Positions 1 to 64,000 of a stretch of DNA of 64,000 nucleotides are shown one piece after another (positions within the stretch are counted from its first letter, which is position 1; each line of letters opens with the position of its first letter). Source of the DNA: an uncultured Clostridia bacterium (GTDB lineage Bacteria; Bacillota; Clostridia; TANB77; CAG-508); the NCBI GenBank assembly GCA_904378095.1, contig CAJFHE010000001.1, positions 12,018-76,017 on the forward strand, given 5' to 3'. The notes beneath the pieces were generated by a model. The model did no database searches. It saw only the letters and a program-made list of their open reading frames with translations, and was not told where the DNA came from. The translations under genes were made by a program, and so were the position numbers.

Positions 1-51
1 TAAGATTATTTATGCTTCATAACCTGTTCTATTAAAGAAAGGATTAATAAA

Positions 52-621
52 ATGAAAATTGGAATAGATATGGATGGCTGCATTACAGATATATCAAGAT
101 TTGTAGCAGACTATGGAGCAAAGTTTTGTTATGAAAATAATATTAAGTATAGCATCAAAGAAGATGAATATGACGAGTCAAAAGCATTAGGAATATCATT
201 AGAGGATGTAGAAAAATTTTGGAATGAATACTTACCATATTATTCTATAGAATATAATCCAAGAGAATTTGCTAGAGAAGTTATAGAAAAACTAAAACAA
301 GATAATGAAATATACATTATAACGGCAAGGAATGAAGAGGGGCTTCCACCAGAGTATTATGGAAAAATGCAAGAGTTGGTAAAAGCTTGGCTAAAGAAAT
401 ATAATATCAATTATGATAGATTGATTTTTACACAGGGAAGTAAATTACCATATTGCTTAGAAAATAACATTGACATAATGATAGAGGACTCTCCTAGAAA
501 TATTTTAGATATATCACAAAAAATACCAGTGCTTTGTTTCGACAATCCATATAATAAAAATATGGAGGGTAAAAACATAAAAAGAGTATATAGCTGGTAT
601 GATGTACTTAACAATATTTAG
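52..621 (+). CDS. HAD-superfamily phosphatase, 5'(3')-deoxyribonucleotidase-like
   Basis: 189-aa ORF. HAD motif I (IDMDGC) lies right after the start. A hairpin follows the stop. Confidence 0.55.
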   Translation: MKIGIDMDGCITDISRFVADYGAKFCYENNIKYSIKEDEYDESKALGISLEDVEKFWNEYLPYYSIEYNPREFAREVIEKLKQDNEIYIITARNEEGLPPEYYGKMQELVKAWLKKYNINYDRLIFTQGSKLPYCLENNIDIMIEDSPRNILDISQKIPVLCFDNPYNKNMEGKNIKRVYSWYDVLNNI

Positions 622-715
622 TTGAAGCAGGGAGACAGGTTATGAAACAATAGTAATAAATGTTACATGACCTGTCTTCATTTCTTGTTTTAGGGACATA
701 AGAAACGCTTTTTGT

Positions 716-1102
716 TTATTGCTTCTTAATCTTAGGCTTGGCAATAAGTGAAGCAATGTATCCGAAGAAGATGGCTGCAGCGATTCCACCAGCAGAGGCT
801 TTTACTCCACCGATAAATGCTCCAAGAAGGCCTGATGTCTGTGCTTCTGTGATTGCACCTTTCGCAAGGTTTGCACCAAATCCAAGCAATGGCACAGTTG
901 CTCCACATCCAGCAAAATCAATTACATGTTGATAAATACCTAGTGCACCAAGTATTACTCCTGCAGTAACAAAAATAACTAAAATTCTTGCAGATGTAAG
1001 TTTCGTTTTGTCAATTAAAATTTGTCCAATAATACAAATTAATCCTCCAACTACAAAGCATCTAAGTAGTTGCATCCAATCTATGCTTTGCAAAAAATCC
1101 AT
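716..1102 (-). CDS. spoVAE: stage V sporulation protein AE (SpoVAE)
   Basis: 128-aa polytopic membrane ORF with a typical SpoVAE sequence (GGLICIIGQILID..GFGANLAKG). It is the last gene of the spoVAC-AD-AE order. Confidence 0.85.
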   Translation of the reverse strand: MDFLQSIDWMQLLRCFVVGGLICIIGQILIDKTKLTSARILVIFVTAGVILGALGIYQHVIDFAGCGATVPLLGFGANLAKGAITEAQTSGLLGAFIGGVKASAGGIAAAIFFGYIASLIAKPKIKKQ

Positions 1103-1181
1103 AAATCACGACTCCTTTACTAAAGTTAGAATTCAGTGAAATGCTGGTGACAAATTTAAAGATGTCACCGAATTTCAATAT

Positions 1182-2240
1182 TTACTTATTGCCAAAATCT
1201 TGTTTTTTTCCTCCGTCCCCAAAAACAAGATTTTCAATTGCTATTGCATGAGCTATTCCAGGTATGCTTTCACCTTGTTGAGAGCTTGTGGAATTCATTA
1301 ATGCACCTGTAGCAATTAAAAGCAATCTATTAATACTTTTTTCTTTCAATTTTTTATAAAAATATCCAGAGAAAACAGAGCCAACACAGCCACAACCACT
1401 TCCGCCAGCATGAGTGTCCTGTGCATTTTTATCGAAAATAAGTACGCCACAGTCGTTGTAGTTATTTTTAATGTTGTAGCCTTGAGTTTCAGCCATTTCT
1501 GTTAAAATTTCTTTTCCAACATAACCTAAGTCACCAGTTATAATTGCATCATAGTAGCTAGGTTTTCTGCCGGTATCCTGAAGATGTGTAATAAGCGTAT
1601 CTAGTGCTGCTGGAGCCATTGCGGCTCCCATGTTATTAGCATCTTTTACACCCATGTCCACAATTTTACCCGGAGTAATGTAAGTTACCTGAGGACAAAC
1701 TTTATCTAAATTAGTATTAGACAAAATCGCAGCACCTGAGCCGGTTACTGTCCATTGGGCAGTTGGCGGTCTTTGGTTACCAAGCTCTAGAGGAAACCTA
1801 AATTGCTTTTCTGCACTACAAAAATGGCTAGATGTAGCACAAAGTACATTTTTGGCAGCTCCACTATCTATAAAAATGCTTCCTAAGCTCATACCTTCAA
1901 CAAAAGTGGAGCAAGCACCAAATATTCCAAAAAACGGAATATTAATTTCTCTAAGCCCAAAACTTGAAGAAATACATTGATTCAATAAATCACCTGCAAA
2001 GCAGTAATCTATATTTTGACTGGGAATGCAAGATTTAGCAATAACAGAATTAACATTTTCTTTAATAATCTTGCTTTCTGCCTTTTCCCATGTCTTTTCT
2101 CCCCAGAATTCATCTTCTAAGCATTGGTCAAAATATTTGGCAAGAGGACCTTGTGCTTCTTTGGGACCAACAATTGAAGAAGTTTCTAAAATGTATGGTG
2201 GGGAAGAAAATTGAATGGTTTGTTTTCCTATTTTATTCAT
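1182..2240 (-). CDS. spoVAD: stage V sporulation protein AD (SpoVAD), thiolase-like fold
   Basis: SpoVAD-like ORF. The ATG at 2240 follows GGAAGGTG, and the GTG at 2249 lies inside that RBS. The last ~16 codons are encoded by a copy of the 31-nt repeat. Confidence 0.9.
   Translation of the reverse strand: MNKIGKQTIQFSSPPYILETSSIVGPKEAQGPLAKYFDQCLEDEFWGEKTWEKAESKIIKENVNSVIAKSCIPSQNIDYCFAGDLLNQCISSSFGLREINIPFFGIFGACSTFVEGMSLGSIFIDSGAAKNVLCATSSHFCSAEKQFRFPLELGNQRPPTAQWTVTGSGAAILSNTNLDKVCPQVTYITPGKIVDMGVKDANNMGAAMAPAALDTLITHLQDTGRKPSYYDAIITGDLGYVGKEILTEMAETQGYNIKNNYNDCGVLIFDKNAQDTHAGGSGCGCVGSVFSGYFYKKLKEKSINRLLLIATGALMNSTSSQQGESIPGIAHAIAIENLVFGDGGKKQDFGNK
1199..1229 (-). repeat. 31-nt palindromic element R31, copy 1 (inside the spoVAD 3' coding end)
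   Basis: cttgtttttttcctccgtccccaaaaacaag, an exact copy. Translated on the minus strand as LVFGDGGKKQ. Confidence 0.95.
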
Positions 2241-2319
2241 AAAATTCACCTTCCTAAATTATTTGCTTTATTTGAAACTTGGACAAAAAGAAGAGTTCCT
2301 TCTGTCCAAGTCGTTAGAT

Positions 2320-2763
2320 TTAAACGAAAAAAGTAGCAATAATTCCTACAATAACAGAAGTGGAAATTCCATATACAAGAACTGGTCCTGCAACTGTGAA
2401 CATTTTTCCACCAACACCCATCACATATCCCTCAGATTTATATTCAATAGCAGGAGAGACAATAGAATTGGCAAATCCAGTAATAGGAACTAGTGAGCCG
2501 GCACCTGCAAATTTACCTATTTTATTAAAAATGTTAAGTGAAGTTAGTAGAGCAGCAATACCTATTAATACAATAGAAACAACAGTGGAGCATGAAGTAT
2601 CTTCCATACCTTTGTATTTACAAAAATCAAATATTATTTGACCAATGGAGCAAATTAATCCACCAACCCAAAAAGCATTAAAGCAATTCTTAAAAATGGG
2701 GGAGTTAGGAGATTTTTTATCTACATAGTCAAGATATTCTTGTTTAGTTTCAATTTTTTTCAT
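2320..2763 (-). CDS. spoVAC: stage V sporulation protein AC (SpoVAC)
   Basis: 147-aa membrane ORF (FWVGGLICSIGQ...GFANSIVSPA), first gene of the spoVAC/AD/AE triplet. Confidence 0.9.
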   Translation of the reverse strand: MKKIETKQEYLDYVDKKSPNSPIFKNCFNAFWVGGLICSIGQIIFDFCKYKGMEDTSCSTVVSIVLIGIAALLTSLNIFNKIGKFAGAGSLVPITGFANSIVSPAIEYKSEGYVMGVGGKMFTVAGPVLVYGISTSVIVGIIATFFV

Positions 2764-2790
2764 ATTAAAATCCTTTCCAAATTTTAAAGT

Positions 2791-3003
2791 TTAATCTCTG
2801 TCTCTATCAATGACAAAAGCTAAATCCAAATCTACATAATATTGAATTAGTTTTTTGCCATCAATTTTAGCCCTTTGGTCAATTACCCTTACCTGTGTTA
2901 AATAATCAATTGTTTTTGCAGCCTCTGCAACTGCTTGAACAACAGCATCTTTCCAAGATACGCTAGATGTTCCAGTAATACTTAAATGTTTTTCTATACC
3001 CAA
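2791..3003 (-). CDS. dodecin-family small flavin-binding protein
   Basis: 70-aa ORF with a dodecin-like pattern (ITGTSSVSWKDAV..A..TIDYL..V.V..Q...IDG). TTG start sits 9 nt after GGAGG. Confidence 0.65.
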   Translation of the reverse strand: MGIEKHLSITGTSSVSWKDAVVQAVAEAAKTIDYLTQVRVIDQRAKIDGKKLIQYYVDLDLAFVIDRDRD

Positions 3004-3104
3004 TTAAAATCAACCTCCAATTTAAATAATTTCATTTATATAATTTCCAATTATTTTCAAAATATACAAAAATATTAAAAAACTTTTATATATTTTTTGG
3101 AGCA

Positions 3105-3140
3105 CAAAAAAATGTAGGTCATTTTCTAATGAACCTACAT
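3105..3140 (-). terminator. intrinsic terminator downstream of rpmB
   Basis: ATGTAGGT/ACCTACAT stem followed by a T-run on the minus strand. Confidence 0.7.
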
Positions 3141-3185
3141 TATTACGCGTAATAAAATATATATAAATTATGTATAAACATAACC

Positions 3186-3383
3186 TTAAGCTCTAGTTAC
3201 TTTTCCAGAACGTAAGCATTTTGAGCATACAAATATAGTTTTTGTATCTCCATTTACAACTGCTTTAACTCTTCTTAAATTTGGTTTAAATGTTCTAGAT
3301 GTTCTTCTACTAACGTGAGAACGAGCTATACTTATTTTATTTCCGTGTGCTATTGATTTTTCACAAATTTCACATTTTGCCAT
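3186..3383 (-). CDS. rpmB: 50S ribosomal protein L28
   Basis: MAKCEICEKS...GNKISIARSHVSRRTSRTFKPNL.RV is a typical L28. The internal ATG at 3383 is preceded by GGAGGTG. Confidence 0.9.
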   Translation of the reverse strand: MAKCEICEKSIAHGNKISIARSHVSRRTSRTFKPNLRRVKAVVNGDTKTIFVCSKCLRSGKVTRA

Positions 3384-3501
3384 GATTTTGCACCTCCTAT
3401 ATGCGTGAATAAAATTGACTATATATAAGTTTATCACAAAAATGAATAAATTACAAGCGTTTTTGGTAAATTGCAATAAAAAATTTAGTGAGTATATTTT
3501 T

Positions 3502-4242
3502 TTACATCAATTCTCTTATAACTTCGCCTGCTATTAAAAGACCTGCGACAGAAGGAACGAAACTTATACTTGCAGGGATTTTAGCATCTGTTTTAATAGG
3601 CTCTTCTGTAGAATAAAGAACCTTCAAATGATTTATATTAAGCCTTCGTAATTCTTTTCGAATAACCTTAGCGAGTGGACATACAGATGTCTTATTTATA
3701 TCTGTAATTTCAAATCTAGATGCATCTAATTTATTTCCAGTGCCCATGCACGAGATTATCTTAATATCTTTATCATGACAATATTTAATAATTTCCAATT
3801 TAGAGCTAACTGTGTCAATAGCATCAATTACATAATCAATTTTAAACTTTGTTCCGCTATTCTCAATTGTTGTAGCATTATTTAAAATTATATTATTAGC
3901 AATTGCAAATATATTTTCTATATTATCTTTATTTACAATTTCTTTGATTGAGGCAACATTTATTTGTGGATTTATTTTTAGAATTCTAGCCTTTTCTGCG
4001 TCCACTTTAGCCATTCCAACAGTCTCAGTATCCGCAATAAGCTGCCTGTTAATATTAGTAATATCAACAACATCTTTGTCAACTATAGTTATATTGCCGA
4101 TACCAACTCTAACCAGACCTTCAACAACATATGAGCCTACTCCACCTAGTCCAAAAACTATAACATTAGAATTCTTTAATTTATTTATGCTCTCTTTTCC
4201 GATGAGCATTTCCTCTCTATTAAGCCAATTTATATTATCCAT
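3502..4242 (-). CDS. tcdA: ThiF/MoeB-family tRNA threonylcarbamoyladenosine dehydratase (TcdA-like)
   Basis: 246 aa with the Rossmann motif VFGLGGVGSY and TcdA/CsdL-like length and layout. Confidence 0.75.
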   Translation of the reverse strand: MDNINWLNREEMLIGKESINKLKNSNVIVFGLGGVGSYVVEGLVRVGIGNITIVDKDVVDITNINRQLIADTETVGMAKVDAEKARILKINPQINVASIKEIVNKDNIENIFAIANNIILNNATTIENSGTKFKIDYVIDAIDTVSSKLEIIKYCHDKDIKIISCMGTGNKLDASRFEITDINKTSVCPLAKVIRKELRRLNINHLKVLYSTEEPIKTDAKIPASISFVPSVAGLLIAGEVIRELM

Positions 4243-4421
4243 TTTGTTTACATCCTTTCATGTGTATTATTATAGCATATAAAGATTTCCTTGCGCAATA
4301 TAGGGACACTTCTAAATGTGAAAGATTTTGCACATTAGGGACAGTCCTAAGCAATATGACAAAAATATTCGATATTAAATTCACTTCAAATTTGAGGATA
4401 ATTTTTTTATCTTTATATCTA

Positions 4422-4517
4422 CAAAAATGTGATAAATATTACAGAAATACTTACAAAAGTGTGATATATTATGCAAAAATATTTGCAAAAATGTGATTTT
4501 AGATGTATAATTAGTAT
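4422..4517 (+). promoter_or_regulatory. three CAAAA(A/G)TGTGAT boxes at exact 32-bp spacing upstream of DUF4143 ATPase 1
   Basis: TGTGAT starts at 4428, 4460 and 4492. The middle box overlaps a -10-like TGATATATT. Confidence 0.6.
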
Positions 4518-4543
4518 AGAATAGTATATATTAATTATAGGAG

Positions 4544-5851
4544 ATGATTTGTTTGAAGAGATTGATATTAGAACAATTAATAAAATGGAAAGAAAGTAAA
4601 TATAGGAAACCATTAATTTTAAAAGGGGCAAGACAGATTGGAAAAACATATATTTTAAAACAATTCGGCGAAGAAAACTATGAAGGAGTAGCATACTTTA
4701 ACTTTGATCATGATGAGAATTTGTATAATTTATTTAGTAATACCAAAGACCCGAAAAGAATTTTAGAGCAATTGTCATTTATATATGGAAAAGCTATTAT
4801 TCCTGGAAAAACACTAATAATTTTTGATGAGATTCAAGAATGTCCAAATGCATTAAATAGTCTGAAATATTTTCAAGAAGAAGCAAACGAATATCATATT
4901 GCTTGCGCCGGTAGTTTGTTAGGAATAAGATTATCACACACATCTTTTCCAGTTGGCAAGGTTGATTTCTTAAATATGTATCCAATGACATTTACAGAAT
5001 TTTTAATTGCAGATAATTGCGAAAATTTGGTGGAATATATGAAAAGCATAGAAAAAATAGGAGCAATTCCTGATATATTTTTTAATCAACTAGAAGAAAA
5101 GCTAAAAGCTTACTTTATAATTGGTGGGATGCCGGAAGCAGTAAAAATATGGACAGAGGAAAAAAATATTGAACTAGTAAATAATATTCAAGAAAATATT
5201 TTAAAAGCTTATGAAAGTGATTTTTCAAAACATACTAGTAATAGTGAAGCAAACAAAATTTCTTTGATTTGGAATAATATACCTTCACAGCTTGCAAAAG
5301 AAAATAAAAAATTTCTTTATCAAACAATTAAAGAAGGTGCAAGAGCGAGAGAATATGAATCAGCTTTAAATTGGTTAAATGATGCTAACCTAATTTATAA
5401 AGTGTATAATTTAACTAAAACAGATTTTCCGCTAAAAGCATACAATGATTTAAGTGCTTTTAAAATTTATATAAATGATGTTGGTTTACTTAGAAGAATG
5501 GCTAATTTAGATAGTAGAATTGTAGTAGAGGGAGATAAATTATTTGAGGAATTTAAAGGCGCATTTACGGAGAATTTCATATTAAATATGTTATGCAGTA
5601 CGTTTGATATGGTACCTAATTATTATACATTTGATAGGCATGAAATTGATTTTATTATTCAATTTAAAAACAAAATTATTCCTATAGAGGTAAAATCAAA
5701 TAAAACAACCAATAATATTAGTTTAACAAGATACAATGAGAAAAATAATAATGAATTATCAATAAGGCTTTCAATGAATAATTTGGTTAGAGATGGCAAG
5801 ATATTGAATATTCCATTATTTTTAATCGAATTTTTAAATAAATTTATATAA
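4544..5851 (+). CDS. AAA+ ATPase with C-terminal DUF4143-type domain (paralog 1)
   Basis: Walker A GARQIGKT and Walker B LIIFDEIQ. Paralog of 16911..18248. The start could instead be the TTG at 4553. Confidence 0.8.
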   Translation: MICLKRLILEQLIKWKESKYRKPLILKGARQIGKTYILKQFGEENYEGVAYFNFDHDENLYNLFSNTKDPKRILEQLSFIYGKAIIPGKTLIIFDEIQECPNALNSLKYFQEEANEYHIACAGSLLGIRLSHTSFPVGKVDFLNMYPMTFTEFLIADNCENLVEYMKSIEKIGAIPDIFFNQLEEKLKAYFIIGGMPEAVKIWTEEKNIELVNNIQENILKAYESDFSKHTSNSEANKISLIWNNIPSQLAKENKKFLYQTIKEGARAREYESALNWLNDANLIYKVYNLTKTDFPLKAYNDLSAFKIYINDVGLLRRMANLDSRIVVEGDKLFEEFKGAFTENFILNMLCSTFDMVPNYYTFDRHEIDFIIQFKNKIIPIEVKSNKTTNNISLTRYNEKNNNELSIRLSMNNLVRDGKILNIPLFLIEFLNKFI

Positions 5852-5906
5852 TATAATTGAAAAACTTGTATATTTGGGACACTCCTTGAGGTAAAAAAAT
5901 GAAAAT

Positions 5907-5989
5907 ATTACAAAATTATTACAGCAATATTAAAAATATGTTACAAATATGCCTATAGGGTTGAAAAAAGCAGTCTGATAGTATAGAAT
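5907..5989 (+). promoter_or_regulatory. promoter of locus A: three (A/G)TTACA boxes, then TTGAAA-17-TAGAAT
   Basis: Boxes at 5907, 5918 and 5940 (offsets 0, +11, +33). -35 at 5961-5966 and -10 at 5984-5989. Homologous to 45722-45804. Confidence 0.55.
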
Positions 5990-6105
5990 AACATCGAGAT
6001 AGTTGTAGGAAAACTACAATATATGAAAAGTGGATTTAATATATATAATGTCACTTTGCAAATATGAAATGAGCAACAAAAAAATAATAAATAAAAGGAG
6101 AAAAA

Positions 6106-6252
6106 ATGCAACACAAAGAAACTGCTGAAACCCTTGAGACTGTACACACACACACACACACACACAAGTATTTCTATACAAGTGTGTCAATTTGCTATGT
6201 TTACAATACAAAAGAGGAACAAACAATACCTATGCGGAAGATAGCCGAGTAG
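6106..6252 (+). other. 48-codon leader ORF containing (CA)11; encodes an HTHTHTH dipeptide repeat
   Basis: AAGGAG RBS and ATG at 6106. The stop lies in AGTAGGCTTT, the homologous position to the locus B leader ORF stop. Confidence 0.3.
6144..6166. repeat. dinucleotide microsatellite (AC)11+A
   Basis: Uninterrupted acacac... run counted directly. Confidence 0.95.
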
Positions 6253-6290
6253 GCTTTGTTTGCGTTGCACAAAATAATATAAAGGAAATA

Positions 6291-6352
6291 ATAGGCTATA
6301 TATTTGAAACAAGAAAGTTAGAAAAATGTTTCTAGGAATAGCCTATATTTTT
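6291..6352 (+). terminator. hairpin plus T-run after the locus A leader ORF (terminator/attenuator-like)
   Basis: ATAGGCTATA/TATAGCCTAT outer stem, GAAAC/GTTTC inner stem, then TTTTT. Confidence 0.5.
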
Positions 6353-6525
6353 ATAACAAAAACATGCACTTAAAAATAAATGCAAAAAACAAGCAAGCGA
6401 GGTGAGTCAAAGTGAATATAGAAGAACAAATTGAAGTAAAAAGTATAAAATTAGAAAATAAGGACAAATATGCATAAAAAGTGCAAAATATGTGAATAAT
6501 GTTAAAAAATGGAGGAGGAGTAAAA

Positions 6526-6621
6526 GTGAAAGAAAAACTAAAAAGTAATCAAGCTATCACATTAATTGCATTAGTAATAACATTAGACACTATTGGTATT
6601 ATAGCACAAATGGAAATATGA
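6526..6621 (+). pseudogene. truncated remnant of a protein with a pilin-like hydrophobic N-terminus
   Basis: GGAGGAGGAG RBS and GTG start. VKEKLKSNQAITLIALVITL... stops after 31 codons. Confidence 0.4.
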
Positions 6622-6693
6622 GTGATTATGCAAGCGCAACATCAGGAGATTTCGGAACAGGAGAAAAGAACACGCAAACAATGCTCTAAAAGA

Positions 6694-6738
6694 TTATCCA
6701 CATTTTGGGTTTACCTCAATTTGTGGGTAATTTTTTTT
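6694..6738 (+). terminator. intrinsic terminator closing locus A
   Basis: TTATCCACA/TGTGGGTAA stem followed by T8. Confidence 0.65.
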
Positions 6739-6844
6739 GTCTCAAAAGTATAGCTAAAAGAACATTTATATGATACAATATGTACGTATATAAAAGCGAA
6801 AGTGGAAGACGAGAAAATAAAGAAGACAAAGGAGAAATTGAAAA

Positions 6845-7441
6845 ATGATATCATATATAAAAGGAAGCTTAGAATTAAAAACTATAGATTATGTAGTAAT
6901 AGATGTTGGAGGCATAGGATATAAAATATTTATGTCTGCAAATTCAATTGATAGATTAGGAGAAACTGGAGAAGTTGTAAAAGTATATACGTACATGAGG
7001 GTAAGGGAAGATGATATTAGCCTTTATGGATTTTGCACAAGCGAAGAATTAAAGTTATTTGAGCAATTGCTAGGTGTAAGTGGAGTTGGCGCAAAATCAG
7101 CATTAAGTATTCTGTCTAATATATCACCTTCAAGCTTTGCATTAGCTATAATTTCAGGAGATGTGGCTACATTAAAAGGATTGCCAGGAATTGGTGCAAA
7201 ATCAGCACAGAGAATGATATTGGAGCTAAAAGACAAGATGAAAACTCAGGATGCAATAGAAACAGAATTTATCCCTACAAAGGTTGTTGCAAGAAATGAT
7301 AAGGCACGTGATGCAATCGAGGCACTTCAAGTGCTTGGATATGCACGAAAAGACATAGATATGGCAATTGGAAACTTAGATACTGCCAACCTATCTGTAG
7401 AAGAGATTATAAAGCAAGGTTTGAAGTATTTAGGAATGTAA
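6845..7441 (+). CDS. ruvA: Holliday junction branch-migration complex subunit RuvA
   Basis: MISYIKG.L......YVVIDVGGIGY N-terminus and HhH motifs (GVSGVGAKSAL, LPGIGAKSAQR). Confidence 0.9.
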   Translation: MISYIKGSLELKTIDYVVIDVGGIGYKIFMSANSIDRLGETGEVVKVYTYMRVREDDISLYGFCTSEELKLFEQLLGVSGVGAKSALSILSNISPSSFALAIISGDVATLKGLPGIGAKSAQRMILELKDKMKTQDAIETEFIPTKVVARNDKARDAIEALQVLGYARKDIDMAIGNLDTANLSVEEIIKQGLKYLGM

Positions 7442-7461
7442 ATTCAGATAAATTATAAAAG

Positions 7462-8709
7462 ATGGAAGAAGGGACGGAAATGGATTTAAATCAGCCATTG
7501 GCTTATAGAATGAGACCAAAAACATTGGATGAATACGTAGGACAAGAGCATATATTAGGAAAAGATAAAATTTTGTATAGGACAATAAAAGCAGATAGGC
7601 TATCTAGTATTATACTTTGGGGACCTCCTGGGTGTGGTAAAACATCACTTGCAAGAGTAATAAGTAATACAACTAAATATAAATTTACAAGAATAAATGC
7701 GGTAACAGCTGGAATTGGAGATATAAAAAAGGCAATTGAAGATGCACAAAATTTACTTTTAAACCCTAGTGGAAGGTGTATTTTATTTATAGACGAGATA
7801 CATCGTTTTAACAAATTGCAACAGGACGCACTTTTGCCATATGTAGAAAATGGAACTGTAATTTTAATTGGAGCTACCACAGAAAATCCATATTTTGAGG
7901 TAAATAAGGCTTTAATTTCAAGGTCAATGGTATGTAAACTTAACCCACTTACCGAAGAGGATATATACAAGGTGCTCAAGAGGTCACTAGTGGCAGAAGA
8001 GGGACTAGCAAGCTATAATATAAAAATAGAAGATGAGACATTGAAAAAAATAGCTGAAGTTTCCAATGGAGATGTAAGAACAGCATTAAATGGGCTTGAA
8101 ATAGCAGTACTTACAACAGCTATGGATAAAGATGGGTATATACATATCACAGATGAAATAGCGGCAGATTGTATTCAAAGAAGAAAAGCAGTGTTTGATA
8201 AAAATGGAGATAGCCATTATGATAACATCAGCGCATTTATTAAATCCATGAGAGGAAGCGATACAGACGCAACAGTATTTTATTTAGCTAGAGCTATAGA
8301 TGGAGGGGAGGACCCAGTATTCATAGCAAGAAGAATAGTAATTTGTGCATCAGAAGATGTGGGGCTAGCAGACCCAAACGCACTAGTAGTAGCTACAGCT
8401 GCAATGCAAGCAGTAAATATGGTGGGGATGCCAGAGGCAAGAATAATTTTATCAGAAGCGGCTTTATATGTGGCTAGAGCTAAAAAATCAAATGCATCAT
8501 ATTTAGCAATTGATAAAGCTTTGAATGATGTGCGAACAAAGGACACAGGAGAAATACCAATGCACATACGAAATGCACCAGCAGAGGGAATGAGCCAATT
8601 TGGCTACCATGAAGGTTATAAATATCCGCATGATTACCCAGGTCATTGGGTAGAGCAGCAATACTTGCCAGATAAAATGGCAGGAACCAAATATTTAGGA
8701 GAAATTTAA
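7462..8709 (+). CDS. rarA: replication-associated recombination protein A (RarA/MgsA)
   Basis: Walker A GPPGCGKTS, Walker B FIDEIHRF and the MgsA C-terminal signature (GEDPVFIARRIVICASEDVGLADP). The start may be the ATG at 7480. Confidence 0.9.
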   Translation: MEEGTEMDLNQPLAYRMRPKTLDEYVGQEHILGKDKILYRTIKADRLSSIILWGPPGCGKTSLARVISNTTKYKFTRINAVTAGIGDIKKAIEDAQNLLLNPSGRCILFIDEIHRFNKLQQDALLPYVENGTVILIGATTENPYFEVNKALISRSMVCKLNPLTEEDIYKVLKRSLVAEEGLASYNIKIEDETLKKIAEVSNGDVRTALNGLEIAVLTTAMDKDGYIHITDEIAADCIQRRKAVFDKNGDSHYDNISAFIKSMRGSDTDATVFYLARAIDGGEDPVFIARRIVICASEDVGLADPNALVVATAAMQAVNMVGMPEARIILSEAALYVARAKKSNASYLAIDKALNDVRTKDTGEIPMHIRNAPAEGMSQFGYHEGYKYPHDYPGHWVEQQYLPDKMAGTKYLGEI

Positions 8710-8745
8710 AAAAGAGTGTTCATTTTTTATGAACACTCTAAAATA
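8710..8745. terminator. bidirectional terminator between rarA and the SPFH gene
   Basis: AGAGTGTTCAT/ATGAACACTCT stem with A/T runs on both sides. Confidence 0.7.
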
Positions 8746-8747
8746 TT

Positions 8748-9740
8748 TTATTCACTTAAAGTTACGCTATTTCCGTTGCTTTGAACATCGTTAATATCCG
8801 TATTTTCTGTAGCATCAACTATTTGATTTTTCTTTGCTCTAGGTTTATCTTTTTTAAACATTTCTGCTGCTGCACCTAAGCTAGATAAAGCACTTGTTGC
8901 TTCAAATGGGATAAATACTTTGTTTGCATCTCCATTTGCTACTTCTTTTAATGCTTCTAATGATTTTAATTGAACCAATTTATCATCTGGTTTCGCTTTC
9001 ATAATTGCATCATATACCATATGTACTTCTTCTGCTTTAGCTTCTGCTACTTTCTTTATAGCTTCTGCTTCACCGGCAGCTCTTCTAATTCTAGATTCTC
9101 TATCAGCCTCTGCCTCAAGTATAGCAGCTTCTTTTTTACCTTCGGCAAGTGTGATTGCAGATTGTCTTTCACCTTCTGCTTGAAGGATTAAAGCTCTTTT
9201 ATTTCTTTCTGCATTCATTTGTTTTTCCATTGCATCACGTATATCTGGTGGTGGTGTGATATCTTTAATTTCAACTCTGTCTATTTTGCAACCCCATTGG
9301 TCTGTAGCTTCATCAAGTAATACTCTTAATTTGTCATTAATTGCATCACGAGAGCTAAATGTTGAATCTAAATCCATCTTACCAACAATATCACGAATTG
9401 TAGTAATTGCTAAGTATTCAATACCTTTCTTTAAATTTTGAATTTCGTATACAGCTTTTGCTGGGTCTGTTACTTTGTAGAACACAACTGTGTCTATTGT
9501 AATAGTAACATTGTCTTTTGTAATTACACCTTGTGGTGGAATGTCCATTGTTTGTTGCTTTAAGCTTACAACGCTACGAACGTGGTCAAAAAATGGAACG
9601 ATTATTGTAAGACCTGCGTCAGCTATTTTATAAAATTTACCAAGTCTTTCTATAATGTACACTTCAGATTGTCTTACAACTCTGATTGTTTTAAATGCGA
9701 TAATTAGTATAATAACTAGTAATACGATTAAAACCCACAT
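8748..9740 (-). CDS. SPFH/band-7 (stomatin/paraslipin-like) membrane protein
   Basis: N-terminal TM segment, SPFH core and A/E-rich coiled coil. Sits downstream of the nfeD-like gene, as is typical. Confidence 0.85.
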   Translation of the reverse strand: MWVLIVLLVIILIIAFKTIRVVRQSEVYIIERLGKFYKIADAGLTIIVPFFDHVRSVVSLKQQTMDIPPQGVITKDNVTITIDTVVFYKVTDPAKAVYEIQNLKKGIEYLAITTIRDIVGKMDLDSTFSSRDAINDKLRVLLDEATDQWGCKIDRVEIKDITPPPDIRDAMEKQMNAERNKRALILQAEGERQSAITLAEGKKEAAILEAEADRESRIRRAAGEAEAIKKVAEAKAEEVHMVYDAIMKAKPDDKLVQLKSLEALKEVANGDANKVFIPFEATSALSSLGAAAEMFKKDKPRAKKNQIVDATENTDINDVQSNGNSVTLSE

Positions 9741-9833
9741 AAAATATCCTCCTAATATTTAAAATATATAATAAAAATTAAAATCTTATTTCAGTAAAAT
9801 CTAATTGCTCTGAGTAATTAGATTATTTAGTTT

Positions 9834-10283
9834 TTATGCAGTAACTTTAGAGTCTGCACTGATTTTTCTTACTACTGCCTTAACGCCATCGATTTCTACA
9901 ATTTCAACCTCTGTTTCTTTTGATATAACTTCATCTGTATTGGACTTGGCTGACCAAACTTCGCCATCTACCTTGATTTGTCCATCACCTTCAACATTGT
10001 TGATTTCTTTAACAACGATAGCTTTTTTGCCAATTATTGAATATGCATTTGTTACAGTTTCTTTTGGAACTTTTATAAATTTATTTACAAGTGGTCTTGT
10101 AAATATCAAAAGTAAAGTTGAAGTTACAACAAAAACTATTACTTGTATCAAAATGCTATCAGTTATAAAGCTTGTAACCATTGCAAGTAAAGCGCCTATA
10201 CCAAGCCAAAAAACTAAAAATCCTATAGTTGCCATTTCAATTATGAAAAATACTCCAGCAGCTATTAACCAAAACACCCACAT
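9834..10283 (-). CDS. NfeD-family membrane protein
   Basis: 149 aa with three N-terminal TM segments and a C-terminal OB-like domain (GDGQIKVDGEVWSAKS). Paired with the SPFH gene. Confidence 0.8.
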   Translation of the reverse strand: MWVFWLIAAGVFFIIEMATIGFLVFWLGIGALLAMVTSFITDSILIQVIVFVVTSTLLLIFTRPLVNKFIKVPKETVTNAYSIIGKKAIVVKEINNVEGDGQIKVDGEVWSAKSNTDEVISKETEVEIVEIDGVKAVVRKISADSKVTA

Positions 10284-10563
10284 AACAACCTCTCTTTTCT
10301 GACTAAATGTCTTTTAAATTATATTAGGCTGATTGCTTATTCATGTATATTGAAGTAAATTTTTTTACTTAGATTAGCTCAAAGCCTAACAATAATATTA
10401 TACTATAAATTATATAAAAAGAAAATAGAAATATGAAAAATAATCGCAAAATTTAGAAGTTTTTGCGATTTGAGCAGAAGAGACGCTCCTTCTCAAAAAT
10501 TTTTTGTAGAAAAAAACATTGTTTTGTGGTATAGTAATGTCAGTAATAATTCAAGGAGGGGCT

Positions 10564-12615
10564 ATGGTAGATTTAAAACAAAATGTTCAATATGTAAAAG
10601 GTGTTGGGCCAAATAATGTGGTACTTTTGCAAAAGCTTGGAATAAATACATTAGAGGATTTAATTACTTTTTTTCCAAGAAATTATGAAGATAGGGGAAA
10701 ACCTAAAAAAATATGTGAATTAGTAGATGGAGAAGAAGCGTTAATAGATGTAGTTTGTGCAAGCCAGATGAATGAAACTAGATTTGCAAGAAACAAGGCC
10801 GTCCTAAAAATGCTTGTTAGAGATGATACTGGAGATTGCGTGCTTACATGGTTTAACCAAACTTATTTGAAAAATAAATTTAAAGTTGGAGAAAGATATC
10901 AGTTCTACGGAAAAGTTAGTGTTAAATATGGAAGAATAGAGATGGCAAGACCAGTTTTCGACAAGGAAGGGCTTAACAAAAATACTGGCAAAATCATACC
11001 TATTTATCCTCTTACATACAAATTGTCACAAAATAAAATAAGAAGTATTATCGAAAATGGATTAAAATTAACATTGGGAAAGCTCGAAGAAACAATACCA
11101 GAATATATATTAAAATCATATAATTTGGATGATATTAACACAGCAACAAAACAGATACATTTTCCTACTAATTTTGAGGAATATAGCAAAGCCAGAAGAA
11201 GATTTGTTTTTGAGGAATTACTTACTGTTCAACTTGCACTTTCTAGTTTGAAATCTAGATATGACAAAGAAACGGATGGTATAGAATTTAGCAAAGACGT
11301 AAAAATGTCAGATGTAATAAATTCACTTCCATTTAAATTAACTAAGGCACAGCTTAGAGTTTTAGAAGAGATTGACAATGACATGGAAAGCAATAAGCCA
11401 ATGAATAGGCTATTGCAAGGAGATGTAGGCTCTGGAAAAACTATAGTATCTATAATAGCAGCATATAAAGCTGCAAAATGTGGATATCAGTCTGCAATAA
11501 TGGCTCCAACTGCTATTTTAGCAGAGCAGCATATGCAAGAGTTTACAAAGATATTAGAGCCATTTGGAATTAAATGTGAGCTTTTACTTGGAGGAATGAG
11601 AGCTAAAAAAAGGAGTGAAGTATTAGAAGGATTAAAAAATGGAGAGATTGATGTATTAATTGGAACACATGCACTGCTTGTAGAAGACGTAGAATTTAAA
11701 AATTTAGGTTTAGTTGTAACAGATGAGCAACACCGTTTTGGAGTAAGACAGAGAGCAAATATTGTATCAAAAGGTACTAACCCAGATGTGTTGGTTATGA
11801 CAGCAACTCCAATCCCAAGAACATTAGCCCTTATTCTATATGGAGACCTAGATATATCTATCATTGACGAGCTACCACCAAATAGAAAGAAAATCGAAAC
11901 ATATCCTGTAACTAAAAACTATGAAAGACGAATAGAAGAGTTTATCCGCTCAAATGTAGCACAAGGAAGACAAGCATACATTGTATGTCCATTAGTAGAA
12001 GAAAGTGAAGAATTCGACAATTTTACATCTGCTGTAGAGCTTGCAGAGAAGTATCAAAAAGTAATCTTCCCTGAATTTAAAGTCACATGCTTGCATGGCA
12101 AGATGAAACAAAAAGAAAAAGATGAAATAATGGAAAAATTCAAAAATGGAGAAATACAAATACTAGTATCCACTACAGTAATAGAAGTTGGTGTGAATGT
12201 ACCAAATGCAAACATTATGGTAGTTCAAAATGCTGAGCACTTTGGGTTAGCACAACTCCACCAATTACGTGGAAGAGTTGGAAGAGGAGAATATCAGTCA
12301 TACTGTATCTTAATTTATGAAGGAAATGCTAAAACTACAAGAGAGCGAATGAAAATAATGAAAGAAACAGACAATGGGTTTATTGTAGCAGAGAAAGACT
12401 TAGAGCTTAGAGGCTCAGGAGAATTCTTTGGAACAAGGCAGCATGGGCTTCCAGAATTTAAAATCGCGAATTTATTTGAAGATGTTTCAATATTAAAAGA
12501 AGTGCAAGCACTAACAGCAAAGATAGAAGAAAAAGACCCAAAACTTGAAAGTGAAGAAAATAGAAGACTGCATAAATTGGTGGAAGAAAAATTTGCGGAT
12601 AGAATTAGTATCTAG
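10564..12615 (+). CDS. recG: ATP-dependent DNA helicase RecG
   Basis: Helicase motifs [23 protein letters not shown] and QLRGRVGRG. The ATG at 10564 follows AGGAGGGG. Confidence 0.9.
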
Positions 12616-12713
12616 TTCGGAAGAAAAGATTGACAAAGCGAAAAAAAGAGAGTAAAGTATAGGCAGAATTACGTTCATATATCTTATTTTTTAATTAGAA
12701 AGGAAGATGCAGT

Positions 12714-14201
12714 ATGATTCGTGTTCCAGACATCATGAAGGGGCGGACAGGCTACTTAGTCATGGTAGACAGATTCTGCCGGGTTGGAGAGGCTCTTCCT
12801 TCTATCGAGGGAAGAAAGCTCAAAGATTGGAATGATTCTGTTCCAAATTGGCAGCCAGATAAAGATGGAGTGTACAGAAATCAATACTTCTATGGGGGAA
12901 ACCTCAAAGGAGTTGCCAGCAAAATCGATTATTTCGATAAATTGGGTGTAGACCTTGTTTTCTTAAGTCCAATTTCTAGGACTACCACTTACCACCATTA
13001 TGATGTACAAGACCAGAGAATCATCGACCCGTATATCGGCGATTGGGATGATTTCTGCTCGCTTGCAAAGGCATTGCATGTAAGAAATATGTTATTAGGT
13101 GTAGACCTTGTGTTTAATCACATGGGAGCTGATAGCGAATTCTTTAAAAAAGCCTTAGCAGGTGATAAAAAGTACAGAGATTGGTTCGAGTGGGACAAAA
13201 CAGGCTTGCCGAAATGCTGGAGTGGTTTTAAGGACATGCCACAATGCAACAAATTAAATTCTTCTTACCAAGAATATTGTTGTGAAGTGGTGGAGCTCTA
13301 TGCTCGAAACGGTGCTGATGTAATAAGGCTTGACTTGGGAGAAAATTTACCAAGAGAGTTCTTGTTAAAAATCAGAGCTGTAGCAAAAAGGATTAATCCG
13401 AATGTTGTCATTGCAAGTGAAATGTGGAGGTTTGCCTTAGAAAAACCGAATCCACAGATTTATGACCAGCAAGTTGACAGCGTTATGAATTATCCTTTGA
13501 CCGATGCCATTTTAAGATGGATAAGATATGGAAATTATCTACATTTTAACGCGTGTATGCTAAATCTTGCTAAGTACCCACTCCAAGTAAATGATGTGCT
13601 TTTGAATTATCTTAGCACACATGATACTCATCGTGAGAGGACTATGCTTGCAGGTGAAGGCATGATAGAGGACCCGTTTTCTGGATTTATATGGGATATT
13701 GATAACAATTGGAGAGGAGTCAATCCTTTTCCTACATATGAGCTTAGAAAATGGGAATATGAGCATGATAGCATCCTAAAGCAAAATGTGAGCAAAGTTC
13801 ATAAGCTTGCTGCTTTGATGCTATACCTAATGAAAGGGGTTCCAGTAACTTTTTATGGCTCTGAAGATGGTATGAGTGGCTATAAAGACCCATTTTGCAG
13901 AAAACCAAAACAATGGAATTCTGGAAATGAGGATATGCTTAACTTCTATATCGCTCTTGGGGCTGTAAGGAAAAATAACAGGGATGTTCTTTCAACAGGC
14001 GAAAGTTTAGTGTTCATAAACGCGAATGTGGCAGAGATTATACGCAGAAGTGAAAACGGAATTGTTGTTGCGTTCTTAAACAGGAGTGAAACACCGCAGG
14101 AGCTCAATGCTTTCTATCCAGGAAGCAAAGAGATTTTCTCTTTGGAAGGCAGTACACCAAAGATTCTTGCTCCATACGGAGCATATGTTTGTCGATTTTG
14201 A
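12714..14201 (+). CDS. glycoside hydrolase family 13 (alpha-amylase superfamily)
   Basis: GH13 conserved regions DLVFNH, VIRLDLG, EMW and LSTHDT. G+C is visibly higher than in the neighbours. Confidence 0.8.
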   Translation: MIRVPDIMKGRTGYLVMVDRFCRVGEALPSIEGRKLKDWNDSVPNWQPDKDGVYRNQYFYGGNLKGVASKIDYFDKLGVDLVFLSPISRTTTYHHYDVQDQRIIDPYIGDWDDFCSLAKALHVRNMLLGVDLVFNHMGADSEFFKKALAGDKKYRDWFEWDKTGLPKCWSGFKDMPQCNKLNSSYQEYCCEVVELYARNGADVIRLDLGENLPREFLLKIRAVAKRINPNVVIASEMWRFALEKPNPQIYDQQVDSVMNYPLTDAILRWIRYGNYLHFNACMLNLAKYPLQVNDVLLNYLSTHDTHRERTMLAGEGMIEDPFSGFIWDIDNNWRGVNPFPTYELRKWEYEHDSILKQNVSKVHKLAALMLYLMKGVPVTFYGSEDGMSGYKDPFCRKPKQWNSGNEDMLNFYIALGAVRKNNRDVLSTGESLVFINANVAEIIRRSENGIVVAFLNRSETPQELNAFYPGSKEIFSLEGSTPKILAPYGAYVCRF

Positions 14202-14214
14202 AGCACGAACTGAA

Positions 14215-14240
14215 AGCAGGAGCTATTTGCTCCTGTTTTT
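14215..14240 (+). terminator. intrinsic terminator after the GH13 gene
   Basis: AGCAGGAGC/GCTCCTGTT stem plus a T-run. Confidence 0.65.
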
Positions 14241-14402
14241 AGTCTATATGCAATTCTTAAGAATCATTGTTTTAAAAACTAAGGTAGTGAATTATAACAA
14301 GTATGATTTAGAAAATTCCCTCAAAACTATTGACATTTACATAAAAAAACAATATTATATATATGAAATTTTGTAGAATTTTGTAGAATAGGAGAGAAAT
14401 AC

Positions 14403-15272
14403 ATGTATACTAAAATGCTAACCTCAAAAATGGGTGGAGAATTAGTTAGTTTCAAGCTAGATGGCGAAGAAAGAGTACACCAAGGATTAGATTGTGTAGA
14501 CGAAAATGGTAAAGTATATTGGAAAAGACATTGGCCAGTACTTTTCCCAGTAGTAGGTAAGCTAAAGAAAAATCAAACAATAATAAATAGTAGAATATAT
14601 GAAATGCCACAACATGGATTTGCAAGAGATTTTGAATTTGAACCAATAACAAAATTGGACAATTTTCATTCCTATGTATTAAGAAGCAATAATATAACAA
14701 AAAATAGATATCCATATGACTTTGAATTATATACAACTTATAGATTAGACGAAAACAAATTAACAACTATCTATAAAGTAATAAACACAGGCGATGTTAC
14801 TTTACCATTTGGCATAGGTGGACATCCTGCTTTTAAAATAGATTTAGAAGAATTAAAAAAAGGCAATTATTATTTAGAGTTTGAAGAGGACGAAGACAAA
14901 ATACATTTCCTATATTTAGTAGATGGACTAGTTGGTACAGAGTATGCTAGAAATACGATGATAGACAAGAGAAGAATTGCTATAGGGCCAGACACTTTTA
15001 ACAATGACGCATTAATAATGAAAGGCATAACATCACATAAAATAAGTTTGAAAAACAAAGCAACAGGAAAAACTTTATTAACTTTAGACTTCACAGGATT
15101 TCCTTATTTAGGAGTTTGGTCAAAACCAAATGCACCATTTATATGTATAGAGCCATGGTACTCAACAGCTGACACAATAAAAAGTACAGGTGTATTCATT
15201 CAAAAACAAGATATAATTTCTCTAAAACCAAAGGAAACTTTTGAATGTAAATATACAGTTGAATTTTTTTAA
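14403..15272 (+). CDS. aldose 1-epimerase-family (LacX-like) protein
   Basis: 289 aa with a mutarotase-like pattern (QHGFARD, GGHPAF, EPW). TTGACA-17-TATTAT promoter upstream. Confidence 0.7.
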   Translation: MYTKMLTSKMGGELVSFKLDGEERVHQGLDCVDENGKVYWKRHWPVLFPVVGKLKKNQTIINSRIYEMPQHGFARDFEFEPITKLDNFHSYVLRSNNITKNRYPYDFELYTTYRLDENKLTTIYKVINTGDVTLPFGIGGHPAFKIDLEELKKGNYYLEFEEDEDKIHFLYLVDGLVGTEYARNTMIDKRRIAIGPDTFNNDALIMKGITSHKISLKNKATGKTLLTLDFTGFPYLGVWSKPNAPFICIEPWYSTADTIKSTGVFIQKQDIISLKPKETFECKYTVEFF

Positions 15273-15297
15273 TAAAGTGAATGATTAATAACCAAAA

Positions 15298-15345
15298 TTT
15301 AGATTTTATATCTAAGCCAAGACAAGAATAGATATAAAATCTAAA
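15298..15345. terminator. 17-bp perfect-stem hairpin (bidirectional terminator)
   Basis: TTTAGATTTTATATCTA / TAGATATAAAATCTAAA. Confidence 0.65.
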
Positions 15346-15364
15346 AAAATAAGGGATGGTGTGA

Positions 15365-15547
15365 ATGGAAACATTTATTAATTTAATAGCATTAATAATG
15401 TGCTTAGCCGGGGTGGTTATGGTATATGATGCACGAATAATTACAAAAAGATTATTTGGTTTTGGAGACCAAAACCAAGCAACCTGGGGGTTAAAAATAC
15501 TAGGATTTATAGTTGCAATAATAGGAGCACTAATAATATATTTTTAG
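15365..15547 (+). CDS. small two-TM membrane protein, function unknown
   Basis: 60-aa ORF with an RBS-like GGGATGGTG and two hydrophobic helices. Confidence 0.4.
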   Translation: METFINLIALIMCLAGVVMVYDARIITKRLFGFGDQNQATWGLKILGFIVAIIGALIIYF

Positions 15548-15608
15548 AATAAAAAATGGGCAAAAGAAACTAAAACTTTTACCCGTTTTTTGTTTATGGA
15601 AAACGCCA

Positions 15609-16706
15609 TCAAGCTAAATTATTTTGCTGCTCAATTATTTTTTCTACAATTTGTATTGCATTACTTGCAGCACCTTTACGAATGTTATCTGCAACTATCC
15701 AAAGATTTACGCCTGACTCAACACTATAATCTCTACGTATTCTTCCAACGAAAACTTCATCATGTCCGGAGGCGTTTATGGCAAGAGGGTAAACAGGCTT
15801 ATCTAATTTGCTTTGTTCTGGCTCAGTAATTTTGTTCTCTAAAGTTTTTGCACTATCGTGCTTTATGGCATTTGAAACAATGTTATCTTGCACAATTAGC
15901 CCTGGAAAGTCTGACAATGTCTTTACCAAATCTTCCATTTTAAAAGGCTGTTCAAATTCAACATTGATTGATTCACTATGTGAATTAAAAACAGGAACAC
16001 GCACTGTTGTTGCCGTTATTTTTAGCTCAGGTCTTTTTAATATTTTTCTAGTTTCGTTAATCATTTTTTCTTCTTCTTTTGTATAGCCATTATCTAAAAA
16101 CACATCAATATGTGGCAAGCAGTTAGAAAAGATAGGGTAGTCAAATTTTTGTAATTCATAAGCATTATCTATCACATAGTTTTTTATTCCATTCTCCAAA
16201 TCCTCTACACCATATCTTCCAGCACCTGAAACCGCTTGATATGTAGAATACACAATTCTTTTTATTCTGTATTTATCATCCAAAGGTTTTAATACTACTA
16301 CTGCTTGAATTGTGGAGCAATTTGGGTTTGCAATTATTCCATGATTATTCTGTATTTCTTCTGGATTGACTTCGGGTACAACTAATGGTACATCTGGCTC
16401 CATTCTAAATGCACTACTATTATCTACAACAATGCAGCCTTTTGATGCTGCTATTGGAGCATATTTCTTTGAGGTTGAGCCTCCTGCAGAAAAAATAGCA
16501 AAATCAAAACCGCTATCAAATGAATCTTCTTTTAACTCTTGTACTATGTAATCTGTACCCATAAATTTAACTTTTTTGCCAGCAGATTTAGAAGAGGCAA
16601 ATAGCACATATTCCGAAATTGGCAAATTTTTTTCCTCAAGCACTTTTAAAACAGTTCTACCAACTAATCCTGTAGCACCAACTATGGCTAATCTGATTTT
16701 TTTCAC
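15609..16706 (-). CDS. asd: aspartate-semialdehyde dehydrogenase
   Basis: IVGATGLVG NAD motif, NPNCSTI active-site Cys region, Asd-like length. Confidence 0.9.
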   Translation of the reverse strand: MKKIRLAIVGATGLVGRTVLKVLEEKNLPISEYVLFASSKSAGKKVKFMGTDYIVQELKEDSFDSGFDFAIFSAGGSTSKKYAPIAASKGCIVVDNSSAFRMEPDVPLVVPEVNPEEIQNNHGIIANPNCSTIQAVVVLKPLDDKYRIKRIVYSTYQAVSGAGRYGVEDLENGIKNYVIDNAYELQKFDYPIFSNCLPHIDVFLDNGYTKEEEKMINETRKILKRPELKITATTVRVPVFNSHSESINVEFEQPFKMEDLVKTLSDFPGLIVQDNIVSNAIKHDSAKTLENKITEPEQSKLDKPVYPLAINASGHDEVFVGRIRRDYSVESGVNLWIVADNIRKGAASNAIQIVEKIIEQQNNLA

Positions 16707-16840
16707 AACAAATTCATTCCTTTCGATTTCTTTTTACAAGTAATGTTTATTAGACAATACTTTAAAAGAAATTCTTTTAAAGTATAATATGCAGTTATAA
16801 AAAAATAGTGAAATTTGATGTGTAGATACTACTAAATAGA

Positions 16841-16880
16841 GAAAACCCTATTATTAAACTAATTTTATTTAATAATAGGG
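16841..16880 (-). terminator. intrinsic terminator after DUF4143 ATPase 2
   Basis: CCCTATTATT/AATAATAGGG stem plus a T-run on the minus strand. Confidence 0.6.
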
Positions 16881-16910
16881 ATATACGTTAAAACTCTATT
16901 CCTAAAAAAA

Positions 16911-18248
16911 CTAATTTCTTTCTTTCAAAAATCTTTTTAAAAGAAAAGTTAAGAAATAAGGAAATGTATAAAATTTACCATTATAACCTATATTTTTATA
17001 TCCAAATTTTATACCATATTTTATATCTTTATAATTTTGACTATCTATAAGATTATTTAAAGAAATAGTTGTTCCATCTGTAGCTTTTACTTCAACAGGA
17101 ATTAAGGAATCTTTGTCACGAACAAAAAAATCCATTTCAATAGTTCCTTTTTCATTCTTATAAAAATATAGCGAGTACCCTTGCTTTACAAGCATATCAG
17201 CAACAATATTCTCATAAATTGCTCCCTTGTATGTGTTAAAGTTTTTATTATTTCGTAAGTCTTCCTGGGCTTCTTCATCCAAAGAGCCAATTAGAAGACC
17301 AGTATCTCTAAAATAAATTCTATAATTATCTGGATTATAATTTCCTCTTAGAGGAAGCTGTGGCTGCTCAAGACAATAGCAAACATTTATAATACCAGCA
17401 TTATTTAGCCAATCAATTGTTCCTACATATTCGCGGTTTCTTGCACCTTTCTCAACTTTTGAAATTTGAAATTTTTTATTTTTGTTACCTAAAAAAACAG
17501 GTATTTTACGATAAACATTAAGTATTTTAGCTTGGTCTAAACCGGTTGCGTACTTAGTTATATCTTCTTCGTAATCTAAAAGTATTTGTCTTTGCATTTT
17601 TAATGTCCCGCTATAATTATTATTTGTAACAAATGAATTAACTATTGCAGGCATGCCGCCTATTATCATAGACTCCTTAAAGTTGTCAAGCATAACAGAA
17701 AGCTCTGTGTTAGAAAATGGAGTTAAAGTTTTCATATGCTCATATAAATCTTCTATCTGAGCTTCTTTGTAGCCTTTAGCCCAAAGGAATTCCTCAAAAT
17801 CCATTGAATGCATTTCATAGTCTTCTTTGTTTCCAACACTATTGGATTCTATTTCATTGTAGTTAATGCCCATAAGAGAGCCAGAGCAAATAACATCATA
17901 TCTGCCATCTTGATTAAAAGATTTTAAAGATGTTGCACAATTTATACAATCCTGTAATTCATCAAAAAAAATCAAGGTATTGCCGGGTGTAAATTCGAAA
18001 TTAGGATTTCTTAAAGAGATATTTTTTATAATTGTATCAACTTCAAATCCATCATCGAAAATATCTTTGTATTGCTTCTGTAATATAAAGTTTATTTCAA
18101 TTACATTTTTGTAGTTATTTTTTGCAAAGTTTCTAATTGATTCTGTTTTTCCAATTTGACGAGCACCTTTTACTATTAATGGCTTTTTGTCTGGGCTATT
18201 TTTCCAGTCTACCAAGAATTTATCAATTTTTCTTTTTAAAAGTTCCAT
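16911..18248 (-). CDS. AAA+ ATPase with DUF4143-type C-terminal domain (paralog 2)
   Basis: GARQIGKT and LIFFDELQ motifs. The ATG at 18248 lies 7 nt after AGGTG; the GTG at 18257 is inside the RBS. Confidence 0.8.
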   Translation of the reverse strand: MELLKRKIDKFLVDWKNSPDKKPLIVKGARQIGKTESIRNFAKNNYKNVIEINFILQKQYKDIFDDGFEVDTIIKNISLRNPNFEFTPGNTLIFFDELQDCINCATSLKSFNQDGRYDVICSGSLMGINYNEIESNSVGNKEDYEMHSMDFEEFLWAKGYKEAQIEDLYEHMKTLTPFSNTELSVMLDNFKESMIIGGMPAIVNSFVTNNNYSGTLKMQRQILLDYEEDITKYATGLDQAKILNVYRKIPVFLGNKNKKFQISKVEKGARNREYVGTIDWLNNAGIINVCYCLEQPQLPLRGNYNPDNYRIYFRDTGLLIGSLDEEAQEDLRNNKNFNTYKGAIYENIVADMLVKQGYSLYFYKNEKGTIEMDFFVRDKDSLIPVEVKATDGTTISLNNLIDSQNYKDIKYGIKFGYKNIGYNGKFYTFPYFLTFLLKRFLKERN

Positions 18249-18270
18249 GATAATCACCTTCTAATAAAAT

Positions 18271-18366
18271 TATATCACAAAAATCCGACTGTATGCAACA
18301 AGAAAATCACAAAATTCCATATAGTTTAGTACTGAAAATCACAAAATTCCAATCAGCGTTTTAAAC
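18271..18366 (-). promoter_or_regulatory. three TTTTGTGAT boxes at exact 32-bp spacing upstream of DUF4143 ATPase 2
   Basis: ATCACA on the plus strand at 18274, 18306 and 18338. The proximal box forms TGTGATATAAT (extended -10). Confidence 0.6.
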
Positions 18367-18480
18367 TTGCCACAATATTTTACTATATATGAATGGAAAG
18401 GCAATTTTTATTATTTATCCAAAAAATAATTTGAAACTTTGCTAAAATGTGGTATAATATTAATATTATTGGAGGGAGAA

Positions 18481-19284
18481 ATGTATAAATTCTTTATTTC
18501 ACAAAAACAAATTGATGGAGAAACAGTTACAATAACCGGAGAAGATGTAAACCATATAGTAAATGTGCTACGACTAAAGCAACCGGACAAGATTATATTA
18601 TGCAACAAAGATGAAGGAAAAAGCTATATTTCAGAAATAATGCAAATAGAAAAATCATATATAATTTGTAAGATACTTGAAATGGTTTCTGAGACAACAG
18701 AAAGTAATGTGAATATCGATTTGTTTCAAGGTCTTCCAAAATCAGATAAGATGGAATACATTATTCAAAAGACGACAGAAATTGGAGTTAAAAATATTTA
18801 TCCAGTAAATTTTGAAAGGTGCATTGTAAAGTTAGATAGTAAATCGGAGGCAAAGAAGATTGATAGATGGCAAAAAATAGCAGAAGTTGCATCAAAACAA
18901 AGTAAAAGAGATGTTATACCTAATATAAATAATGTAATAAATATAAAAAATATTTGCCAGAATGCTAAAAAATATGATATTATATTAATAGCGTATGAAA
19001 ATGAGGAGAAGACTACATTAAAAAATGAATTACAAAAACTCAAAAATAATAAATTAAATAAAGATATCATAGAAATCAGCAGTAATGCTAATTGCAAATC
19101 TGACAGTACAGAAAAATTAAAAATAGGTATAGTAATTGGACCAGAAGGCGGTTTAAGTGAAAATGAAGTAGCAGAGTTAATGGAAGTGGGCGCAAAAAGT
19201 GTGAGTTTAGGAAAAAGAATTTTAAGAACAGAAACAGCACCATTAGTAATGATTAGTGATATTATTTATGAGTTTGATTTATAA
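18481..19284 (+). CDS. rsmE: 16S rRNA (uracil1498-N3)-methyltransferase RsmE
   Basis: MYKFFI...G..V.I.GED..HI..VLR N-terminus and GPEGGLS..E C-terminal motif. The ATG follows GGAGGGAG. Confidence 0.85.
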   Translation: MYKFFISQKQIDGETVTITGEDVNHIVNVLRLKQPDKIILCNKDEGKSYISEIMQIEKSYIICKILEMVSETTESNVNIDLFQGLPKSDKMEYIIQKTTEIGVKNIYPVNFERCIVKLDSKSEAKKIDRWQKIAEVASKQSKRDVIPNINNVINIKNICQNAKKYDIILIAYENEEKTTLKNELQKLKNNKLNKDIIEISSNANCKSDSTEKLKIGIVIGPEGGLSENEVAELMEVGAKSVSLGKRILRTETAPLVMISDIIYEFDL

Positions 19285-19329
19285 TGAGCCAGAGAGTAAA
19301 GTAAATTAATATAAAATGGGGGAATAAAG

Positions 19330-20376
19330 ATGCCTAAAAAATCAGATGTAATTAAGCAAGAACAGGATAAAAAAGAGAAAGTAGAAGAAATTAAGGAAGA
19401 GCAGATTAAAGAAGGCACCGAAAAAGCAAAGAGTAAGAAAAGTGAAAATTCTGATGCTAGCAAAAATAAAAATACTGGAACAAAGAGTTCCAATAAGAGT
19501 AATGCAACTAAAAAAACAAAAGATGCTAGAGTGAATGCAAAAGCTGAAGATAAGGAAGTAGTAAAAAAGACTGATGATAGCTCAAAAGAGCAAAAATCTA
19601 AAAATGTAAAAGAAAATAAAAGCAAAAATAAGACTAGCAGTAAAGCAGAAAATGACAAAAATGGTGATGCAAAAGAATCTGTAACTAGTCAAAAAAATGA
19701 AAATAAGAAAGATAAAAAGACATCCAAAAAGAAAAATAATAAAAAAGAAGCGGCTAGCGAAAAAGACAAAAAAGAAAAGAAGAAAGAAGTTGTTAGTGAA
19801 GAAAGTAAAAAAGAGAAGAAAAAAGATAATGTTGATAAAAATGAAGCCGTAGAAGAGGTTGCAGCAACAACTTCCGAAAAGGAAAATGTTAAATTAATCA
19901 AATTTGAAGAAATAAAAAATATTTTCAAAAAGAAAAATAAAATACCAGCTGATGCACTTAAAGAAATTAATAAACCTGTGTTTAATAATATTATAGTTGC
20001 AATAATAATAATAGTATATTTTATATTTTTAATTTTAGGTTTCTATAACATTGAAAATAGCATGTATCAAACAGATTTAAAAGTATTTGCAATGTGTATA
20101 TTATTTTTAGCAATTATTTTATTAGAAAGAGCATACAAAAAAGACAGTGGTAGAATAGCAATATTTGGAATAGAAACCATTGTGTTGGCTGTTATTACAC
20201 TTGGATTAATATATGTTAATTTAATGTTATCTTCAAGCTATGTAAACATTGTCTTAATAATTTTGTATGCAGTAGCTATATATTATGTTATAAAGTCCAT
20301 AATTGTTTATCATAAAGGAAAAAAGAAATATTTTGTTGAAAATATGAAGGAAATAATTAATACCGAAGAAGAGTAA
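19330..20376 (+). CDS. membrane protein with a ~190-aa K/E/S-rich disordered N-terminus and four C-terminal TM helices
   Basis: 348-aa ORF with a GGGGGAA RBS. The low-complexity charged half is followed by a hydrophobic half. Confidence 0.6.
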   Translation: MPKKSDVIKQEQDKKEKVEEIKEEQIKEGTEKAKSKKSENSDASKNKNTGTKSSNKSNATKKTKDARVNAKAEDKEVVKKTDDSSKEQKSKNVKENKSKNKTSSKAENDKNGDAKESVTSQKNENKKDKKTSKKKNNKKEAASEKDKKEKKKEVVSEESKKEKKKDNVDKNEAVEEVAATTSEKENVKLIKFEEIKNIFKKKNKIPADALKEINKPVFNNIIVAIIIIVYFIFLILGFYNIENSMYQTDLKVFAMCILFLAIILLERAYKKDSGRIAIFGIETIVLAVITLGLIYVNLMLSSSYVNIVLIILYAVAIYYVIKSIIVYHKGKKKYFVENMKEIINTEEE

Positions 20377-20400
20377 TATAAATGTAATTGGAGGTAGATT

Positions 20401-20664
20401 ATGCAATTAATTAATATAGGTTTTGGAAATATTGTTTCAGCAACAAGAATTGTGGCTATAGTAAGCCCAGAATCAGCGCCAATAAAAAGAATTGTTCAAG
20501 AGGCAAAAGATGATGGTACTGCTATAGATGCAACATATGGAAGAAAAACAAGAGCAGTTATAATAATGGATTCTGGTCATGTTATTCTTTCGTCAATTCA
20601 ACCAGAGACGGTCGCAGGAAGACTAGAAAAAGATGAAGATGTTAGTTCAGGCGAAGAAAGCTAA
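20401..20664 (+). CDS. remA: RemA/YlzA family (DUF370) regulator
   Basis: LINIGFGN.V...[15 protein letters not shown] signature. Confidence 0.85.
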
Positions 20665-20759
20665 AATGCTTTATATACAGAAGAAAAGCCAAGTTTGTAT
20701 CTAAAATATTACAATTTGGTATAAGAAAGAATAAAAGTGTGTTAAGGGGGAATTTAAAA

Positions 20760-20948
20760 ATGATGGTAAAACCAACAGTAAAAGAATTATTAACAAAGGT
20801 AGATAACAGATTTGAGTTAGTAGTAGTAACAGCGAAAAGAGCTAGACAAATAGCAAATGGGGCACAAAAACTAACAGATGTAAATGAGGAAGTGCCAGTT
20901 ACTATTGCTGCAAATGAAATAGCAGAAGGTAAGGTGACGATATGCTAG
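20760..20948 (+). CDS. rpoZ: DNA-directed RNA polymerase subunit omega
   Basis: NRF.LV.V.AKRARQI motif. The ATG at 20760 follows AAGGGGGAA. Confidence 0.8.
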   Translation: MMVKPTVKELLTKVDNRFELVVVTAKRARQIANGAQKLTDVNEEVPVTIAANEIAEGKVTIC

Positions 20949-21517
20949 TTTTATTGTCAGGTGTATCTGGAGCTGGTAAAGATACAATCAAAAAGCAATT
21001 AATAACTAGAATGGAAAATGTTGAATCTCTACCTTCATATACAGATAGAGCTCCTAGAGCCAATGATACTCCAGGAGTTACATATAATTTTGTGAGCACA
21101 GCAGAATTTGAAAGAATGATAAAAGATGGTGAATTATACGAGTATTCTGTTCACCATGAGCATTATTATGGAACTTCAAAAAAACTATTAAATGATAAAA
21201 TAAATAATGGAAAAATCATAGTAAAAGACATTGAAGTAAACGGTGTAGAAAATCTGCTAAAACTCTTAAAAGATGATGTAAAAATAGTTACTATATTTTT
21301 ACGTGTGCCAAAAGAAGAATTACAAAGAAGATTAGAAAATAGAATTGATAAGCCTAGTTTAAAAGAAATTCAACTAAGACTTAATAGATTTGATTATGAA
21401 GAATCAAAAATAGGAATGTATGATTACATTATTAAGAACAACGACTTAGAAAAGACTGTAAACATAATTACAACGATTATAAATAATGAATATAAACTAA
21501 AAAATCCGGAATTTTAA
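20942..21517 (+). CDS. gmk: guanylate kinase
   Basis: P-loop SGVSGAGKDT, ..DR.PR...TPGV.Y.FVS and YYGTSK motifs. The ATG overlaps the rpoZ stop. Confidence 0.8.
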   Translation: MLVLLSGVSGAGKDTIKKQLITRMENVESLPSYTDRAPRANDTPGVTYNFVSTAEFERMIKDGELYEYSVHHEHYYGTSKKLLNDKINNGKIIVKDIEVNGVENLLKLLKDDVKIVTIFLRVPKEELQRRLENRIDKPSLKEIQLRLNRFDYEESKIGMYDYIIKNNDLEKTVNIITTIINNEYKLKNPEF

Positions 21518-21541
21518 AAAACATATGATTAGTGGAACACT

Positions 21542-21566
21542 GGGGGCAGATTTTTAATCTGTCCCC
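21542..21566. repeat. GGGG(G)CAGA-N7-TCTGTCCCC hairpin (GAC-hairpin family)
   Basis: Inverted repeat read directly, 3' of gmk. Near-identical to 54737-54765, including the CATG flanks. Confidence 0.8.
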
Positions 21567-21811
21567 ATGTTGCACTTGCACACATCAAAAGTATAAATAA
21601 AAATAAAGTTACTAGCTAATGGTTAATAAAAACATATATATCTTTTCATCTGGATTTTTTTCTTTTTTTAATATATAATAAGAAAAGTGGCTTCGCCACA
21701 TGTACATTTCGCTTCGCGAATATGCACGGCCTAAGGAAACTTAACCTTGTTGCTCCGGAAATTTCTAACGAAATTTCCTATGCAATAGAGAAAAATTTTA
21801 GAGGAGAAAAA

Positions 21812-24068
21812 ATGATAGCAGAAGTCATAATACAAAGCAACGTAAAAAATCTAAATAGAGTATTTGATTATAAAATTCCAGCAGAGTACGAAGACAAAGC
21901 TTTAGAATTAATCGGGGCGAGAGTGCTAATACCATTTGGAAGAATGAAAAGCCTAGAAGAAGGCTTTATTGTAAATATAAAGCCAAGCACTGAGTACGAA
22001 GTAAAAGAAATAGCAAGAATAGAAGAGAAGTATTTAGATGAAGAGAGAATAAAACTTGCAAAGTGGATGGCAAAAAGATATTTTTGTAATATCTCAGATT
22101 GTTTAAAATTAATGCTTCCACCTGGTACAACATCGAAAATAAATACTAACAGAGTAAAAGAAAAAAATGTAAATTTTATTACTTTAAAGAAAGATGAAGA
22201 TGAAATTGAATTTGATATAGAAAATGGAAAAATAAAATCGGATAAACAGATACGTACATTAAGATTTATAATGCAAAATGGGGATTCGTTGGTTTCGGAT
22301 ATAGAGATGTTTGCAGATAGCTCTAGAGCAGTTGTAAACACACTATGTAAAAATGGATACTTAGAAATTATTGAAAAAAAGGTAGAGCGAGACCCATTTG
22401 AATTTAAAGATATACAAAGAACAGAAAAGCTAAAACTTACAGACGAGCAACAAGAGGCATTTGATACTATTTGTGATTCGATGGATGATATGCTTTTTTC
22501 TGAATTTCTACTATTTGGTGTAACAGGCTCGCGGAAAAACAGAAATTTACTTACAATTAATAGAAAAAACACTAAATGAGCATAAATCAAGCATATTATT
22601 AGTTCCAGAGATATCATTAACGCCACAGACCGTAAATAGATTTATAGCAAGATTTGGAAAAGAAAATATTGCAGTACTACACAGCAAGCTATCTGTGGGA
22701 GAAAGATATGACCAATGGCATAAGATTAAAGAAGGAAAAGCCAAAATTATTATAGGAGCACGCTCGGCAATATTTGCACCAGTAGAAAATTTAGGAATTG
22801 TAATTATAGACGAAGAGCATGATGGCTCATACAAATCTGAAATGGCTCCTAGATATGATGCAAAAGAAATAGCAAGATATATGTGCAAAGACAAAAATGT
22901 ACCACTTGTTTTAGGAAGTGCTACTCCAGACATGGAAACATACTACAAAGCACAAAATGGAGAAATAATGCTTCTAGAGTTAACAAAAAGAGCAAATGAA
23001 TCTGAGCTCCCAAACATAGAGATTATAGATTTAAGAGAAGAGCTAGCAAAAGGTAATAAATCTATGATTAGTACCAAGCTTTATGAAGAGATAGAAAAGA
23101 ATTTAAAAGACAAAAAGCAAACTATTTTGTATCTTAATAGAAGAGGATTTTCTACATTTGTAATGTGTAGAAATTGTGGATACACAGTAAAATGCAAGAA
23201 CTGTAATATAAACCTAACATATCATTCAAATAAAAACAAATTAAAATGCCACTATTGTGGATATGAGGAAAAAGTTGTGACGAAATGCCCAGAATGTGGA
23301 AGTGAGCAAATAAGATATTTTGGAACAGGCACACAAAAACTAGAATACGAAATACAAAAGTTATTTCCAAGTGCTTCAACAATAAGAATGGATATAGACA
23401 CGGTAAGCAAAAAAAATTCACATGAGCAAATTTTAGAAAAATTCAAGAATGAAAATATCGACATTCTAATTGGAACACAGATGGTGGTAAAAGGACATCA
23501 CTTCCCAAATGTAACGCTAGTGGGAGTTATAGCGGCAGATGGTAGCTTAAACATAGATGACTTTAGAGCAAATGAAAAAACATTTCAAATACTAACACAA
23601 GTAGCAGGAAGAGCAGGGAGAGGCGGAGACAAAGGGAGAGTAATAATTCAAACATATAATCCAGATAATTTTAGCATAGAATGTGCAAAAAAACAGGACT
23701 ATAAATTATTCTACAATACAGAGATATCTTTACGAAAACAATTGAAATATCCGCCATTTTGCGATATAATAGTAATTGGGTTCACATCAATATTTGAAAA
23801 AGAAGTAATGGAAGTAGCAGAAAAAATACATGCATACTTAAAAAATAGAGTAATAAAAGAAAATATTGGCATAATACTATATAAAGCACTTCCATCACCA
23901 ATCGACAAAATAAAAAATAAATATAGATGGAGAATCTTAATAAAATGTAAATTTTCAGAGGAAATAATAACACTAATGAATGATGCTTTAGAAGAATACT
24001 ATAAATTAAAAAAGAAAAACACCAGAATATCAATAGATTTAAATCCAAACAACATGATGGCGTTATAG
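21812..24068 (+). pseudogene. priA: primosomal protein N' (PriA) interrupted by a +1 frameshift in Walker A
   Basis: Frame 1 ends ...LFGVTGS then RKNRN...stop. Skipping c22532 restores GVTGSGKTEIYLQLIE...LVPEISLTPQ, continuous with the 22695..24068 ORF (Cys-rich zinc region, helicase C-terminus). Confidence 0.85.
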
Positions 24069-24078
24069 GGACAGGCCT

Positions 24079-24102
24079 AAAAACGACAAAGTTGTCGTTT
24101 TT
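24079..24102 (+). terminator. intrinsic terminator after priA, flanked by GGGACAG direct repeats
   Basis: AAAAACGACAA/TTGTCGTTTTT stem. GGGACAGG at 24068 and GGGACAGA at 24103. Confidence 0.7.
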
Positions 24103-24182
24103 GGGACAGACCTTCTTAATTTAAAGTAATAAGGAAATCAAATATACTAAATTATAATATAATAGAAGAGGAGGGGAAATTT

Positions 24183-24662
24183 GTGGCAATAAGAGAGATA
24201 AGGTTAAATGGAGATGAAATCCTAAGAAAAAAATCAAGAGTTGTTGAGGAAGTGGATGGCAAAATAAGAGAATTACTAGATGACATGTTAGAAACAATGC
24301 ACAAATATAATGGTGTTGGCTTGGCTGCTCCACAAGTAGGAATATTAAAAAGAGTTATTGTAATTGATTTATATGATGGAAATGAGCCTTTAAAACTTGT
24401 TAATCCAGTAATTTTAAAAAGAAAAGGCAAACAGGAAGTAGAAGAAGGCTGTTTAAGTTTTCCAAACCAATATGCTAAAATGATAAGACCGGAAGAAATA
24501 GTAGTAGAGGCATTAAACGAAAACGGAGAAAAAATAAAAATAAAGGCAAAAGGTTTGCTAGCACAAGCAATTTGCCACGAAGTAGACCATTTAGAGGGTG
24601 TGCTATTTGTAGATAACATGATACCAGGAACACTAGAGTACGTAAAGCCAGAGGAAGAGTAA
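24183..24662 (+). CDS. def: peptide deformylase
   Basis: Motifs GVGLAAPQ, EGCLSFP and HEVDHL. GTG start after GAGGAGGGG. Confidence 0.9.
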   Translation: MAIREIRLNGDEILRKKSRVVEEVDGKIRELLDDMLETMHKYNGVGLAAPQVGILKRVIVIDLYDGNEPLKLVNPVILKRKGKQEVEEGCLSFPNQYAKMIRPEEIVVEALNENGEKIKIKAKGLLAQAICHEVDHLEGVLFVDNMIPGTLEYVKPEEE

Positions 24663-24676
24663 GAAGGAGGCAGAGA

Positions 24677-25675
24677 ATGCTTAAAATAGTTTTTATGGGA
24701 ACACCGGATTTTGCAGCAGAGTCACTAAAAAAAGTGTATGAAGCGGGACATGAAATTGAAGCAGTTGTAACGAATCCAGACAAACCAAAAGGAAGAGGAA
24801 TGAAAATGGTTTCTTCACCAGTTAAACAATTTGCTGAAGAGAAGGGCTTAAGGATTCTTCAACCACAAAAAGTTAGAAATAACACAGAATTTATAGATGA
24901 AATAAAGAAAATTAATCCAGATGTTATATGTGTTGTAGCATATGGAAAAATTCTTCCAAAGGAGCTATTGGAAATTCCAAAGTTTGGCTGCATAAATGTG
25001 CATGGCTCACTTCTTCCTAAATATAGAGGTGCTGCTCCAATACAATGGGCAATTCTAAATGGAGATAAAACCACGGGAATTACTACAATGTACATGAATG
25101 AAGGCATGGACACAGGAGATATGATTTTAAAGGAAGAAGTCAAAATAGGCGATGATGAGACGACTGGAGAGCTATGGAGTAGACTTGCAGAAGTAGGCGC
25201 AAATTTATTAGTAAAAACATTAAAATTGATAGAAGAGGGAAAAGCTCCAAGGGAGAAGCAAGGAGAAGATTTTACATTAGCTCCAATGCTTGACAAAAGC
25301 ATGGCAGAAATTGACTGGAAGAATAAAACTGCAGCAGAAATAAAGAATTTGGTTAGAGGACTAAATCCAATAATGGGGGCATTTAGTTATTGGAATGGGA
25401 AAAAAATAAAATTTTGGAAAGTAGATATTCTTTCAGAAGAAGAGCTAAAAAATGAATATCCAGAATTGAGAGAATATGAGTATAAAATGCCTGATATTGA
25501 GCCAGGAACAGTATTGTTTTCTGATGCAAAAAAAGGATTGTATATAAAGGCAAAAGAAGGAATATTAAAAGTTCTTGAAATACAAGGAGAAAATGCAAAA
25601 AGAATGAGTGTGGGAGATTTCCTACGTGGGAATGCAATAAATGCAGGTACTCAATTGGGTACAAGTACCATTTAG
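24677..25675 (+). CDS. fmt: methionyl-tRNA formyltransferase
   Basis: MGTPDFA, HGSLLPKYRGAAPIQ. def-fmt order conserved. Confidence 0.9.
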   Translation: MLKIVFMGTPDFAAESLKKVYEAGHEIEAVVTNPDKPKGRGMKMVSSPVKQFAEEKGLRILQPQKVRNNTEFIDEIKKINPDVICVVAYGKILPKELLEIPKFGCINVHGSLLPKYRGAAPIQWAILNGDKTTGITTMYMNEGMDTGDMILKEEVKIGDDETTGELWSRLAEVGANLLVKTLKLIEEGKAPREKQGEDFTLAPMLDKSMAEIDWKNKTAAEIKNLVRGLNPIMGAFSYWNGKKIKFWKVDILSEEELKNEYPELREYEYKMPDIEPGTVLFSDAKKGLYIKAKEGILKVLEIQGENAKRMSVGDFLRGNAINAGTQLGTSTI

Positions 25676-25836
25676 AAAGTATGAAAAACCGGGACAGACG
25701 TATTTTTTGAAAAAAAGTTGCAAAATTTGTAATATAATAGTATAATATATAATGTGTGAAACTTTATTCATAAAAAGTAATACAAACATAGAATAGGAGC
25801 ATAATATAAATATAGATATATTTAAAGGAGAAAAAA

Positions 25837-27066
25837 ATGGATTATTTATTTATGATTCAGCAAGTTCTTGTCTGGTTGTTAACAATATTTTGGGGATATC
25901 AATTAATAATAAGTATATGCTCACTAGTAAAGCTTAAAGATAAGCCAATATTAGAAGAGAAGACTAATAAATTTATGGCGATTATCCCTGCACACAATGA
26001 GGAAAACGTAATTGAAGCATTAATAGAAAGTTTAAACAATCAAGATTATCCAAAGGACCACTATGATATATACGTTATTGCAGATAATTGTACAGATAGA
26101 ACAGCAGAAATTGCAAGAAATCATGGCGCAATAGTAATGGAAAGATTTGATGAGGAGCATAAAACAAAGGGTTATGCTTTGCAATGGTTTTTGAACAAAG
26201 AAATTGAAGAAGATGCTGATTATGACGCATTTTGCGTTTTCGATGCAGATAATATAGTTGATAAAAATTTCTTAAAAGCCATGAACAAAAAGCTTTGCCA
26301 AGGTGAAGAAGTCGTACAAGGATATAGAGATATCAAAAACCCAACAGATAGCTGGGTTTCAGCTGGATATGCATTGTTTTATTGGACAATGAACAGATTT
26401 TATCATTTAGCAAGATATAATTTAGGACTATCTCCATTAATAAATGGTACTGGATTTATGGTTAAATTTGATGTCATAAAACCAGAAGGATGGAACACTA
26501 AAACATTAACAGAGGATATTGAGTTCTCGTTAAAAAGAATTATAACAGGAAAAAGGTTAGGATGGGCAACAGATGCCATTGTTTATGATGAGCAACCAGT
26601 TGGATTTAAACAATCATGGAAGCAAAGAACAAGATGGACAGTAGGTCATATTCAATGTATGACAGAGTACACAAAACCACTTGCTACAGCAGTTAAAGAA
26701 AATAAAACAATGATGAACTTTGACGGACTATTATACATTTTAGGAAGTATACCAATGTTTATTTTGACAATAGTATTACTTGTTCTAAACTTTGTAATAT
26801 TCGCAGCTAATGGAATGACTGTGGCTGACTTAGTTATAAACTGCTTAAGATATTTAATACCAACATTCTTATTACCAATATTTACAGCATTGCTTATTAT
26901 GATATTGGATAAGAAGCCTATTAGACCAATGATTAAAGGATTGTTATGCTATCCATTATTCTTGGGCTCATGGTTATTAATAAACTTTAAATGTTTATTT
27001 AAACGTGACACAAGTTGGGATAAAATTGAGCACGTTAGAAATATAAAAATTAAAGATGTAGCTTAG
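25837..27066 (+). CDS. membrane-bound family-2 glycosyltransferase (processive type)
   Basis: IIPAHNEE, DADN and the Q-x-x-RW motif (KQRTRWTVGH). N-terminal TM and C-terminal TM bundle. Confidence 0.8.
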   Translation: MDYLFMIQQVLVWLLTIFWGYQLIISICSLVKLKDKPILEEKTNKFMAIIPAHNEENVIEALIESLNNQDYPKDHYDIYVIADNCTDRTAEIARNHGAIVMERFDEEHKTKGYALQWFLNKEIEEDADYDAFCVFDADNIVDKNFLKAMNKKLCQGEEVVQGYRDIKNPTDSWVSAGYALFYWTMNRFYHLARYNLGLSPLINGTGFMVKFDVIKPEGWNTKTLTEDIEFSLKRIITGKRLGWATDAIVYDEQPVGFKQSWKQRTRWTVGHIQCMTEYTKPLATAVKENKTMMNFDGLLYILGSIPMFILTIVLLVLNFVIFAANGMTVADLVINCLRYLIPTFLLPIFTALLIMILDKKPIRPMIKGLLCYPLFLGSWLLINFKCLFKRDTSWDKIEHVRNIKIKDVA

Positions 27067-27183
27067 AAGAAAAGCAAATAAGGTATGAATTACTTTATTT
27101 GCTTTTTTAATGCAAAAACTAAAGACATTTATTCAAATAAATGTTATAATAAAGCACATAAAAAACAAAAAAGGGGAAAACAT

Positions 27184-28689
27184 ATGAAAATAAAAGATAA
27201 AACAACAATTTTACATATAGCAATTATAGTGCTAGGAATAATTTTTATTTCATTGTCGACATTTCACTCTAATCTGTGGTATGACGAATCATATTCTGTA
27301 GCAATTTCAAACCGAAATTTTGCAGATATTTGGAGTATAGGTGGCCATGATGTCCACCCAGTGCTATATTATTGGATTTTGCACATTATAAGAATGATTT
27401 TCGGAAATCAAATAATGATATACAGATTATTTTCTGTGCTAACAATTTCTGTTTTGGGAATCCTTGGATTTACACATATTAGAAAAGACTTCGGAAAAAA
27501 TGTAGGACTACTATTTTCATTTTTTGTATATTTTTTGCCAATAAACGTAGCGTATGCAGGAGAGATACGAATGTATGGCTTGGCAATGCTTTTAGTTACA
27601 CTTATGGCAATTTATGCATATAGGATATACAAAAATCCGAATGAGAAAAATATAAAAAATTGGATACTTTTTGGAGTATTTAGCTTGGCATCAGCATATA
27701 CTCATTATTATGCTTTGGCAGCAGCAGGTATAATAAATCTAGCATTGCTAATTTATTTTATAAGAAAATCTGTAAAGGAAAAGAAATTTGGTAACAATCT
27801 AAAAGTATTCATTATAGTAGGAGTTATACAAATTGCTGCATATTTGCCATGGCTGATGTATTTATTACTTCAAATAAGTCAAGTATCAGCTGGATTTTGG
27901 ATAGTATTTACATTCCCAGATACACTTATAGAAATGTTTACATTCCAATTCTCTGGAAATCTTCCAGATTCAACATATATTCCTAATTGGATAGCAGGAA
28001 TTTTTGGATTAATAATTTGCGTTTATGTAATTTGTCTATACATTAAAAACAGAAAGAATAAAGAAGAAAATAGACCTGCCAAATATGCAATAATAATGTA
28101 TGGATTAACTTTGCTAGGCGTATGCATCATGTCATTTATCATGCAAAGACCAATTTTGTATGCAAGATACATGCTATGTATTACGGGATTATTCATATTC
28201 TTTATTAGCTATATAATTGGAAAATACGGAAACAAATACATAACTTTAGTAGTGTGTATAATATCAGTAATTCTTGCAACCTATGTGAATATATTATTAA
28301 TACAACAAAATTACGATTCAAGCAATGTAGAGCCAATTGAATATCTAAAAGCAAATGTTCAAGAAGGGGATATATTAATTTATGGGAATGAAGGATGTGC
28401 ATTTGTTGTGTCAGCTAACTTTCCAGAGCAAAAGCAATATTTTTGGGACGAAGCAAATTGGAATATAGATGAGGCAATAAGTGCTTATGGTCCAAACATG
28501 ACGATAATACATAATTTGGACGAAATAAAGGAGGATAATGCTAGAATTTGGGTAATAAACGGCTCAAACTACGCTATTGCGGATTCGCTAGTAGAAGAGT
28601 TGGAAGCAAAGATTGTATCTAAGGAAGCGTATTCAACTGCTTACAAGGATTACAATTATACTATTGCGTTGGTAGAGATTGACAAATGA
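27184..28689 (+). CDS. polytopic membrane glycosyltransferase, GT39/ArnT/PMT_2-like
   Basis: About 11 TM helices with a DE motif in the first loop (WYDESYS) and a soluble C-terminal domain. The ATG at 27184 follows AAAGGGGAA. Confidence 0.6.
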   Translation: MKIKDKTTILHIAIIVLGIIFISLSTFHSNLWYDESYSVAISNRNFADIWSIGGHDVHPVLYYWILHIIRMIFGNQIMIYRLFSVLTISVLGILGFTHIRKDFGKNVGLLFSFFVYFLPINVAYAGEIRMYGLAMLLVTLMAIYAYRIYKNPNEKNIKNWILFGVFSLASAYTHYYALAAAGIINLALLIYFIRKSVKEKKFGNNLKVFIIVGVIQIAAYLPWLMYLLLQISQVSAGFWIVFTFPDTLIEMFTFQFSGNLPDSTYIPNWIAGIFGLIICVYVICLYIKNRKNKEENRPAKYAIIMYGLTLLGVCIMSFIMQRPILYARYMLCITGLFIFFISYIIGKYGNKYITLVVCIISVILATYVNILLIQQNYDSSNVEPIEYLKANVQEGDILIYGNEGCAFVVSANFPEQKQYFWDEANWNIDEAISAYGPNMTIIHNLDEIKEDNARIWVINGSNYAIADSLVEELEAKIVSKEAYSTAYKDYNYTIALVEIDK

Positions 28690-28715
28690 TGCTTAATATA
28701 TAAATTTAGTGGATA

Positions 28716-28749
28716 TAACCGAGATAAAATACATGTTTTATCTCGGTTA
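28716..28749 (+). terminator. intrinsic terminator
   Basis: TAACCGAGATAAAA/TTTTATCTCGGTTA 14-bp stem. Confidence 0.65.
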
Positions 28750-28862
28750 ATTAACAAGAATAAAATTATTCTTGCGACTTGCTGCATAAAATGGTATAAT
28801 CTTGTATGTAGAATTTTTAATTGCATAATGCAAAAACTACGACTAAAAAAGGAATGATAAAA

Positions 28863-29699
28863 ATGATTTTAGAAAAAATAAAAGTGTATGCTTTTGTAGG
28901 ACCGTCAGGAACTGGCAAAAGTTATAGGGCTCAATTGGTAGCAAATGAAAATAATATACATTACATTATAGATGATGGGCTTTTAATTCATGATAATGAT
29001 GTGGTTGCAGGAAATTCTGCTAAAAAGGCGCCTACGAAAATAGAAACAGTAAAAAAAGCTATATTTATAGAAAAAGAAGATAGAAATGAGATGAGAGATG
29101 CCTTAAAGAAGATAAAACCTGATGCCATTCTAATACTAGGTACATCTGATGGTATGGTAGAAAAAATAGCAGATAATTTAGGCTTGCCACATCCAGAAAA
29201 AACTATATATATTAATGAAGTGGCTACAGAAACAGAAATGGAGACTGCAAAAAGAATAAGAACAACAGAAGGAAAACACGTTATACCTGTTCCAACTTTT
29301 GAGATAAAAAGAGATTTTGCTGGTTACATATTGGACCCTCTCCAAATTTTTAAATATAGAAGGAATGATGAGCCGTACATATCAGAAAAGTCAATTATAA
29401 GGCCTACTTTTAGTTACTTGGGTAAGTTTACAATATCTGATACAGTGTTTAGACAAATTACAGAATATGTCGCTAAGAAGACTGAAGGAATACATAGAGT
29501 TTCAAGAGTAAGAGTAGAGAATACAGTTGGCGCTACCAACATTTATGTGGAAGTTTATGTAATATTTGGATATAATATTGTAAATGTTTTAAGAGATTTT
29601 AAACAAAAAGTAAAGAAAGAAATTGAAAGATTAACAACAATGAATGTGCAGGAAGTTTCAGTTATGGCAAAGGGAATTCACATGCCAGAGAATAAGTAA
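28863..29699 (+). CDS. P-loop NTPase domain fused to an Asp23/Gls24-like domain
   Basis: GPSGTGKS Walker A at the N-terminus. The C-terminal half resembles Asp23-family proteins (ISDTVFRQI..YVA....GIHRV). Start choice is uncertain (28854 or 28863). Confidence 0.5.
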   Translation: MILEKIKVYAFVGPSGTGKSYRAQLVANENNIHYIIDDGLLIHDNDVVAGNSAKKAPTKIETVKKAIFIEKEDRNEMRDALKKIKPDAILILGTSDGMVEKIADNLGLPHPEKTIYINEVATETEMETAKRIRTTEGKHVIPVPTFEIKRDFAGYILDPLQIFKYRRNDEPYISEKSIIRPTFSYLGKFTISDTVFRQITEYVAKKTEGIHRVSRVRVENTVGATNIYVEVYVIFGYNIVNVLRDFKQKVKKEIERLTTMNVQEVSVMAKGIHMPENK

Positions 29700-29753
29700 A
29701 AAAATATGAGAAATAATAGGTAAAAAAGAGAAAAAGACTCTTGGGAGGTAAAA

Positions 29754-31049
29754 ATGTCATTTATAGTAGCAATTGATGGACCAGCAGGGACTGGAAAAGG
29801 AACAGTAACAAAGATTTTAGCTAAAAAATTTAAATTGATAAATGTAGATACAGGAGCAATGTATAGATGTGTAGCTCTAGATATGCTAAATAAGGGTGTT
29901 AAGTTAGAAGAATTAGACAAAATAAAAGAAATTTTAGAGAATATTAATATAGAATTAAAACACGAAAATAATAAGGATTTAGTATTCTTAAACGATGAAG
30001 ATGTGACAGAAAAAATAAGAAGTAAAGAAGTATCTGGTTTTGTGTCACAGGTATCTAGCATTAAAGAAGTGCGTCTTAGTATGGTTGGACTTCAAAGAAA
30101 GATGGCTGAAGGAAAAGAAGTAATTATGGAAGGTAGAGATATTGGAACATATGTATTTCCAGCAGCCGATGTTAAAATCTACCTAGATGCAGATTTGGAA
30201 GAAAGAGCAAGAAGAAGATTCAAGCAAAACAAAGAAAAGGGAATAAACACGCCATATGTAGAAGTGCTTGAAAATATAAAGATGAGAGACGAAAACGATA
30301 AGTCAAAAGAAATTGGCGCATTAAAACTTGCTCATGATGCAGAAGTGATTGATAGCACAAGCATGAGCATCAATCAAGTTGTTAGAGAAATTAGTAGCAT
30401 AATCCAAAAAAAGAAAAATGAAATAAAAATGCAAGGAAAAATATATAAAGAGCGTAAAGAAAATGCTTGGAAAAAATTTGTAAGGAAAGTAGTAAAAGTA
30501 TTTTTGTCAGCTTTATACCATATTGCGTATAGAGTGAAGATAAATGGCTCTGTTCCAAAAGAAGGAGCATATATATTGTGCTGCAACCACATAAATTATT
30601 TAGACGCAGCTGCAATAGTGCTATTTAATAAAAGAAAAGTAAAGTTTGTCGCAAAAGAAGATTTGTTTACACATGGCATATTATATTGGCTAGGTCATTT
30701 ATTTGATGCAATCCCAATAAAAAGAGATATGCAAGACATAGAAGCAATGAAAAGATGCTTAAGAGTGCTAAAAAAGGGCGAGCTTCTAGGAATTTTCCCA
30801 GAGGGAACTCGTAAAGGTATGGAAAAGAACATGAAGGCAAAAAATGGCGCAGCATATATGGCGATCAAATCAAATGTAAAAGTAATTCCAGTAGGAATAC
30901 ATGGAACTTTCAAACCTTTTAGCAAAGTGTATGTAAATTATGGGGAGCCAATAGATTTAAGTAAATACAAAAACCAAAAGGACAAGTTAGATGAAGCAAC
31001 AGAAATAATTATGGAGCAGATAGTTATGTTGACAAAAAAAGAGGATTAG
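29754..31049 (+). CDS. cmk: fused cytidylate kinase / 1-acyl-sn-glycerol-3-phosphate acyltransferase
   Basis: N-terminal half has IAIDGPAGTGKGT and GRDIGT (Cmk). C-terminal half has NHINYLD (HX4D) and FPEGTR (PlsC/LPLAT). Single uninterrupted 431-aa ORF. Confidence 0.85.
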   Translation: MSFIVAIDGPAGTGKGTVTKILAKKFKLINVDTGAMYRCVALDMLNKGVKLEELDKIKEILENINIELKHENNKDLVFLNDEDVTEKIRSKEVSGFVSQVSSIKEVRLSMVGLQRKMAEGKEVIMEGRDIGTYVFPAADVKIYLDADLEERARRRFKQNKEKGINTPYVEVLENIKMRDENDKSKEIGALKLAHDAEVIDSTSMSINQVVREISSIIQKKKNEIKMQGKIYKERKENAWKKFVRKVVKVFLSALYHIAYRVKINGSVPKEGAYILCCNHINYLDAAAIVLFNKRKVKFVAKEDLFTHGILYWLGHLFDAIPIKRDMQDIEAMKRCLRVLKKGELLGIFPEGTRKGMEKNMKAKNGAAYMAIKSNVKVIPVGIHGTFKPFSKVYVNYGEPIDLSKYKNQKDKLDEATEIIMEQIVMLTKKED

Positions 31050-31094
31050 AGTATAATAGAGAAGTTAGATTATTGGAGTAGAGGAGTAAATAAA

Positions 31095-32906
31095 ATGAGA
31101 AACGATAAAATAAGAAATGTAGCGATAATTGCACACGTTGACCATGGAAAAACAACTTTGGTTGATGCATTGTTAAAACAAAGCCATGTTTTTAGAGAGA
31201 ATGAGCAAGTCGATGAGAGAATAATGGATTCAAATGACCTTGAGAAGGAAAGAGGAATCACAATTTTATCTAAGAACACATCAGTTATGTATAATGGTGT
31301 AAAGATTAATATAGTAGACACACCAGGACACGCAGATTTTGGTGGAGAAGTTGAGCGTGTTTTAAAAATGGTTGATGGTGTACTTTTATTAGTTGACGCT
31401 TTTGAAGGACCAATGCCTCAAACAAGAGAAGTGCTAAAAAAATCATTGGCATTAAATTTAAAACCAATAGTTATAATCAACAAAATAGATAGACCAGGAG
31501 CAGAGCCACTTAAAGTAGTTGACCAAGTGCTAGAGCTATTTATAGAATTAAATGCAAATGATGAGCAATTGGACTTCCCTGTAATATATGCATCAGCAAA
31601 AAACGGAATTGCAAAAATGCATTTGGAAGATGAAAGCGATAATGTTAACTGCATTTTCGACACAATTATAAGTACTATAGAAGCACCAAACTGTGAAACA
31701 GATGGAGCTATGCAAATGCTAGTATCTAACATAGATTATGATGATTATTTAGGAAGAATAGCAGTAGGTAGAGTTGAGCGTGGCACAATTAATTCTGGAA
31801 TGAGTGTCGCTGTATGCAAAAACGACAAGAACGAAAATGGTAAAATAGCAAAATTATTTACTTATGAAGGATTGAAAAGAGTTGAAAAAGAAGAAGTGTC
31901 AGCAGGAGATATTGTATGTATATCAGGAATTCCAGAGATTAACATAGGGGATACAATCTGTGACATTAACAATCCAGAAAAAATACCATTTGTAGACATC
32001 GACGAGCCAACAGTATCTATGACATTTAGCGTAAATAATGGACCATTTGCAGGAAGAGAAGGTCAATTTGTAACATCAAGACACATTCGTGATAGACTAA
32101 TGAAAGAGTTAGAAAGAAATGTAAGCTTGCGTGTAAAAGAAACAGACTCTGCAGATAGCTTTGAAGTATGCGGACGTGGAGAATTGCACTTATCTGTATT
32201 AATCGAAACAATGAGAAGAGAAGGATTCGAGCTATTAGTATCTCGTCCAAAAGTAATTTTTAAAGATATTGATGGTGTAAAATGTGAGCCAATAGAGAGA
32301 CTTGTAGTAAACGTTCCAGACGACTCAATAGGAAACGTCATAGAAAAATTAGGAAGACGTAAAGCAGAAATGATAAACATGGAGCCAGCGGAAGCCGGAC
32401 ATACAAAAGTAGAATTCAAAATACCAGCAAGAGGATTAATTGGATATAGAACAGAATTCTTAACCGATACAAAAGGTGAAGGAACGATGAATAGCACATT
32501 TGACTGCTATGAGCCATACAAAGGCGATATTCAAGCTAGAACAAGAGGCGTGCTAGTTGCATTTGAGCAAGGCACATCAGTAACATATGGATTGTACAAC
32601 GCACAAGAAAGAGGAGAATTATTCATAGGTGCTGGTGTAGAAGTATATGAAGGTATGATAGTTGGAATAAACTCAAGAAATGAGGACATTTCAATAAATG
32701 TATGTAAAGAAAAACACTTAACAAATACAAGAGCATCTGGATCAGATGACGCACTAAGATTGGTGCCACCAATTCAACTATCACTAGAAAAAGCAATAGA
32801 ATTCATACAAGATGATGAACTTGTTGAAGTTACTCCAAAAAATATCCGTTTGAGAAAGAAAATATTGGATAGTAAGACTAGGGAGAGAGAAGCCAGAAGA
32901 AAATAA
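31095..32906 (+). CDS. typA: translational GTPase TypA/BipA
   Basis: AHVDHGKTT, DTPGHADF and NKID G-motifs with full BipA-like length. Confidence 0.95.
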   Translation: MRNDKIRNVAIIAHVDHGKTTLVDALLKQSHVFRENEQVDERIMDSNDLEKERGITILSKNTSVMYNGVKINIVDTPGHADFGGEVERVLKMVDGVLLLVDAFEGPMPQTREVLKKSLALNLKPIVIINKIDRPGAEPLKVVDQVLELFIELNANDEQLDFPVIYASAKNGIAKMHLEDESDNVNCIFDTIISTIEAPNCETDGAMQMLVSNIDYDDYLGRIAVGRVERGTINSGMSVAVCKNDKNENGKIAKLFTYEGLKRVEKEEVSAGDIVCISGIPEINIGDTICDINNPEKIPFVDIDEPTVSMTFSVNNGPFAGREGQFVTSRHIRDRLMKELERNVSLRVKETDSADSFEVCGRGELHLSVLIETMRREGFELLVSRPKVIFKDIDGVKCEPIERLVVNVPDDSIGNVIEKLGRRKAEMINMEPAEAGHTKVEFKIPARGLIGYRTEFLTDTKGEGTMNSTFDCYEPYKGDIQARTRGVLVAFEQGTSVTYGLYNAQERGELFIGAGVEVYEGMIVGINSRNEDISINVCKEKHLTNTRASGSDDALRLVPPIQLSLEKAIEFIQDDELVEVTPKNIRLRKKILDSKTREREARRK

Positions 32907-32934
32907 GATGAAATTGTGAAAATTGGGGACAGTT

Positions 32935-32955
32935 GTATTTGTCCCTGATTTCCTA
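32935..32955. repeat. GGGGACA-N8-TGTCCC hairpin (GAC-hairpin family) 3' of typA
   Basis: Read directly. Shares the right flank GTCCCTGA(T/A)TTC with 55436-55458. Confidence 0.8.
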
Positions 32956-32984
32956 TTTTGACAAAAAAGAAAGGGTAGGTTAAT

Positions 32985-33572
32985 TTGAATAAAGAAGAAT
33001 TAGCAAAAATAAAAGAGAAAGCGCTTGAAGACCACATTCCAATAATAATGGATGATACATTGGAGGTAATAGAAAAAGAGTTAAGAGATGTAAAACCAAA
33101 CAAATTCTTAGAAATTGGCACAGCTGTTGGATATTCTGCAATATGCTTTTCTGAATTCTTAGGAGAAGATGGAAGGATAGACACAATTGAGAGAGAAGCA
33201 GATAGAGTAATTCAGGCAAGACAAAACATAAAAAAAGCAGAAGTAGAAGAAAAAATAAATATCATTGAAGGCGATGCTGTAGAAATATTGCCAACACTTA
33301 ATGAAACATATGACGTTGTTTTTATAGATGCTTCCAAAGGCAAATATCCATTCTTCTTAAAGGAAGCACTAAGAATGCTTGGACCAAACGGCATAATCTT
33401 TGCAGACAATGTACTATATAAAGGATATGTAATGAGCGACTATAATAAGCACAAACAACGTACAGCAGTAAGAAATTTAAGAGAATTTTTAAAAGAATTA
33501 CAAGAAAATGAGACTCTTGATACTAAAATTCTAGAAGTTGGAGATGGTTTAGCAATTGCAAGAAAAAAATAG
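32985..33572 (+). CDS. class I SAM-dependent O-methyltransferase (YrrM/TrmR-like)
   Basis: EIGTAVGYS SAM motif and FIDA. TTG start. U32 peptidase nearby, as in yrrM-yrrN/O clusters. Confidence 0.7.
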   Translation: MNKEELAKIKEKALEDHIPIIMDDTLEVIEKELRDVKPNKFLEIGTAVGYSAICFSEFLGEDGRIDTIEREADRVIQARQNIKKAEVEEKINIIEGDAVEILPTLNETYDVVFIDASKGKYPFFLKEALRMLGPNGIIFADNVLYKGYVMSDYNKHKQRTAVRNLREFLKELQENETLDTKILEVGDGLAIARKK

Positions 33573-33808
33573 TATGTAAATAGAAATAAACAAAATAGGA
33601 TTAAATAAACTTAGAAAAAATATAGAGAATAAAATAATAAAAAGGCTCCCCTGAGAACATCAGCTCTCAGGGGATTATTAAAGGAGGCGCCAATAAGCTC
33701 TCTTGTACTCTGTAAAAAATTAAAACTGAAAAATATCCTCCTATTAGCAAAAAAATGCTATTAACATAATATATTATACACTATTATTTCAAAAAAGTCC
33801 AGTATTTT

Positions 33809-33839
33809 CTTGTTTTTTTCCTCCGTCCCCAAAAACAAG
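33809..33839 (-). repeat. 31-nt palindromic element R31, copy 2
   Basis: cttgtttttttcctccgtccccaaaaacaag, an exact reverse complement of copy 3. Abuts the stop of the 33840..34442 gene. Confidence 0.95.
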
Positions 33840-34442
33840 TTACATTAAAAAATATTTTATGCATGATAAAACTGTATCTGTAACAAAAACTGCAAAGAGA
33901 ACATACACACTAATCACTTGAATCCTATATGGTATTTTAGAAAGCACTATATTTATTTTCTTTTTGAAGAACGGATAAATAAAATTAACAAATAGGATTG
34001 CAATTATACCCCATGCAAAGCTATAAAAAATACTTACACGACCATTTAAATTCATAAATTCACTTGTATAATCCCACCATTTTAAAGAAAATAATGCTTC
34101 CATTCCATAACTTACAACATACTCAAAAACAGTAAATAAAATTGCTGCATACACGAATAATTTTAAATTATGCTTTTTATATGTGCTAAAGAATATGATT
34201 AGCATTAACGCTCCCCAGCCATAAATTGGACAAAGTGGACCAAAAAGAAATCCTCTTTTAGTAAAATGCCCTAAAGAATAGAAACTAAAACAAGTTTCTA
34301 AAAGCCATCCAACAAATGAGAATATTAAAAAATATATAAAATACAAGTATATTCTTGGAAGTTTCTTTTTTTGCGGTTTATCTTCAGCAACCGTTACTCC
34401 ATTATTTGTATTATTAATGCTCTGCTCCATATCAAAATACAC
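33840..34442 (-). CDS. polytopic membrane protein, PF06541/DUF1113-like ('ABC-transporter type IV' family)
   Basis: GW..E....RGFLFGP..PIYG.G and WWDY....NLNGR patterns. Bracketed by inverted R31 copies. Confidence 0.6.
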   Translation of the reverse strand: MYFDMEQSINNTNNGVTVAEDKPQKKKLPRIYLYFIYFLIFSFVGWLLETCFSFYSLGHFTKRGFLFGPLCPIYGWGALMLIIFFSTYKKHNLKLFVYAAILFTVFEYVVSYGMEALFSLKWWDYTSEFMNLNGRVSIFYSFAWGIIAILFVNFIYPFFKKKINIVLSKIPYRIQVISVYVLFAVFVTDTVLSCIKYFLM

Positions 34443-34529
34443 CCTTTCATAAAATTACAGTATATATAATAGCAGAAACAAAGCAAAAAGTAAATTGAAT
34501 TAAGAAAAGTTTAAGTAATGAATAGAAAA

Positions 34530-34560
34530 CTTGTTTTTGGGGACGGAGGAAAAAAACAAG
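34530..34560 (+). repeat. 31-nt palindromic element R31, copy 3 (archetype)
   Basis: CTTGTTTTT-GGGGACGGAGGAA-AAAAACAAG: 9-bp stem and 13-nt loop. Confidence 0.95.
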
Positions 34561-34628
34561 TTTTTTTCATTTGTAATTTTTGCAAATATATAGTATAATA
34601 GATATGCTAAAAAAGAGGTGACAAATAA

Positions 34629-35126
34629 ATGAAGTTAAATATAGTATTAGTTGAGCCAGAAATACCACAAAATACAGGAAATATTGCAAGAACCTGTGCT
34701 GCTATCGGAGCAAAATTACATTTGGTACATCCACTGGGATTTAGCATATCAGAAAAAGCAGTAAAAAGAGCAGGTCTTGATTATTGGGATAAATTAGAGA
34801 TTGAAGAGCATTTATCTTTTGATAAGTTTCTAGAAAAATACAAACCAGAAGAGAACAACATGTTTTTTGTAACTACTAAGGGAAAGCATGTATATTCAGA
34901 GCCAAACTATGGAGATATGGAAGAGGTATTTGCATTATTTGGCAAAGAAACAAAAGGACTTCCAGAAGATACTTTACAAAAATACATAGATAAAACTATT
35001 AGAATACCAATGAGACCAACACTTCGCTCATTGAATTTGGCTAATTCAGTTGCAATTGTAGCATATGAAATTATGAGGCAAGAGAAATTTGAGGGGTTAG
35101 AGGAGATTAGTAAATATTTTGATTAA
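34629..35126 (+). CDS. trmL: tRNA (cytidine/uridine(34)-2'-O)-methyltransferase TrmL (SpoU family)
   Basis: IVLVEPEIPQNTGNIARTC N-terminus. About 160 aa with SPOUT-fold length. Confidence 0.85.
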   Translation: MKLNIVLVEPEIPQNTGNIARTCAAIGAKLHLVHPLGFSISEKAVKRAGLDYWDKLEIEEHLSFDKFLEKYKPEENNMFFVTTKGKHVYSEPNYGDMEEVFALFGKETKGLPEDTLQKYIDKTIRIPMRPTLRSLNLANSVAIVAYEIMRQEKFEGLEEISKYFD

Positions 35127-35171
35127 GAATTGAAAAAGAATTTGTGACATAAGAAAGGAATGTGATAAGAG

Positions 35172-36401
35172 ATGAAGAAACCAGAATTATTAGCGCCAGC
35201 AGGTTCATTTGAAAAGGCAAAAACAGCATTCTTATACGGAGCAGACGCCGTATATTGCGGTACAGGAAGCTTATCGCTTAGAAGCAGAGCAGAAGTAGAT
35301 GATGATGATTTGGCTAAAACAATAGAATATGCACACAGTATAGGCAAAAAAGTATATGCCGCAATTAATATTTATGCTTGGGATGAATATTATGAGGAAA
35401 TAAAGAAGCAAGCACAAATGCTAAATGACATGAAAGTAGATGGAATTATAGCATCTGATGGTGGAGTTATAGACATTCTAAAGGAATATGCACCAGATGT
35501 GGATATTCACATTAGCACACAAGCTAATACTGTAAGTTATCACTCGGCAAATTTTTGGTATAAAAATGGAGCTAAGAGGGTAATTCTTGGCAGAGAGATG
35601 AATAAAGAGCAAATAAAAGAAATAATGGAGCATAAGCCACAAGATTTAGAAGTGGAAATATTTGTACATGGTGCAATTTGCTTTGGATATTCTGGAAGAT
35701 GCTTTTTAAGCGATTTTCTAGCCTCAAGAAGTGCAAACCTTGGTGATTGTGCACAAAGTTGCAGATGGGCATACAATGTATATGTAGAAGAGCACAATAA
35801 GCCTGGAAATTTAATGCCAGTAGAGCATGACGACAAGGGTACATATATCTTTTCTTCTAAAGATTTATGCTTGATTAAAGAAATACCAGAAGTAATTGAC
35901 ATGGGCATAGACAGCTTGAAAATAGAAGGAAGGTTAAAAACAGAGTATTACTTAGCATCTGTAGTAAACGCATACAGAAATGCAATAGACGACTATATGA
36001 AAGAGCAAGATAAATACGATTACACTAAATACCTAAAAGAGCTTGAAAAAACAAAAACAAGAGGACTAACAACATTCTATTTTAATGATAGAAATAATAA
36101 GGATTTTCAAGAATATGATGGAAAACAATACAATCCAAATTATGAGTTTGGTGGAAAAGTAATAGAATACAACGAAGATAAAGCCATAATAGAAATTAGA
36201 AACAAGCTTAAAGTTGGGGATACAATGGAAATACTAATTCCAGGAGATATAACTCCATGTGAGTTCAAAATAGAAAAACTTTGGGATACGGACACGGATA
36301 AAGAAGTGGAATTTGTAAATCCAGGAAAATTTGGACAAAGCATAAAGATGCATCTACCAATTGAGTGTAAAAATGGATGGATTTTGAGAAGAAAGAAATA
36401 A
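35172..36401 (+). CDS. peptidase U32 family protein
   Basis: KPELLAPAG....A...GADAVY start and E.F.HGA.C...SG.C.LS motif. Confidence 0.85.
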   Translation: MKKPELLAPAGSFEKAKTAFLYGADAVYCGTGSLSLRSRAEVDDDDLAKTIEYAHSIGKKVYAAINIYAWDEYYEEIKKQAQMLNDMKVDGIIASDGGVIDILKEYAPDVDIHISTQANTVSYHSANFWYKNGAKRVILGREMNKEQIKEIMEHKPQDLEVEIFVHGAICFGYSGRCFLSDFLASRSANLGDCAQSCRWAYNVYVEEHNKPGNLMPVEHDDKGTYIFSSKDLCLIKEIPEVIDMGIDSLKIEGRLKTEYYLASVVNAYRNAIDDYMKEQDKYDYTKYLKELEKTKTRGLTTFYFNDRNNKDFQEYDGKQYNPNYEFGGKVIEYNEDKAIIEIRNKLKVGDTMEILIPGDITPCEFKIEKLWDTDTDKEVEFVNPGKFGQSIKMHLPIECKNGWILRRKK

Positions 36402-36418
36402 TAAATTGAAAATATATA

Positions 36419-36444
36419 GCCTTCTATATTAAATTATAGAAGGC
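36419..36444. terminator. bidirectional terminator
   Basis: GCCTTCTATA/TATAGAAGGC stem between convergent genes. Confidence 0.6.
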
Positions 36445-36445
36445 A

Positions 36446-37271
36446 TTAATTTTTCTCTAACTTTCCAGCAACTTTAAATCCAATTACAAAAAGAATAATA
36501 GACACAAACCCAGCAAAATTAAAATAAATTGGATGGTATAGCACAAGCACACTGCCTAAAGTAAAACCAATTATTGAATAATAAGTTGGCATATAAAAAT
36601 GCTTTAGTAAGAGCTTGATTACTACTAAGAAAAAAGCACAACCAATAACAAGGCCAATACCCATAGGAATGAGAACACTAAATTGAAGAGTTGCAATACT
36701 TGCTAGATAAGTAGGATACACACCGCATGCACATCAAAATAAGGGTATTGCTAACTCCAGGAAATACAACACCAATTGACATTAAAAATCCGGATAAAAC
36801 CAAAAATGATATGCTAAAACTATTTTGAGTTTGTGAAAGATTTAGTTTGCTCTCTAAATAGACTAAAAAACATCCAACAATAAACGCAGCAAAAGCAAAG
36901 AGCAAATATCGTAGCTTAAAACTATGCTCAGTATTTACTTTTTTTATTAAAACGGGAATACTCCCTAAAATTAGCCCAATAAAACAAAAGCTAGTTTGTG
37001 TAGGAAAACGCTCAAATAGTGCTTTCAATATATTTCCAAATAGAAACACACCAAGTATGCCACCTAGAAAAATGGGAAATAAAAACGAAAAATTCTTTTT
37101 AAAATTTTTGAATAATCCAAAAAGAGAATTTATTAATTTATCATATAATCCTAATATAACACAAAGAACACCACTGCTAACTCCAGGCAGAATAGCACCA
37201 GCTCCCAATAATATACCTATTAGAAAATTTTGGATTTTTTTCAAAAGAATCACCATTAAATTATTATGCAA
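36446..37271 (-). pseudogene. DUF368-family membrane protein split by a frameshift
   Basis: The 197-aa ORF (GAILPGVSSG...PGVSNTLILM) and the 91-aa ORF (YPTYLASIATLQFSVLIPMGIG) overlap at 36678-36721 in different frames. Together they make one DUF368-length protein. Confidence 0.65.
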
Positions 37272-37371
37272 GATTTAATAAGGTTATGATAGAAATCTTT
37301 TTTCGCCGGTCATGCACTTTCCATCACAATACACAATATAATTTAGGTATAAGGAAAACGGAGGTGCATTT

Positions 37372-38085
37372 ATGTTTACTGCATTATGTGGAAGTATAGG
37401 AGCTATCACTTTTTTTGAATTCTTAAAATCAGCAGTATTTTTGCTAGGATATATATCAAGTAACAATTTATTTCCAGAGCCATTATCACCAGAAGAAGAA
37501 AGAAAATATTTAGAGCAAATGAAAAATGGAGACGAAGACGCTAGAAACATCCTGATAGAGAGAAACCTAAGGCTTGTTGCACACATATGCAAAAAATATA
37601 GTACCGCAAAGGCAGAGCAAGAAGATTTAATTTCAATAGGGACCATAGGATTAATAAAAGGCATAAATAGCTTTGAAGCATCTAAAGGAGTAAGGCTTGC
37701 AACATATGCAGCAAGATGTATTGATAATGAAATTTTGATGTATTTGAGAAGTACAAAGAAATTAAATGCAGAGGTATATTTGGATGACCCAATAGGAAAA
37801 GATAAAGATGACAATACAGTTACATTGCAAGAAGTGTTAGAAAATGATGAGAAAAGTATTGAGGAAGAGGTGGATTTAAAGTTTAAAATAAAGAAAATGT
37901 ATCAAAAAATAAAAGAAGTACTAAAGGGAAGAGAAAAGTCAATAATAGAGCTTAGATTTGGATTGAATGGTGCAAAACCAAAAACTCAGCATGAAATAGC
38001 AGAGATGATGGGAATATCACGCAGCTATGTTTCTAGGATAGAGACAAAGGCAATAGGAAAGCTGGCTAAGGAATTTAAGGAGTAA
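37372..38085 (+). CDS. sigK: sporulation sigma factor, pro-sigma-K type
   Basis: Hydrophobic pro-sequence, then NNLFPEPLSPEEERKYL and ERNLRLVAHI..KY. Regions 2 and 4 are present, and no skin-like element interrupts the gene. Confidence 0.75.
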   Translation: MFTALCGSIGAITFFEFLKSAVFLLGYISSNNLFPEPLSPEEERKYLEQMKNGDEDARNILIERNLRLVAHICKKYSTAKAEQEDLISIGTIGLIKGINSFEASKGVRLATYAARCIDNEILMYLRSTKKLNAEVYLDDPIGKDKDDNTVTLQEVLENDEKSIEEEVDLKFKIKKMYQKIKEVLKGREKSIIELRFGLNGAKPKTQHEIAEMMGISRSYVSRIETKAIGKLAKEFKE

Positions 38086-38141
38086 AAAAAGTTGTCAAAA
38101 TACAACAAATGTGTTAAAATTATACTTATTCAAGAAAAGAA

Positions 38142-38690
38142 ATGGAGAAACAAATGTATAATAGAAGCAAAAATCTAATGAAATTTGTAGATGACTATGT
38201 TTTGGTAGATATAGAGACCACTGGCTTATCTCCAATAAATGACGAGATAATTGAAATTGGTGCAATTAAAGTGGAAAACAACTTAATAGTGGATTCGTTT
38301 AGCCAGCTTATCAAGATAAATAGAAGCTTATCACCATTTATTACAAATCTTACTGGAATTACAAACGAAATGCTAAGAACAGGCAAAATGCCAATTGAGG
38401 TATATCAAGAATTTGTGAAGTTTGTTGGAGAGAATGTTATAATTGGTCATAATGTAAATTTTGATTTAGGATTTTTAACAAATAAATGCAAAAAATACAT
38501 TGATTATAATTTGACAAATGATTATATAGACACTTTATACATGGCAAGAAGATTGGTGCCAAATAGTGTTAATTACAAATTAGGCACACTTGCTAAGTTG
38601 TTTGGCATTAGCTATGAAGGTGCACACAGAGGCTTGAAAGATGTGGAGATTACGTATGAGGTGTACAATAGACTAAGAAAATTATCGTAA
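38142..38690 (+). CDS. DEDDh 3'-5' exonuclease (DnaQ/PolC-exonuclease-like)
   Basis: Exo I VDIETTGL, Exo II GHNV.FD, Exo III H.GL.D. Confidence 0.8.
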   Translation: MEKQMYNRSKNLMKFVDDYVLVDIETTGLSPINDEIIEIGAIKVENNLIVDSFSQLIKINRSLSPFITNLTGITNEMLRTGKMPIEVYQEFVKFVGENVIIGHNVNFDLGFLTNKCKKYIDYNLTNDYIDTLYMARRLVPNSVNYKLGTLAKLFGISYEGAHRGLKDVEITYEVYNRLRKLS

Positions 38691-38704
38691 AAGACGATAG
38701 GCGT

Positions 38705-38762
38705 TTAGTGGAACTAAGATGACAGATTTAAAACAGTCACTTAGCTCCACTAATTTTTTTGT
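38705..38762 (+). terminator. long-stem intrinsic terminator
   Basis: TTAGTGGAACTAAG/CTTAGCTCCACTAA stem followed by T7. Confidence 0.7.
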
Positions 38763-38889
38763 CATAAAATTTTGTTCAAAAAAATGGCAAAATAAAAAAC
38801 AAAAAAAATCACATAATAATATTGAAAAAAATATAGGTTCCATTAAACCATTTTTTCAATTTAAAAATTAATGGAGAAAGGTGATTTTT

Positions 38890-39993
38890 ATGACAAAGAA
38901 GATATTAAGTGTTATAGCAATTGTTGCTTTAATATTTTGTACTTTACAATTTAATGTTTATGCAGCTTCAATTCCATTAAATTCTGTAACAGTTGATGTA
39001 AGCAAAGAAAAAATAGCGCCAGGTGAGGAAGTTACTGTAACAATAAATTTTGGTACAGAGCTTGGAGCATATACATTTGATGTTGCATATGACAACAACA
39101 TTTTTGATTACGTAAGCTCAGAAGGAGGAACGCCAAATGATGATGGTACACGTGTAAGAGTAACATTCTATGACAGTACAGGAGGAACTAACCCACGCTC
39201 TAATATGACAGTTACTTTTAAATCGAAAGACAGCATAGAAGCAACAAATCCAACAGATTTTTCTGTTACAGCAGAAGGTTTGGCAAATAACGATGCATCA
39301 CAGGAATATGATGACATTACTACGCCTATCAAAAAAGATGTAACAGTAGAGCCAAATTATGTGGACTATACAATTAGTTTGAATTATTCTGGAGATGTAA
39401 TTGTAGATGAAGAAAAAGCTATGGAGTTAATTACAGCATCTAGCATGGGAAGAAATTATGACCATGTTAAACTAACAGCAGAAGTTACTAAAAAGCCATC
39501 TGATGCAGCAACTGTTAAATTATTAGCTACAGAAAGAACAAGACAAGAAATTGATTTAATTCAAGATGGATGGGGCGAGCCAGATGGATATGCATTAGGT
39601 GGAAAAGACGTAGAGCAAGTACTAGACATTAGAGGTACATTTAGCGAAATTGGTGCATACACAATAAAAATAAGCTTACTTGATAAAGATAATTCTGATA
39701 GCGTAATTGCAACAAAAGACTTCAATATTAATGTAACAGAAGTTTCATCTGGAAATACTGGAGATGAAGGAAATAATGAAATTCCAGGAGGAGTTACAGA
39801 TAATGAAGAGAACAACAATGTACCTGGAGCATCAGACGAAAACAATCAAAATGGAAATGTAGAAAATGAGGAAGAATTACCAGAAAATCTACCCAAAACT
39901 GGTATGACCCAATATGTATATATAATTACAGCAATTGCTGTTTTGGGAGCAGTATATATATCTTTAAAAAGTGAAAAATCAAAACAAAAATAA
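38890..39993 (+). CDS. LPXTG-anchored surface protein with an N-terminal cohesin-like domain
   Basis: Signal peptide, cohesin-like VTVDVSKEKIAPGEEVTVTINFG...FDVAYD, and C-terminal LPKTG + TM + KSEKSKQK sorting signal. Confidence 0.7.
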   Translation: MTKKILSVIAIVALIFCTLQFNVYAASIPLNSVTVDVSKEKIAPGEEVTVTINFGTELGAYTFDVAYDNNIFDYVSSEGGTPNDDGTRVRVTFYDSTGGTNPRSNMTVTFKSKDSIEATNPTDFSVTAEGLANNDASQEYDDITTPIKKDVTVEPNYVDYTISLNYSGDVIVDEEKAMELITASSMGRNYDHVKLTAEVTKKPSDAATVKLLATERTRQEIDLIQDGWGEPDGYALGGKDVEQVLDIRGTFSEIGAYTIKISLLDKDNSDSVIATKDFNINVTEVSSGNTGDEGNNEIPGGVTDNEENNNVPGASDENNQNGNVENEEELPENLPKTGMTQYVYIITAIAVLGAVYISLKSEKSKQK

Positions 39994-40000
39994 TCTATAA

Positions 40001-40030
40001 AAAGGCGATGAAATAAAAAGCATCGCCTTT
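40001..40030 (+). terminator. intrinsic terminator
   Basis: AAAGGCGATG/CATCGCCTTT stem. Confidence 0.6.
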
Positions 40031-40085
40031 ATGACTATAATTATATGGATTACATATGAGTACACAGAAAGGAAAAAACTAAAAC

Positions 40086-40724
40086 ATGTTTAGAAAATTT
40101 TTAAAATTGCTAATTATTCTTGCAATATCTATTTTGATTGGAAACATGGTATATGGAATGTATCAAGAATTTGAATTAAGCAATGGACCAAGTGTAGTAG
40201 CAGAGCCAAATGACATTTACTTAAATTCAGAAATAGAATTAAATGAGTTGGCAGACAATTTAACTAATAAAACAGCAGAAAACGAAGGGGAGAAATTAAA
40301 TAGAGCATTTGAAAAAATAGATGAAGAGTATAAAGGGTATAAAGTTTCTGCCAAGCTTATAATACCTAAAATAGAGCTAAACACATATGTCCTAGAAAAA
40401 TATGGCACAGACACAATGGAATTATGTCCCACTAAATATTTTGGAGCAGAGCCAAACGAAGCAGGCAACTTTTGCATAGCAGCTCACAACTATAACAAAG
40501 AAAATATGTTTAATCATATTATAGAATTAGAAAAAGGGGACACAATAATACTAATAGATAATAAAAATGGCGAGGTAGAGTACGAGGTATATGATGTGTA
40601 CAAAGTAAAGCCAAATGAAACTGAGCCGCTGTCGCAAAAAACTGAAGGCAGAACAGAGCTTACACTAATTACGTGCAGCGATTATTCAAGTAAGCGAATT
40701 ATTGTGAAAGCTAGAAAAGTTTAG
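40086..40724 (+). CDS. sortase (class not assigned)
   Basis: N-terminal TM, catalytic His region (CIAAHNY), TLITC Cys motif, C-terminal Arg. Confidence 0.8.
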   Translation: MFRKFLKLLIILAISILIGNMVYGMYQEFELSNGPSVVAEPNDIYLNSEIELNELADNLTNKTAENEGEKLNRAFEKIDEEYKGYKVSAKLIIPKIELNTYVLEKYGTDTMELCPTKYFGAEPNEAGNFCIAAHNYNKENMFNHIIELEKGDTIILIDNKNGEVEYEVYDVYKVKPNETEPLSQKTEGRTELTLITCSDYSSKRIIVKARKV

Positions 40725-40739
40725 AAGGAGGTTAGTATT

Positions 40740-43031
40740 TTGAAGAAGAAGATAGTAGTAAGTTTGGGCATAATAGCAACATTTGCTATCATCTTTATAG
40801 TGATATTTACAATATTCAATTCCAATAAAACGGAAAATGCCATAGAGGGAACAAGATTGTCAAATGGCATGCTTCTTTCTAATGCATTTCCAGATATTTA
40901 TCAGCCATATATAGATGAGCTAAAAAAGAAGTATCCAAATTGGGACTTTAAGGCGCTATACACTAACTTAGACTGGAAATATGTAATAGATAATGAGAAC
41001 GTTTTTGGAAAGAATTTAGTACCAAAGTCATATAGTGACAGTTGGAAAAATACTAAACAAGGTGAATACAATGTGGAAGTAGATAGTGGCTGGGTAGATT
41101 CGTCAAGGGCAGCTGTTGAGTTTGCCATGGACCCACGAAATTTCCTAAACTATGTACGTGTGTTTCAATTTGAAGAATTGTCGTATAATTCCAAGACAAA
41201 TACTATTTCCAGTATAGAAAAGATTTTGTATGGTACAGAATTTTACAATAGAATTGTAGAATACAAGAATTCTAGTGGTACAAACATTGTAACAGACAAA
41301 AAATATTCAGATTTGATTCTTTCAGCAGCTAAAACCTCTGGTGTAAGTAGTTTCCATCTTGCTTCAAGAATAAAGCAAGAGGTGGGACCATTTTTGTCCC
41401 ATAGCTCAATTAGCGGAACAGTCTCAGGCTATGAAGGGTTGTACAATTTCTATAACATTGGTGCAACAAGCTCATCAGAGACAATGGGCGCTATAATAAA
41501 TGGGCTTAAATATGCTAAAGATGGAAAAGGTGCTTCTACTGCAATTAAAAATAAGTACCTGATTCCATGGAATACAAAGGAAAGAGCAATTACAGGTGGG
41601 GCAATTTTCATAGGCTCAAGCTATATTAACCAAGGACAAAATTCAATATATCTGCAAAAATTCCATGTTTATGATACTTCAAGTGATGAGTTATTTTGGC
41701 ATCAATATATGACAAATGTGCTTGCACCATATAGTGAGTCAAAATTAATATATAACGGATATTCAAATAGCGGATTGCTAGACTCTTCGATGTCCTTTGT
41801 AATTCCTGTTTATGAAAATATGCCAGATTTGCCTTGTACAAGTCCAGCAATTTCTGCAAGTGATTTTTTGGCAGACAATACCAAGGTATATGCAAATGTG
41901 GAAACAAGCCTAAATGTAAGAACAGGGCCAGGAACTTCTTACGAAACTCTTACAAGCGTGCCAGGAGGAACAACAATGACAAGAATTGCAAAAGGAAAGC
42001 AAAAGGGAGAGTTATGGGATAGAGTGAAATTACAAAACGGTTTAGTGGGATACGTTTTCCAGACATATGTGGAAGAGGTACCTGATGTAGAGGTAGAAAA
42101 AATAGAGCTATCTTTGGACAAAAGCACGATAAATAAAGGAGAAAGAATTAAAATAAAAGCTAAAGTTAGCCCTGATGATGCAGTGGAGAAAAGTTTGAAA
42201 TTCAGCTCAAACAATACAAGTGTTGCAACTGTGAGCTCAGATGGCTATATTTTAGGAGTGGGATCTGGAACAGCTAAAATAACGGCTACTGCTACCAATG
42301 GTGTAAAAAGTGAAATTAGTATAAAGGTATATAGCCCGGTTACAGATTTAGTGGTAAGTACTGAGCATGTTGTACTTCAAGTTGAAGAAAAATTTAAGCT
42401 AAATGTTAGCGTATTGCCAGATGATGCGGATAATAAAAAAGTCACTTTTAAATCGGAAAATGACGGGATAGTAAATGTAGATACAGATGGTGTTTTGACT
42501 GGTATTTCAGAAGGAGACACGAAAGTAAGCATCATGTCTGAGGATAGTGGCATTTCAAAGACAGTCGCAGTAACAGTAATTAGAAAATTAGCAGAGGGAG
42601 AGATAGTATTCGATGAGAGTTTAAATGTGGATGCAAACGAGATAACAGGTTTGGAAAATAAAAATAATACGGTAGACAGCATTTTGCAGAAAATAAAGAC
42701 AAATTATACTGTAGAAATATACAACTCAGCTGGCAAAAAAATAGAAGGTAGTGCTTTAGTTGGAACTGGAAGCACGATAAGAATATTGTACAGCAGCAAT
42801 AATACAATAGTTATGGAATATAATGTAATAATGTATGGAGATGTAAATGGAGATGGCAAAATAAACAGTATAGATTTGCTAGTATTACAAAGACATATCC
42901 TAGAAACGCAGAAGCTTGAAGGAGTATTTGTTAAAGCAGGAAATGTAAGAAAGAATGGCAAAAATCCAAGCTCTGTGGATTGTTTGTTAATACAAAGACA
43001 TATACTTGGATTGCAAAGTATAGAGCAATAA
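40740..43031 (+). CDS. multidomain peptidoglycan hydrolase: GH73 glucosaminidase, SH3b, 2x Big_2, dockerin
   Basis: TM/signal anchor, glucosaminidase region (HLASRIKQEVG...YNFYNIGA), SH3b (NVRTGPGTSY), two Big_2 repeats, and C-terminal DVNGDGKINSIDLLVLQRHIL plus a degenerate second dockerin segment. Confidence 0.75.
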   Translation: MKKKIVVSLGIIATFAIIFIVIFTIFNSNKTENAIEGTRLSNGMLLSNAFPDIYQPYIDELKKKYPNWDFKALYTNLDWKYVIDNENVFGKNLVPKSYSDSWKNTKQGEYNVEVDSGWVDSSRAAVEFAMDPRNFLNYVRVFQFEELSYNSKTNTISSIEKILYGTEFYNRIVEYKNSSGTNIVTDKKYSDLILSAAKTSGVSSFHLASRIKQEVGPFLSHSSISGTVSGYEGLYNFYNIGATSSSETMGAIINGLKYAKDGKGASTAIKNKYLIPWNTKERAITGGAIFIGSSYINQGQNSIYLQKFHVYDTSSDELFWHQYMTNVLAPYSESKLIYNGYSNSGLLDSSMSFVIPVYENMPDLPCTSPAISASDFLADNTKVYANVETSLNVRTGPGTSYETLTSVPGGTTMTRIAKGKQKGELWDRVKLQNGLVGYVFQTYVEEVPDVEVEKIELSLDKSTINKGERIKIKAKVSPDDAVEKSLKFSSNNTSVATVSSDGYILGVGSGTAKITATATNGVKSEISIKVYSPVTDLVVSTEHVVLQVEEKFKLNVSVLPDDADNKKVTFKSENDGIVNVDTDGVLTGISEGDTKVSIMSEDSGISKTVAVTVIRKLAEGEIVFDESLNVDANEITGLENKNNTVDSILQKIKTNYTVEIYNSAGKKIEGSALVGTGSTIRILYSSNNTIVMEYNVIMYGDVNGDGKINSIDLLVLQRHILETQKLEGVFVKAGNVRKNGKNPSSVDCLLIQRHILGLQSIEQ

Positions 43032-43055
43032 TCTAAAAAGATAAGGGAGAGTGCA

Positions 43056-44369
43056 ATGAAGAAAAAGTGTATAATTCTTGGTAAATTAATTGTATTTCAA
43101 ATAGTTGTAGTAGCACTTCTGTGCTTGCTAAGTGTGAAAGGTTTTGCAGTAACAGAAATTAATTTAACAGCAAATAAAGATAATGTTGATGTAGGTGAAG
43201 AATTTAGCATAACTGTGAATGAAACTAGTTCAAATATTGCAGCATATACTATATGGATATACTTTGATAGTCAAATGGTAGAATGTGTATCAGCTGCTGA
43301 TAATCTTAATGTGGTAGAAAATAAAGCTATTTACACATGGTTTTCTGAAAATGGCGTCAATGAAGATTTAGATGAATTAGTGCAAATAGAATTTAAAGCA
43401 AAACAAGATGGAGTGGCTTCATTTGCAGCAACTGGTGAATTCTATAACCAAAATGGGGAGCAAATAGATGTAAAATATAATCAGGTAGAAGTAGAAATAG
43501 GCAACTATGTTAATCAATATGCTACAACACAGAATGGTAAAAATGATAGCGAGCAGGCAGAAAAAACAGCAAACAGCAGTAGTGCTAAGTTGGAAATAAT
43601 GAGATTAAATCAGGAAGGAGTGAATCCAGACTTTAATCCTGATATACATGAATATTATTTGATAGTTAATGAAGATACAAAAAAGCTTGATATAACTGCA
43701 GTGCCTGAAAATAGAGAGGCAGAAGTAAAAATAACAGGAAATGATAATTTGAAAAACGGATTAAACAAAATAGAAATCTCGGTTACATCAAAAGATAAAA
43801 CCAGCACAGAAGAATATATTATAAACGTAACTAAAACAGACGATGCAGAAGCGGCAAATGCAGATTTGGAAAAATTAGCAGTAGAGAATTATACGCTTTC
43901 ACCTGATTTTCAGAGTACAGTAACAAATTATACGGTAGAAGTATCAAATGAAGACGAGAATTTGAATATATTAGCCATAGCACAAAAAGAAAATGCAAAA
44001 GTAAAAATAAGTGGAAATCAAAATCTAAAAATAGGACAAAATGAAATTGTAATTACTGTGACAGCACCAAATGGAGCCACAGAAAAAAATTACATTATCA
44101 ATGCATATAGAAGGGGCGAAGCGGAGGAGAACGCATTTAAGCAAGAGCAGCAAAATGCAATAGAGCAAGCAAATGAGATTATGGAGCAAATGGATGAAAA
44201 CGGAAATGGTAATACGCAAGAGACAGGTGAAAAAAGCGAAAACAATGGCATCCAAGATGAAGCAAGGAACGTAGAAGATATGATTTTTATGATTGCTGGC
44301 ATAGTACTGTCAATAATAGTGCTGGGAATTGTAGTTATTAGAATAAGGTCGGGCAAAATCAAAAACTAG
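43056..44369 (+). CDS. membrane-anchored surface protein: cohesin-like domain, 2x cadherin-like beta-sandwich, C-terminal TM
   Basis: Signal peptide, cohesin-like NLTANKDNVDVGEEFSITVN...IWIYFD, two L..L.V....L.P.F....Y.Y repeats and a C-terminal TM helix. Confidence 0.6.
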   Translation: MKKKCIILGKLIVFQIVVVALLCLLSVKGFAVTEINLTANKDNVDVGEEFSITVNETSSNIAAYTIWIYFDSQMVECVSAADNLNVVENKAIYTWFSENGVNEDLDELVQIEFKAKQDGVASFAATGEFYNQNGEQIDVKYNQVEVEIGNYVNQYATTQNGKNDSEQAEKTANSSSAKLEIMRLNQEGVNPDFNPDIHEYYLIVNEDTKKLDITAVPENREAEVKITGNDNLKNGLNKIEISVTSKDKTSTEEYIINVTKTDDAEAANADLEKLAVENYTLSPDFQSTVTNYTVEVSNEDENLNILAIAQKENAKVKISGNQNLKIGQNEIVITVTAPNGATEKNYIINAYRRGEAEENAFKQEQQNAIEQANEIMEQMDENGNGNTQETGEKSENNGIQDEARNVEDMIFMIAGIVLSIIVLGIVVIRIRSGKIKN

Positions 44370-44466
44370 TAAACATAACATTCTAAAAGTTGACTATTTT
44401 TCCAAAATGTGCTATAATTAATAAGTCAGTGACAGAAAAAATATAGTAAAAATACGGGGGTATAAT

Positions 44467-45408
44467 ATGGAAAAGGAAGTTTTAATTTTTGGACATAAGA
44501 ATCCAGATACAGATTCTATTACATCTTCAATGGTAATGGAGAACTTGGAGAGAGAATTAGGTAATAAAAATGCAAAAGCAGTTAGAACAGGTGATGTTAA
44601 TAAAGAAACACAGTTCGTTTTAAATTATCTTGATATGGAAGCTCCAGAGCTAATTGGAAATATTAATGATAATCAAGAGGTTATATTAGTAGACCATAAC
44701 GATGCTGCACAATCAGCAGATAATATAGAGCATGCAAAGGTTTTAAAAGTAATAGACCACCATGCTGTAAACTTTACAATTTCAAGCCCTTTATACTATA
44801 GAGCAGAGCCAGTTGGATGTACAGCAACTGTATTGTATGAATTATATAATGAAAAAAGAATAGAAATAACTAATAAAATTGCAACTCTAATGCTTAGCGC
44901 TATTGCTTCTGATACATTGGTATTAAAATCACCAACAACAACAGAAGTTGATAAAAATGCTGTTAGAATGTTAGAGAAAATAGCAGGATTAGACCTTACT
45001 AAATATGGTGTAGATATGTTAAAAGCAGGAACAGACATAAGCGATTTTACACCAGAGCAAGTAATAAATATAGATTCAAAATTATTTGAGCAATCAAATA
45101 AAAAATTCAGAATAGCACAAGTAAACACAGCTGACCTAGACTCTATATTTAAAAATCAATCATATTTCGAGCAAGCAATAAATAACGATATACAAAAAGA
45201 AAACTTAGACTTTTATGTATTTGCTGCAACAGATATAATCAATTCAAATTCAAAAATTATATCACTTGGAAATGATGCACCAGTTGTAGAAAAAGCATTT
45301 GGCGTATCTGTAGATAATCATACAGCAATGCTTGAAAATGTAGTGTCAAGAAAAAAACAAATGCTACCACCAATTTTGGATGCATTGAACAATAATATAA
45401 ATTTATAA
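44467..45408 (+). CDS. ppaC: manganese-dependent inorganic pyrophosphatase (family II, DHH)
   Basis: FGH.NPDTDSI, VDHH and DHHA2-type C-terminus. TTGACT ... TGcTATAAT promoter upstream. Confidence 0.9.
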   Translation: MEKEVLIFGHKNPDTDSITSSMVMENLERELGNKNAKAVRTGDVNKETQFVLNYLDMEAPELIGNINDNQEVILVDHNDAAQSADNIEHAKVLKVIDHHAVNFTISSPLYYRAEPVGCTATVLYELYNEKRIEITNKIATLMLSAIASDTLVLKSPTTTEVDKNAVRMLEKIAGLDLTKYGVDMLKAGTDISDFTPEQVINIDSKLFEQSNKKFRIAQVNTADLDSIFKNQSYFEQAINNDIQKENLDFYVFAATDIINSNSKIISLGNDAPVVEKAFGVSVDNHTAMLENVVSRKKQMLPPILDALNNNINL

Positions 45409-45409
45409 T

Positions 45410-45440
45410 CTTGTTTTTGGGGACGGAGGAAAAAAACAAG
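45410..45440 (+). repeat. 31-nt palindromic element R31, copy 4
   Basis: Exact copy starting 2 nt after the ppaC stop. Confidence 0.95.
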
Positions 45441-45492
45441 ATTCACAATAACGCAGAAAATATAAAACAAATTTAAATATTTTAATAATTTA

Positions 45493-45532
45493 AAAAAATG
45501 AACTAAAACACTTGAATTTTAGTTCATTTTTT
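45493..45532. terminator. bidirectional terminator
   Basis: AAAAAATGAACTAAAA/TTTTAGTTCATTTTTT 16-bp stem. Confidence 0.65.
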
Positions 45533-45563
45533 GATAATATAAATAAGTCAGTAGCAAATATGT

Positions 45564-45646
45564 GCCGATGTGGCGGAACTGGCAGACGCACCAGACTCAA
45601 AATCTGGCGGGAAACCATGTGGGTTCGAGTCCCACCATCGGTACCA
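45564..45646 (+). tRNA. tRNA-Leu (anticodon CAA)
   Basis: Cloverleaf folded by hand: acceptor GCCGATG/CATCGGT, anticodon stem CCAGA/TCTGG with loop CTCAAAA, long variable arm, T-arm GTGGG-TTCGAGT-CCCAC, encoded CCA. Confidence 0.85.
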
Positions 45647-45721
45647 ATGGAAAAACAACTATAAATAGCTTGTATCTGAGAATACAGGCTGTTTTTATGC
45701 TCATGTGAGTGACAAACGAAT

Positions 45722-45804
45722 ATTACAAAAATGTTACAGAAATATTAAAAGAATATTACAAATGAGCTAAAAGGATTGAAAATAATATACTAAAAGGATA
45801 TAAT
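45722..45804 (+). promoter_or_regulatory. promoter of locus B: three (A/G)TTACA boxes, then TTGAAA-17-TATAAT
   Basis: Boxes at 45722, 45733 and 45755 (0, +11, +33). -35 at 45776-45781 and -10 at 45799-45804. Same architecture as locus A. Confidence 0.6.
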
Positions 45805-45873
45805 TGATTTGTACTTATGGTTAAATAAAATGCAGAAGCAAATAAAGTAAAAAAAGGAAGAAAGTGGGAAAAC

Positions 45874-45954
45874 ATGAAAAAAACGAAAACCTTGGAAAGC
45901 ACTGATATACTAGAGAGAGAGAGAGAGAGAGAGAGCTACATCCTAGAAAAGTAG
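45874..45954 (+). other. 26-codon leader ORF containing (AG)12; encodes an ERERERE repeat
   Basis: ATG at 45874. The stop lies in AAGTAGGCTTT, homologous to the locus A leader stop. Confidence 0.25.
45912..45935. repeat. dinucleotide microsatellite (AG)12
   Basis: Uninterrupted agagag... run counted directly. Confidence 0.95.
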
Positions 45955-46078
45955 GCTTTATTTGTGATGCAAAAACTAACTGCAATGCAAGCATAAAAAA
46001 CAGTAAAAAATTAGCAAAAAAAGAATATATAATAAAAAAATGGGTAGACTATGGAAAGCAAGAAAAAGCGAGAAATAG

Positions 46079-46951
46079 TCTGCCTTTTTATATTCTATAG
46101 AAGCAAGAAAAAACACACCAGTATCAGATGACCAAGGAAATACAGTAGTAATACCAGGAGGATTCCATTTAGATGAAGATAGTGGAACGAGTGTAGAAGA
46201 AGGAATAGTAATAGAAGATGGTAGTGGTAACCAATTTGTATGGATACCAACAGGAACATACAATGTAACCGAGGCAGTGGATAATGATGGAACAAAAGAT
46301 GGAAAACTAACAAATAATTTAAGTAGAAGAACATTTACAGACACAGGAGCAACAGAGGTAAGTGGAGATAATGTAATTGAAGATTACTTTTATGGAGAAG
46401 GAGATAGTCGTTCAGTAGCATATTCACAAATAGGAGCATTTAAAGACAGTGTAAGTAAAAATGGTGGATTCTATATTGGTAGATACGAATTAGGTACAGG
46501 AAATGTAGTAAAAGCGGGAGTAGCTCCATATACAAATATAACAAGAGATACAGCAAAAAGTCAGATAGAGGCGATGTATAGTGGAAATGGTTATGTAACA
46601 AGTGAGTTAATAAGTAGTTATGCATGGGATACAGCATTAAACTTCATATGTCAAACAAATATTGCAGGATATACATTAGCTAGAACAACAAGTAGTAGTT
46701 ACGGTAATATATATACAGGAAGTAGGCAAAATACAGGAGCATATGAAGCAGATAATTATAGTAATATCCATGATTTACTAGGTAATTGTAGAGAATGGAC
46801 TACAGAGTACTTTAGTCGTAGCTACGGTCCTTGCGTGTCTATGGGTGGCAATTACAGCACCGGCCTCTACTACGCAGCCGTTCGTAGCAACAGCAGTACG
46901 AGCTATTCCAACGATGACATCTCAGCCCGTGCCCAGCTTTATTTAAAGTAG
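46079..46951 (+). pseudogene. FGE-sulfatase / C-type-lectin-fold protein lacking an in-frame N-terminus, with a DGR-VR-like 3' end
   Basis: The frame is open from 46079 with no ATG (first start-like codon is GTG 46277). GGFYIGRYE and HDLLGNCREWTTE are SUMF1/FGE-like motifs. The last 126 nt are compositionally aberrant. Confidence 0.65.
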
Positions 46952-47174
46952 TTCTGTAACCTGCAAAAAAATAGAGAAGATGAACAAAAGAGAAAATTGG
47001 TAAAAGTAGTTGCATTAAAACATGCGTGTTTATGAGATAATAAACATGTAAAAAATATAGCATAAAGACCTTGCCAAGGAAAAACAAGCGGTGTATAATA
47101 TGTGTGTAATAACATTATATTATTCACCGCTTTGCTAATAAGAGTAGCTAAAAGTATAGCTAAAGGAGATAGCC

Positions 47175-48440
47175 ATGGATATTACTAAAGCTAAAGAAAT
47201 AAATGTAAATTTATATACCAGATACAAAATGCTGTCATGGGATTTGCTTTTTTACTATGCTATCATTTTCTTGTTTTTTACTCAAACCAAAGGCATAAGT
47301 GCAGCGGATGTGCTACTTGCGGAGTCTTTTTATCCTATTTTTAAAATTATCTTTCTTATTCCGGCAACTATTCTAATTGATTCATTAGGTAAGAGAAAGA
47401 GTTTAATTATAGGCAACTTTTTCTTATTCTTGTCAATTTTGACATATATAATTGGATTAAATTTTGTTTTTATAGTTGTAGGGGAGTTATTTTCTGCAGT
47501 AGGCTTCATCATAAAAGGTGTATGTGAGTCTAATATGATTTATGACTCTCTTGAAAAAGATGAAAAAAGAGGTACAAGATTTGCAAAAATAGAGGGAAAA
47601 GGTACGTCATACTATTATTACATAGATGCAGTTTCATCAGTGATTGCAGGTTTATTGTTTTCTATAAATGGCTATATTCCAATGATTTTGTGCTTGATTT
47701 GTACTGCTATTTCGCTATATCTTTCTACTAAATTTAAGGATATAGATGAAAAGCACAAGGTAGATAAATATAAAATATATAAAGAATGCAAGGATTTGTT
47801 TAATTCATTTAAGCTATTTGGAAAGTCTCCAAGACTTAAAAATTTGATATTCTTTGGTGCGTTAATTTCAGCAATAATACTATCTTTAACAATGCTTAGA
47901 AGCAGCATTATGCAAGATATTGGCATACCTTCTGAATATTTTGGAATTATTTTTGCGGTACTTGGGCTTGTTTCTGGAATTGCTGCAAAAAATGAAAATA
48001 GATTCCACAAGAAGTTTCGCAACAGAACTCTTACAAGTCTAGCAATTCCTTTGGTGTTTTCATGCATTGTTATAGGTGTTTTTTGTAGTGCAAATTTAGG
48101 ATACGGAGCTAATGTGGCTGTGGTGTTAATGGCATTTTTAGTGCAATACATTGCAAGGGGACCATTTTATCCATTAATAAAACAATACATGAATAATTTT
48201 ACAACCGCAAGTTTACGCAATAAAATATCATCATCGTTTAATTTACTAGAAAATATTTTAAGATTTTTGATAACATTTGCAGCATCAAATTTACTTAGAG
48301 TAACGACCACAGCCAATACATTTACTGTGCTTGGTTGCATATTGAGTATTATTGTTGTGCTTATGCTAGACAACATGAAGAAAAAGGTAGGGTTAAAGCC
48401 AGAGCAGTATTCGAGCAGAGATACAAAAATATTGTTGTAA
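47175..48440 (+). CDS. MFS-type transporter
   Basis: 421 aa with about 12 TM helices in a 6+6 layout and a central charged loop. Confidence 0.7.
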   Translation: MDITKAKEINVNLYTRYKMLSWDLLFYYAIIFLFFTQTKGISAADVLLAESFYPIFKIIFLIPATILIDSLGKRKSLIIGNFFLFLSILTYIIGLNFVFIVVGELFSAVGFIIKGVCESNMIYDSLEKDEKRGTRFAKIEGKGTSYYYYIDAVSSVIAGLLFSINGYIPMILCLICTAISLYLSTKFKDIDEKHKVDKYKIYKECKDLFNSFKLFGKSPRLKNLIFFGALISAIILSLTMLRSSIMQDIGIPSEYFGIIFAVLGLVSGIAAKNENRFHKKFRNRTLTSLAIPLVFSCIVIGVFCSANLGYGANVAVVLMAFLVQYIARGPFYPLIKQYMNNFTTASLRNKISSSFNLLENILRFLITFAASNLLRVTTTANTFTVLGCILSIIVVLMLDNMKKKVGLKPEQYSSRDTKILL

Positions 48441-48458
48441 ATATTTGACGCTTATTTT

Positions 48459-49436
48459 TTACAAAAATAACCCAACCATATATAAACTAAAAATCAATAA
48501 CAATACAAATCCTTTAAATCTAGTAATAGTATTTTTCTTCCCAATAAAATTAAACATCCAAAGTATAAATGTAGATATGCATAATAAAATTAGATTTTGA
48601 TTGAATTTGCTAGAAAATTCTAAAGGTGTAATTACAGCTCCAACTCCTAAAATCAAAAATAAGTTAAGTACACATGAGCCTACTAAATTTCCTACAGCCA
48701 AATCTGTATCTTTTCTAATTACTGCTATAATAGATGTGATAAGCTCTGGCATAGCAGTACCAATAGCGACTATTGTTAATCCTATTACTCTTTCAGATAT
48801 GTTAAAATGCTCGGCAATTAGGGTAGCATTATCTACTACAAAATCTCCACCAAATTTTAATAAAACAACACCAATTACAATAAATATTATGGAAAGAAAC
48901 ACATTGATTTTTTTAGAGTTTCCACTAATTTTATCTTCTTTATATGATTTCGCAATATCTTTTATTTCTGTAAAAATAGGGTATGTAAAATAAACTGCAA
49001 ATAAAATCAAAAGCAAAATTCCATCTATTCTATCAATAAAAGCACTGCTACTACTTAAAGAGCTTAACTCCATTATTAATATAACAATGGCAGCAAATAG
49101 AGCGATAGGAATGTGGATTTTTTTAGCTTCATTATCTATTACAAGAGGACGAATGAGTGCCATTAAACCTAATATAAATAATATGTTACAAAGATTGCTA
49201 CCAATAGCATTACCTATAATTAAATCTGTCGCACCAGCCTGAGCAGAAGTGATAGTTATAATTAATTCCGGAGCAGAAGTTCCTAATGCTACAATTGTTA
49301 AACCTATTAGCATTTCTGGTATGCGAAACTTAGTAGCAATATTGCTAGCACCTCTTACTAAAAGGTCAGCACCTATTACCAACAGCACAAAACCTAAAAT
49401 TACCATTAGTATATTTATAAACATATAATCCTCCAA
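48459..49436 (-). CDS. Ca2+/Na+ antiporter (CaCA/YrbG family)
   Basis: Two alpha-repeat motifs (GTSAPEL and GTAMPEL) and 10 TM helices. Confidence 0.85.
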   Translation of the reverse strand: MEDYMFINILMVILGFVLLVIGADLLVRGASNIATKFRIPEMLIGLTIVALGTSAPELIITITSAQAGATDLIIGNAIGSNLCNILFILGLMALIRPLVIDNEAKKIHIPIALFAAIVILIMELSSLSSSSAFIDRIDGILLLILFAVYFTYPIFTEIKDIAKSYKEDKISGNSKKINVFLSIIFIVIGVVLLKFGGDFVVDNATLIAEHFNISERVIGLTIVAIGTAMPELITSIIAVIRKDTDLAVGNLVGSCVLNLFLILGVGAVITPLEFSSKFNQNLILLCISTFILWMFNFIGKKNTITRFKGFVLLLIFSLYMVGLFL

Positions 49437-49522
49437 ATTTCTATCTTTTAAAATTATACACTTTTTTTATTAAGTTATTCAAGTGTCAAGCTAAAATTTG
49501 TAAATTCTTGATTGTTAATAAA

Positions 49523-49553
49523 CTTGTTTTTTTCCTCCGTCCCCAAAAACAAG
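49523..49553 (-). repeat. 31-nt palindromic element R31, copy 5
   Basis: Exact copy in a divergent intergenic region. Confidence 0.95.
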
Positions 49554-49648
49554 TTTATAAAAAATATTTATAATTTTTCTTGATTTATTGTTATACAAAT
49601 GATAAAATATTTAAGTAAAAGTGGAAATTAAGGAGGAAGTACTAAAAA

Positions 49649-50068
49649 ATGAAGAAAAAAATAGCTACCATAGTTATGATAACTATATTTGCACTAGCTT
49701 TATTTACAACATTTGTAAGTGCTACAAATGCAAGCACAAATACAGCGGATTTACAAAATGATTCAACTGTAAATCTTGTACAAATAAAAGATAGAGAGCT
49801 AGAAACTTTGCAAGATTATCAAGAATCTTATGGAGACGCCACATATGGTTTTGTAGCGTATGTATTAAATATTATTAGAATATATAGCATACCATTTGGA
49901 TTTGTAGGAATTGCAATAAGTGGTATTTATAGATATATCATAGGAATAAGAAAGCTAGATGTACGTGACAAAGGTTTTGGAGCTATGATAGGTATTATAA
50001 CAGTAATGGTGATTTGTCAAATTTTGCCATTAGTATTCGCGATAGTTGTAAAAGGCTGGAGGGGTTAA
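49649..50068 (+). CDS. small secreted/membrane protein (signal peptide + 2 TM), function unknown
   Basis: AGGAGGAAG RBS. 139 aa. Stop lies 3 nt before the next start. Confidence 0.5.
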   Translation: MKKKIATIVMITIFALALFTTFVSATNASTNTADLQNDSTVNLVQIKDRELETLQDYQESYGDATYGFVAYVLNIIRIYSIPFGFVGIAISGIYRYIIGIRKLDVRDKGFGAMIGIITVMVICQILPLVFAIVVKGWRG

Positions 50069-50071
50069 CAA

Positions 50072-52468
50072 ATGAAAGTATTATTTGCCGTTAATAATGA
50101 AAGTATTTCTGAATCAATTATTAAGAAATATCAGCAAGAATACAAAGAGATTATATCAAGTAAAAATGTATATTACTTTGATGCAATTACTAGAGAATTG
50201 CAGAAGGATAAATCTTATGACAGAATTGTTATAAGTGAAGATGTAGAGCCATTTGCTAATAATAATTATGGCGTTATAGACAAATTTATATTTGAAAGAT
50301 TAGACAGTATAAGTGATGAAGCTACATCTAATAATGGACAAGATATTCCAATAATACTAATCTGTGCAGATAGAAGAACAAAATCTGAAAACTTTTTTGT
50401 AAAAATATTTGGAATTGGAATTTATAGTGCATTAATTGGTCAAGATAGAACAATATCTAAAGTATGTGAATTAATTAACAAACCTCGTAGCAAGAAAGAT
50501 GCAAAGATTTATTATAGAATTGATACTGATGATGTAGATTATAAGGCAGAAGGTGAAGGCGATGTTAATGAGGTTGAAATTCAAAATATTTTAAATCATT
50601 ATAAAAGATTAGGAAAAAACGAAGAAGAATATGTAAAAAGCTTTGATAATATAGCTGAGCAATATACAGATGCACAATTGAAAGTAATTTGTAGGTTTTT
50701 ACCTTTAAATGTAAAAGCAGTTCTAGAAGCAAATTCACCAAAATATCAAGAATTAATTACATTTGGAACAGTAACTCCAAATACTAGTCAGCTTGGAGGA
50801 AGAAAAGCTAAATATGTTCCTAATAAAGAATATCAGGATACAAAAAAAGCAAATAAAAGTGGAAGCTCAGATAATTTAGAAATCATAGAAAAGAATATAG
50901 GTAAATCAGAATTAACTAAACCTGTAGTTATTCCATCGGTTGCAGGAGTAAGAAGACAAGAAGAAACTATAGAAACAACGCAAAATAACAATTTTAACTC
51001 ACAAGCAATGCAAACAGCGGTGCAGAACGAAACGCAGGCTACCACAAATACATTAGAAAAAGATGCTCTTAATCAGGATGAAATAGAAAATATTTTACAA
51101 TCAGTAGAATCTAACATCTCTGAGCAAAGTGCAGAACCACCAAAAAGAAAAAGGGGTAGACCAAAGAAAAATCCAGATGGTGCAGCTACTGTACAGGTTA
51201 CTACAGAAGAGCAACCTAAAAAGAGGAGAGGCAGACCAAGAAAGGTTGATGTGGCAGCTCAAAATGCTGATAATGGAAATGCCGAGCAGGTAGAAACTAG
51301 CGAAGCTGTAAATCTATTTGATATGGCAACAGACAATGAGGATAATGGAGGATTAATATTACCAGGACTAGATGATGAGCAAGTTGCAACAGAGCAACCT
51401 AAAGGAGAAAGCGAAGTAGATTTATTTAATTTAGGAAATAGTAATGAAGAAGAGCCAATTGCTTCCAGCAATACTGAGAATATTATGTATCAAAATCAAT
51501 ATGCTCATCAAAATAATAGTTTTTCAAAAACGTCTACTACTCAAGAGCTTGAAACATCACATGCATATAATCCAAATGAGGCTGCAGATTTTAAAAACTT
51601 ACTTAGTATGTCAAATAAATTAGTTGCTTTTGTAGGCACATCTAAAAATGGTACATCATTTTTAGTAAATAGTGTGGCAGAAAATTTATCAAGAAAAGGA
51701 ATAAAAACTGCTATATTAGATTTAACTCAAAATAAAAATGCATATTATATATATACTCAAAATGATGAAGAACTAAGAAAAATAGCATTTTCTTGCATGG
51801 AGAATTTGGAAAATGGAATAGATAAGGGAATAGAAGTAAATAAAAATTTAACAGTATTTACAACTTTACCAGATAGAAATGTACAATATAACGACTACAA
51901 AAATATAATTGCAACTTTAAATAAAAACTATTCTTTAGTAATAATGGATTGCGATTATGAAACAAATTATGCATATTTTGATTTTGCGCAGGAGATTTAT
52001 TTGGTGCAAAGCTATGATATATTAACAATACAACCATTGACAGCATTTTTAAGAAACCTAAAAACAAACAATATATTAGATCCAAATAAATTAAGAATAG
52101 TGCTAAATAAGGTTTTAAGAGTAAGAAGTATATCAGATAAAGTTATAATTGGAGGCATGTCTTCATATAATGACCCTTCTATGTCATACATGACAGAGTT
52201 ATTTGATAAAGATAATGTACAATATTGTACAATACCATTTGACCAAGAGGTATATTCAAAATATTTAGATGGATTAGTAAATTGCGAAATATCAACTAAA
52301 GGATATCCTAAAAATTTTAATGCTAGTTTAGAAAAATTAGCTAATATGATATATCCTTTACTAAATAATGATAAGCCAGCAAATAAATTTAATGCTTTTA
52401 ATCAACCAACAAATGGCTTTTCAAGCAATATGAATGCAACTTTAAATAAAATGAAAAATAGATATTAA
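50072..52468 (+). CDS. pseudo-receiver domain + disordered linker with two AT-hooks + degenerate ParA/MinD(TadZ/CpaE)-like domain
   Basis: N-terminal CheY-like alternating pattern lacking obvious acidic-pocket residues. KRKRGRPKK and KKRRGRPRK. C-terminal VAFVGTSKNGTSFLV...AILDL...LVIMDCD. Confidence 0.55.
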   Translation: MKVLFAVNNESISESIIKKYQQEYKEIISSKNVYYFDAITRELQKDKSYDRIVISEDVEPFANNNYGVIDKFIFERLDSISDEATSNNGQDIPIILICADRRTKSENFFVKIFGIGIYSALIGQDRTISKVCELINKPRSKKDAKIYYRIDTDDVDYKAEGEGDVNEVEIQNILNHYKRLGKNEEEYVKSFDNIAEQYTDAQLKVICRFLPLNVKAVLEANSPKYQELITFGTVTPNTSQLGGRKAKYVPNKEYQDTKKANKSGSSDNLEIIEKNIGKSELTKPVVIPSVAGVRRQEETIETTQNNNFNSQAMQTAVQNETQATTNTLEKDALNQDEIENILQSVESNISEQSAEPPKRKRGRPKKNPDGAATVQVTTEEQPKKRRGRPRKVDVAAQNADNGNAEQVETSEAVNLFDMATDNEDNGGLILPGLDDEQVATEQPKGESEVDLFNLGNSNEEEPIASSNTENIMYQNQYAHQNNSFSKTSTTQELETSHAYNPNEAADFKNLLSMSNKLVAFVGTSKNGTSFLVNSVAENLSRKGIKTAILDLTQNKNAYYIYTQNDEELRKIAFSCMENLENGIDKGIEVNKNLTVFTTLPDRNVQYNDYKNIIATLNKNYSLVIMDCDYETNYAYFDFAQEIYLVQSYDILTIQPLTAFLRNLKTNNILDPNKLRIVLNKVLRVRSISDKVIIGGMSSYNDPSMSYMTELFDKDNVQYCTIPFDQEVYSKYLDGLVNCEISTKGYPKNFNASLEKLANMIYPLLNNDKPANKFNAFNQPTNGFSSNMNATLNKMKNRY

Positions 52469-52499
52469 GAAACATAGAAAATAAAAGAGGTGATATCTT

Positions 52500-53594
52500 T
52501 TGATAATAGTAGTAATATTAATACTAGTGGTTATTATAATATTACTTATGGTGTACAACATGTCCATACACAAAAAAATCCAGAATTTTAATAATCTTAA
52601 TCAAAAAATAACAAATTTAAATATTTTACAAGACTTTATGGATACGATTAGTGAATCGACATCAGTAGAAGAAAAAATAAATCAAATAAATAACATCATT
52701 ATTGAAAGATATCAAATCGATTATTCTACAATTGTTGTATATGATGGAACAAAATATGTTGTAAAAGCGTCAAATGTAGATGGAAAACATTGGAATGCAT
52801 TAAGTAATTTACAGTCTGAAGATTTATTTAAAGAAAGCGTACAGACATCTGTACCTAAATATGTTACAGTAGAAAATGAAAGTGAAAGATTACCATATCA
52901 AAAAATGGAATTTGCTAGAGCAAAATGTGCAATGTTTTTCCCTTTATATATTGACAATGTATATATTGGGTACTGGCTATTAGAAGGCAGCAAACCACAT
53001 GAATTTGACTCAATAGATACTACAATATTAGAGGTAATTAGAAATAACATTGTTGCTATTTTAAAAACAGTTGAAAATCAAAAAATTATTGAAAGTATAG
53101 TTAGAAATGATAAATACAGTGAGCTAAAAACAGCAGAATACTTATACGGAGAAGGAAGAAAAACAATTGATAAATATACAACTTCAACAGTGTGTATGTT
53201 TAGAATAATTAATTTGGAAGAAATAAATGAAGATATAAGTAGAAAAACAGGAGATACAATTATAACTAAAGTATGTGAAGCTGTAAGAAGTAATCTTTCT
53301 AGTGAATACATCTTTGTAAGGTATATGGGACCAAAGTTTGCAATTGTATTTTCTGGAATAGATAAAAAAGCGGTAGCAAGCTTTATGGAGCAAATTAAAG
53401 AGCAGGTTGAAGCTATAGAGCTAGAGCCTGTTGATGTGGAATTTGAAGATCAAGAGGAAGTTTTAGCTAAGCCAAAGATAAATATCATAATGTCTACATA
53501 TTATAAAGGAACTGCATTGGAGGGAGTGTTAAAGAAACTTGAAGAATATTTAGATAAAGCTGATAAGAATGAAAACAAAATAAATGAATTATAG
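52500..53594 (+). CDS. membrane-anchored sensor-like protein with a degenerate GGDEF domain
   Basis: N-terminal TM. The C-terminal pattern matches GGDEF topology (...GDTIITKVCEAVRSNL...VRYMGPKFAIVF), but GGDEF is replaced by MGPKF. Confidence 0.5.
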   Translation: MIIVVILILVVIIILLMVYNMSIHKKIQNFNNLNQKITNLNILQDFMDTISESTSVEEKINQINNIIIERYQIDYSTIVVYDGTKYVVKASNVDGKHWNALSNLQSEDLFKESVQTSVPKYVTVENESERLPYQKMEFARAKCAMFFPLYIDNVYIGYWLLEGSKPHEFDSIDTTILEVIRNNIVAILKTVENQKIIESIVRNDKYSELKTAEYLYGEGRKTIDKYTTSTVCMFRIINLEEINEDISRKTGDTIITKVCEAVRSNLSSEYIFVRYMGPKFAIVFSGIDKKAVASFMEQIKEQVEAIELEPVDVEFEDQEEVLAKPKINIIMSTYYKGTALEGVLKKLEEYLDKADKNENKINEL

Positions 53595-53606
53595 GAGGTA
53601 TGTAAT

Positions 53607-53864
53607 ATGTCAAACATGGATGAAACAGTAAGTTTTAAGGTAGAGAGAGATAAAAGCATTAAAGCCAGAGAAATTCTAAAAGAAGTATATAATGCTTTAC
53701 AAGAAAAAGGTTACAACCCAATAAATCAAATAGTGGGATATATCTTATCAGGAGATCCTACATATATAACAAGCCATAATAATGCTAGGAATTTAATTAG
53801 ACAAATAGAAAGAGATGAATTGCTAGAGAAAATGGTAAAAAATTATATAGGATTAGATGAGTAA
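53607..53864 (+). CDS. ireB: IreB-family regulatory phosphoprotein (UPF0297)
   Basis: [20 protein letters not shown] signature. Confidence 0.85.
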
Positions 53865-54292
53865 TGAGAAAATTAGGAATAGATTATGGAGATAGCAGAG
53901 TAGGACTAGCTATAACGGATGAACTTGGAATAACTGTTCAAGGCTTAGAAACTGTGCATCATAAAGGAAATGATAAAATAGTATTAAAAAGATTGGAAGA
54001 AATATGCAATCAATACGAAATTGATACTATGGTAGTGGGCCTTCCAATAAATATGGATGGAAGAAAAGCTGAGAGAGTTGAAGTTACAGAAAAGTTTATT
54101 CATAAATTAAGATGCAAATTTAACAAAATAAAAATAGAAGAAATAGACGAAAGGCTTACTACTGTTGCTGCTCATAGAACTATGAATTATCTTAATATAA
54201 ATAAAAATGAAAAAAAGAATATTGTGGATACCATATCGGCTGTGTACATTTTAGAAACATATATGAATAAAATAAAGAATACAAAAGAGTAG
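53864..54292 (+). CDS. ruvX: Holliday junction resolvase-like RuvX/YqgF
   Basis: LGIDYGDSRVGLAI.D and VVGLP.NMDG motifs. Confidence 0.9.
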   Translation: MRKLGIDYGDSRVGLAITDELGITVQGLETVHHKGNDKIVLKRLEEICNQYEIDTMVVGLPINMDGRKAERVEVTEKFIHKLRCKFNKIKIEEIDERLTTVAAHRTMNYLNINKNEKKNIVDTISAVYILETYMNKIKNTKE

Positions 54293-54406
54293 TTGATTAT
54301 ATGCAATCTAAAAGTTGGTATAGTATTTAAAAAATAACAAATAATATGAAGTAGTTATTAATATTGTAGAAATACAAAAATATAAATTTTGAAAGGAGAA
54401 TAAAAA

Positions 54407-54727
54407 ATGAATGACGATGTAAACAATGTTCCAAACGAGCAAGAAGGAGAGGAACTAGATAATATAATAGTGTTAAATGATGAAAACGGAGATGAAATTG
54501 AATTTGAATTCTTAGATTTAATCGAATACGAAGGAGAAGAATATGTAGTATTATTGCCACATGATGAGGAAGAAGATGCAGATGAAGTTGTAATACTAAA
54601 ATTAGAAGACACAGATTCAGAAGATGAGGAATCATATGTTAGTGTTGATGACGAAGATGTATTACAAGCTGTATTTGATATTTTTAAAGAGAAATTCAAA
54701 GATGAGTTTAATTTCATAGACGAGTAG
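54407..54727 (+). CDS. DUF1292-family acidic protein
   Basis: D.NG.E..FE.LD.IEYEGEEYVVLLP pattern in the usual ireB-ruvX-DUF1292 order. Confidence 0.8.
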   Translation: MNDDVNNVPNEQEGEELDNIIVLNDENGDEIEFEFLDLIEYEGEEYVVLLPHDEEEDADEVVILKLEDTDSEDEESYVSVDDEDVLQAVFDIFKEKFKDEFNFIDE

Positions 54728-54736
54728 AGAGTGAAA

Positions 54737-54765
54737 CATGGGGACAGATTAAATCTGTCCTCATG
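54737..54765. repeat. CATGGGGACAGATT-A-AATCTGTCCTCATG hairpin (GAC-hairpin family)
   Basis: Read directly. Followed by a partial duplication of GTTTTTGGAGACG and R31 copy 6. Confidence 0.85.
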
Positions 54766-54778
54766 TTTTTGGAGACGT

Positions 54779-54809
54779 CTTGTTTTTGGAGACGGAGGAA
54801 AAAAACAAG
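54779..54809 (+). repeat. 31-nt palindromic element R31, copy 6 (one substitution, GGAGAC)
   Basis: cttgtttttggagacggaggaaaaaaacaag. Confidence 0.9.
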
Positions 54810-54916
54810 ATTTTACTTAGTAAAATATAAATAGTATAAGAAATTTTAATCAAACTAATGCAAAATATGTAATAATATGTTACAATAGAATTAGATTTTA
54901 AAAGGAGGAAGCACAG

Positions 54917-55390
54917 ATGAAAAACTTTTCTAGTTGGTTAATAGCAATTTTTGCTTTTATGTTTTGGGCATTCAGGTTAGTAGGAACTGCATTAAATTCA
55001 GTAGGTATTGATTTTATGTTTGTACCTTCAAATATGACTATGGAGATAGTATTATTATTCATAACATTTATTTGTATATGTTTTATGGTAAAAAGAAAAT
55101 TGTTGGCTGCAGTAATTTATTTAGTGTGTCATTTTGCATACTATGGTCCAACATTTATAGAGCATTTTATGGGAATAATAAATCAGACATTACCTATGGA
55201 AATGTATATGACTACATTATTTGAAATGTTTGCATTAGTATTGGCTATTGCAGCTGTATTTGATGTTCTATTAGATAAAAACAGAAAAGCACATCCAACT
55301 GACAAGAAAACTGACTGGTTTTATACAAACAAAGATTATGATAGAAAACTAGATGAGAGAGCTGACAAGAATAATTATAGAACGCTATAA
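54917..55390 (+). CDS. four-TM membrane protein, function unknown
   Basis: 157-aa ORF with an AGGAGGAAG RBS. Confidence 0.5.
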   Translation: MKNFSSWLIAIFAFMFWAFRLVGTALNSVGIDFMFVPSNMTMEIVLLFITFICICFMVKRKLLAAVIYLVCHFAYYGPTFIEHFMGIINQTLPMEMYMTTLFEMFALVLAIAAVFDVLLDKNRKAHPTDKKTDWFYTNKDYDRKLDERADKNNYRTL

Positions 55391-55435
55391 TTTGAAATAT
55401 ATTTTAACTTAATTAGTGAAATACTGGGGACAGAC

Positions 55436-55458
55436 TTACATCTGTCCCTGAATTTCAC
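55436..55458. repeat. GGGGACAGA-N6-TCTGTCCC hairpin (GAC-hairpin family)
   Basis: Read directly, 3' of the membrane-protein gene. Confidence 0.85.
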
Positions 55459-55511
55459 AAGGCGAGAAAATTATTACATATTTTAGTTTAAAATAGTAAA
55501 GGAGGTAAAGA

Positions 55512-55817
55512 ATGGCCAAGGATTTGATGATTAGAAGTAGTAGTGCTGAATTCTTAATTTTTGAAAGACAAACTCATAATAAAGGAATACAAGTTAGATT
55601 TGAAAATGGCGATTTATGGTTGACTCAAAAAGCAATGGCAGAACTGTATAACTGTTCACCTGATAATATAGGATTACACTTAAAAAATATTTATAATGAT
55701 TTAGAACTTGATAGAAATTCAACTACCGAGGATTTCTCGGTAGTTCAAAACGAAGGAACAAGAGAAGTTACTAGAAAATTAAAATATTGTATAAATCGGA
55801 TTTTGATTTATTGTTAG
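55512..55817 (+). pseudogene. RhuM-family protein, 3'-truncated (N-terminal ~90 aa only)
   Basis: IQVRFENGDLWLTQKAMAELY......I..HLKNIY...EL matches the RhuM N-terminus. It ends abruptly (..RKLKY then CINRILIYC*), where full-length members continue for more than 200 aa. Confidence 0.55.
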
Positions 55818-55854
55818 AGAAAGTGGAAAAAGAAAAAGGAAAAGGATAAAAAAT

Positions 55855-56448
55855 ATGGATTGTGTATTTTGCAATATTGATAATAGTAAAGTTGAAAATA
55901 CAATTATTGACGAAAGTGATAATTTTTTTGTATTACCTACTATAGGTTCTTTGGTTAATGGGTACTTACTTATAGTTAGTAAAAGACATATAAATTCTAT
56001 GGCTGAGTTAATGGAAAATGAAAGAATAGAATATGAATTTTTAATAAAAAAATATAGAAATTTATTTAGAAATAATTATAATAAATTTCCGATTATTTTT
56101 GAACATGGTTGTCCTGTTGTAGATAGTGACATGAAAGCGAACAGTATAGTACATGCTCATACTCATATTGTTAATCACAAATTAATAGATGAAAATGCAA
56201 TTATTAAAAGATTAAATTTTAATAGAATTGATAATCTAAGTTATATATCGAAAGAAAAAAATTATATAATGTATATAAATCCTGAGAATATTTGCTATCT
56301 AACAAATCAGTTTGAACCAGTAAGTCAAATGATGAGAAAAATAATAGCAAAAGACTTAGGTTATGAAACTAAATTTGATTGGAAAAAAGAAATGTTTATA
56401 GAAAATATTAATTCTACTATAAAGAAATTTAAGAAAGGAAGTGATTAA
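55855..56448 (+). CDS. HIT-family (histidine triad) nucleotide hydrolase/transferase-like protein
   Basis: C.FC N-terminus and HAHTHIV histidine triad. The stop lies 2 nt before the rbgA start. Confidence 0.65.
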   Translation: MDCVFCNIDNSKVENTIIDESDNFFVLPTIGSLVNGYLLIVSKRHINSMAELMENERIEYEFLIKKYRNLFRNNYNKFPIIFEHGCPVVDSDMKANSIVHAHTHIVNHKLIDENAIIKRLNFNRIDNLSYISKEKNYIMYINPENICYLTNQFEPVSQMMRKIIAKDLGYETKFDWKKEMFIENINSTIKKFKKGSD

Positions 56449-56450
56449 TA

Positions 56451-57353
56451 ATGGCAGATCAACAAAATTCGATAAACATAAACTGGTATCCTGGACACAT
56501 GGCAAAAACCAAGAGGCAAATTCAAGAAGATTTAAAATTAATTGATGTTGTGGTTGAAATATTAGATGCTAGAATACCAATGTCTAGTAGAAACCCAGAT
56601 ATTGAAGAATTAATAAAAAATAAAGATAGACTTATTGTACTTAATAAATATGATTTGGCAGATGAAAAGCAAAATCAAAAATGGATACAGTATTTTAAAA
56701 ATAATGGATTGCAAGCAGTATTGGTTAATTCTAATACAGGAGAGGGCATTAATCAAGCGGTTAAAAAAATAGAAGAAATATATGAAGCGACGCAAGAAAA
56801 ATTTGAAAATAAAGGTAGAGTTGGAAAAGCAATTCGAGTTATGATATTAGGCATACCAAATGTCGGCAAATCATCTTTCATTAATCGTTTGACGAAAAAG
56901 AATTCTACTGTAGTAGGAAACAAGCCAGGTGTTACAAGGCAAAAACAATGGATACGAATTAATGGAAACATAGAATTGCTAGACACACCAGGTGTGTTAT
57001 GGCCAAAGTTTGAAAGCGAAGAAGTTGCTTTAAATTTAGCATTTACAGGAACAATAAAAGATGATATTTTGCCAACAATAGAAATTGGTTTTAGTTTACT
57101 AAAAGTATTAGTATATAAACATTTAGAGCTATTAACAGAAAGATATAAATTAGATAAAAGAGATGTCGAAAATATTTTAAATTTAGAAGATTTAGAAGAG
57201 AATGAAAGAATACTTGAAATAATGCATTTGATTGGCAAAAAAAGAGGAGCACTAATTTCAGGTGGCAACATTGATGAAGAAAAGACAGCAAAGATAATAT
57301 TAGAAGATTTTAGAAGCGGAAAAATAGGAAGAATTACATTGGAAGAAGTTTGA
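56451..57353 (+). CDS. rbgA: ribosome biogenesis GTPase A (YlqF/RbgA)
   Basis: INWYPGHMAKT, circularly permuted G-motifs (NKYDL ... GIPNVGKSS ... DTPG). Confidence 0.9.
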   Translation: MADQQNSININWYPGHMAKTKRQIQEDLKLIDVVVEILDARIPMSSRNPDIEELIKNKDRLIVLNKYDLADEKQNQKWIQYFKNNGLQAVLVNSNTGEGINQAVKKIEEIYEATQEKFENKGRVGKAIRVMILGIPNVGKSSFINRLTKKNSTVVGNKPGVTRQKQWIRINGNIELLDTPGVLWPKFESEEVALNLAFTGTIKDDILPTIEIGFSLLKVLVYKHLELLTERYKLDKRDVENILNLEDLEENERILEIMHLIGKKRGALISGGNIDEEKTAKIILEDFRSGKIGRITLEEV

Positions 57354-57402
57354 TAATAAGAAGAGTTGCATCCAAAATTACGAAACTAAAAAGGAGAAAT
57401 AG

Positions 57403-57801
57403 ATGGAATTTATAGATAGAGAAAAGAGTATAGAAGAAATAAATACATTATCACCTCTTACATGGGCATATGTAGGAGATGCAGTTTATGAATTGTATAT
57501 TAGAATGCATCTGGTGAATAATACAAAATTAAAACCACATAAGTTACATATTGAGGCTATAAAATATGTTAAAGCTAAAGCACAAGCAGGCATTCTAAAA
57601 AACATAGAAAATAGCTTAACAGAAAAAGAGCAGGAAATAGTAAAAAGAGGGAGAAATGCAGAAAATCACCATCTTCCTAAGAATGCGACTGTTCAAGATT
57701 ATATGTATTCAACAGGATTTGAAGCACTAATAGGGTACTTATATCTAACAAAACAGGATGATAGACTAAAAGAAATTACGGAGATGTGTATTAAAGCGTA
57801 A
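57403..57801 (+). CDS. mrnC: mini-ribonuclease III
   Basis: L.WAYVGDAVYELYIR signature, about 130 aa. Confidence 0.85.
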   Translation: MEFIDREKSIEEINTLSPLTWAYVGDAVYELYIRMHLVNNTKLKPHKLHIEAIKYVKAKAQAGILKNIENSLTEKEQEIVKRGRNAENHHLPKNATVQDYMYSTGFEALIGYLYLTKQDDRLKEITEMCIKA

Positions 57802-57819
57802 ACAATATAAAAAATAATA

Positions 57820-57857
57820 AAAGATGTATTTCTTATAATAAGAAGTACATCTTTTTA
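57820..57857. terminator. bidirectional terminator between mrnC and tRNA-Glu
   Basis: AAAGATGTATTTCTT/AAGAAGTACATCTTT stem plus a T-run. Confidence 0.65.
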
Positions 57858-57859
57858 GT

Positions 57860-57934
57860 TGGTGACCCCTACGGGAATCGAACCCATGATTCAGCCTTGA
57901 GAGGGCTGCGTCTTAACCGCTTGACCAAGGGGCC
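57860..57934 (-). tRNA. tRNA-Glu (anticodon CUC)
   Basis: The reverse complement GGCCCCTTGGTCAAGCGGTTAAGAC...CAGCC-CTCTCAA-GGCTG...GGGTTCGATTCCC...GGGGTCACCA folds as a cloverleaf. Confidence 0.85.
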
Positions 57935-58009
57935 ATAAACTTAACATATATAAATATAACATAAAACTATGCCAGTAGTCAAGAGGAAAAAGAAAAAATG
58001 TGCAATAGA

Positions 58010-58771
58010 TTAATCCTGTGTTTCGGCACACATAGAGCTTCGTACTCTATCTTTTAAATCTATTATAGCATCTTTTTTTCCAAGTAATTTATTTGGATAT
58101 ATAGGTTTTTGTATAACTAATGTTATTGTAGTTCTGGTTTTTATTAAGTTACTTATTTTTTTAGGTTTGTTAAATTTTATAACCATTGGCACGACTGGTA
58201 CATTATTTCTTACAGCAAAATCAAATGCTCCGTTTTTAAAGTGCCTTATTTTTTCATAGTGAGGCCACAATGAGCCTTCAGGATAGAAGTGCACAGTTTT
58301 ATTGTTTCGTAAAAGCTCATCTATTGAGTCCATAAATGCCTTTGTATATTTTATGTTTTTAGGAATAGGTACAGCATTCAAAAGCTTTATTATTCTACGC
58401 ACAACAGGAATTTTAAAGTTGGTTTCTAATGATGTGTAGAATGTTTTTTGTGGAGCATTTGCAAGACCAACCATGGTACAGTCCAAAGGATGAACATGGT
58501 TTGACACTGTAACTTTTCCAGAAGTAATACCTTCTAAATTTTCTCTACCTTCTATTTTAAATCCATAAAAGAATTTAGTAATAAAAATCAAAATAGGATA
58601 TGCTATCATATAAAGTAAATTAGAAAAGGTATTAAATAGAAAGTTATCATTTACAAAATTAAAATTTTCATCAATTTCGAACTTACATGGCTGCCAAAAA
58701 TGTAATATGTGAGAATCTTCAGGAAGATTTTTTTCTTCTTCTTTATTTATATTCTTTAATTGCATCTTCAA
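58010..58771 (-). CDS. lysophospholipid/glycerolipid acyltransferase (PlsC/LPLAT family)
   Basis: NHVHPLD (HX4D) and YPEGS motifs. Overlaps the upstream GT4 gene by 29 nt. Confidence 0.75.
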   Translation of the reverse strand: MKMQLKNINKEEEKNLPEDSHILHFWQPCKFEIDENFNFVNDNFLFNTFSNLLYMIAYPILIFITKFFYGFKIEGRENLEGITSGKVTVSNHVHPLDCTMVGLANAPQKTFYTSLETNFKIPVVRRIIKLLNAVPIPKNIKYTKAFMDSIDELLRNNKTVHFYPEGSLWPHYEKIRHFKNGAFDFAVRNNVPVVPMVIKFNKPKKISNLIKTRTTITLVIQKPIYPNKLLGKKDAIIDLKDRVRSSMCAETQD

Positions 58772-59873
58772 ACATCTCCTCCATTTTCTTTATACTATCT
58801 TTTAACCTATACTTTTCAGCACTTTGAGAATATTTTAATTCCATTTCTTTTCTGTAATCTTCATTTTCTATCCAAAAATCTATTTTATTTGCTAAGTCTG
58901 TACTATTTCCTGCTTCAAATAAACTTTCTTTTACTAATGCAAATTGCTTTGTTGCAGAATTTGGACTATTAGCAATAATTGGAACATTTCCACATGCAAA
59001 AGCTTCAATACAAGAAATAGCCTCAATTTCAGCGTCTGCGCTATGCACATATAAATCTGTTGATTTTAACAAATCAATTAAATCATCTGTATTATAAAAT
59101 TTCATAACAGGAGGATTAATTAATTTTTCTCCTAATTTTTTGTATTTGGCTTCTTTAGGACCTTTTCCTGCTAATACAAGCTGGATTTTATCAGCATGTT
59201 TTGATTTAGAAATTGCATCAATCAATACATCTTGTCTTTTTTCATTAGAGTATCTACCAATCATTGTAATAACAAATTTATCTTTAAATTCTGGTAATTT
59301 CTCTTTACCATAGTACTTAAATTCATCATCTACTCCATTAGATATTACATGTAGTTTTGCTGTATATCCATGCTCTTTTAATTCATTAGCAATAAACTCG
59401 CTTGGACAATGTATATGCGAAAAATGATTAAAAAATGAATCTCTATAATGTGTGTATATAAAATCATTTACTTTTGTATTAGTTCCAAGACCAATAGAAT
59501 ATGTAATATTTTCAGGCTGTACATGAAATGCAGCAGTATGTGGAATATGTAATTTTTCACATATTTTAAGTCCTGCTTTAGATATAAAAAATGGCATATA
59601 AAAATGAACAATATCTACACTAGAAATTGCTTTTTCCAAAACTTCGGTATTAGGAATTGCAAAACTCATTCCCTGAGATTTTACTATGTGTGAAATTCCA
59701 GGTGGCAAAGGAAGCTCTTTTAAATTAAATTTATACTCATCTTTTTTATCGCCAGTACTTACTACATATACTTCATTTCCAGCAGATTGCAAACCTTTTG
59801 TAAATCTTCTTGCAGAAATAGTAGTACCATTATTAGAATTATCAAATTGGTCTATTACAATTAAAATTTTCAT
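58743..59873 (-). CDS. GT-B glycosyltransferase, family 4-like (glycolipid synthase-like)
   Basis: MKILIV.DQF....NGT N-terminus and E...C.EAFACG C-terminal motif. Confidence 0.75.
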   Translation of the reverse strand: MKILIVIDQFDNSNNGTTISARRFTKGLQSAGNEVYVVSTGDKKDEYKFNLKELPLPPGISHIVKSQGMSFAIPNTEVLEKAISSVDIVHFYMPFFISKAGLKICEKLHIPHTAAFHVQPENITYSIGLGTNTKVNDFIYTHYRDSFFNHFSHIHCPSEFIANELKEHGYTAKLHVISNGVDDEFKYYGKEKLPEFKDKFVITMIGRYSNEKRQDVLIDAISKSKHADKIQLVLAGKGPKEAKYKKLGEKLINPPVMKFYNTDDLIDLLKSTDLYVHSADAEIEAISCIEAFACGNVPIIANSPNSATKQFALVKESLFEAGNSTDLANKIDFWIENEDYRKEMELKYSQSAEKYRLKDSIKKMEEMFEDAIKEYK

Positions 59874-60056
59874 AGCTAATTTTTTTACTCCTTTACTACA
59901 AAATTATACATTATATAGCAAAAAAATACAAGTGTTATAAAATAGCAATTGCTATTACAGAGCAACAATGAATATTTTAAATACTTATTGATAAATCTGC
60001 TAAAATATGGTATATTTTCTAAAGAATGTATAAATAATAACAATGGGTGAAGAAAT

Positions 60057-60899
60057 ATGTGGGCTTTAGTAACAGGTGCCTCTTCTGGCATAGGAAGAGA
60101 TATGGCAAGATATTTATATAATTTAGGATATAGTTTGATTCTAGTAGCAAGAAATAAAGATGGACTAGATGCTGTAAAAAGCGAGTTAGAAGAAAATTCA
60201 AATTTGGATAAAAAAGAGAAAATATCGGATAAAAATAATGATGAAATTCAAAAAATAAAGAGTAAAGAAATTTCTAAAAAACAACAAATATTAGTAATTT
60301 CAAAAGATTTAAGTAAAAAAGAAGAATGTATGAATTTATATGAAGAAACTAAGCACATCTCTTTAGATTTACTAGTAAACAATGCAGGTTTTGGAGTGTT
60401 TGGAGAATTTATAGAAACAGATATAGATAAAGAAATTAGTTTGATAAATACAAACATAACCGCAGTTCATATATTAACTAAGTTATATTTGAAAGATATG
60501 ATAAAGAAAAACAGTGGGCATATATTAAATGTGGCATCTATTGCAGGAATGGAGCCAGGACCATTGATGGCAGCATATTATGCTTCAAAATCTTATGTTA
60601 TAAGACTTTCTAGAGCAATAAATAAAGAGATAAAAAAGAAAAAATCAAATGTGAAAATAAGTATTCTTTGCCCAGGACCTGTGGATACAAACTTTAATAA
60701 TGTGGCAAAAGTTGTATTTAAAGCGCCAAGTATGCCTAGCGAAAAAGTAGCAAAATACGGAATTGACAAAACACTTAAAGGAAAACTTATAATAATACCG
60801 GGAGTATTAAATAAAAGTGTTAGATTCTTTTCTAAAATAGTACCAGATTGTATTTTAGAGGAATGTGCTTATCACATTCAAAGAAGAAAAAAGATTTAA
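60057..60899 (+). CDS. short-chain dehydrogenase/reductase (SDR)
   Basis: TGASSGIG, NNAG and YYASK motifs, with a K/E-rich insertion after beta-2. Confidence 0.8.
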   Translation: MWALVTGASSGIGRDMARYLYNLGYSLILVARNKDGLDAVKSELEENSNLDKKEKISDKNNDEIQKIKSKEISKKQQILVISKDLSKKEECMNLYEETKHISLDLLVNNAGFGVFGEFIETDIDKEISLINTNITAVHILTKLYLKDMIKKNSGHILNVASIAGMEPGPLMAAYYASKSYVIRLSRAINKEIKKKKSNVKISILCPGPVDTNFNNVAKVVFKAPSMPSEKVAKYGIDKTLKGKLIIIPGVLNKSVRFFSKIVPDCILEECAYHIQRRKKI

Positions 60900-60912
60900 G
60901 AGGAGAAAATTA

Positions 60913-62118
60913 GTGAAAAAAAATTTTACAAAAATTGTACTATATATTGCGAGATTCTGTATGAGTATAATATATTTCTTTATTAAGTTATTTACAAGAC
61001 AAAAGAACAAAATAACAATGCTCAGTAGACAGTCAGACAATATAAATATAGATTTTAGTTTGTTAAGAGAAGAATTAGAAAGTCTAGCGAAGAATGAATG
61101 TGATTTTAAAGAAAAAGAAAAAACGATAAATACAAGTTCTGGCAATAATAATTCTGACAATAATAGAAACTTAGAAATTAAAATTTTGTGCAGAAGGATT
61201 CCAAAAGGATTATGTGGAAAAATAAAATACTGTTTCTATATTATTAAATGTATGTATCATATTTCTACATCAAAGATATGCATAATAGATGGATACAATA
61301 TATCAATAAGTGCTCTTAAGCATAAGAAAAACCTCGAGATTATTCAAATATGGCATGCAGCAGGAGCTATTAAAAAATTTGGATATCAAGTGCTAGATAA
61401 GAAAGAGGGAAGAAGTAGTACTGTAGCTAAAATAATGAGAATGCATGCTAACTATACATGTGTTACATGTACTAGTGAAGAAACTAGAAAAATATATTCC
61501 GAGGCATTTAATACAGATATAGAAAAAGTAAAAGTCCTAGGAATGCCACGTATAGACTATATTTTAGGGAAAAACAATGAAATAAATAAAAATATAGAAG
61601 AAATATATAAAGAATATCCAAAATTAAAAGAAAAAAAGACAATTCTATATGTGCCAACATTTAGAAAAGATAAAGAAATAGATATAAATAGAATTATAAA
61701 TGCAGTAAATGCCAAAAAATACAACTTGATAATTCGATTACATCCTTTGGACAAAACAAAAATAGAAGAAGAATATATTGTAGATAAAAAATATAGTACA
61801 TCTGATTTGATAAAATTGGCGGATTACGTAATAACTGATTATTCAGCAATTGCATTTGAAACTGCAACCTTAAACAAACCACTTTTTTTCTATGTGTATG
61901 ATATTAAAAAGTACGCGGATAATAGAGGATTAAATATAAACTTAATGAAAGAGATGAATTCTTCTACCAAAGAAAATATTGAAGATATAATAGAGATTAT
62001 AGAAAATAATACTTATGATTATAAATCATTAGAGCAATTTAAAAATAAATACGTACAAACAGCAGATACTAACAATACTGAAAGAATTGTAAAATATATT
62101 ATGACTGCATTAGCATAA
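60913..62118 (+). CDS. CDP-glycerol glycerophosphotransferase (TagB/TagF family)
   Basis: QIWHAAGAIKKFG, YVPTFR and TDYS motifs. GTG start after GAGGAGAA. Confidence 0.75.
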   Translation: MKKNFTKIVLYIARFCMSIIYFFIKLFTRQKNKITMLSRQSDNINIDFSLLREELESLAKNECDFKEKEKTINTSSGNNNSDNNRNLEIKILCRRIPKGLCGKIKYCFYIIKCMYHISTSKICIIDGYNISISALKHKKNLEIIQIWHAAGAIKKFGYQVLDKKEGRSSTVAKIMRMHANYTCVTCTSEETRKIYSEAFNTDIEKVKVLGMPRIDYILGKNNEINKNIEEIYKEYPKLKEKKTILYVPTFRKDKEIDINRIINAVNAKKYNLIIRLHPLDKTKIEEEYIVDKKYSTSDLIKLADYVITDYSAIAFETATLNKPLFFYVYDIKKYADNRGLNINLMKEMNSSTKENIEDIIEIIENNTYDYKSLEQFKNKYVQTADTNNTERIVKYIMTALA

Positions 62119-62187
62119 AAAAAGGTTGAAAAAGATTGATATTTGTTATAGAATAAGAAAAAGTTGAAGTTTTTAGGAGAAGGGCTA

Positions 62188-63453
62188 ATGAAAAAAATAA
62201 GAGCAGTAGCAACAAGAATTGCAGAAAAGAGTGTTTTTTTTAGAAATATACTAAGAAAAACTCTAAACATATTACGAAAAATAAAATATAAATTAAATAC
62301 TCTAGGAGTAAAAGTAGATGATAATATAATAATATTTTGCTCGTTTAATGGCAAATCATATTCATGTAGTCCAAAGGCAATATATAATTTTATGTTAAAT
62401 AATGACGAATATGCAAACTTCAAATTTGTTTGGGCATTTGATAAAAAAGACAAATACGATTTTTTAAAAGAAAACAAAAATACATTAGTTGTAAAGATAA
62501 ATTCTAAAGAATATCAAAAATATCTTGCAACAGCCAAATATTGGATTTTTAATTATAAAATACCAGATTATTTATATCCTAAAAAAAATCAAGTATTTAT
62601 GCAATGTTGGCATGGCACACCACTTAAAAGATTGGGATGCGATTTAATTCATTTTGACAATGTATTAAATACAATGAAAGGAATGAAGAAAAGATATAAA
62701 ATAGAAGCATTAAAATTTACCTATTTTTTATCACCATCAAAGTTCGCTTCTGAGAAGTTTATATCAGCATGGAATTTAAAGGAAATAGGTAAAGAAAATA
62801 TAATAGTTGAAAAAGGTTATCCAAGAAATGACTTTTTATTCAACTATACAGAAGAAGATGTAAAAAACATAAAGAAAAAATTAGGAATTGAGCAAGATAC
62901 TAGAAAAATTATTCTTTATGCTCCAACATATCGCTCGAATCAGCATGAAGCGGGAGTTGGCTATACATATAAAGAAGAAGTGGATTTTGAAAGTTTAAAA
63001 GAAAAATTTGGCGACAAATATATTATCTTGTTTAGAGCACATTATTTTATAGCAAATGCATTCGATTTTGAAAAATATAAAAATTTTGTATATGATGTGT
63101 CTAAAATAGATGATATAAACGAATTATATATTATAGCAGATTTACTAATAACAGATTATTCTAGTGTATTTTTTGATTATGCTAATTTAAAAAGACCTAT
63201 GATTTTCTATATGTATGATTTGGAGCACTATAGGGACAAGTCAAATGGCTTTTATATAGACTTATCAGAATTACCAGGAGCAATAACCGAAACTCAGCAA
63301 GAGCTAGAAAATGAAATACAGAATATAGACAAAAATTTTAAGTATGACGAAAAATACAAAAGATTTAATGAAAAATACAACTATTTGGATGATGGACATG
63401 CAGCAGATAGAGTAGTAGAGGAGTGTATTAAGTTTGATAGAAAAGAGCAATAA
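62188..63453 (+). CDS. CDP-glycerol glycerophosphotransferase (TagF family)
   Basis: QCWHGTPLKRLG, YAPTYR and TDYSSVFFD motifs. The ATG follows AGGAGAAGG. Confidence 0.8.
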   Translation: MKKIRAVATRIAEKSVFFRNILRKTLNILRKIKYKLNTLGVKVDDNIIIFCSFNGKSYSCSPKAIYNFMLNNDEYANFKFVWAFDKKDKYDFLKENKNTLVVKINSKEYQKYLATAKYWIFNYKIPDYLYPKKNQVFMQCWHGTPLKRLGCDLIHFDNVLNTMKGMKKRYKIEALKFTYFLSPSKFASEKFISAWNLKEIGKENIIVEKGYPRNDFLFNYTEEDVKNIKKKLGIEQDTRKIILYAPTYRSNQHEAGVGYTYKEEVDFESLKEKFGDKYIILFRAHYFIANAFDFEKYKNFVYDVSKIDDINELYIIADLLITDYSSVFFDYANLKRPMIFYMYDLEHYRDKSNGFYIDLSELPGAITETQQELENEIQNIDKNFKYDEKYKRFNEKYNYLDDGHAADRVVEECIKFDRKEQ

Positions 63454-64000
63454 AAAAGTAAGTATAATAATACCAGTGTACAATGTGGAAGATTATATAG
63501 AAAGATGCTTAAATTCATTGGTTTTACAAACTTTAGAAGATATTGAAATAATAGTAATAAATGATGGAAGTACAGATAATAGTCAGGAAATAATTGAAAA
63601 GTTTGCAAAAAAATATCCAGATAAAATAAAAGCATTTGAAATAGAAAATGGAGGAGCAGCACAAGCAAGAAATATCGGATTAGATAAAGCAACAGGAGAA
63701 TATGTGGGCTTTGTGGATAGCGATGATTATGTGGCAAAAGACATGTTTGAGCAGCTTTATAATAAAGCAATAGAAGATAATGCAGATATAGTTAATTGTG
63801 CTTATTATAGAGAAAATGAAAACAGATGCATAGAAAAAGAAACTGAAATAAATGATAATTTTGGAAAAAGTGTTTTAGAAGAACCAGACATAATGGTAGA
63901 TAGTGTACCATACATTTGGAATAAAATTTTTAAAAGAGACTTAATAGAAAAAAATAATATAAGGTTTCAGAAATTAAGAATATACGAAGATTTAGTATTT
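63434..64000 (+). CDS. family-2 glycosyltransferase, 3'-partial (runs off the window)
   Basis: Open frame from TTG 63434. VSIIIPVYNVEDYIERCL, INDGSTD and VDSDD motifs. Absent from the ORF track because there is no stop codon in the window. Confidence 0.8.
   Translation, partial: MIEKSNKKVSIIIPVYNVEDYIERCLNSLVLQTLEDIEIIVINDGSTDNSQEIIEKFAKKYPDKIKAFEIENGGAAQARNIGLDKATGEYVGFVDSDDYVAKDMFEQLYNKAIEDNADIVNCAYYRENENRCIEKETEINDNFGKSVLEEPDIMVDSVPYIWNKIFKRDLIEKNNIRFQKLRIYEDLVF

Follow-up and report, generated by a model that had tools for sequence, protein, structure and literature searches.

Phase variation by simple sequence repeats (SSRs) is characteristic of pathogens adapted to a host, among them Neisseria, Haemophilus, Campylobacter and Helicobacter. 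The classical translational cases are Neisseria opa, with CTCTT repeats, and the outer-membrane protein genes of Helicobacter pylori, with CT repeats. To our knowledge, such variation has barely been documented in gut Firmicutes, for which most of the literature concerns invertible promoters. Ribosome-mediated transcription attenuation is familiar from the trp and pyrBI leaders of Escherichia coli. We know of only one streptococcus in which a leader-peptide/terminator SSR switch has hitherto been demonstrated. In Streptococcus gallolyticus, the leader-peptide genes of pil1 and pil3 contain a GCAGA repeat and are accompanied by a terminator, and the phase variation of both loci has been demonstrated (Danne et al., 2014, PMC3894217). 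Leaders whose stop lies at least 28–39 nt before the hairpin give low expression, while a stop within or after the hairpin gives high expression (PMC3894217).

We investigated two loci, A and B, in a 64-kb stretch of DNA of chicken-gut origin (the window). An earlier note on the window had proposed the two as paralogs of roughly three-quarters identity and suggested a pairwise alignment. The proposal holds. Positions 5900–5990 align with 45715–45805 without gaps at 65 of 91 positions (71%), far above the next-best, unrelated 91-mer of the window (49/91, 54%; window-wide mean 27.5, s.d. 4.6), and a blastn core (5904–5967 vs. 45719–45782) shows 81% identity with an E value of 9e-12. By this comparison of their sequences, A and B are true paralogs. 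A shared 25-mer has two copies in the window, one at each locus, and none in shuffled sequence; likewise, the only two dinucleotide tracts of at least six units in the 64 kb lie one in A and one in B. The sequence features listed in the earlier note were all found in their places, among them the ATTACA-box spacing (0, +11, +33), the same in A and B, the TTGAAA-17-TA(G/T)AAT promoter, and short ORFs with RBS and ATG around a central dinucleotide tract, encoding HTHTHTH in A and ERERERE in B. The claim of a common TAG stands in part: both ORFs do stop there, inside the shared 25-mer, in their present phase (6250–6252 and 45952–45954), but it is the stop of one phase of three only. An Rfam scan of the window returned only two tRNAs and thus placed the leaders in none of the known riboswitch or leader families.

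All features of the two loci given below lie on the plus strand unless stated otherwise. Locus A opens with four TTACA boxes phased at 11 bp (5904–5950; ATTACA at 5907 and 5918, ATTAAA at 5929, GTTACA at 5940), which TRF reports as a period-11 row. The sigma-70-type promoter TTGAAA-17-TAGAAT (5961–5989) matches the consensus at 10 of 12 positions, a hexamer match that alone does not rise above shuffles, so its support comes from conservation with TTGAAA-17-TATAAT of locus B (45776–45804). The leader ORF, preceded by the RBS AAAGGAG at about 6094–6100, starts with ATG at 6106 and in its present phase extends to 6252, encoding 48 aa (MQHKETAETLETV-HTHTHTH-…). Inside it lies the hypermutable (CA)11.5 tract (6144–6166), the putative frame switch, and the present-phase stop falls within a conserved box, GTAGGCTTTGTTTGCGTTGCACAAA (6249–6273), with a homologous box in B-type relatives. 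An alternative long frame (6168–6335, stop at 6333–6335) enters the attenuator hairpin. This frame is read at one tract unit fewer or two units more, and in a sample with (CA)10.5 (L226) the leader is accordingly 75 aa long. The attenuator itself (6285–6355) was identified by folding as a terminator-like hairpin with a core at 6291–6347, followed by ATTTTTAT; the segment 6285–6350 folds at -15.6 kcal/mol (z -3.6), with AUUUUUAU directly 3' of it.

Beyond the attenuator of locus A only a remnant of the effector gene is found (6511–6621), comprising the RBS GGAGGAGGAG, a GTG start at 6526 and 31 codons (6526–6621) that begin KSNQAITLIALVITL… and include the pilin-like …AITLIALVITL…; what followed in the gene has been deleted. 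No other sample differs in this remnant, and the full-length N-termini found elsewhere, in homolog P0034 and other loci of the family, read …GITLIALVITI…. A final intrinsic terminator closes the locus (6690–6741); its hairpin, 6690–6734, has a folding energy of -19.6 kcal/mol (z -6.0) and precedes a U8 run. The hairpin, the strong RBS with its 31-codon remnant and the terminator are thus all present as the earlier note had them, and its view of A as a decayed copy that has lost its effector is borne out. Reading TGA as Trp in the remnant ORF was considered and dropped; the neighboring genes all read normally in table 11.

The four phased TTACA boxes of locus B lie at 45722, 45733, 45744 and 45755, and with the promoter they span 45719–45804. 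The present-phase leader ORF (45874–45954, ATG at 45874) encodes 26 aa, MKKTKTLESTDIL-ERERERE-SYILEK, around an (AG)12 tract (45912–45935). The long frame (45936–46100), read at (AG)11, gives a 74-aa leader that reads across the attenuator from end to end, with its stop 15 nt beyond; a 74-aa gene is called here in two assemblies (L001, L002). The attenuator (46042–46092) consists of the hairpin GGGTAGACTAT…ATAGTCTGCCT followed by TTTTTAT, of which 46042–46085 folds at -19.0 kcal/mol (z -4.6). Locus B is also decayed, which the earlier note had not noticed. Its effector ORF (46082–46951) is truncated at the 5' end and opens inside the terminator tail, the terminator being joined straight to mid-gene: about 130 N-terminal codons are missing along with the RBS, the start and the pilin-like N-terminus, and the last two thirds that are left hold only the domain predicted, from the model of P0034, to have a C-type-lectin/FGE fold. 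An intact regulated gene lies downstream of neither A nor B. Both switches of the window are therefore relics, and since both effectors are broken nothing is switched in the window now; both leaders are at present in a short, putatively OFF-type phase. A rearrangement joining A, with its N-terminus, to B, with its C-terminus, by site-specific recombination was rejected, as each can be derived from a complete member by simple deletion and the two lie 40 kb apart in direct orientation among housekeeping genes.

The boxes upstream of the promoter may form a binding array for a response regulator of the OmpR/PhoB class (WalR/PhoP-type). On the minus strand, 5907–5923 reads TGTAAT-N5-TGTAAT, which corresponds to the WalR consensus TGTWAH-N5-TGTWAH (PMC9210968). 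Exact matches to this consensus occur at 5907–5923 and 45722–45738, both on the minus strand; the window total is 3 vs. 1.36 expected, a count that 19 of 100 shuffles also reached. Support for such a candidate site comes from the phasing of the four boxes and from their recurrence upstream of relatives, the four-box array being present not only at A and B but also at L032, L051, L067, L094 and L098.

Homology places A and B in a large paralogous family of low-GC uncultured gut Clostridia. For the effector, 78 loci were retrieved from gut Clostridia MAGs, many per MAG. The search for further family members, another suggestion of the earlier note, found at least 20 homologous loci in other MAGs with (AG)7–14, (TA)8–10 or (AT)9 at the same position of the leader, and at least 120 metagenome contigs in which the leader motif is followed by (CA)6–25 (13–51 nt). 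The leader N-terminus …K-[ST]-L-E-[AT]-V (…TLE[TA]V) is conserved family-wide, and the strictly conserved motif before the tract, CTTGARRYTGTA, might have a role of its own in ribosome positioning or slippage, beyond common descent. Two arrangements were found. In type 2, to which the window loci belong, a promoter is followed by a short leader ORF with (AG)n, (CA)n or (TA)n, an intrinsic terminator, and then the RBS and gene of the effector, which is pilin-like and has a C-type-lectin/FGE-fold domain. In type 1 (L029, L058), the tract shares its reading frame with the pilin-like gene and there is no separate leader ORF; the L106/L163 family, whose dinucleotide tract precedes a hydrophobic N-terminus within the 5' part of the coding sequence, is also of this type. 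The downstream gene is intact in L032, L049, L051–L053, L059, L067, L094 and the TA-type loci. Intact loci differ in phase, and the long or in-frame phase accounts for no more than about a third of them. In annotations, many members of the family appear as proteins truncated at the N-terminus.

Tract length was found to vary between samples at both loci of the window, as the earlier note had suggested checking. At locus A, nine assemblies with near-identical flanks carry 3.5, 3.5, 5.5, 10.5, 11.5, 11.5, 14.5, 15.5 and 15.5 units, and Logan contigs end at the tract. At locus B, two assemblies (L001, L002) have (AG)11 and six others (AG)12; contigs L008 and L010 end at the tract, and one Logan contig, from run X4, shows a 2-nt deletion there. 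RNA runs yielded sparse contigs, derived for the most part from paralogs. Given that both effectors are broken, the variation seen today at A and B speaks for mutability and not for selection, and the case for selection rests on the intact relatives.

The type-2 loci have a common geometry of the reading frames. In each of the 19 analyzed, one post-tract frame and no more ends inside a strong hairpin (folding energies from -15 to -29 kcal/mol) or within 54 nt past it, while the other two frames stop at least 28 nt upstream of the hairpin. Both window loci have this layout. In A, the post-tract stops fall at +78 and +86 vs. +169, with the hairpin at +125 to +181, so that the short frames stop 39–47 nt before the stem and the long frame in its 3' arm; in B, they fall at +11 and +19 vs. 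+165, with the hairpin at +107 to +150, so that 88–96 nt separate the short-frame stops from the stem that follows and the long frame ends 15 nt past it. The informative phase is the long frame that enters the terminator, and not the phase ending at the common TAG. The chance that a frame is open as far as the hairpin loop ranges from 0.0 to 0.5 per locus (0/500 at L026, 0.016 at L104, 0.044 at locus B), and in short leaders, those of the TA sub-family for instance, a frame open to the hairpin can be expected fairly often by chance (p 0.23–0.37 per locus).

The hairpins themselves are conserved as structures. Across the outer 10 stem pairs of 11 loci, 98.9% of cells were paired, as against about 50% in slid controls, compensatory double changes occurred in 5 of the 10 pairs, and the covariation score was 0.586 vs. 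0.409 in shuffled alignments (0/500 reached it), in an alignment that leans towards structure because it was built from individually folded hairpins. At the pilin-like loci a T-run follows the hairpin, as in intrinsic terminators, and the effector RBS lies 60–130 nt 3' of the hairpin and not inside it. A consensus terminator scan did not detect the attenuators because their loops exceed its 8-nt limit, and folding was used instead. MAFFT and RNAalifold applied to the raw hairpin segments misaligned the 3' arms and predicted no pairs. In a search for alternative antiterminators, a helix between 5'UTR and box appeared in locus B, L032 and L067, inconsistently across loci, and alifold on five B-type leaders supported the terminator plus a small hairpin (tract 3' end with box) and nothing else. 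We do not claim a trp-style 1:2/2:3/3:4 scheme, there being no antiterminator helix consistent across loci.

Our main reading is that A and B are pseudogenized members of a phase-variable ('contingency') family, in which the phase of the tract would set transcription past the terminator into the effector gene; we give it a probability of roughly 0.6. An intact member would have, in order, a promoter (in this sub-family preceded by four TTACA boxes), leader, tract, terminator and effector, with stop codons close behind the tract in two of the three frames. Slipped-strand mispairing would change the tract by plus or minus 2 nt and so rotate the leader through three frames. In two of them the ribosome would halt at least 28 nt before the terminator, the hairpin would form and transcription would end (OFF); in the third it would run into or through the hairpin, which could then not form, and transcription would read through to the effector gene (ON). 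In the simpler type-1 variant, the N-terminal leader peptide of the effector continues the reading frame of the same leader and tract, to which it is fused, and this would give a classical translational ON/OFF switch. Both the ribosome-dependent antitermination and the ON/OFF assignment are what we infer from sequence. Transcription and translation are only weakly coupled in Bacillus subtilis, which would disfavor ribosome-mediated antitermination; the streptococcal/lactococcal precedent shows, though, that Firmicutes can use such a mechanism.

The same uncoupling in B. subtilis lends some weight to a post-transcriptional alternative, in which translation of the long frame unfolds the hairpin or nearby structure and thereby affects mRNA stability or initiation at the effector, by coupling or by unmasking of its RBS. 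The frame geometry fits this equally, and at some (CA)n loci, e.g., L099, an SD-like AAGGAGG lies inside the hairpin. The T-runs behind the hairpins of pilin-like loci and the distance of 60–130 nt from hairpin to effector RBS argue against it, however, as does the fact that the precedent that has been dissected works on transcription (PMC3894217), and we consider this alternative rather unlikely. A further idea is that the long-frame leader, of 55–75 aa, is a functional small protein that is itself phase-varied, with the downstream gene independent. In its favor are the 74-aa gene called in two assemblies and a weak conservation, as peptide, of the box region when read in the long frame, with VGF(V/I)C at both A and B and NLVLFVVQK at L049. 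Yet the long-frame peptides range from 20 to 80 aa and are poorly conserved across sub-families, the frame of the box relative to the long frame differs by locus, and the end of the long frame tracks the hairpin and no peptide motif, all of which makes a small protein very improbable.

The tracts might also be neutral microsatellites that expanded in dead DNA, with their co-occurrence in A and B owed only to a slippage-prone proto-repeat, GTAGAGAGA. A proto-repeat does exist, as a relative with only (AG)3 at the tract position (L014) shows; moreover, A and B are both pseudogenes, and the tract of A still varies with its effector gone. Neutral expansion is nevertheless hard to reconcile with long tracts of three motifs at the same position before many intact genes in several MAGs, with conserved off-frame stops and a long frame open up to a covarying terminator, with type-1 tracts inside intact coding regions, or with the lack of a third tract in the 64 kb, and it seems to us improbable. 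The earlier note had argued that the repeat is no accident and is selected as a switch or a spacer. Its first option agrees with the tract being a family feature at this position, in three motifs; the spacer does not stand, the tract reading as a frame switch in a translated leader. As a length-dependent, frame-independent spacer or RNA or DNA element, the tract could set promoter geometry, regulator phasing or, as purine-rich (AG)n, an SD-like sequence, and phased regulator boxes do lie upstream. The tract, however, is 150–160 nt 3' of the -10 element in an ORF with its own RBS and start, type-1 loci make sense only as frame switches, and (CA)n and (TA)n substitute for (AG)n at the same site, so a common sequence-specific role is unlikely; we give hardly any credence to this possibility.

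We also assessed the effector protein. An AF2 model of the homolog P0034, from an alignment of 114 sequences, has a pLDDT of 85.6 and consists of two helices (18–53 and 58–91) and, after them, a globular domain whose pLDDT exceeds 95. Foldseek against the PDB matched it to PvdO (5hha, E 1.2e-5), then to CarF, TvpA (2y3c), several FGEs, TaqVP and Mtd, at probabilities of 0.9–1.0 and with modest TM scores (0.32–0.50, normalized to target). The C-terminal domain is thus predicted, from this model, to adopt a C-type-lectin/FGE fold. Pfam PF03781 (FGE-sulfatase) remained below threshold (18.9 vs. 23.3 bits for the window fragment, 18.6 for P0021), and the fragment of the window modeled from 20 sequences reached a pLDDT of 35. 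At the N-terminus, the motif (K/R)G|ITLIALV(I/V)TI has the Gly and the hydrophobic stretch, while the Glu of type IV pilins at +5 is absent; we call the protein only 'pilin-like' because this residue is Ala. Full-length P0034 matched no Pfam or NCBIfam model of prepilin N-terminal cleavage/methylation at E ≤0.01. JGI, as a single source, names P0034 'pseudopilin PulG'. The protein may act at the surface, as a putative adhesin.

Beyond the window, these loci tentatively point to an SSR 'phasome' that has not been described, an idea to which we give somewhat less than even odds. Its basis would be a single portable cassette (an …[ST]LE[AT]V leader and a dinucleotide tract, with or without attenuator), recruited repeatedly before unrelated gene families in both in-frame and attenuation modes. 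Apparent recruits are the pilin-like C-type-lectin-fold proteins, a tandemly arrayed membrane-anchored family, S24/S26 signal-peptidase-like genes and small 'MIP…' proteins of 120–150 aa. A literature search for SSR phasomes in this Clostridia group found none. If the reading is true, uncultured small-genome gut Clostridia each stochastically vary dozens of surface proteins, putatively adhesin-like, from a single genome, which would offer a testable model of strain-level surface heterogeneity in commensals and a small, portable, tunable stochastic switch, and would account for the assembly breaks and mis-called genes at these loci. For the window alone the meaning is more modest, A and B being fossils of the system.

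Among known systems, pil1 of S. gallolyticus bears the closest resemblance. Loci A and B show its features, namely an SSR in a leader ORF, a terminator, a shift of the stop and differences in repeat number, and the family as a whole has the same order of promoter, translated leader with a non-triplet SSR, stem-loop terminator and surface-appendage gene. Short leaders likewise stop some 28–39 nt or more before the hairpin and long ones within or after it, and, as in pil1/pil3, repeat number varies among isolates and several loci occur per genome. The differences are nonetheless considerable. The unit is 2 nt (AG, CA, TA) and not 5 nt, leader and effector are without homology to those of pil1, the host is an uncultured Clostridia lineage, and the effectors are pilin-like proteins with a predicted C-type-lectin fold in place of sortase-assembled pili. 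Copies number tens per MAG and hundreds of metagenome loci, the cassette is also fused in frame to a gene (type 1), and function is here deduced where in pil1 it was demonstrated.

The type-1 relatives resemble Neisseria opa and the H. pylori genes in that the frame would set ON or OFF, with the variable repeat peptide lying in a part that may be lost from the mature protein. The window loci, as type 2, differ from these in that the leader is an ORF of its own and a terminator stands between tract and gene, and the hosts, unlike those pathogens, are Gram-positive gut commensals. With E. coli trp and pyrBI they share a leader ORF that overlaps or approaches an intrinsic terminator, where ribosome position would govern the hairpin; the input, in contrast, would be a heritable, stochastic change of DNA frame and not charged tRNA or UTP. 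Finally, the predicted fold of the effector is shared with PvdO, CarF and FGE, and also with Mtd, TvpA and TaqVP, the variable proteins of diversity-generating retroelements (DGRs), which the effectors further resemble as a diversified, probably surface-exposed binding family. Unlike in DGR targets, this diversity would consist of many SSR-switched paralogs, with no mutagenesis by a retroelement.

The two loci of the window, which has a G+C content of 30.7% and is found mostly in public runs of chicken-gut metagenomes, carry every feature that the earlier note had listed for them. Their proposed relationship also held on alignment: the promoter-proximal 91 nt (locus A, 5900-5990; locus B, 45715-45805) are identical at 65/91 positions without gaps, as compared to 49/91 for the closest unrelated 91-mer when both strands of the window are considered (mean 27.5, SD 4.6), and blastn matched the loci over 64 nt at 81% identity (E = 9e-12). 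A second, collinear match (83%, E = 0.015) is the conserved box of 25-30 nt; its degenerate 25-mer has exactly two occurrences in the window, and shuffles gave none. For dinucleotide tracts of at least six units, TRF and a regular expression detected just two in the 64 kb, (CA)11.5 in locus A (6144-6166) and (AG)12 in locus B (45912-45935). Each lies inside a leader ORF that starts with an RBS and ATG (6106 and 45874, respectively) and terminates at a TAG within the common box. In locus A, the hairpin (6285-6350), the RBS with its 31-codon ORF (6526-6621; …AITLIALVITL…) and the final terminator (6690-6741) are all real. Elsewhere, a tRNA-Leu(CAA) region (45564-45700) with its own terminator hairpin (45663-45695) sits directly upstream of the locus B boxes, and an intergenic period-32 tandem repeat of 2.4 copies (TACAAAAATGTGATAAATAATACAAAAATACT; 4420-4497) lies upstream of a DUF4143/AAA_14 ATPase gene (4544-5851).

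The search for further family members was productive. When an alignment of the effector, the pilin-like protein encoded downstream of the hairpin in intact relatives, was run against one genome of each species, 78 loci were returned, all from MAGs of uncultured gut Clostridia, with often 6-10 copies per MAG. In at least 20 of the 78, a regular expression for simple repeats picked up a dinucleotide tract that precedes the conserved domain by ~500-700 bp and invariably follows the same leader (…CTTGAAAYTGTA; peptide …[ST]LE[AT]V). Tracts at these loci were (AG)7-14, (TA)8-10 or (AT)9; one relative (L014), which lacks a long tract, shows GTAGAGAGA at this position. The leader motif followed by (CA)n was found in at least 120 metagenomic contigs from the guts of humans, shrews, marmots and other hosts, with tracts of 13-51 nt (82 tracts measured, 80 loci analysed). 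Because the tract recurs behind the same leader in both collections, the repeat at this position is a conserved design feature, in agreement with the previous suggestion that it is kept rather than accidental. In contigs L013-L018, the same leader lies ~480 nt upstream of the gene for protein P0056 (e.g., L014 2600-3010), with only (AG)3 and no terminator; their pilin-like gene has an identical 1-nt frameshift (GTATTTCGGAGATGATGG) in 6/6 independent contigs, which may mark either a pseudogene that became fixed or a site of recoding.

Loci A and B are themselves decayed members of this family. Behind locus B, an ORF that lacks both RBS and start codon stays open over 46082-46951. More than 7,000 proteins of a metagenome collection, typically of 380-440 aa, are related to its product; in full-length representatives, P0034 among them, a basic leader at the N-terminus runs into (K/R)GITLIALVITIV…. 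Since the locus B copy aligns to these only from ~residue 130, and its frame opens within the T-tail of the preceding hairpin, its RBS, its start and ~130 codons of the N-terminus are missing. The opposite end survives at locus A, where the effector is, as the earlier note had supposed, gone except for its RBS, its start and ~20 codons that encode the pilin-like N-terminus; this remnant is the same in every other assembly of the locus. A contig of 151 nt from gut metatranscriptome run X42 matches exactly inside the truncated locus B ORF (46571-46721) and hints weakly at continued transcription of the relic, with DNA carry-over possible. In L019 (1-690) and L020, the homolog nearest to the locus B domain (P0001, 84% identity) directly follows another FGE-like domain ORF in a different frame, which suggests a gene of two domains whose frame is disrupted.

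Pfam and NCBIfam gave no name for the effector family (FGE-sulfatase, 18.9 bits against a threshold of 23.3). A confident AlphaFold model of P0034 (114-sequence alignment, pLDDT 85.6) predicts a long helix at the N-terminus, another helix and a compact domain, and by Foldseek the modeled domain matches the FGE/C-type-lectin fold (PvdO, CarF, Treponema denticola TvpA, FGEs, TaqVP and Mtd). This fold serves several diversified ligand-binding proteins. "Pilin" denotes a likeness only, since N_methyl models did not match the effector and position +5 is Ala instead of Glu.

Tract-length polymorphism, another expectation for the family, was observed between assemblies. Of the locus B assemblies, two carry (AG)11 and six carry (AG)12; another two contigs start exactly at the tract, and one Logan contig (run X4) has a 2-nt deletion there. 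Nine assemblies of locus A with near-identical flanks have 3.5, 3.5, 5.5, 10.5, 11.5, 11.5, 14.5, 15.5 and 15.5 units, with predicted leaders of 40, 42, 48, 50 or 75 aa. Logan contigs break at both tracts, where depth spikes 5- to 100-fold because many other contigs of the same sample carry leader and tract. As both effectors are dead, this variation reflects mutability, not selection, at both loci. We consider family membership and hypermutability very probable. In another sample, the haplotype of L223 (1320-1500, corresponding to window 5850-6850) has no locus A at all: 170 bp separate the end of the DUF4143 ATPase gene from ruvA, with only two TTACA boxes left ahead of the ruvA promoter region. 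The population is therefore polymorphic for an insertion or deletion of locus A. In a long-read assembly of locus B (L004, ~2600), the leader reads ATGAAAAAAAACG, with A8 instead of A7, either a homopolymer error or a second slippage-prone run.

Two architectures were observed. In type 1 (L029, L058 and the L106/L163 protein family), leader and tract form the 5' end of the effector ORF, e.g., MSKSSKNIETV(RE)nLHYKPIKEKRGITLIALV…, and phase variation is here of the ordinary translational kind. Type 2 (window A and B, L026, L032, L049, L051-L053, L059, L067, L094, L060, L098 and the TA sub-family) has a separate short leader ORF, the conserved box, a strong hairpin with T-run, and the effector's own RBS and start. 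The cassette also precedes unrelated genes, including an S24/S26 signal-peptidase-like family. In this group of 12 loci (e.g., L102 7938-8600, L109, L116, L120, L138, L146, L148 and L150), a …SLEAV-(CA)n leader with tracts of 13-31 nt and a hairpin precede the gene (Pfam Peptidase_S24 25.7 bits, S26 23.2 bits). Tandem arrays in L163 (7378-10019) and L106 (3855-5900) encode paralogous membrane-anchored proteins of ~250-360 aa, successive copies each opening with an in-frame MK(N/E)KESLEAV(HT)n, some in phase and some out of phase. Small MIP…-starting proteins (120-150 aa, no Pfam match) lie downstream of (CA)n leaders in L127, L113, L129, L131, L133, L158, L185, L193 and L204, and are possibly phage-related receptor-binding modules.

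For each type-2 locus, we computed the stop in all three post-tract frames and located the hairpin. In 19/19, one frame (the long frame) has its stop within the hairpin or no more than 54 nt beyond it, and the other two stop at least 28 nt before it, usually 4-19 nt from the tract. Short-frame stops fall at +78 and +86 in window A (long frame +169, hairpin +125 to +181) and at +11 and +19 in window B (long frame +165, hairpin +107 to +150). Chance could leave such a frame open, and in short TA-type leaders it did so in 0.23-0.37 of dinucleotide shuffles, which is unremarkable; for the longer leaders chance is unlikely in such AT-rich DNA, the frame reaching the hairpin in 0/500 shuffles for L026, 0.044 for window B and 0.016-0.026 for L104, L136 and L166. 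The outer ten pairs of the homologous hairpins of 11 AG-type loci are 98.9% paired (slid controls near 50%), with compensatory double changes at 5/10; the covariation score exceeded all 500 shuffles, in an alignment that was built from folded stems and leans towards structure.

In Streptococcus gallolyticus pil1/pil3, GCAGA repeats in a leader-peptide gene position its stop relative to a terminator; leaders ending at least 28-39 nt upstream of the hairpin give low expression, those ending within or after it high expression, and the effect required leader translation and the terminator (PMC3894217). The same mechanism is proposed for the type-2 loci because their stop/hairpin geometry, as read from the sequence, equals that of pil1/pil3. 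Tract slippage would shift the leader among three frames, of which the long one alone would bring the ribosome into the hairpin, upon which RNA polymerase would continue. As no consistent antiterminator helix was established across the loci, the model would be simple ribosome occlusion as in pil1, comparable to attenuation at pyrBI. Most sampled loci, including window A and B, are in a short phase; L053 and the (AG)11 allele of locus B in L001 and L002 are in the long phase. The earlier interpretation was largely right but incomplete: the A/B family is probably phase-variable and working like the pil1 attenuator, and we put the probability of the attenuation mechanism itself at about 0.6.

A further layer of control may exist. 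Promoter hexamers match consensus at 10/12 (A) and 11/12 (B) positions, which is not rarer than in shuffles, so the promoter assignment rests on A/B conservation. Four TTACA boxes at 11-bp phase occur within the window only at A and B, and on the opposite strand match exactly the Bacillus subtilis WalR consensus, TGTWAH-N5-TGTWAH (PMC9210968). Similar arrays recur upstream of several relatives. B. subtilis PhoP boxes resemble the WalR consensus, and the pattern suggests, as a lead, a candidate OmpR-family regulator layered over the stochastic switch. Triple overlapping arrays of this motif upstream of other family members (L038 1912-1950, L095 1611-1649 and L209 916-954) suggest that a regulator may be shared by the family.

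Our literature search found no description of the A/B family, which is no proof that none exists. The SSR-leader attenuator switch is already known, from one streptococcus, and Gram-negative pathogens offer well-known cases of the classical in-frame variant. What is new here is the dinucleotide unit, the independent origin, the host lineage, the scale, the effector class and the use of both modes on one cassette.

Follow-up and report, generated by a model that had tools for sequence, protein, structure and literature searches.

R31, a 31-nucleotide palindromic repeat dispersed among gene ends in uncultured gut Clostridium species

A palindromic sequence of 31 nucleotides recurs, almost without change, along a 64-kb stretch of the genome of an uncultured Clostridia bacterium, and raises the question of what it is, how it came to lie where it does and whether it acts on the genes beside it. 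The initial annotation of this DNA, the whole length of which we call the window, had taken the repeat, R31, for a dispersed REP/MITE-like element, a view that empty orthologous sites in close relatives support. We consider it probable that R31 represents a new REP-like family of very short, non-autonomous palindromic insertions, specific to a few related uncultured gut Clostridium species. Nearly all surviving copies lie at gene 3′ ends, between cistrons or in other places where they disrupt nothing.

Copies in the window and in related genomes

The R31 core is the 31-mer CTTGTTTTTGGGGACGGAGGAAAAAAACAAG. It has six matches in the window, five with no mismatches and one with a G12A change, exactly as first counted, and none in 100 dinucleotide-preserving shuffles of the window; the chance expectation is none. 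Scored at every window position, the mismatch spectrum is bimodal, with six sites at 0–1 mismatches and the next at 11, which is the level of shuffled sequence, so that the window holds no decayed copies. The G+C content of the window is 30.7%, and the core, read directly from the sequence, is open in all six reading frames. The copies are as follows.

1195–1233 (core 1199–1229), minus strand: R31 copy with AAAT/ATTT flanks, inside the 3′ end of spoVAD, 0 mismatches
33809–33839, minus strand: R31 copy 0 nt past the stop of the PF06541 gene (33840–34442, minus strand), sense, 0 mismatches
34526–34564 (core 34530–34560), plus strand: R31 copy of the AAAA/TTTT flavour, divergent intergenic, 0 mismatches
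45406–45444 (core 45410–45440), plus strand: R31 copy 1 nt past the stop of ppaC (DHH/DHHA2), sense, 0 mismatches
49519–49557 (core 49523–49553), minus strand: R31 copy, divergent intergenic, 0 mismatches
54762–54778, plus strand: partial 17-nt copy of the left part of R31, CATGTTTTTGGAGACGT, from strain-contig comparison
54779–54813, plus strand: R31 copy with G12A, 51 nt past the DUF1292 stop

Four of the six had been placed at or within a few nucleotides of a stop codon. This holds for the 33809 copy (0 nt) and the ppaC copy (1 nt), and not for the other two: the spoVAD copy lies inside the ORF, and the DUF1292 copy lies 51 nt away, behind a separate hairpin. The 1199 copy belongs to the spoVAC-spoVAD-spoVAE operon, and the spoVAD ORF translates through it to end in LVFGDGGKKQDFGNK*; the Pfam SpoVAD model stops at residue 339, the exact point at which R31 starts. 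The remaining two copies do lie upstream of promoters in divergent regions, as described. The 34530 copy sits between two promoter-like sites, with the -35 element of a SpoU-methylase gene 10 nt downstream, and is followed by seven T; the 49523 copy sits upstream of the promoter of a Na/Ca-exchanger gene, in the orientation of that gene. Flanked as they are by divergent promoter-like sites, both are probably untranscribed.

The 33809 copy has a promoter-like site 7 nt downstream. This site (-35 at 33801, -10 at 33773) opens a minus-strand segment, 33640–33805, in which a strong terminator-like hairpin (33674–33647) follows ~100 nt later. No ORF of at least 60 aa lies between the promoter-like site and the hairpin, so the segment may encode a small RNA or a short peptide.

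The 54779 copy lies directly behind a terminator-like hairpin, at 54733–54770, which belongs to a second palindromic repeat family of ~44 nt (approximate consensus GTGAAACAYGGGGACAGATTTAAATCTGTCCCCRTGTTTCAC) found at gene 3′ ends. Further copies of this family occur at ~21531–21575 and 55415–55460 in the window and at L016:2738 and L040:4741. The predicted fold of the 54733–54770 copy, a 17-bp stem with UUUUU after it, resembles a classical terminator. This copy is abutted by R31, and its stem has GGGGAC in common with the R31 loop. The partial R31 copy at 54762–54778 occurs in the window strain and in L091 only. It is missing from eight other strain contigs, in which the upstream hairpin leads directly to R31 at the 54779 site, and three of these eight are also short of one A of an A-run.

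Two further features of the window are recorded here as observations in their own right. Tandem AATATTACAAA-type boxes occur at 5902–5989 and 45717–45804 (also at 20703 and 49171), two intergenic regions being 76% identical over 86 nt, and one of them follows a tRNA-Leu and precedes a gene of unknown function; by sequence the boxes look like binding-site arrays or a shared regulatory region. Between 38881 and 44369, the annotation of locus L005 gives a weak cohesin match, a sortase, an SH3/Big_2/dockerin protein and a cadherin-like protein, a cluster whose gene content suggests a cell-surface, cellulosome-like assembly in a gut Clostridium.

The window PpaC protein is encoded on many gut-metagenome contigs with identical gene order, and the 45410 copy was found in all ten strain contigs examined. 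Four window copies are present on every strain contig that covers them. At these four sites, no presence/absence polymorphism was seen among ~10 strains, and there is thus no sign of very recent movement. One strain alone carries a ParE/PhdYeFM toxin-antitoxin pair (L010:1713–2346), in a segment 88–90% identical to the other strains as against ~98% elsewhere.

The window and loci L001–L069 together hold 78 copies, 70 of them non-orthologous, and the latter figure is a lower bound (at least 70). The consensus is matched exactly by 56 of the 70 and with one or two differences by the others, the commonest variants being G10A, G12A and G31C, with three copies each. The density is ~1 copy per 10 kb, with a maximum of two copies per locus and otherwise kilobases between copies, in both orientations. 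A CRISPR array, with its regular direct repeats and spacers of ~30–40 nt, is rejected on these grounds, in line with the initial annotation.

How far does the family extend? An exact-pattern scan of one genome per species across 185,579 species gave four single matches, all in low-G+C MAGs, labelled uncultured Clostridia, Clostridium sp., Bacilli and Ca. Avacholeplasma. With a slightly degenerate pattern, 55 further metagenome loci were found, mostly in assembly UMIY01, which also contains the window's loci. L002 and L049, the latter a UMIY01 contig, are 96% identical, and the Bacilli and Ca. Avacholeplasma matches (L002 and L004, both short contigs) are therefore probably binning errors, not cross-phylum spread. 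The G+C content of nearly all R31 loci is 26–33%, with L045 at 36%. R31 is confined to a narrow lineage of uncultured gut Clostridium species with ~30% G+C.

Within this lineage, R31 is found in at least three other related species, at sites that differ. The identical 31-mer is found at non-orthologous sites in species whose flanking DNA has ~76–85% nucleotide identity (L025, L081), and L003/L021/L050 and L052 carry copies at sites without an alignable counterpart in the window species. Independent assemblies contain R31, including some with long-read-style contig names (L006 'tig', L081 'ctg'), and an assembly artefact is rejected. Contig names of this style are present in the ENA assemblies ERZ21563600, ERZ21549409 and ERZ21564551. 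The repeat had not been recognised as a described element, and the searches agree. Rfam holds no R31 family, the window passing its gathering threshold only with two tRNAs, and a permissive Rfam scan around the 45410 copy gave nothing credible at E<=10. There were no matches in viral contigs, in plasmid records or in a literature search on the R31 sequence itself. We know of no REP-comparable family described in Clostridia, and searches for one found none.

Fold, flanks and placement relative to genes

As RNA or single-stranded DNA, R31 is predicted to form the hairpin proposed at the outset, a 9-bp stem with a 13-nt loop, which the flanks lengthen to 12–13 bp. The loop is G-rich (GGGGACGGAGGAA), with a GGAGG Shine-Dalgarno-like core and three GGA motifs. 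Single copies have predicted energies of -7.7 to -11.2 kcal/mol (-9.1 to -11.2 kcal/mol for the stem lengthened by the flanks), stabler than most shuffles, and a stem with two G-C pairs. The left flank has the consensus AAAW and the right flank, the better conserved of the two, WTTT(T), which brings the total to ~39 nt. Both flank flavours that had been noticed in the window are real and general, with AAAT/ATTT in 23 and AAAA/TTTT in 9 of the 70 copies. Flank complementarity reaches at least 4 nt in half of them (35/70), and pairing beyond 4 nt is, by estimate, ~1.6–2 times the composition expectation. Since the flanks are complementary and not direct repeats, none of the 70 copies shows a target-site duplication. 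The 5′ end of the core is CTTG, with no GTAG-type tetranucleotide. Across the 70 copies, single stems show no compensatory variation, and no covariation is available.

Some copies are part of larger palindromes. Around five of the 70 form inverted pairs (L017, L043:6789, L049:12575, L016 and L056), ~90% of copies being singles; in the first three of these pairs, the second copy is partial, inverted and fused to the first. The L038 copy is placed in the loop of a longer pre-existing hairpin. In a related species, L081:11770–11850 holds a full inverted doublet with a 9-nt spacer, followed by TTTTT, in which the outermost C-G pair has become G-C through changes on either side, with pairing kept. 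Inverted doublets are predicted at -46 to -48 kcal/mol (z -9 to -15). They have the structure of intrinsic terminators, whereas single copies do not, and the modelled folds make it credible that doublets would act as strong terminators.

To extend this to the whole family, and to regard R31 as bidirectional intrinsic terminators copied around the genome, seems to us very unlikely. The consensus arrangement of A-tract, palindrome and T-tract, AAAW...WTTT(T), speaks for it, together with the stability of the doublets, the UUUUU after the L081 doublet and some convergent genes only 42–43 nt apart, whose spacer is entirely R31 and contains no other structure (L043:721, L048:4406). However, an intrinsic terminator has a G+C-rich stem, a 3–8-nt loop, an immediate U-tract and a position at the end of a transcription unit, whereas single R31 copies have two G-C pairs, a 13-nt loop and ~-9 kcal/mol. 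Copies lie inside the operons spoVAD-spoVAE, sufC-sufBD and nrnA-truB, and some stand upstream of promoters or, at 54779, behind a proper terminator. A scan could not show R31 replacing canonical terminators, because these are themselves rare at gene ends of every kind in the R31 loci (31/460). The single hairpin is thus too weak, too A/U-rich and too often intra-operonic for a normal terminator, as the initial annotation had concluded. Its reason, the absence of a U-tract, is only partly true, given the right flank consensus and the seven T after the 34530 copy.

The placement of the 70 copies was determined against gene calls from a codon-usage model trained on the long ORFs of the R31 loci.

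Tandem gene pair, G-rich strand sense: 27 copies of 70
Tandem gene pair, antisense: 10 copies of 70
Convergent gene pair: 16 copies of 70
Divergent gene pair: 4 copies of 70
Deep inside an ORF: 5 copies of 70
One side of the copy unassigned: 8 copies of 70

The sense to antisense ratio in tandem pairs (27:10; binomial p=0.008) bears out the co-direction with genes that had been suggested from six copies. Of the 70 copies, 65 avoid ORF bodies, and nine of these 65 share sequence with the 3′ end of an ORF. A sense gene precedes 46 copies: R31 begins 0–5 nt past its stop in 19 of them and 9–15 nt past it in 5; in a further nine the ORF reads through R31 and terminates 5–20 nt beyond, with a C-terminal tail of the type LVFGDGGKKQ... 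or (D/N)LFLGTEEKNK. Half of the non-overlapping tandem-sense copies fall within the first 10% of the free intergenic space (KS p=0.001 against uniform placement), and antisense copies do not cluster in this way. In convergent pairs the nearer stop is that of the sense gene in 12 of 16, as counted from the context table. Intra-operon copies occur in spoVAC-spoVAD-spoVAE (window), sufC-sufBD (L037) and nrnA-truB (L035). R31 orientation tracks the neighbouring gene rather than the majority strand of the locus, a weak trend with two informative replication-strand cases. The genes bracketed by inverted copies are ordinary: coaE (L030) and the PF06541 membrane protein (window).

The sense bias and the tight proximity to stop codons are not predicted by a purely selfish DNA element, and the bias, taken with the Shine-Dalgarno-like, GGA-rich loop, makes a role at the RNA level possible. 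One could go further and see in R31 first and foremost an RNA module with a function, for which it is selected at gene ends; its loop would capture ribosomes or 30S subunits, or else a protein that binds RNA, such as CsrA, with an effect on termination, recycling, re-initiation or mRNA decay, and with spread as a secondary matter. Such a module would fit the bias, the stop-codon proximity and, weakly, the way in which orientation follows the neighbouring gene; it would also fit the identity of the 31-mer across species whose flanks have diverged, the bimodal mismatch spectrum without decayed copies, and the tolerance of copies in the spoVA, suf and nrnA-truB operons. Nonetheless we think it unlikely. 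About a quarter of the copies in tandem contexts are antisense, the 34530 and 49523 copies lie upstream of divergent promoters where no transcript is expected, some copies are inside ORFs, and the single-copy stem, which offers no covariation, has never varied compensatorily. By known ribosome geometry, moreover, the GGAGG, ~19 nt past the stop, would be too far downstream for the anti-Shine-Dalgarno sequence of a terminating ribosome. The antisense, promoter-upstream and in-ORF copies indicate that many R31 copies are simply tolerated insertions.

A REP-like insertion would still have consequences where it is transcribed. A single copy would place a weak A/U hairpin at an mRNA 3′ end or between cistrons. 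E. coli REPs protect upstream mRNA from 3′ exonucleases and interfere with termination when inside the stop-codon ribosome footprint; by analogy, the R31 hairpin could serve as a 3′ exonuclease barrier or as a modulator of termination at a nearby stop codon.

Insertion sites and the route of spread

Evidence that R31 is an insertion comes from empty orthologous sites in close relatives at sufC-sufBD and gmk-priA. The sufC and sufBD genes abut or overlap in L087, L088 and L084, whose SufC is 92–95% identical to that of species A, its tail entering the sufBD ribosome-binding site. Species A (L037) has ~68 additional nt between the two genes; these hold the R31 core in their middle, with a new TAG stop 5 nt before it. 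Species D (L081), ~86% identical to A in nucleotide sequence over sufC-sufBD, has the core within the 3′ end of sufC, 26 nt further upstream than in A, where it is translated (…CHKINLVFGDGGKKQDLNIKERSN*). The net gain of DNA at sufC is ~+68 nt in L037 and ~+27 nt in L081; by this comparison, the L081 copy could be either a second insertion or the product of deletions on both sides of a shared one. A search for a donor of the extra 30 nt at the sufC insertion found none. At the second site, L081 is syntenic with 15.6–22.7 kb of the window and its gmk-priA spacer contains the inverted R31 doublet, whereas the orthologous window spacer (21518–21721) is without R31 and holds a different terminator-like palindrome instead.

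Deletions adjoin the L081 sufC copy. In addition, comparison of L049:744–780 with L002:176–400 places a 192-nt deletion in L049 directly after an R31 copy, with loss of a hairpin, of a promoter-like region and of the beginning of the following gene; the deletion may be genuine, or the assembly may have collapsed at this point. Gains of DNA, deletions beside copies and rearrangements that extend the palindrome make up the pattern expected of an insertional hairpin repeat. Several observations count against REP-like insertion: at sufC, the gain in L037 exceeds the conserved 39 nt, and the length-neutral copies in the genes for a GH94 glycoside phosphorylase and AddA need an accompanying deletion. 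The lack of a target-site duplication, of strain polymorphism at four window sites and of a mobilising enzyme in the DNA searched also speaks against it.

These two are examples of copies deep inside ORFs. In the GH94 gene (L065), 20 homologues are identical in length at the site, and the R31-encoded DLFLGTEEKNK stands where these have unrelated sequence such as DLYLPSDVCES. The GH94 gene of L070, at ~80% nucleotide identity to that of L065, has the same R31 copy with four arm changes, and the more distant one of L074 is without it; the 26-nt identical run between L065 and L070 is unexceptional for this gene. In AddA (L034), R31 occupies a length-variable linker, no insertion-sized gap is seen against homologues, and the copy in another strain has two substitutions. 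Because adjacent deletions occur at other R31 sites, the most economical reading of such copies would be that R31 inserted and that flanking codons were then lost in frame, protein length being under selection; a route resembling conversion may be an alternative.

Conversion rather than insertion would indeed explain length-neutral copies in ORFs, and leads to the idea of an uptake-signal-like or otherwise drive-maintained motif, of the USS/DUS or cyanobacterial HIP1 type, upheld by biased recombination or conversion. The equal length of the GH94 and AddA copies and their homologues' unrelated sequence agrees with this, as do inverted pairs at gene ends and a sequence common to related species. 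We find it highly improbable all the same, as DNA was gained at sufC in both L037 and L081, and a perfect 31-nt motif without intermediates at 2–10 mismatches is the opposite of a mutation-drive equilibrium; nor is the L065/L070 identity exceptional. Uptake signals occur at ~1 per kb and R31 at just ~1 per 10 kb, and with the bimodal spectrum and the sufC gain, this class is rejected.

A mixed reading, which we judge quite unlikely, makes R31 a portable gene-end module, sense-oriented, near stops and with its Shine-Dalgarno-like, GGA-rich loop, and/or has it spread without a dedicated transposase. As a module, R31 would be more than selfish DNA and would be selected because its loop engages post-termination ribosomes or an RNA-binding protein and so sets the fate of the upstream mRNA. 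Without such a transposase, R31 would spread through template switching driven by its hairpin or through patch conversion; this would account for the length-neutral ORF copies, the palindromic flanks and the adjacent deletions.

For R31 as a REP-like insertion, an enzyme acting in trans would be needed, and the initial annotation had proposed looking for a co-occurring RAYT-like or other recombinase gene; the search for a RAYT gave no support. With E. coli RayT, a distant query, phmmer found nothing below E=1 in ~650 kb centred on the copies, an estimated one-fifth of a genome, and the same ~650 kb contained no ORF with an HUH...Y(I/V)xx(Q/N) motif. The usual arrangement is a RAYT flanked by its own repeats (PMC5581495), so that such a gene should have been captured in these copy-centred sequences. 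A tblastn search of plasmids with E. coli RayT yielded no usable Firmicutes query. Half-element matches, as expected of an insertion sequence with R31-like ends, were absent outside full copies in the loci examined, which amount to an incomplete genome; the IS256 and IS21 genes of L081 are unrelated to R31. We suggest that R31 would move as a DNA hairpin by means of a trans-acting enzyme encoded elsewhere in the genome, and that recent or continuing amplification from a conserved master would keep the copies identical, decayed ones being removed.

Likeness to known repeats and significance

REP-type repeats are well studied in Proteobacteria, where the domesticated transposase RAYT, of the Y1 HUH type, maintains them. 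Enterobacterial and Stenotrophomonas REPs carry a conserved 5′ GTAG-type tetranucleotide, and Liang, Rudd and Deutscher (2015) are said to have placed REPs often very close to stop codons. Measured against the published definitions of REPs and REPINs (PMC5581495, PMC3337134), R31 shares a short palindromic unit (20–40 nt), near-identical copies that number tens to hundreds in a genome, sites at operon ends and between cistrons that are extragenic yet mostly transcribed, both orientations with occasional inverted doublets, no target-site duplication and a consensus common to related species. It is short, over-represented and mostly extragenic, as a REP should be. It differs in an A/T-rich stem with a 13-nt G-rich loop, where the REP stem is G+C-rich, in lacking the 5′ tetranucleotide, in its marked sense-strand bias and in having no RAYT near any copy within the ~650 kb. 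With ~90% singles, R31 also departs from the inverted doublet that is the replicating unit of a REPIN. Pseudomonas, Escherichia and Haemophilus exemplify the RAYT groups studied in PMC5581495, whereas the host of R31 is a Clostridium lineage. R31 works like a REP; the features that define a REPIN-RAYT system are absent or not demonstrable, given the singles, the want of GTAG and the fruitless RAYT search.

Other families resemble R31 in part. Bacterial MITEs (Correia/NEMIS, RUP, BOX, ERIC) are likewise non-autonomous and dispersed, with inverted-repeat ends, gene-end insertion, co-transcription and lineage-specific gains. They measure at least 100 nt, and R31 is three- to five-fold shorter; its arms are inverted, but target-site duplications are lacking and the loci examined yielded no parent IS with matching ends, so that it is not a classical MITE. 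Rickettsia palindromic elements also lie in frame inside genes and are translated, as R31 is in AddA (L034), GH94 (L065) and nine C-terminal tails. They are ~100–150 nt long and add a peptide segment, whereas the in-ORF R31 copies add no length relative to homologues and are a small minority. Neisseria DUS and Haemophilus USS share with R31 an identical short motif at gene ends, some hairpin-forming inverted pairs and length-neutral ORF copies; R31 is much longer, roughly ten-fold rarer, without graded near-matches and inserted at some sites.

The signature of R31 is unusually clean: a perfectly conserved 31-mer, adjacency to stop codons, a sense bias and no RAYT in sight. For the gut Clostridium lineage that carries it, R31 is a specific marker. 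It probably also causes contigs to break and to be mis-binned, and the single copies in MAGs labelled Bacilli and Ca. Avacholeplasma would be instances of this. If the loop does have an RNA function, the family would provide a natural experiment on 3′-UTR hairpins beside stop codons in Firmicutes. If R31 is moved by a new mobilising enzyme or by a transposase-free route, it would widen the known ways in which short repeats persist in bacteria.

Follow-up and report, generated by a model that had tools for sequence, protein, structure and literature searches.

Locus B raises the question of whether an (AG)12 tract inside a short open reading frame (ORF), located upstream of an FGE/C-type-lectin (FGE/CLec) gene that has no start codon, is a phase-variable switch and, if so, what it switches. 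The initial annotation of this DNA had read the short ORF as the frame-broken 5' end of the gene and had suggested that changes in tract length toggle the reading frame, or ribosome traffic, into it. We analysed the whole 64-kb stretch around the locus (the window) together with related loci; the features are listed in Table 1. We put the probability at about 0.65 that locus B is a leader-peptide/terminator phase-switch module of the pil1 type known from S. gallolyticus, and that this copy is truncated. The assignment draws on homology and analogy.

Table 1. Features of locus B, its upstream neighbour and the second module copy (locus A), in window coordinates.
Feature	Position	Strand	Basis or comment
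Locus A TTACA-box block and promoter TTGAAA, 17-nt spacer, TAGAAT	5905-5989	+	
Locus A leader ORF, 48 aa as assembled, (AC)11 at 6144-6165	6106-6252	+	
Locus A predicted terminator hairpin, arms ATAGGCTAT / ATAGCCTAT, -13.8 kcal/mol, then ATTTTTATA	6291-6355	+	
Locus A remnants: small ORF ending ENKDKYA (6412-6477); 40-aa pilin-like N-terminal stump ...QAITLIALVIT... (6499-6621)	6412-6621	+	
tRNA-Leu (anticodon CAA)	45564-45646	+	ARAGORN; Rfam tRNA 57.9 bits
tRNA terminator, arms AGCTTGTAT / ATACAGGCT, then GTTTTT	45667-45696	+	sequence inspection
TTACA-box block: ATTACA 45722, GTTACA 45733, ATTACA 45755, 11-nt phase	45720-45762	+	
Predicted sigma-A-type promoter: TTGAAA 45776-45781, 17-nt spacer, TATAAT 45799-45804	45776-45804	+	consensus match at 11/12 positions
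Leader ORF as assembled, (AG)12: ATG 45874, 26 aa MKKTKTLESTDILERERERESYILEK, stop 45952-45954	45874-45954	+	
(AG)12 hypermutable tract	45912-45935	.	exact span by repeat search and TRF
Long-frame extension of leader ORF with (AG)5, 8, 11 or 14; stop TAG 46098-46100	45936-46100	+	frame analysis
Conserved box GTAGGCTTTATTTGTGATGCAAAAA	45951-45975	+	second copy 6249-6273; 0 expected by chance
Intrinsic-terminator-like hairpin, arms GGGTAGACTAT / ATAGTCTGCCT, 22-nt loop, -17.8 kcal/mol, then TTTTATATT	46042-46094	+	own script, fold, covariation
5'-truncated FGE/C-type-lectin-fold gene, open frame of 290 codons	46079-46951	+	ORF, homology, AF2 model
Deletion junction	46108-46114	.	homology to intact sister L105 ends here (~46110)
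Hypervariable C-terminal region, resembles DGR variable region	46808-46948	+	composition, codon pattern

Dinucleotide tracts of at least nine units occur only twice in the 64 kb, as the (AG)12 of locus B and as the (AC)11 of locus A. Across 778 kb of related loci all 17 (AG) or (AC) tracts of this length sit in the same leader context; they are (AG)10-14 or (AC)15 and come from MAGs of different species. The repeat number also differs between otherwise identical sequences: among 10 contigs of locus B with identical flanks we counted 11 units in L001 and L002 and 12 units in the window, L003-L007 and L009, and two contigs terminate within the tract. P0135, the exact product of the (AG)11 leader, is present on 7 public contigs. 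Leaders that are at least 86% identical encode ILE(RE)n matching n = 5, 8, 11 or 14 units, and the (AC)n of locus A has 4, 5, 10, 11, 14 or 15 units in other samples. The unit length is not a multiple of 3 and the tract lies inside the leader ORF. (AG)n is a natural, length-variable site of slipped-strand hypermutation.

Such variability had been proposed in the initial annotation, which also gave exact coordinates for the leader ATG, the tract and the stop codon and correctly placed the tRNA-Leu with its terminator, the three boxes (offsets 0, +11 and +33) and the promoter TTGAAA-17-TATAAT. The tRNA-Leu, whose terminator was not picked up by a consensus terminator scan, is an upstream neighbour outside the control module and its adjacency is incidental: none of the 17 related loci examined has a tRNA beside it, and for this reason the idea of a tRNA-linked island was dropped. 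The TTACA boxes show an 11-nt period over 45719-45762 (TRF) and are probably regulator or UP-type sites; the same block is found in L017, L023, L028, L031, L032, L035, L046, L052, L062 and L065. Promoter hexamers alone occur at chance level (6 sites compared to 8.4 expected from shuffles). The entire promoter block is found again at 5905-5935 (0 expected by chance) and in 10 fetched related loci, and the -35 TTGAAAA and the -10 are kept across homologous loci. Downstream of the predicted promoter follows the leader ATG, the arrangement of a pil1-type attenuator, and homologous leaders were found in at least 15 loci. An Rfam scan of the whole window returned two tRNAs only; the leader therefore belongs to no known leader or riboswitch family.

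In the predicted translations n modulo 3 determines the leader frame. Counted from the tract, the stop codon is reached at +16 for n = 12, where it is the TAG within the conserved box GTAGGCTTTATTTGTGATGCAAAAA, and at +8 for n = 10 or 13, and the hairpin starts at +106. The short frames thus end 8-16 nt past the tract and ~90 nt short of the hairpin. For n = 11 or 14 the stop lies at +162, 12 nt beyond the hairpin, and the frame covers both arms; with n = 11 the leader ORF has 74 aa, and gene calling predicted it at this length in L001 and L002. Some frames ending well before a hairpin and one ending past it is the pattern of a pil1-type attenuator. We tested 12 instances in which the leader is a separate upstream ORF (uORF type), and in each of the 12 a single frame runs without a stop from the tract to the hairpin, with a chance probability of 0.0005-0.17 per instance. 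The long-frame stop of uORF-type instances lies inside the hairpin or at most 51 nt beyond it, and L033 and L041 show the same frame behaviour. A short frame is found in all 15 uORF-type consensus sequences (the 12 tested, L033, L035 and L041; the window is one of them) and likewise in the three fused-type MAG sequences. We saw the long frame only in population variants, namely in L001, L002 and L104-L109, and in L099 for locus A. This excess of short frames fits a module that is mostly OFF; a skeptic could argue that the long frame is selected against.

The stem-loop of the locus B hairpin spans 46042-46085, is followed by the T-run and appears in the minimum free energy (MFE) fold with z = -3.2. 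In an alignment of 13 sequences (A2) we observed a 12-bp helix with compensatory changes in 11 of the 12 pairs and an invariant T-run. Paired cells make up 96.2% of this alignment, compared to 73.9% in shuffles (0 of 500 as high) and 38-56% in slid controls. Among homologous modules the stems have 9-17 bp and -13 to -29 kcal/mol. Hairpin, T-run and covariation correspond to the premature terminator of a pil1-type attenuator, and we predict that the hairpin is a transcription terminator. Several of the module hairpins have loops of 22-38 nt, longer than is typical of efficient intrinsic terminators. Consensus terminator scans found none of the module terminators, because they allow loops of only 3-8 nt and require at least three G-C pairs; the hairpins were located with our own script and afterwards tested by covariation.

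In a module of the pil1 type, the conserved promoter with its phased TTACA boxes would produce a leader RNA that carries a short ORF and, 106 nt after the tract, a terminator. Replication slippage alters n and with it the leader frame. By analogy, in the short frames the terminator would form and transcription would end (OFF), and the (AG)12 of the window would fall into this class. In the long frame, for example with (AG)11, the ribosome would keep the hairpin from forming and the result would be read-through (ON). In some Firmicutes ribosome and RNA polymerase are reportedly only weakly coupled. The example of pil1 shows that the mechanism is workable in a Firmicute despite this.

What such a switch would control at locus B was studied by comparison with the intact sister locus L105. 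Its leader is 95% identical over window positions 45824-46114, and beyond the junction L105 continues with a spacer, AGGAGG, an ATG and MKRTKGITLIALVIT into an intact gene that encodes more than 843 aa. In the window, homology to FGE-family proteins starts at ~46115, at residue 103-153 of the intact homologues. As the homology to L105 ends at ~46110 while L105 itself runs into an intact gene, the deletion must have taken the gene start and the first 100-150 codons. By this alignment, post-terminator sequence (~46110) is shown to be fused to the middle of an FGE/CLec gene, and spacer, ribosome binding site (RBS), ATG, anchor and linker are gone. The FGE frame begins at 46079 directly after a TAG (46076-46078) and its first start-type codon is a GTG at 46277, with neither an RBS nor a start before it; in L105, L046, L035 and L067 the structural gene possesses both. 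P0001, which is 84% identical, was dropped as a candidate orthologue: it comes from a different locus and the gene is split. Most likely the locus B switch still mutates and has lost control of a functional protein. The copy is probably defunct, and it may retain a residual function of some kind, since the FGE frame stays open for 290 codons.

The second module copy, locus A (5900-6620), is a paralogous relic. Its long frame (n = 10 or 13) stops at 6333-6335. ORFs of the ENKDKYA type are also present in L023, L017 and L042, and in L096 the whole locus A module is deleted. Both copies in the window are thus decayed relics.

This decay is one point in favour of a first alternative, namely that the arrangement is a neutral relic throughout, with a drifting tract, a plain terminator and a frame without effect, or that control runs solely via Rho-type polarity or mRNA stability. 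The loss of locus A in L096 fits as well, and so do the MAG consensus sequences, which are all in short frames. We nevertheless consider this unlikely, as one open frame over the hairpin, the covariation and the purity of the tract are kept across species at loci with intact genes, and an identical design has been proven in S. gallolyticus. Less probable still is that the long-frame product (74 aa, basic) is a functional small protein with phase-variable expression and that the hairpin merely lies within its coding region. The frame is open in many lineages, close variants of the peptide are conserved and a weak common motif, (K/R)xGF(I/V)CxAKxN, can be recognized. Between lineages, however, the peptides are barely alignable while the hairpin pairing is kept by compensatory changes; the long-frame stop follows the position of the hairpin, the T-run does not vary, Pfam gave no match for the leader peptide, and among 5.8 billion proteins searched there were only 10 close relatives.

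Very improbable is direct translational switching, in which tract length would decide whether the leader ATG shares the frame of a once-continuous FGE/CLec ORF and the break at 46079-46100 would be a later frameshift: relatives of this in-ORF type do exist (L040, L081, L088 and L072), but the long frame of locus B ends at the conserved terminator, as it does where the main gene starts from an RBS and ATG of its own, the sister leader of L105 precedes a separate gene, the N-terminal 100-150 family residues are absent and not frameshifted, 0 of 10 locus B contigs repair the break, and the CCUUUUUAU run does not conform to the canonical -1 slippery heptamer. On the same ground programmed -1 frameshifting from the long leader frame into the FGE frame via CCUUUUUAU was rejected, the U-run being explained as the terminator tail.

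These comparisons also bear on what the initial annotation had concluded about the gene. Both frames it had pointed out are present, one reached by loss of a single AG and running to 46100, the other being the FGE frame from 46079 without ATG, and partial decay, which it had considered equally possible, is borne out by the missing RBS, ATG and ~100-150 N-terminal residues. The additional frameshift that it placed at 46079-46100 finds no support: in homologues the long frame ends at or just past the terminator and the main gene is separate. Likewise the leader is not a broken gene start, as homologues carry it as a separate control ORF upstream of the main gene. No n links the leader ATG to the FGE frame, and the tract can therefore not toggle the frame into the gene; the alternative wording, ribosome traffic, comes close to the best-supported mechanism. 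The alignment to intact homologues that it had called for revealed a conserved leader followed by a separate gene (L105), the 5' end of which was lost by deletion in the window.

Judged by sequence, locus B is a copy of a 5' control module found in front of many genes of one large multigene family of uncultured gut Clostridia. The module consists, in this order, of a TTACA-box promoter, a leader ORF with (AG)n or (AC)n and a hairpin with T-run as predicted terminator; at intact loci the main gene follows 60-400 nt downstream and starts from its own RBS and ATG. L104, L105 and L108 have leader, terminator and spacer in common and diverge thereafter. In L040, L081 and L088 the leader start and (AG)n lie within a full-length ORF, for which 12 units would be in frame and 11, 13 and 11 were assembled; in L072 (AG)5 is in frame and gives MNKSSKNVEVLERELHFKQIKEKRGITLIAL.... 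The family proteins have a pilin-like hydrophobic N-terminal anchor, a linker, an FGE/C-type-lectin domain and a hypervariable C-terminus, in some cases also FN3 repeats. A type IV pilin class III signal ends in G followed by FTLxE, with Glu at +5; the homologues carry G-ITLIALVIT without Glu5, and this segment is missing from the window gene. Pfam and NCBIfam searches of the homologue N-termini gave no match to a pilin model, and the member name 'pseudopilin PulG' comes from one source only. The family comprises thousands of proteins from uncultured human and animal gut Clostridia. A search of viral contigs returned only two distant matches and it is therefore not a phage family.

For the window gene the Pfam FGE-sulfatase score was 18.9 bits, compared to a cutoff of 23.3, and a PDB sequence search with the FGE frame gave no significant match. 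The AF2 model of this frame has a pLDDT of 81.7. Its top Foldseek matches were Mtd (E = 4.5e-4), PvdO, CarF, FGE and TvpA, with TM-scores of only 0.3-0.46. The C-terminal region has a GC content of ~0.5 compared to 0.31 in the window, with C in 46% and A in 8% of the third codon positions. Across the last ~50 residues the scaffold codons are conserved, the NNC/NNT codons between them are hypervariable and A is strongly depleted. The differences between P0123 and P0002 are nearly confined to the C-terminal ~60 residues, and P0123 also has indels. The predicted C-type-lectin/FGE fold and the C-terminal variability are reminiscent of DGR proteins such as Mtd and TvpA. Unlike for DGR targets, neither a reverse transcriptase nor a template repeat turned up in the 64-kb window or within 6 kb on either side of 79 loci, and a blastn search of the variable region against the window and the fetched loci returned other variable regions only. 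Furthermore, adenine mutagenesis produces no indels, whereas the natural variant P0123 has them.

It is possible, with the odds somewhat against it, that the module is a portable, family-wide 'expression site' of abundant uncultured gut Clostridia which stacks three layers of variation on lectin-fold surface proteins: a repeat-set ON/OFF choice over a terminator with most copies OFF, exchange of downstream cassettes behind an identical leader, and DGR-like hypervariation of the C-terminal (ligand-binding) region. If true, Gram-positive commensals would possess a counterpart to the contingency systems of the opa/pilE type. To our knowledge the pili of S. gallolyticus are the only case in which attenuation by a repeat-controlled leader peptide has been demonstrated, and the mechanism goes unmentioned in a 2025 review of phase variation. 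The module would then be the first indication that this mechanism is widespread and not a peculiarity of S. gallolyticus. The same design is found here independently, with dinucleotide repeats and before many family members, which suggests a general Gram-positive bet-hedging solution for the expression of surface proteins. It would also offer a sequence-only ON/OFF rule for metagenomes (repeat number modulo 3 plus position of the stop relative to the hairpin) and would explain why these MAGs repeatedly show 'frameshifted' or orphan ORFs of 20-75 aa and why their contigs break at (AG)n. For the window itself, with its two relics, the meaning is more modest.

Several known systems share parts of this design. 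Phase variation of Neisseria opa is based on repeats within the coding sequence (CDS). The CT repeats of Helicobacter pylori oipA are an example of classical in-CDS phase variation by a dinucleotide repeat (PMC10564699). Like the module, these systems have a short 5'-proximal hypermutable repeat for which n modulo 3 decides, and they serve surface multigene families that are mostly OFF; L040, L081, L088 and L072 appear to work in this way. At locus B and in most relatives, by comparison, the repeat lies in a separate upstream ORF and the main gene is therefore not put in or out of frame. The cwpV switch of Clostridioides difficile reportedly operates by site-specific DNA inversion through a recombinase. 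It resembles the module in that a phase-variable 5' leader element decides whether an intrinsic terminator forms before a surface-protein gene in a Clostridium-class host, and differs in involving neither repeat slippage nor leader translation. In the E. coli pyrBI attenuator, which responds to UTP-dependent pausing and is under physiological control, the leader ORF likewise spans the attenuator hairpin, whose formation is physically prevented by a ribosome following close behind, whereas control of this attenuator is neither genetic nor stochastic.

Closest is pil1 of S. gallolyticus, for which a phase switch by a repeat in a leader peptide and a terminator has been proven experimentally (Danne et al. 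2014, PMC3894217). The module and pil1 share no sequence homology, and the repeat unit of the module has 2 nt with (AG) or (AC) x 4-15 overall (10-15 in assembled leaders) compared to GCAGA x ~22 in pil1 (PMC3894217). One of three frames is long here, whereas in pil1 adding and deleting one repeat both lengthen the peptide, which we read as two of three (PMC3894217). The pil1 type is confined to one or two operons and the module is multicopy, spread over a large family and many uncultured species; it precedes pilin-like-anchored FGE/CLec proteins and not sortase pili, and has lost its gene at locus B. The common elements of the module and of pil1 (and pil3) are a promoter, an RBS-bearing leader ORF with a non-triplet repeat, a premature stem-loop terminator and a structural gene with its own RBS (PMC3894217). 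The short pil1 peptides end 39 bp before the hairpin and go along with low expression (PMC3894217); the corresponding distance in the two window loci is 41-90 nt. Frameshifted long pil1 peptides end within or after the hairpin and lead to read-through, with a repeat number that depends on the strain, and the setting is shared as well: a gut-associated Firmicute and a product of the surface appendage or adhesin type (PMC3894217).

All elements that the initial annotation had listed at locus B, namely the promoter, the boxes, the leader ORF, the (AG)12 tract and two further frames, are present in the window (G+C content 30.7%), and their positions are compiled in the table. Surface-protein genes are clustered just upstream of the locus. 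The only other long dinucleotide tract in the window, (AC)11 at 6144-6165, is part of a paralogous module, locus A (5900-6620), flanked by a DUF4143 AAA-ATPase gene and ruvA. The promoter block ATATTACAAAAnTnTTACAGnAATATTAAAA, for which 0 chance matches were expected, occurs at both 5905 and 45720. The box GTAGGCTTTrTTTGyGwTGCAmAAA is common to both loci and locus A also has a terminator hairpin. Its leader ORF starts at 6106 and carries the repeat at the same position within the ORF as locus B. Because the two paralogous leaders carry different dinucleotides at one and the same position, we argue that the repeat tract is under selection as a feature of the module.

Features of locus B and its upstream region, and occurrences of the small ORF ending ...ENKD(K/R)Y(A/S); positions refer to the window unless a related locus (L) is named
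Feature	Position	Remarks
Surface-protein cluster	38881-44369	cohesin-like protein, sortase, Big_2/SH3/dockerin protein, cadherin-like-domain protein
Family II (DHH/DHHA2) pyrophosphatase-like gene	44467-45408	after surface-protein cluster
tRNA-Leu(CAA)	45564-45646	
Hairpin and T-run of tRNA-Leu itself	45667-45696	directly after tRNA-Leu
Three (A/G)TTACA boxes	45722, 45733, 45755	11-nt phase
Locus B promoter	TTGAAA 45776-81, TATAAT 45799-804	17-nt spacer
Locus B leader ORF	ATG 45874 to stop 45952-54	26 codons
(AG)12 tract	45912-45935 (exact)	within leader ORF
Terminator hairpin of locus B	46042-46085	in minimum-free-energy fold, z = -3.2
Second frame	open up to TAG 46098-46100	
FGE frame	opens at 46079	first start codon GTG 46277
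ENKD(K/R)Y(A/S) ORF	6412-6477; L023 ~1491-1541; L017 ~3581-3607; L042 5533-5610	

The 3' part of locus A is a 40-aa stump of a pilin-like N-terminus (...QAITLIALVIT...), and decay is further advanced there than at locus B; in L096, a contig from another sample, the whole module is deleted. The small second ORF of the table recurs in several loci just 3' of the leader terminator, is missing at locus B and may encode a second leader peptide. A 32-nt tandem repeat (2.4 copies of TACAAAAATGTGATAAATAATACAAAAATACT, 4420-4497) precedes the AAA-ATPase gene, and the strings TACAAAAATG in it recall the TTACA boxes. The 11-nt phasing of those boxes suggests a protein-binding array. In six related loci (L031, L028, L032, L065, L062, L052) the same promoter block drives genes directly, without a leader or repeat; these are family genes and one apparently unrelated gene (L052), and the block may define a regulon.

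We compared ten contigs that originate from different samples and encode an identical 224-aa ORF. From the tRNA to the gene they differ only in the tract, except that L004 also has long-read homopolymer errors and L010 has 4 SNPs. The tract is 11 AG units long in L001 and L002; L003-L007, L009 and the window have 12, and the contigs L008 and L010 break off within it. Exact-protein look-ups and the collapsing of similar contigs bias these allele counts. At locus A the samples carry 4, 5, 10, 11, 14 or 15 AC units. Since tract lengths differ among samples at both loci, the fixed length that would have told against a switch was not observed, and the locus B tract is, judging by these alleles, hypermutable in nature. 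On 7 contigs there is a called protein that is the 74-aa product predicted for the (AG)11 leader, and in close relatives of this leader the sequence ILE(RE)n matches 5, 8, 11 and 14 units.

Across 778 kb of related loci, 17 of 17 (AG) or (AC) tracts of at least 9 units share one context: a short start, M...(L)E(T/I/A)V, precedes them, and an FGE-type domain follows 350-800 bp downstream. In the fused type (L040, L081, L088) the tract lies within the full-length ORF, which would be in frame at 12 units (assembled: 11, 13 and 11), the arrangement expected of classical in-CDS switching; L072 has an in-frame (AG)5. In the uORF type (both window loci, L015, L017, L033, L035, L041, L042, L046, three copies in L067, two in L077, and L080) the ORF that holds the tract is distinct from the main gene and lies upstream of it; the main gene starts from an RBS and ATG of its own, 150-400 nt 3' of the tract. 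Two of the frames are short, with a stop 1-84 nt past the tract and before the hairpin. The third runs for 53-96 codons into or across the hairpin, which is followed by TTTT(T)(G/A)T, and stops within the hairpin or at most 51 nt past it. In each of the 12 instances tested, one frame and no other stayed open between tract and hairpin (chance per instance 0.0005-0.17). L067 (3146, 5183, 8179) and L077 (336, 6828) carry tandem modules within a few kb of one genome. Nearly all have exactly 11 units, which suggests recent duplication or homogenisation of these leaders.

The uORF-type hairpins (-13 to -29 kcal/mol) differ in sequence while the pairing is kept. For an alignment of 13 sequences RNAalifold gave a helix of 12 bp, of which 11 pairs show compensatory changes. 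The proportion of paired cells was 96.2%, compared to 73.9% in shuffles (0 of 500 reached the observed value) and 38-56% with slid partners. The T-run after the hairpin showed no variation in this alignment. Termination may be less efficient where the hairpin loop is long. By analogy with S. gallolyticus pil1 (below), with n = 12 as assembled, and also with 10 or 13 units, transcription would terminate (OFF); n = 5, 8, 11 or 14 would allow read-through (ON). Every MAG consensus sequence of the uORF type and of the three fused loci, as well as the window, has a short frame or is out of frame, as would fit a mostly OFF contingency family, although selection against the long frame could produce this pattern too.

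Homologues of the FGE-frame translation number more than 7000, with a typical length of 380-440 aa. From the N-terminus they have a short leader, a hydrophobic G-ITLIALVITIIILIILA segment, a linker that in some members contains FN3 repeats, and an FGE/C-type-lectin-like domain; the C-terminal ~50 residues vary sharply even where the rest of the proteins is similar. Their sources are MAGs of uncultured gut Clostridia, in which a genome has many paralogues; viral contigs yielded only two distant relatives. The Pfam FGE-sulfatase match to the FGE frame is sub-threshold, and the AlphaFold model of its product (pLDDT 81.7) has modest scores against its best PDB matches (Mtd, PvdO, CarF, FGE and TvpA). 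In the last 50 codons third-position C rises from 7% to 46% and A falls from 52% to 8%; hypervariable NNC/NNT codons alternate with conserved scaffold codons, so that the variable region appears DGR-target-like. We found no template repeat or reverse transcriptase in the window or in the flanks of the fetched loci. Relative to P0002, the product of 46277-46951, the natural variant P0123 shows a few substitutions that cluster in its C-terminal ~60 residues; this block also has two insertions, a pattern that looks more like block replacement by recombination than adenine mutagenesis. DGR membership is unproven for both reasons.

The initial annotation had considered that the FGE frame might be a frameshifted continuation of the leader, with partial decay as an equal possibility. 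A sister locus between glmS and rpsF (L104-L109) makes the former very unlikely: its leader is 95% identical to 45824-46114, its hairpin is identical, and a ~60 nt spacer, AGGAGG, ATG and MKRTKGITLIALVIT... then lead into a separate intact gene of more than 843 aa. Homology to the sister locus ends at ~46110, and homology to the family proteins begins at 46115, corresponding to residue 103-153 of intact homologues. From these two boundaries we infer a deletion that brought the terminator tail up against the interior of an FGE-type gene and took the gene's RBS, start codon, anchor and linker, as partial decay would have it. None of the locus B contigs compared has repaired the break. Thus locus B is a relic, a live switch on a probably dead gene. 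In strains L104, L105 and L108 leader, terminator and spacer of the glmS-rpsF locus are identical and the downstream genes differ (from ~+210 to +232 nt after the tract), a sign that cassettes may be exchanged behind a conserved leader. L104 and L107 have their first ATG in a different frame from a GITLVALVV segment, near A-runs.

The closest analogue is the pil1/pil3 leader-peptide attenuator of S. gallolyticus, and more remote ones are the terminator switch of C. difficile cwpV and the pyrBI attenuator. In pil1, GCAGA repeats in the leader-peptide gene were shown experimentally to alter peptide length: a short peptide stops 39 bp ahead of a premature terminator and expression is low, whereas longer ones end within or after it, the ribosome blocks hairpin formation and expression is high (PMC3894217). 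The module is predicted to work in this way too. In the searchable literature we found no description of it, and a 2025 review of phase variation leaves out leader-peptide repeat attenuation. Five structural features of the pil1-type class are found at locus B; what it lacks, and the sister loci have, is a downstream gene that carries an RBS of its own. We file locus B as a new case of this known but rare class of switch. It has no sequence homology to pil1, its repeat is a dinucleotide, just one of three frames is long, and the module is multicopy over many uncultured species.

Follow-up and report, generated by a model that had tools for sequence, protein, structure and literature searches.

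The open reading frame at 46079-46951 of the window (the whole 64-kb stretch of DNA that was analysed) closes with a G+C-rich run of NNC and NNT codons, which a preliminary description had taken for the signature of a DGR-type variable region (VR) at the 3' end of a gene with an FGE/C-type-lectin fold. This raises the questions of whether a DGR wrote the patch, and whether the gene is a current target of such an element or a fossil or orphaned one.

Base counts over 46814-46939 were C39, G31, T29 and A27, i.e., 70 of 126 nt were G+C (55.6%), and the third positions of its 42 codons comprised 22 C, 14 T, four G and two A; the counts made by hand in the preliminary description (G+C, A, and C- or A-ending codons) were reproduced exactly. 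The remainder of the same frame (46079-46813) has 34% G+C, with third positions A126, T87, C17 and G15, and the excess of C-ending codons in 46814-46939 over this remainder gave a Fisher p of 1.5e-11. The top 126-nt G+C span of the window falls in the same stretch (0.556 vs a mean of 0.307, sd 0.056), the 64-kb window overall has 30.7% G+C, and G+C of at least 0.50 is found at just two other places, one of which is a tRNA-Leu gene. The compositional boundary of the patch is sharp and lies at about 46780-46815.

The VR occupies the C-terminal part of an FGE/C-type-lectin-fold domain, at the 3' end of the ORF. Against Pfam FGE-sulfatase (PF03781) only residues 210-252 of the ORF aligned, with E = 1.3e-3 and 18.9 bits, under the curated threshold of 23.3; the ORF carries the motif D-L-L-G-N-x-x-E-W-T as the FGE-sulfatase profile does, and the family profile matched human SUMF2 over this DLLGNxxEWT motif with E = 1.7e-3. 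The AlphaFold model of the product of 46106-46948, with 61 homologs in the input, had a pLDDT of 95.3 and a pTM of 0.94, and Foldseek matched it to PvdO, FGE, Mtd, TaqVP and TvpA with E = 5e-6 to 3e-4 and TM-scores of 0.31-0.50. The lectin/FGE fold of the remnant domain, which the preliminary description had read from motifs in the ORF, is confirmed by this predicted structure, the evidence being clear at the level of fold and weak at the level of sequence. Mtd (1YU0-4), TvpA (2Y3C), TaqVP (5VF4) and FGE have the same predicted fold as the window domain, which likewise bears its VR in the C-terminal part, but the identity to them is just 11-17%, the TM-scores stay in the range given above, and full-length relatives of the window ORF add a type IV prepilin-like N-terminus that those four do not have.

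A protein search with the ORF returned 4,075 homologs, of which the full-length ones have roughly 380-500 aa. Many full-length members open with a prepilin-like leader and a helix (e.g., KERGITLVALVITIIIIIILAT; pilin-type N-terminus GITLVALVITIIIIIILAT), one of them bears the JGI name pseudopilin PulG, the Geopilin match of the family N-terminus is weak (E = 0.27), and in some members an fn3 domain precedes the lectin-fold domain. The last 45 or so residues follow the scaffold EWTTEY.S.S..PCV.RGG.Y..S..YAA.R....TS.S....SFR.QLYVK, in which dots are hypervariable positions. NCBIfam gave no match for the two family members scanned. N-terminally short family copies were found at unrelated chromosomal sites (P0001, P0003, P0012, P0048, and P0068), and further copies stand alone among unrelated housekeeping genes. 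Searching plasmids and phages with the domain by tblastn gave no matches, in line with the published assignment of remote targets to non-phage DGRs (PMC5758913), and a protein search of viral contigs gave just two loci, 29% identical and without an RT.

The cassette that serves this family was found in relatives. The homolog P0127, on contigs L139 and L140, is 72-73% identical over the lectin-fold domain (tblastn), and on both contigs the gene order is target, a 150-aa MutS_I-domain ORF, bAvd, a 335-aa RVT_1 RT, and, last, the template repeat (TR), a VR repeat of 150 nt. The L139-type Avd matched NCBIfam DivGenRetAVD with E = 1.8e-20. The RT of this type has the motifs IGNYTSQ...YLDD (IGxxxSQ and YxDD); its matches include RTs of crAss-like phages and Bacillus phage BalMu-1, at 35-39% identity, as well as Bordetella phage records. 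The core of the L139 TR, GTACTCTAGCAATAGCAATAATCCTTGCGTGAATAGGGGAGGCAATTACAACAATAGCAATAACTACGCAGCTAATCGCAACAACAACAATACGAGCAATTCCAATGACAACATCTCATTCAGGTCTCAGCT, has 40% A, 40% G+C, and 17 AAY codons. When VR-TR differences were counted over the 136-nt core with the L139 TR as reference, the VR of L139 itself had 29 adenine changes and none at other positions, that of L141 had 31 and none, and that of L013 had 31 and one.

Diversity in the relatives follows the same rule. One protein cluster at 90% identity has 15 members with 13 different VRs, the proteins being identical or nearly so outside the VR. At the 17 columns that are Asn in the TR, 65 relatives show 11-16 residue types each, and K, Q, E, M, and W together make up 1.4% of the residues; these five cannot be reached from AAY by adenine-only change. 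The family of the window ORF is a DGR target family. Two or three of the 15 cluster proteins show scattered substitutions outside the VR.

The DGR of this family acts in trans too, because L013 and L141 have VRs of the L139 TR type without an RT nearby: no RT or TR lies within 10 kb of the L013 gene, and no RT was found across 19.2 kb around the L141 gene (from about 8 kb upstream to about 10 kb downstream), whose target adjoins a different TR-like copy and not the TR of L139. Searches for an RT or TR beside P0050, P0014, and P0003, the closest relatives in the '...SARAQLY.K' sub-lineage, and likewise beside P0001, P0021, P0034, and P0068, found none.

Does the window patch itself bear the mark of such a template? 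Positions 46799-46948 align to the L139 TR (L139:11398-11547) codon for codon and without gaps, with TR-type homology over 46803-46938 on the forward strand, which is the VR proper (54% G+C) and lies near the 46814-46939 given in the preliminary description. From its 3' end it is 13 nt to the final base of the stop codon (46949-46951). All 17 AAY codons of the TR read NNY in the window VR (p about 5e-7), with first bases at 46817, 46823, 46826, 46838, 46850, 46856, 46859, 46865, 46868, 46880, 46886, 46889, 46892, 46895, 46904, 46910, and 46916, and none of them encodes a residue that is unreachable from AAY. Changes fall at 24 of 54 TR adenines vs 15 of 82 other positions (p = 0.002). The 54% G+C and the NNY run of the window VR arise because TR adenines are replaced by any base while the C or T in the third position of AAY is kept. 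Indeed, the VR patch has 45-51% G+C in five other family loci, in genomes of about 30-34% G+C. The patch at 46803-46938 is therefore a genuine DGR-written VR, and the signature reported for it in the preliminary description is upheld by the cassette and TR of relatives, by the adenine-only differences of family VRs, and by the 17 NNY codons.

Ten of the 15 non-adenine differences between the window VR and the L139 TR are at third positions, nine of these being C/T transitions, and the rest are concentrated in the final codons (TTC AGG TCT vs GCC CGT GCC). These 15 differences make the L139 TR a relative and not the cognate of the window VR. Moreover, a separate TR sub-lineage is suggested by the 3' signature 'SAR.Q[LI]Y', shared by 14 of the 137 retrieved proteins, among them the three from the cluster of the window locus. 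The template of the window VR thus appears to have been an unseen TR, related to that of L139 but diverged from it. The TR predicted for it is CCTTGCGTGAATATGGGWGGCAATTACAACAACAGCAACAACTACGCAGCCAATCGTAACAACAACAATACGAGCAATTCCAACGATAACATCTCAGCCMGTGCCCAGCT, with mismatches permitted only at TR adenines. Predicted-TR patterns with fixed non-adenine bases gave no matches in viral contigs, and the specific and the family-wide patterns each gave no matches in JGI metagenomes.

The layout of the locus, in which all features are on the forward strand, is that of a gene without its 5' part. A tRNA-Leu (CAA) gene at 45564..45646 (ARAGORN; Rfam tRNA, 57.9 bits) bounds on the left the intergenic space in which the remnant lies, and an Rfam scan of 45400-47300 gave nothing besides this tRNA. 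At 45713..45804 lies a conserved element that matches the regions upstream of full-length family genes (blastn, 80-82% identity; L139 7234-7316, L141 7395-7482, and L013 9457-9521), whose counterpart there is a few hundred nt upstream of the gene, and which would derive from the ancestral full-length gene. Within it, 45776-45804 matches a sigma-70-like promoter (promoter scan score 11/12) and may work as a promoter. The junction segment at 45805..46105 has no homology to full-length genes, with only 23-25-nt, chance-level matches to L139, L013, and L141, and its roughly 300 nt stand in for the roughly 900 nt that encode a prepilin-like leader and middle domain in relatives. It contains an (AG)12 microsatellite (45913-45936), whose number of AG units differs among strains, and, upstream of the open frame, an in-frame TAG (46076-46078). 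An ATG at 46040 (MGRLWKARKSEK) was considered as the original start of the pilin leader and dropped, 45805-46105 being without significant homology to full-length genes.

Homology to family genes begins at 46106, and the segment 46106..46951 is what remains of the coding sequence of a DGR target gene after truncation at the 5' end, with the FGE/C-type-lectin-fold domain and the stop codon; the pilin leader and middle parts are missing, and the N-terminal basic leader and G-hydrophobic helix (class III signal) are absent from the window copy. Its DNA is 85.6% identical to L011 and 72-77% identical to L139, L141, L013, and L015. The frame 46079-46951 is open to its stop, and the earliest possible start is GTG 46277, which would drop the first 57 or so residues of the modelled fold (strands in residues 4-53 of the model). 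Within the VR, the ATG at 46841..46843 places Met at the scaffold Arg of the C-V-x-R-G-G motif, where the TR has AGG, so that G has become T at a TR position other than an adenine. Arg holds this position in 60 of 65 ungapped family VRs, and Met is found solely in the three proteins of the window locus's cluster; we read the change as probable decay after homing.

Downstream of the stop codon, a tail at 46952..47050 retains homology to the sequence 3' of target genes in the family (blastn; L139 and L141 match to 46987-46996, and L011 has a 24-nt match at 47027-47050), and past the end of the remnant at 47050 follow a promoter-like site and then an MFS transporter gene. DGR targets can have an IMH-type 3' boundary and, past it, a hairpin or cruciform that aids retrohoming. 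TR-VR homology in relatives stops at CAGCT, and the window copy has the identical boundary sequence. The 130 nt downstream of the VR fold with z = -0.46 vs shuffles and have no convincing hairpin, the relatives being mixed in this respect. The 64-kb window contains no RT, Avd, or MutS-like ORF (motif scan; tblastn E<=10), nor a TR-like copy or a second family copy, which bears out the earlier remark that no RT, Avd, or A-rich near-copy of the stretch is present in it.

The exact 224-aa product was found on 31 contigs, and two further members of its cluster (three contigs) have the same VR, giving 34 contigs in all; the cluster has four members, one of which is divergent. Ten loci from ten samples share a common context of DHH gene, tRNA-Leu, remnant, and MFS gene. 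Metagenome bins with the locus include ERZ4883056, ERZ21563600, and ERZ21549425. Their neighbouring genes have 5-28 variable sites per 500 nt, while 45777-46776 and 45916-47074 have none, and the VR is identical across strains with differing flanking genes, which represent several flanking haplotypes. The ten strain loci were picked by exact identity of the 224-aa product, a choice that is biased towards an invariant VR, and on other alleles only the cluster listing informs (one divergent member of four). With this bias, the comparison of related strains that had been proposed for detecting polymorphism confined to the VR codons showed none at these codons and none elsewhere in the remnant; hypervariability confined to the VR is seen in the relatives (15 proteins, 13 VRs) but not at the window locus (34 contigs, ten strains). 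The SNP-free remnant as a sign of selection was rejected, since SNPs are likewise lacking from other intervals of 500 nt and the sampling was biased. The lack of SNPs, silent and intergenic sites included, could come from a recent sweep or transfer and not from long inactivity.

P0123, the divergent member, comes from contig L145 (3.9x coverage); it is identical over 46190-46779 and then has a 3' end of 39% G+C, which is A+T-rich, carries K, Q, and M residues, and is followed by unrelated sequence. This different 3' end means that the 3' part was exchanged at least once or that the contig is chimeric. In addition, P0122 combines the window VR with a different upstream patch.

Taken together, the evidence makes it most likely that a chromosomal DGR target gene has decayed at 45713-47050 of the window, leaving a remnant whose VR is orphaned and frozen. 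The ancestral gene would have encoded a surface protein in which a prepilin-type leader and hydrophobic helix were followed by a middle domain, which in some relatives is fn3-like, and by a C-terminal FGE/C-type-lectin-fold domain, the last 45 or so codons of which would be the VR. A cassette of MutS-like, bAvd, RT, and TR would reverse-transcribe the TR with adenine-specific errors, and the resulting cDNA would overwrite the VR, also at target copies distant from the RT. Replacement of adenines would thereby bring the G+C of about 40% seen in the TR up to roughly 54% in the window VR and leave the NNC/NNT run. The window copy would then have lost its 5' coding part while retaining a piece of the upstream region, with a full protein no longer possible; rewriting of its VR would have ceased, and the last written version would now be fixed in the population. 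We infer that the window VR is inactive today, and the truncated copy is probably non-functional. The preliminary description had left open whether the target is current, fossil, or orphaned; the fossil or orphan reading is favoured because the gene has lost its 5' part and 34 contigs from different strains share one VR.

Among other explanations, it is exceedingly improbable that the patch is unrelated to DGRs, being either a tract acquired from a high-G+C donor by recombination or a fluctuation in composition due to chance. The sharp boundary at about 46780-46815 and the break of the L145 allele at the same place would suit such a tract, but homologous VRs in genomes of low G+C have the G+C-rich patch too, there is a TR from which family VRs differ at adenines only, the window VR aligns to the TR codon for codon with NNY at each of the 17 AAY codons, and the excess of C-ending codons is beyond a chance fluctuation at the p value given above. 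The high-G+C donor, which the preliminary description had itself named as an alternative, was therefore rejected: family VRs share the patch and the TR explains its composition. We also consider it unlikely that the window VR is a still active remote target, rewritten despite the truncation by a chromosomal cassette elsewhere. Trans action is real in the family, as L013 and L141 show, non-phage DGRs are on record with targets at distances of more than 100 kb (PMC5758913), and the 3' end of the VR (CAGCTTTAT.TAAAGTAG) is conserved with active copies together with about 45 nt of downstream flank. An active target of this kind is, however, difficult to reconcile with a single VR on 34 contigs from many samples when an active relative has 13 VRs in 15 proteins, with the 15 non-adenine differences from the nearest known TR, with the loss of the scaffold Arg through a non-adenine change, and with the failure of the predicted TR to appear in viral or JGI metagenome collections.

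The truncated copy might instead be kept for its own use, either as a stand-alone lectin-fold protein started at GTG 46277 or as a silent cassette that donates its VR, and this we regard as very unlikely. In Neisseria, pilS copies donate to pilE by gene conversion. A similar role would agree with the recurrence of N-terminally short copies at unrelated chromosomal sites, with the mosaic patches (the upstream patch of P0122, and L145 with the same 5' part and another 3' end), with the promoter-like upstream element retained at the window locus, and with zero SNPs over the remnant in ten strains. Yet the product from 46277 would be without the first 57 or so residues of a confidently modelled fold and without a signal or leader, the invariance extends to silent and intergenic sites and so indicates recent common descent rather than selection in what is a biased sample, no full-length paralog with the window VR was present among the 137 retrieved proteins, and the short copies may themselves be decay products or gene-calling artefacts of short contigs. 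The wider proposition that the short copies are a silent VR store swapping 3' cassettes with expressed pilin-like paralogs, or that the copy is still rewritten in trans, is given little credence here; if true, the silent store would couple retroelement hypermutation to an antigenic-variation archive of the pilS/pilE style. Accepting the window copy as an orphaned and frozen remnant, we ascribe little biological consequence to it, as it is most likely dead.

Established precedents exist for remote targets, for MSL-type cassettes and for lectin-fold VRs, and the locus can be compared with each. Wu et al. (2018) catalogued 73 non-adjacent DGR targets (PMC5758913). The DGR of Treponema denticola has seven additional tvpA-like targets of this remote, non-adjacent kind, which is among the closest known counterparts of the window copy. 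Like remote targets, the window copy has its VR at the 3' end of an FGE/C-type-lectin-fold domain with no RT or TR nearby, and it belongs to a family that is chromosomal and not phage-borne, with relatives served in trans; unlike working remote targets, its gene is 5'-truncated, its VR is invariant across strains, and its cognate TR was not found. The MSL (MutS-like) accessory gene is present in 16 of 372 DGRs, the Legionella DGR included, and MSL-containing DGRs also carry avd (PMC5758913). The L139/L140 cassette, with its target, MutS_I-domain ORF, bAvd, RT, and TR, resembles this class, whereas the window contains no component of the cassette, which is present only in the 72-73% identical relatives on other contigs.

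What the window copy offers is a way of recognizing such loci, since an NNC/NNT run together with a 3' G+C spike in an A+T-rich genome can flag DGR-written DNA without an RT or TR, and this compositional signature is useful for orphan or remote targets that are missed by RT-centred DGR finders. Further, it points to a large and barely annotated family, with more than 4,000 hits, of pilin-like, DGR-diversified surface proteins in low-G+C sporulating bacteria from metagenomes, whose Avd, MutS-like, and RT cassette serves scattered copies in trans, and which is of more interest than the window copy. The relatives join a pilin-type N-terminus to a DGR VR, as do the type V pili of Bacteroides; they differ from these in that the N-terminus is of the type IV/pseudopilin kind and the hosts are low-G+C sporulating gut bacteria, the window copy being one that has shed the pilin part.

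Among the variants of the product of the truncated target gene (46106..46951, forward strand), the cluster member P0122 had the same variable region (VR) and a replaced patch at residues ~129-146 (IAGYTLARTTSSSYGNIY to EEGYLLARTNDSTYGNIN), which suggests gene conversion between paralogs of this family of pilin-like targets. The same truncated locus was also observed on one low-coverage contig, L145 (1-1680, corresponding to window 45487-46816 and beyond), which was identical to the window across 46190-46779 and beyond that had a different, A+T-rich 3' end (39% G+C) encoding K/Q/M residues, with unrelated DNA downstream. The first differences between L145 and the window were located ~20-25 nt upstream of the 5' boundary of the VR, and L145 represents either an alternative allele exchanged near this boundary or an assembly chimera.

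Upstream of the gene remnant, a 90-nt conserved element at 45713-45804 had 80-82% identity to the region upstream of the full-length family genes (L139, L141, and L013) and contained an 11/12 match to a sigma-70-like promoter at 45776-45804, with no match in Rfam. This element could be the promoter or leader of the family. An (AG)12 dinucleotide microsatellite at 45913-45936 separates the remnant from the tRNA-Leu gene; of the 10 other strains compared, 4 had one AG unit fewer.

When examining the full-length relatives, we found that a prepilin-like leader ORF (...GITLVALVITIIVIIILSTVTISTVFRR*) and the main target ORF (FGDDGIIKK...) were in frames offset by one base (L139, 7579-7800). This offset was present in five contigs (L139, L140, L141, L013, and L014), all five sharing the same site (ACAGTATTTCGGAGAT), and the target genes with an offset leader ORF still had actively diversified VRs. 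The offset could be an inherited frameshift or a programmed shift, or the leader and target could be separate ORFs.

L141 also possessed a second TR-like repeat at 10118-10267, downstream of the target gene and of a MutS_I ORF that is shortened, and neither bAvd nor RT was found in the 19 kb of this contig examined. The VR of L141 had no non-adenine mismatches to the L139-type template repeat (TR) and did not match the neighbouring TR of its own contig, which differed from the L139 TR at 17 non-adenine positions.

In the window, the upstream gene cluster at 38881-44369 (a cohesin-like protein, a sortase, an SH3_3/Big_2/dockerin protein, and a cadherin-like protein) had a steady strain-to-strain SNP density of 13-25 per 500 nt, the highest in the 20 kb compared, and similar SH3_3/dockerin and cadherin-like genes adjoined the full-length family member in L013. 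Another strain-variable block, at ~55277-55776, had 104 variable alignment columns in 500 nt, and carried RhuM-family genes in some strains (L002, L003, and L005) and a short unannotated ORF in others.
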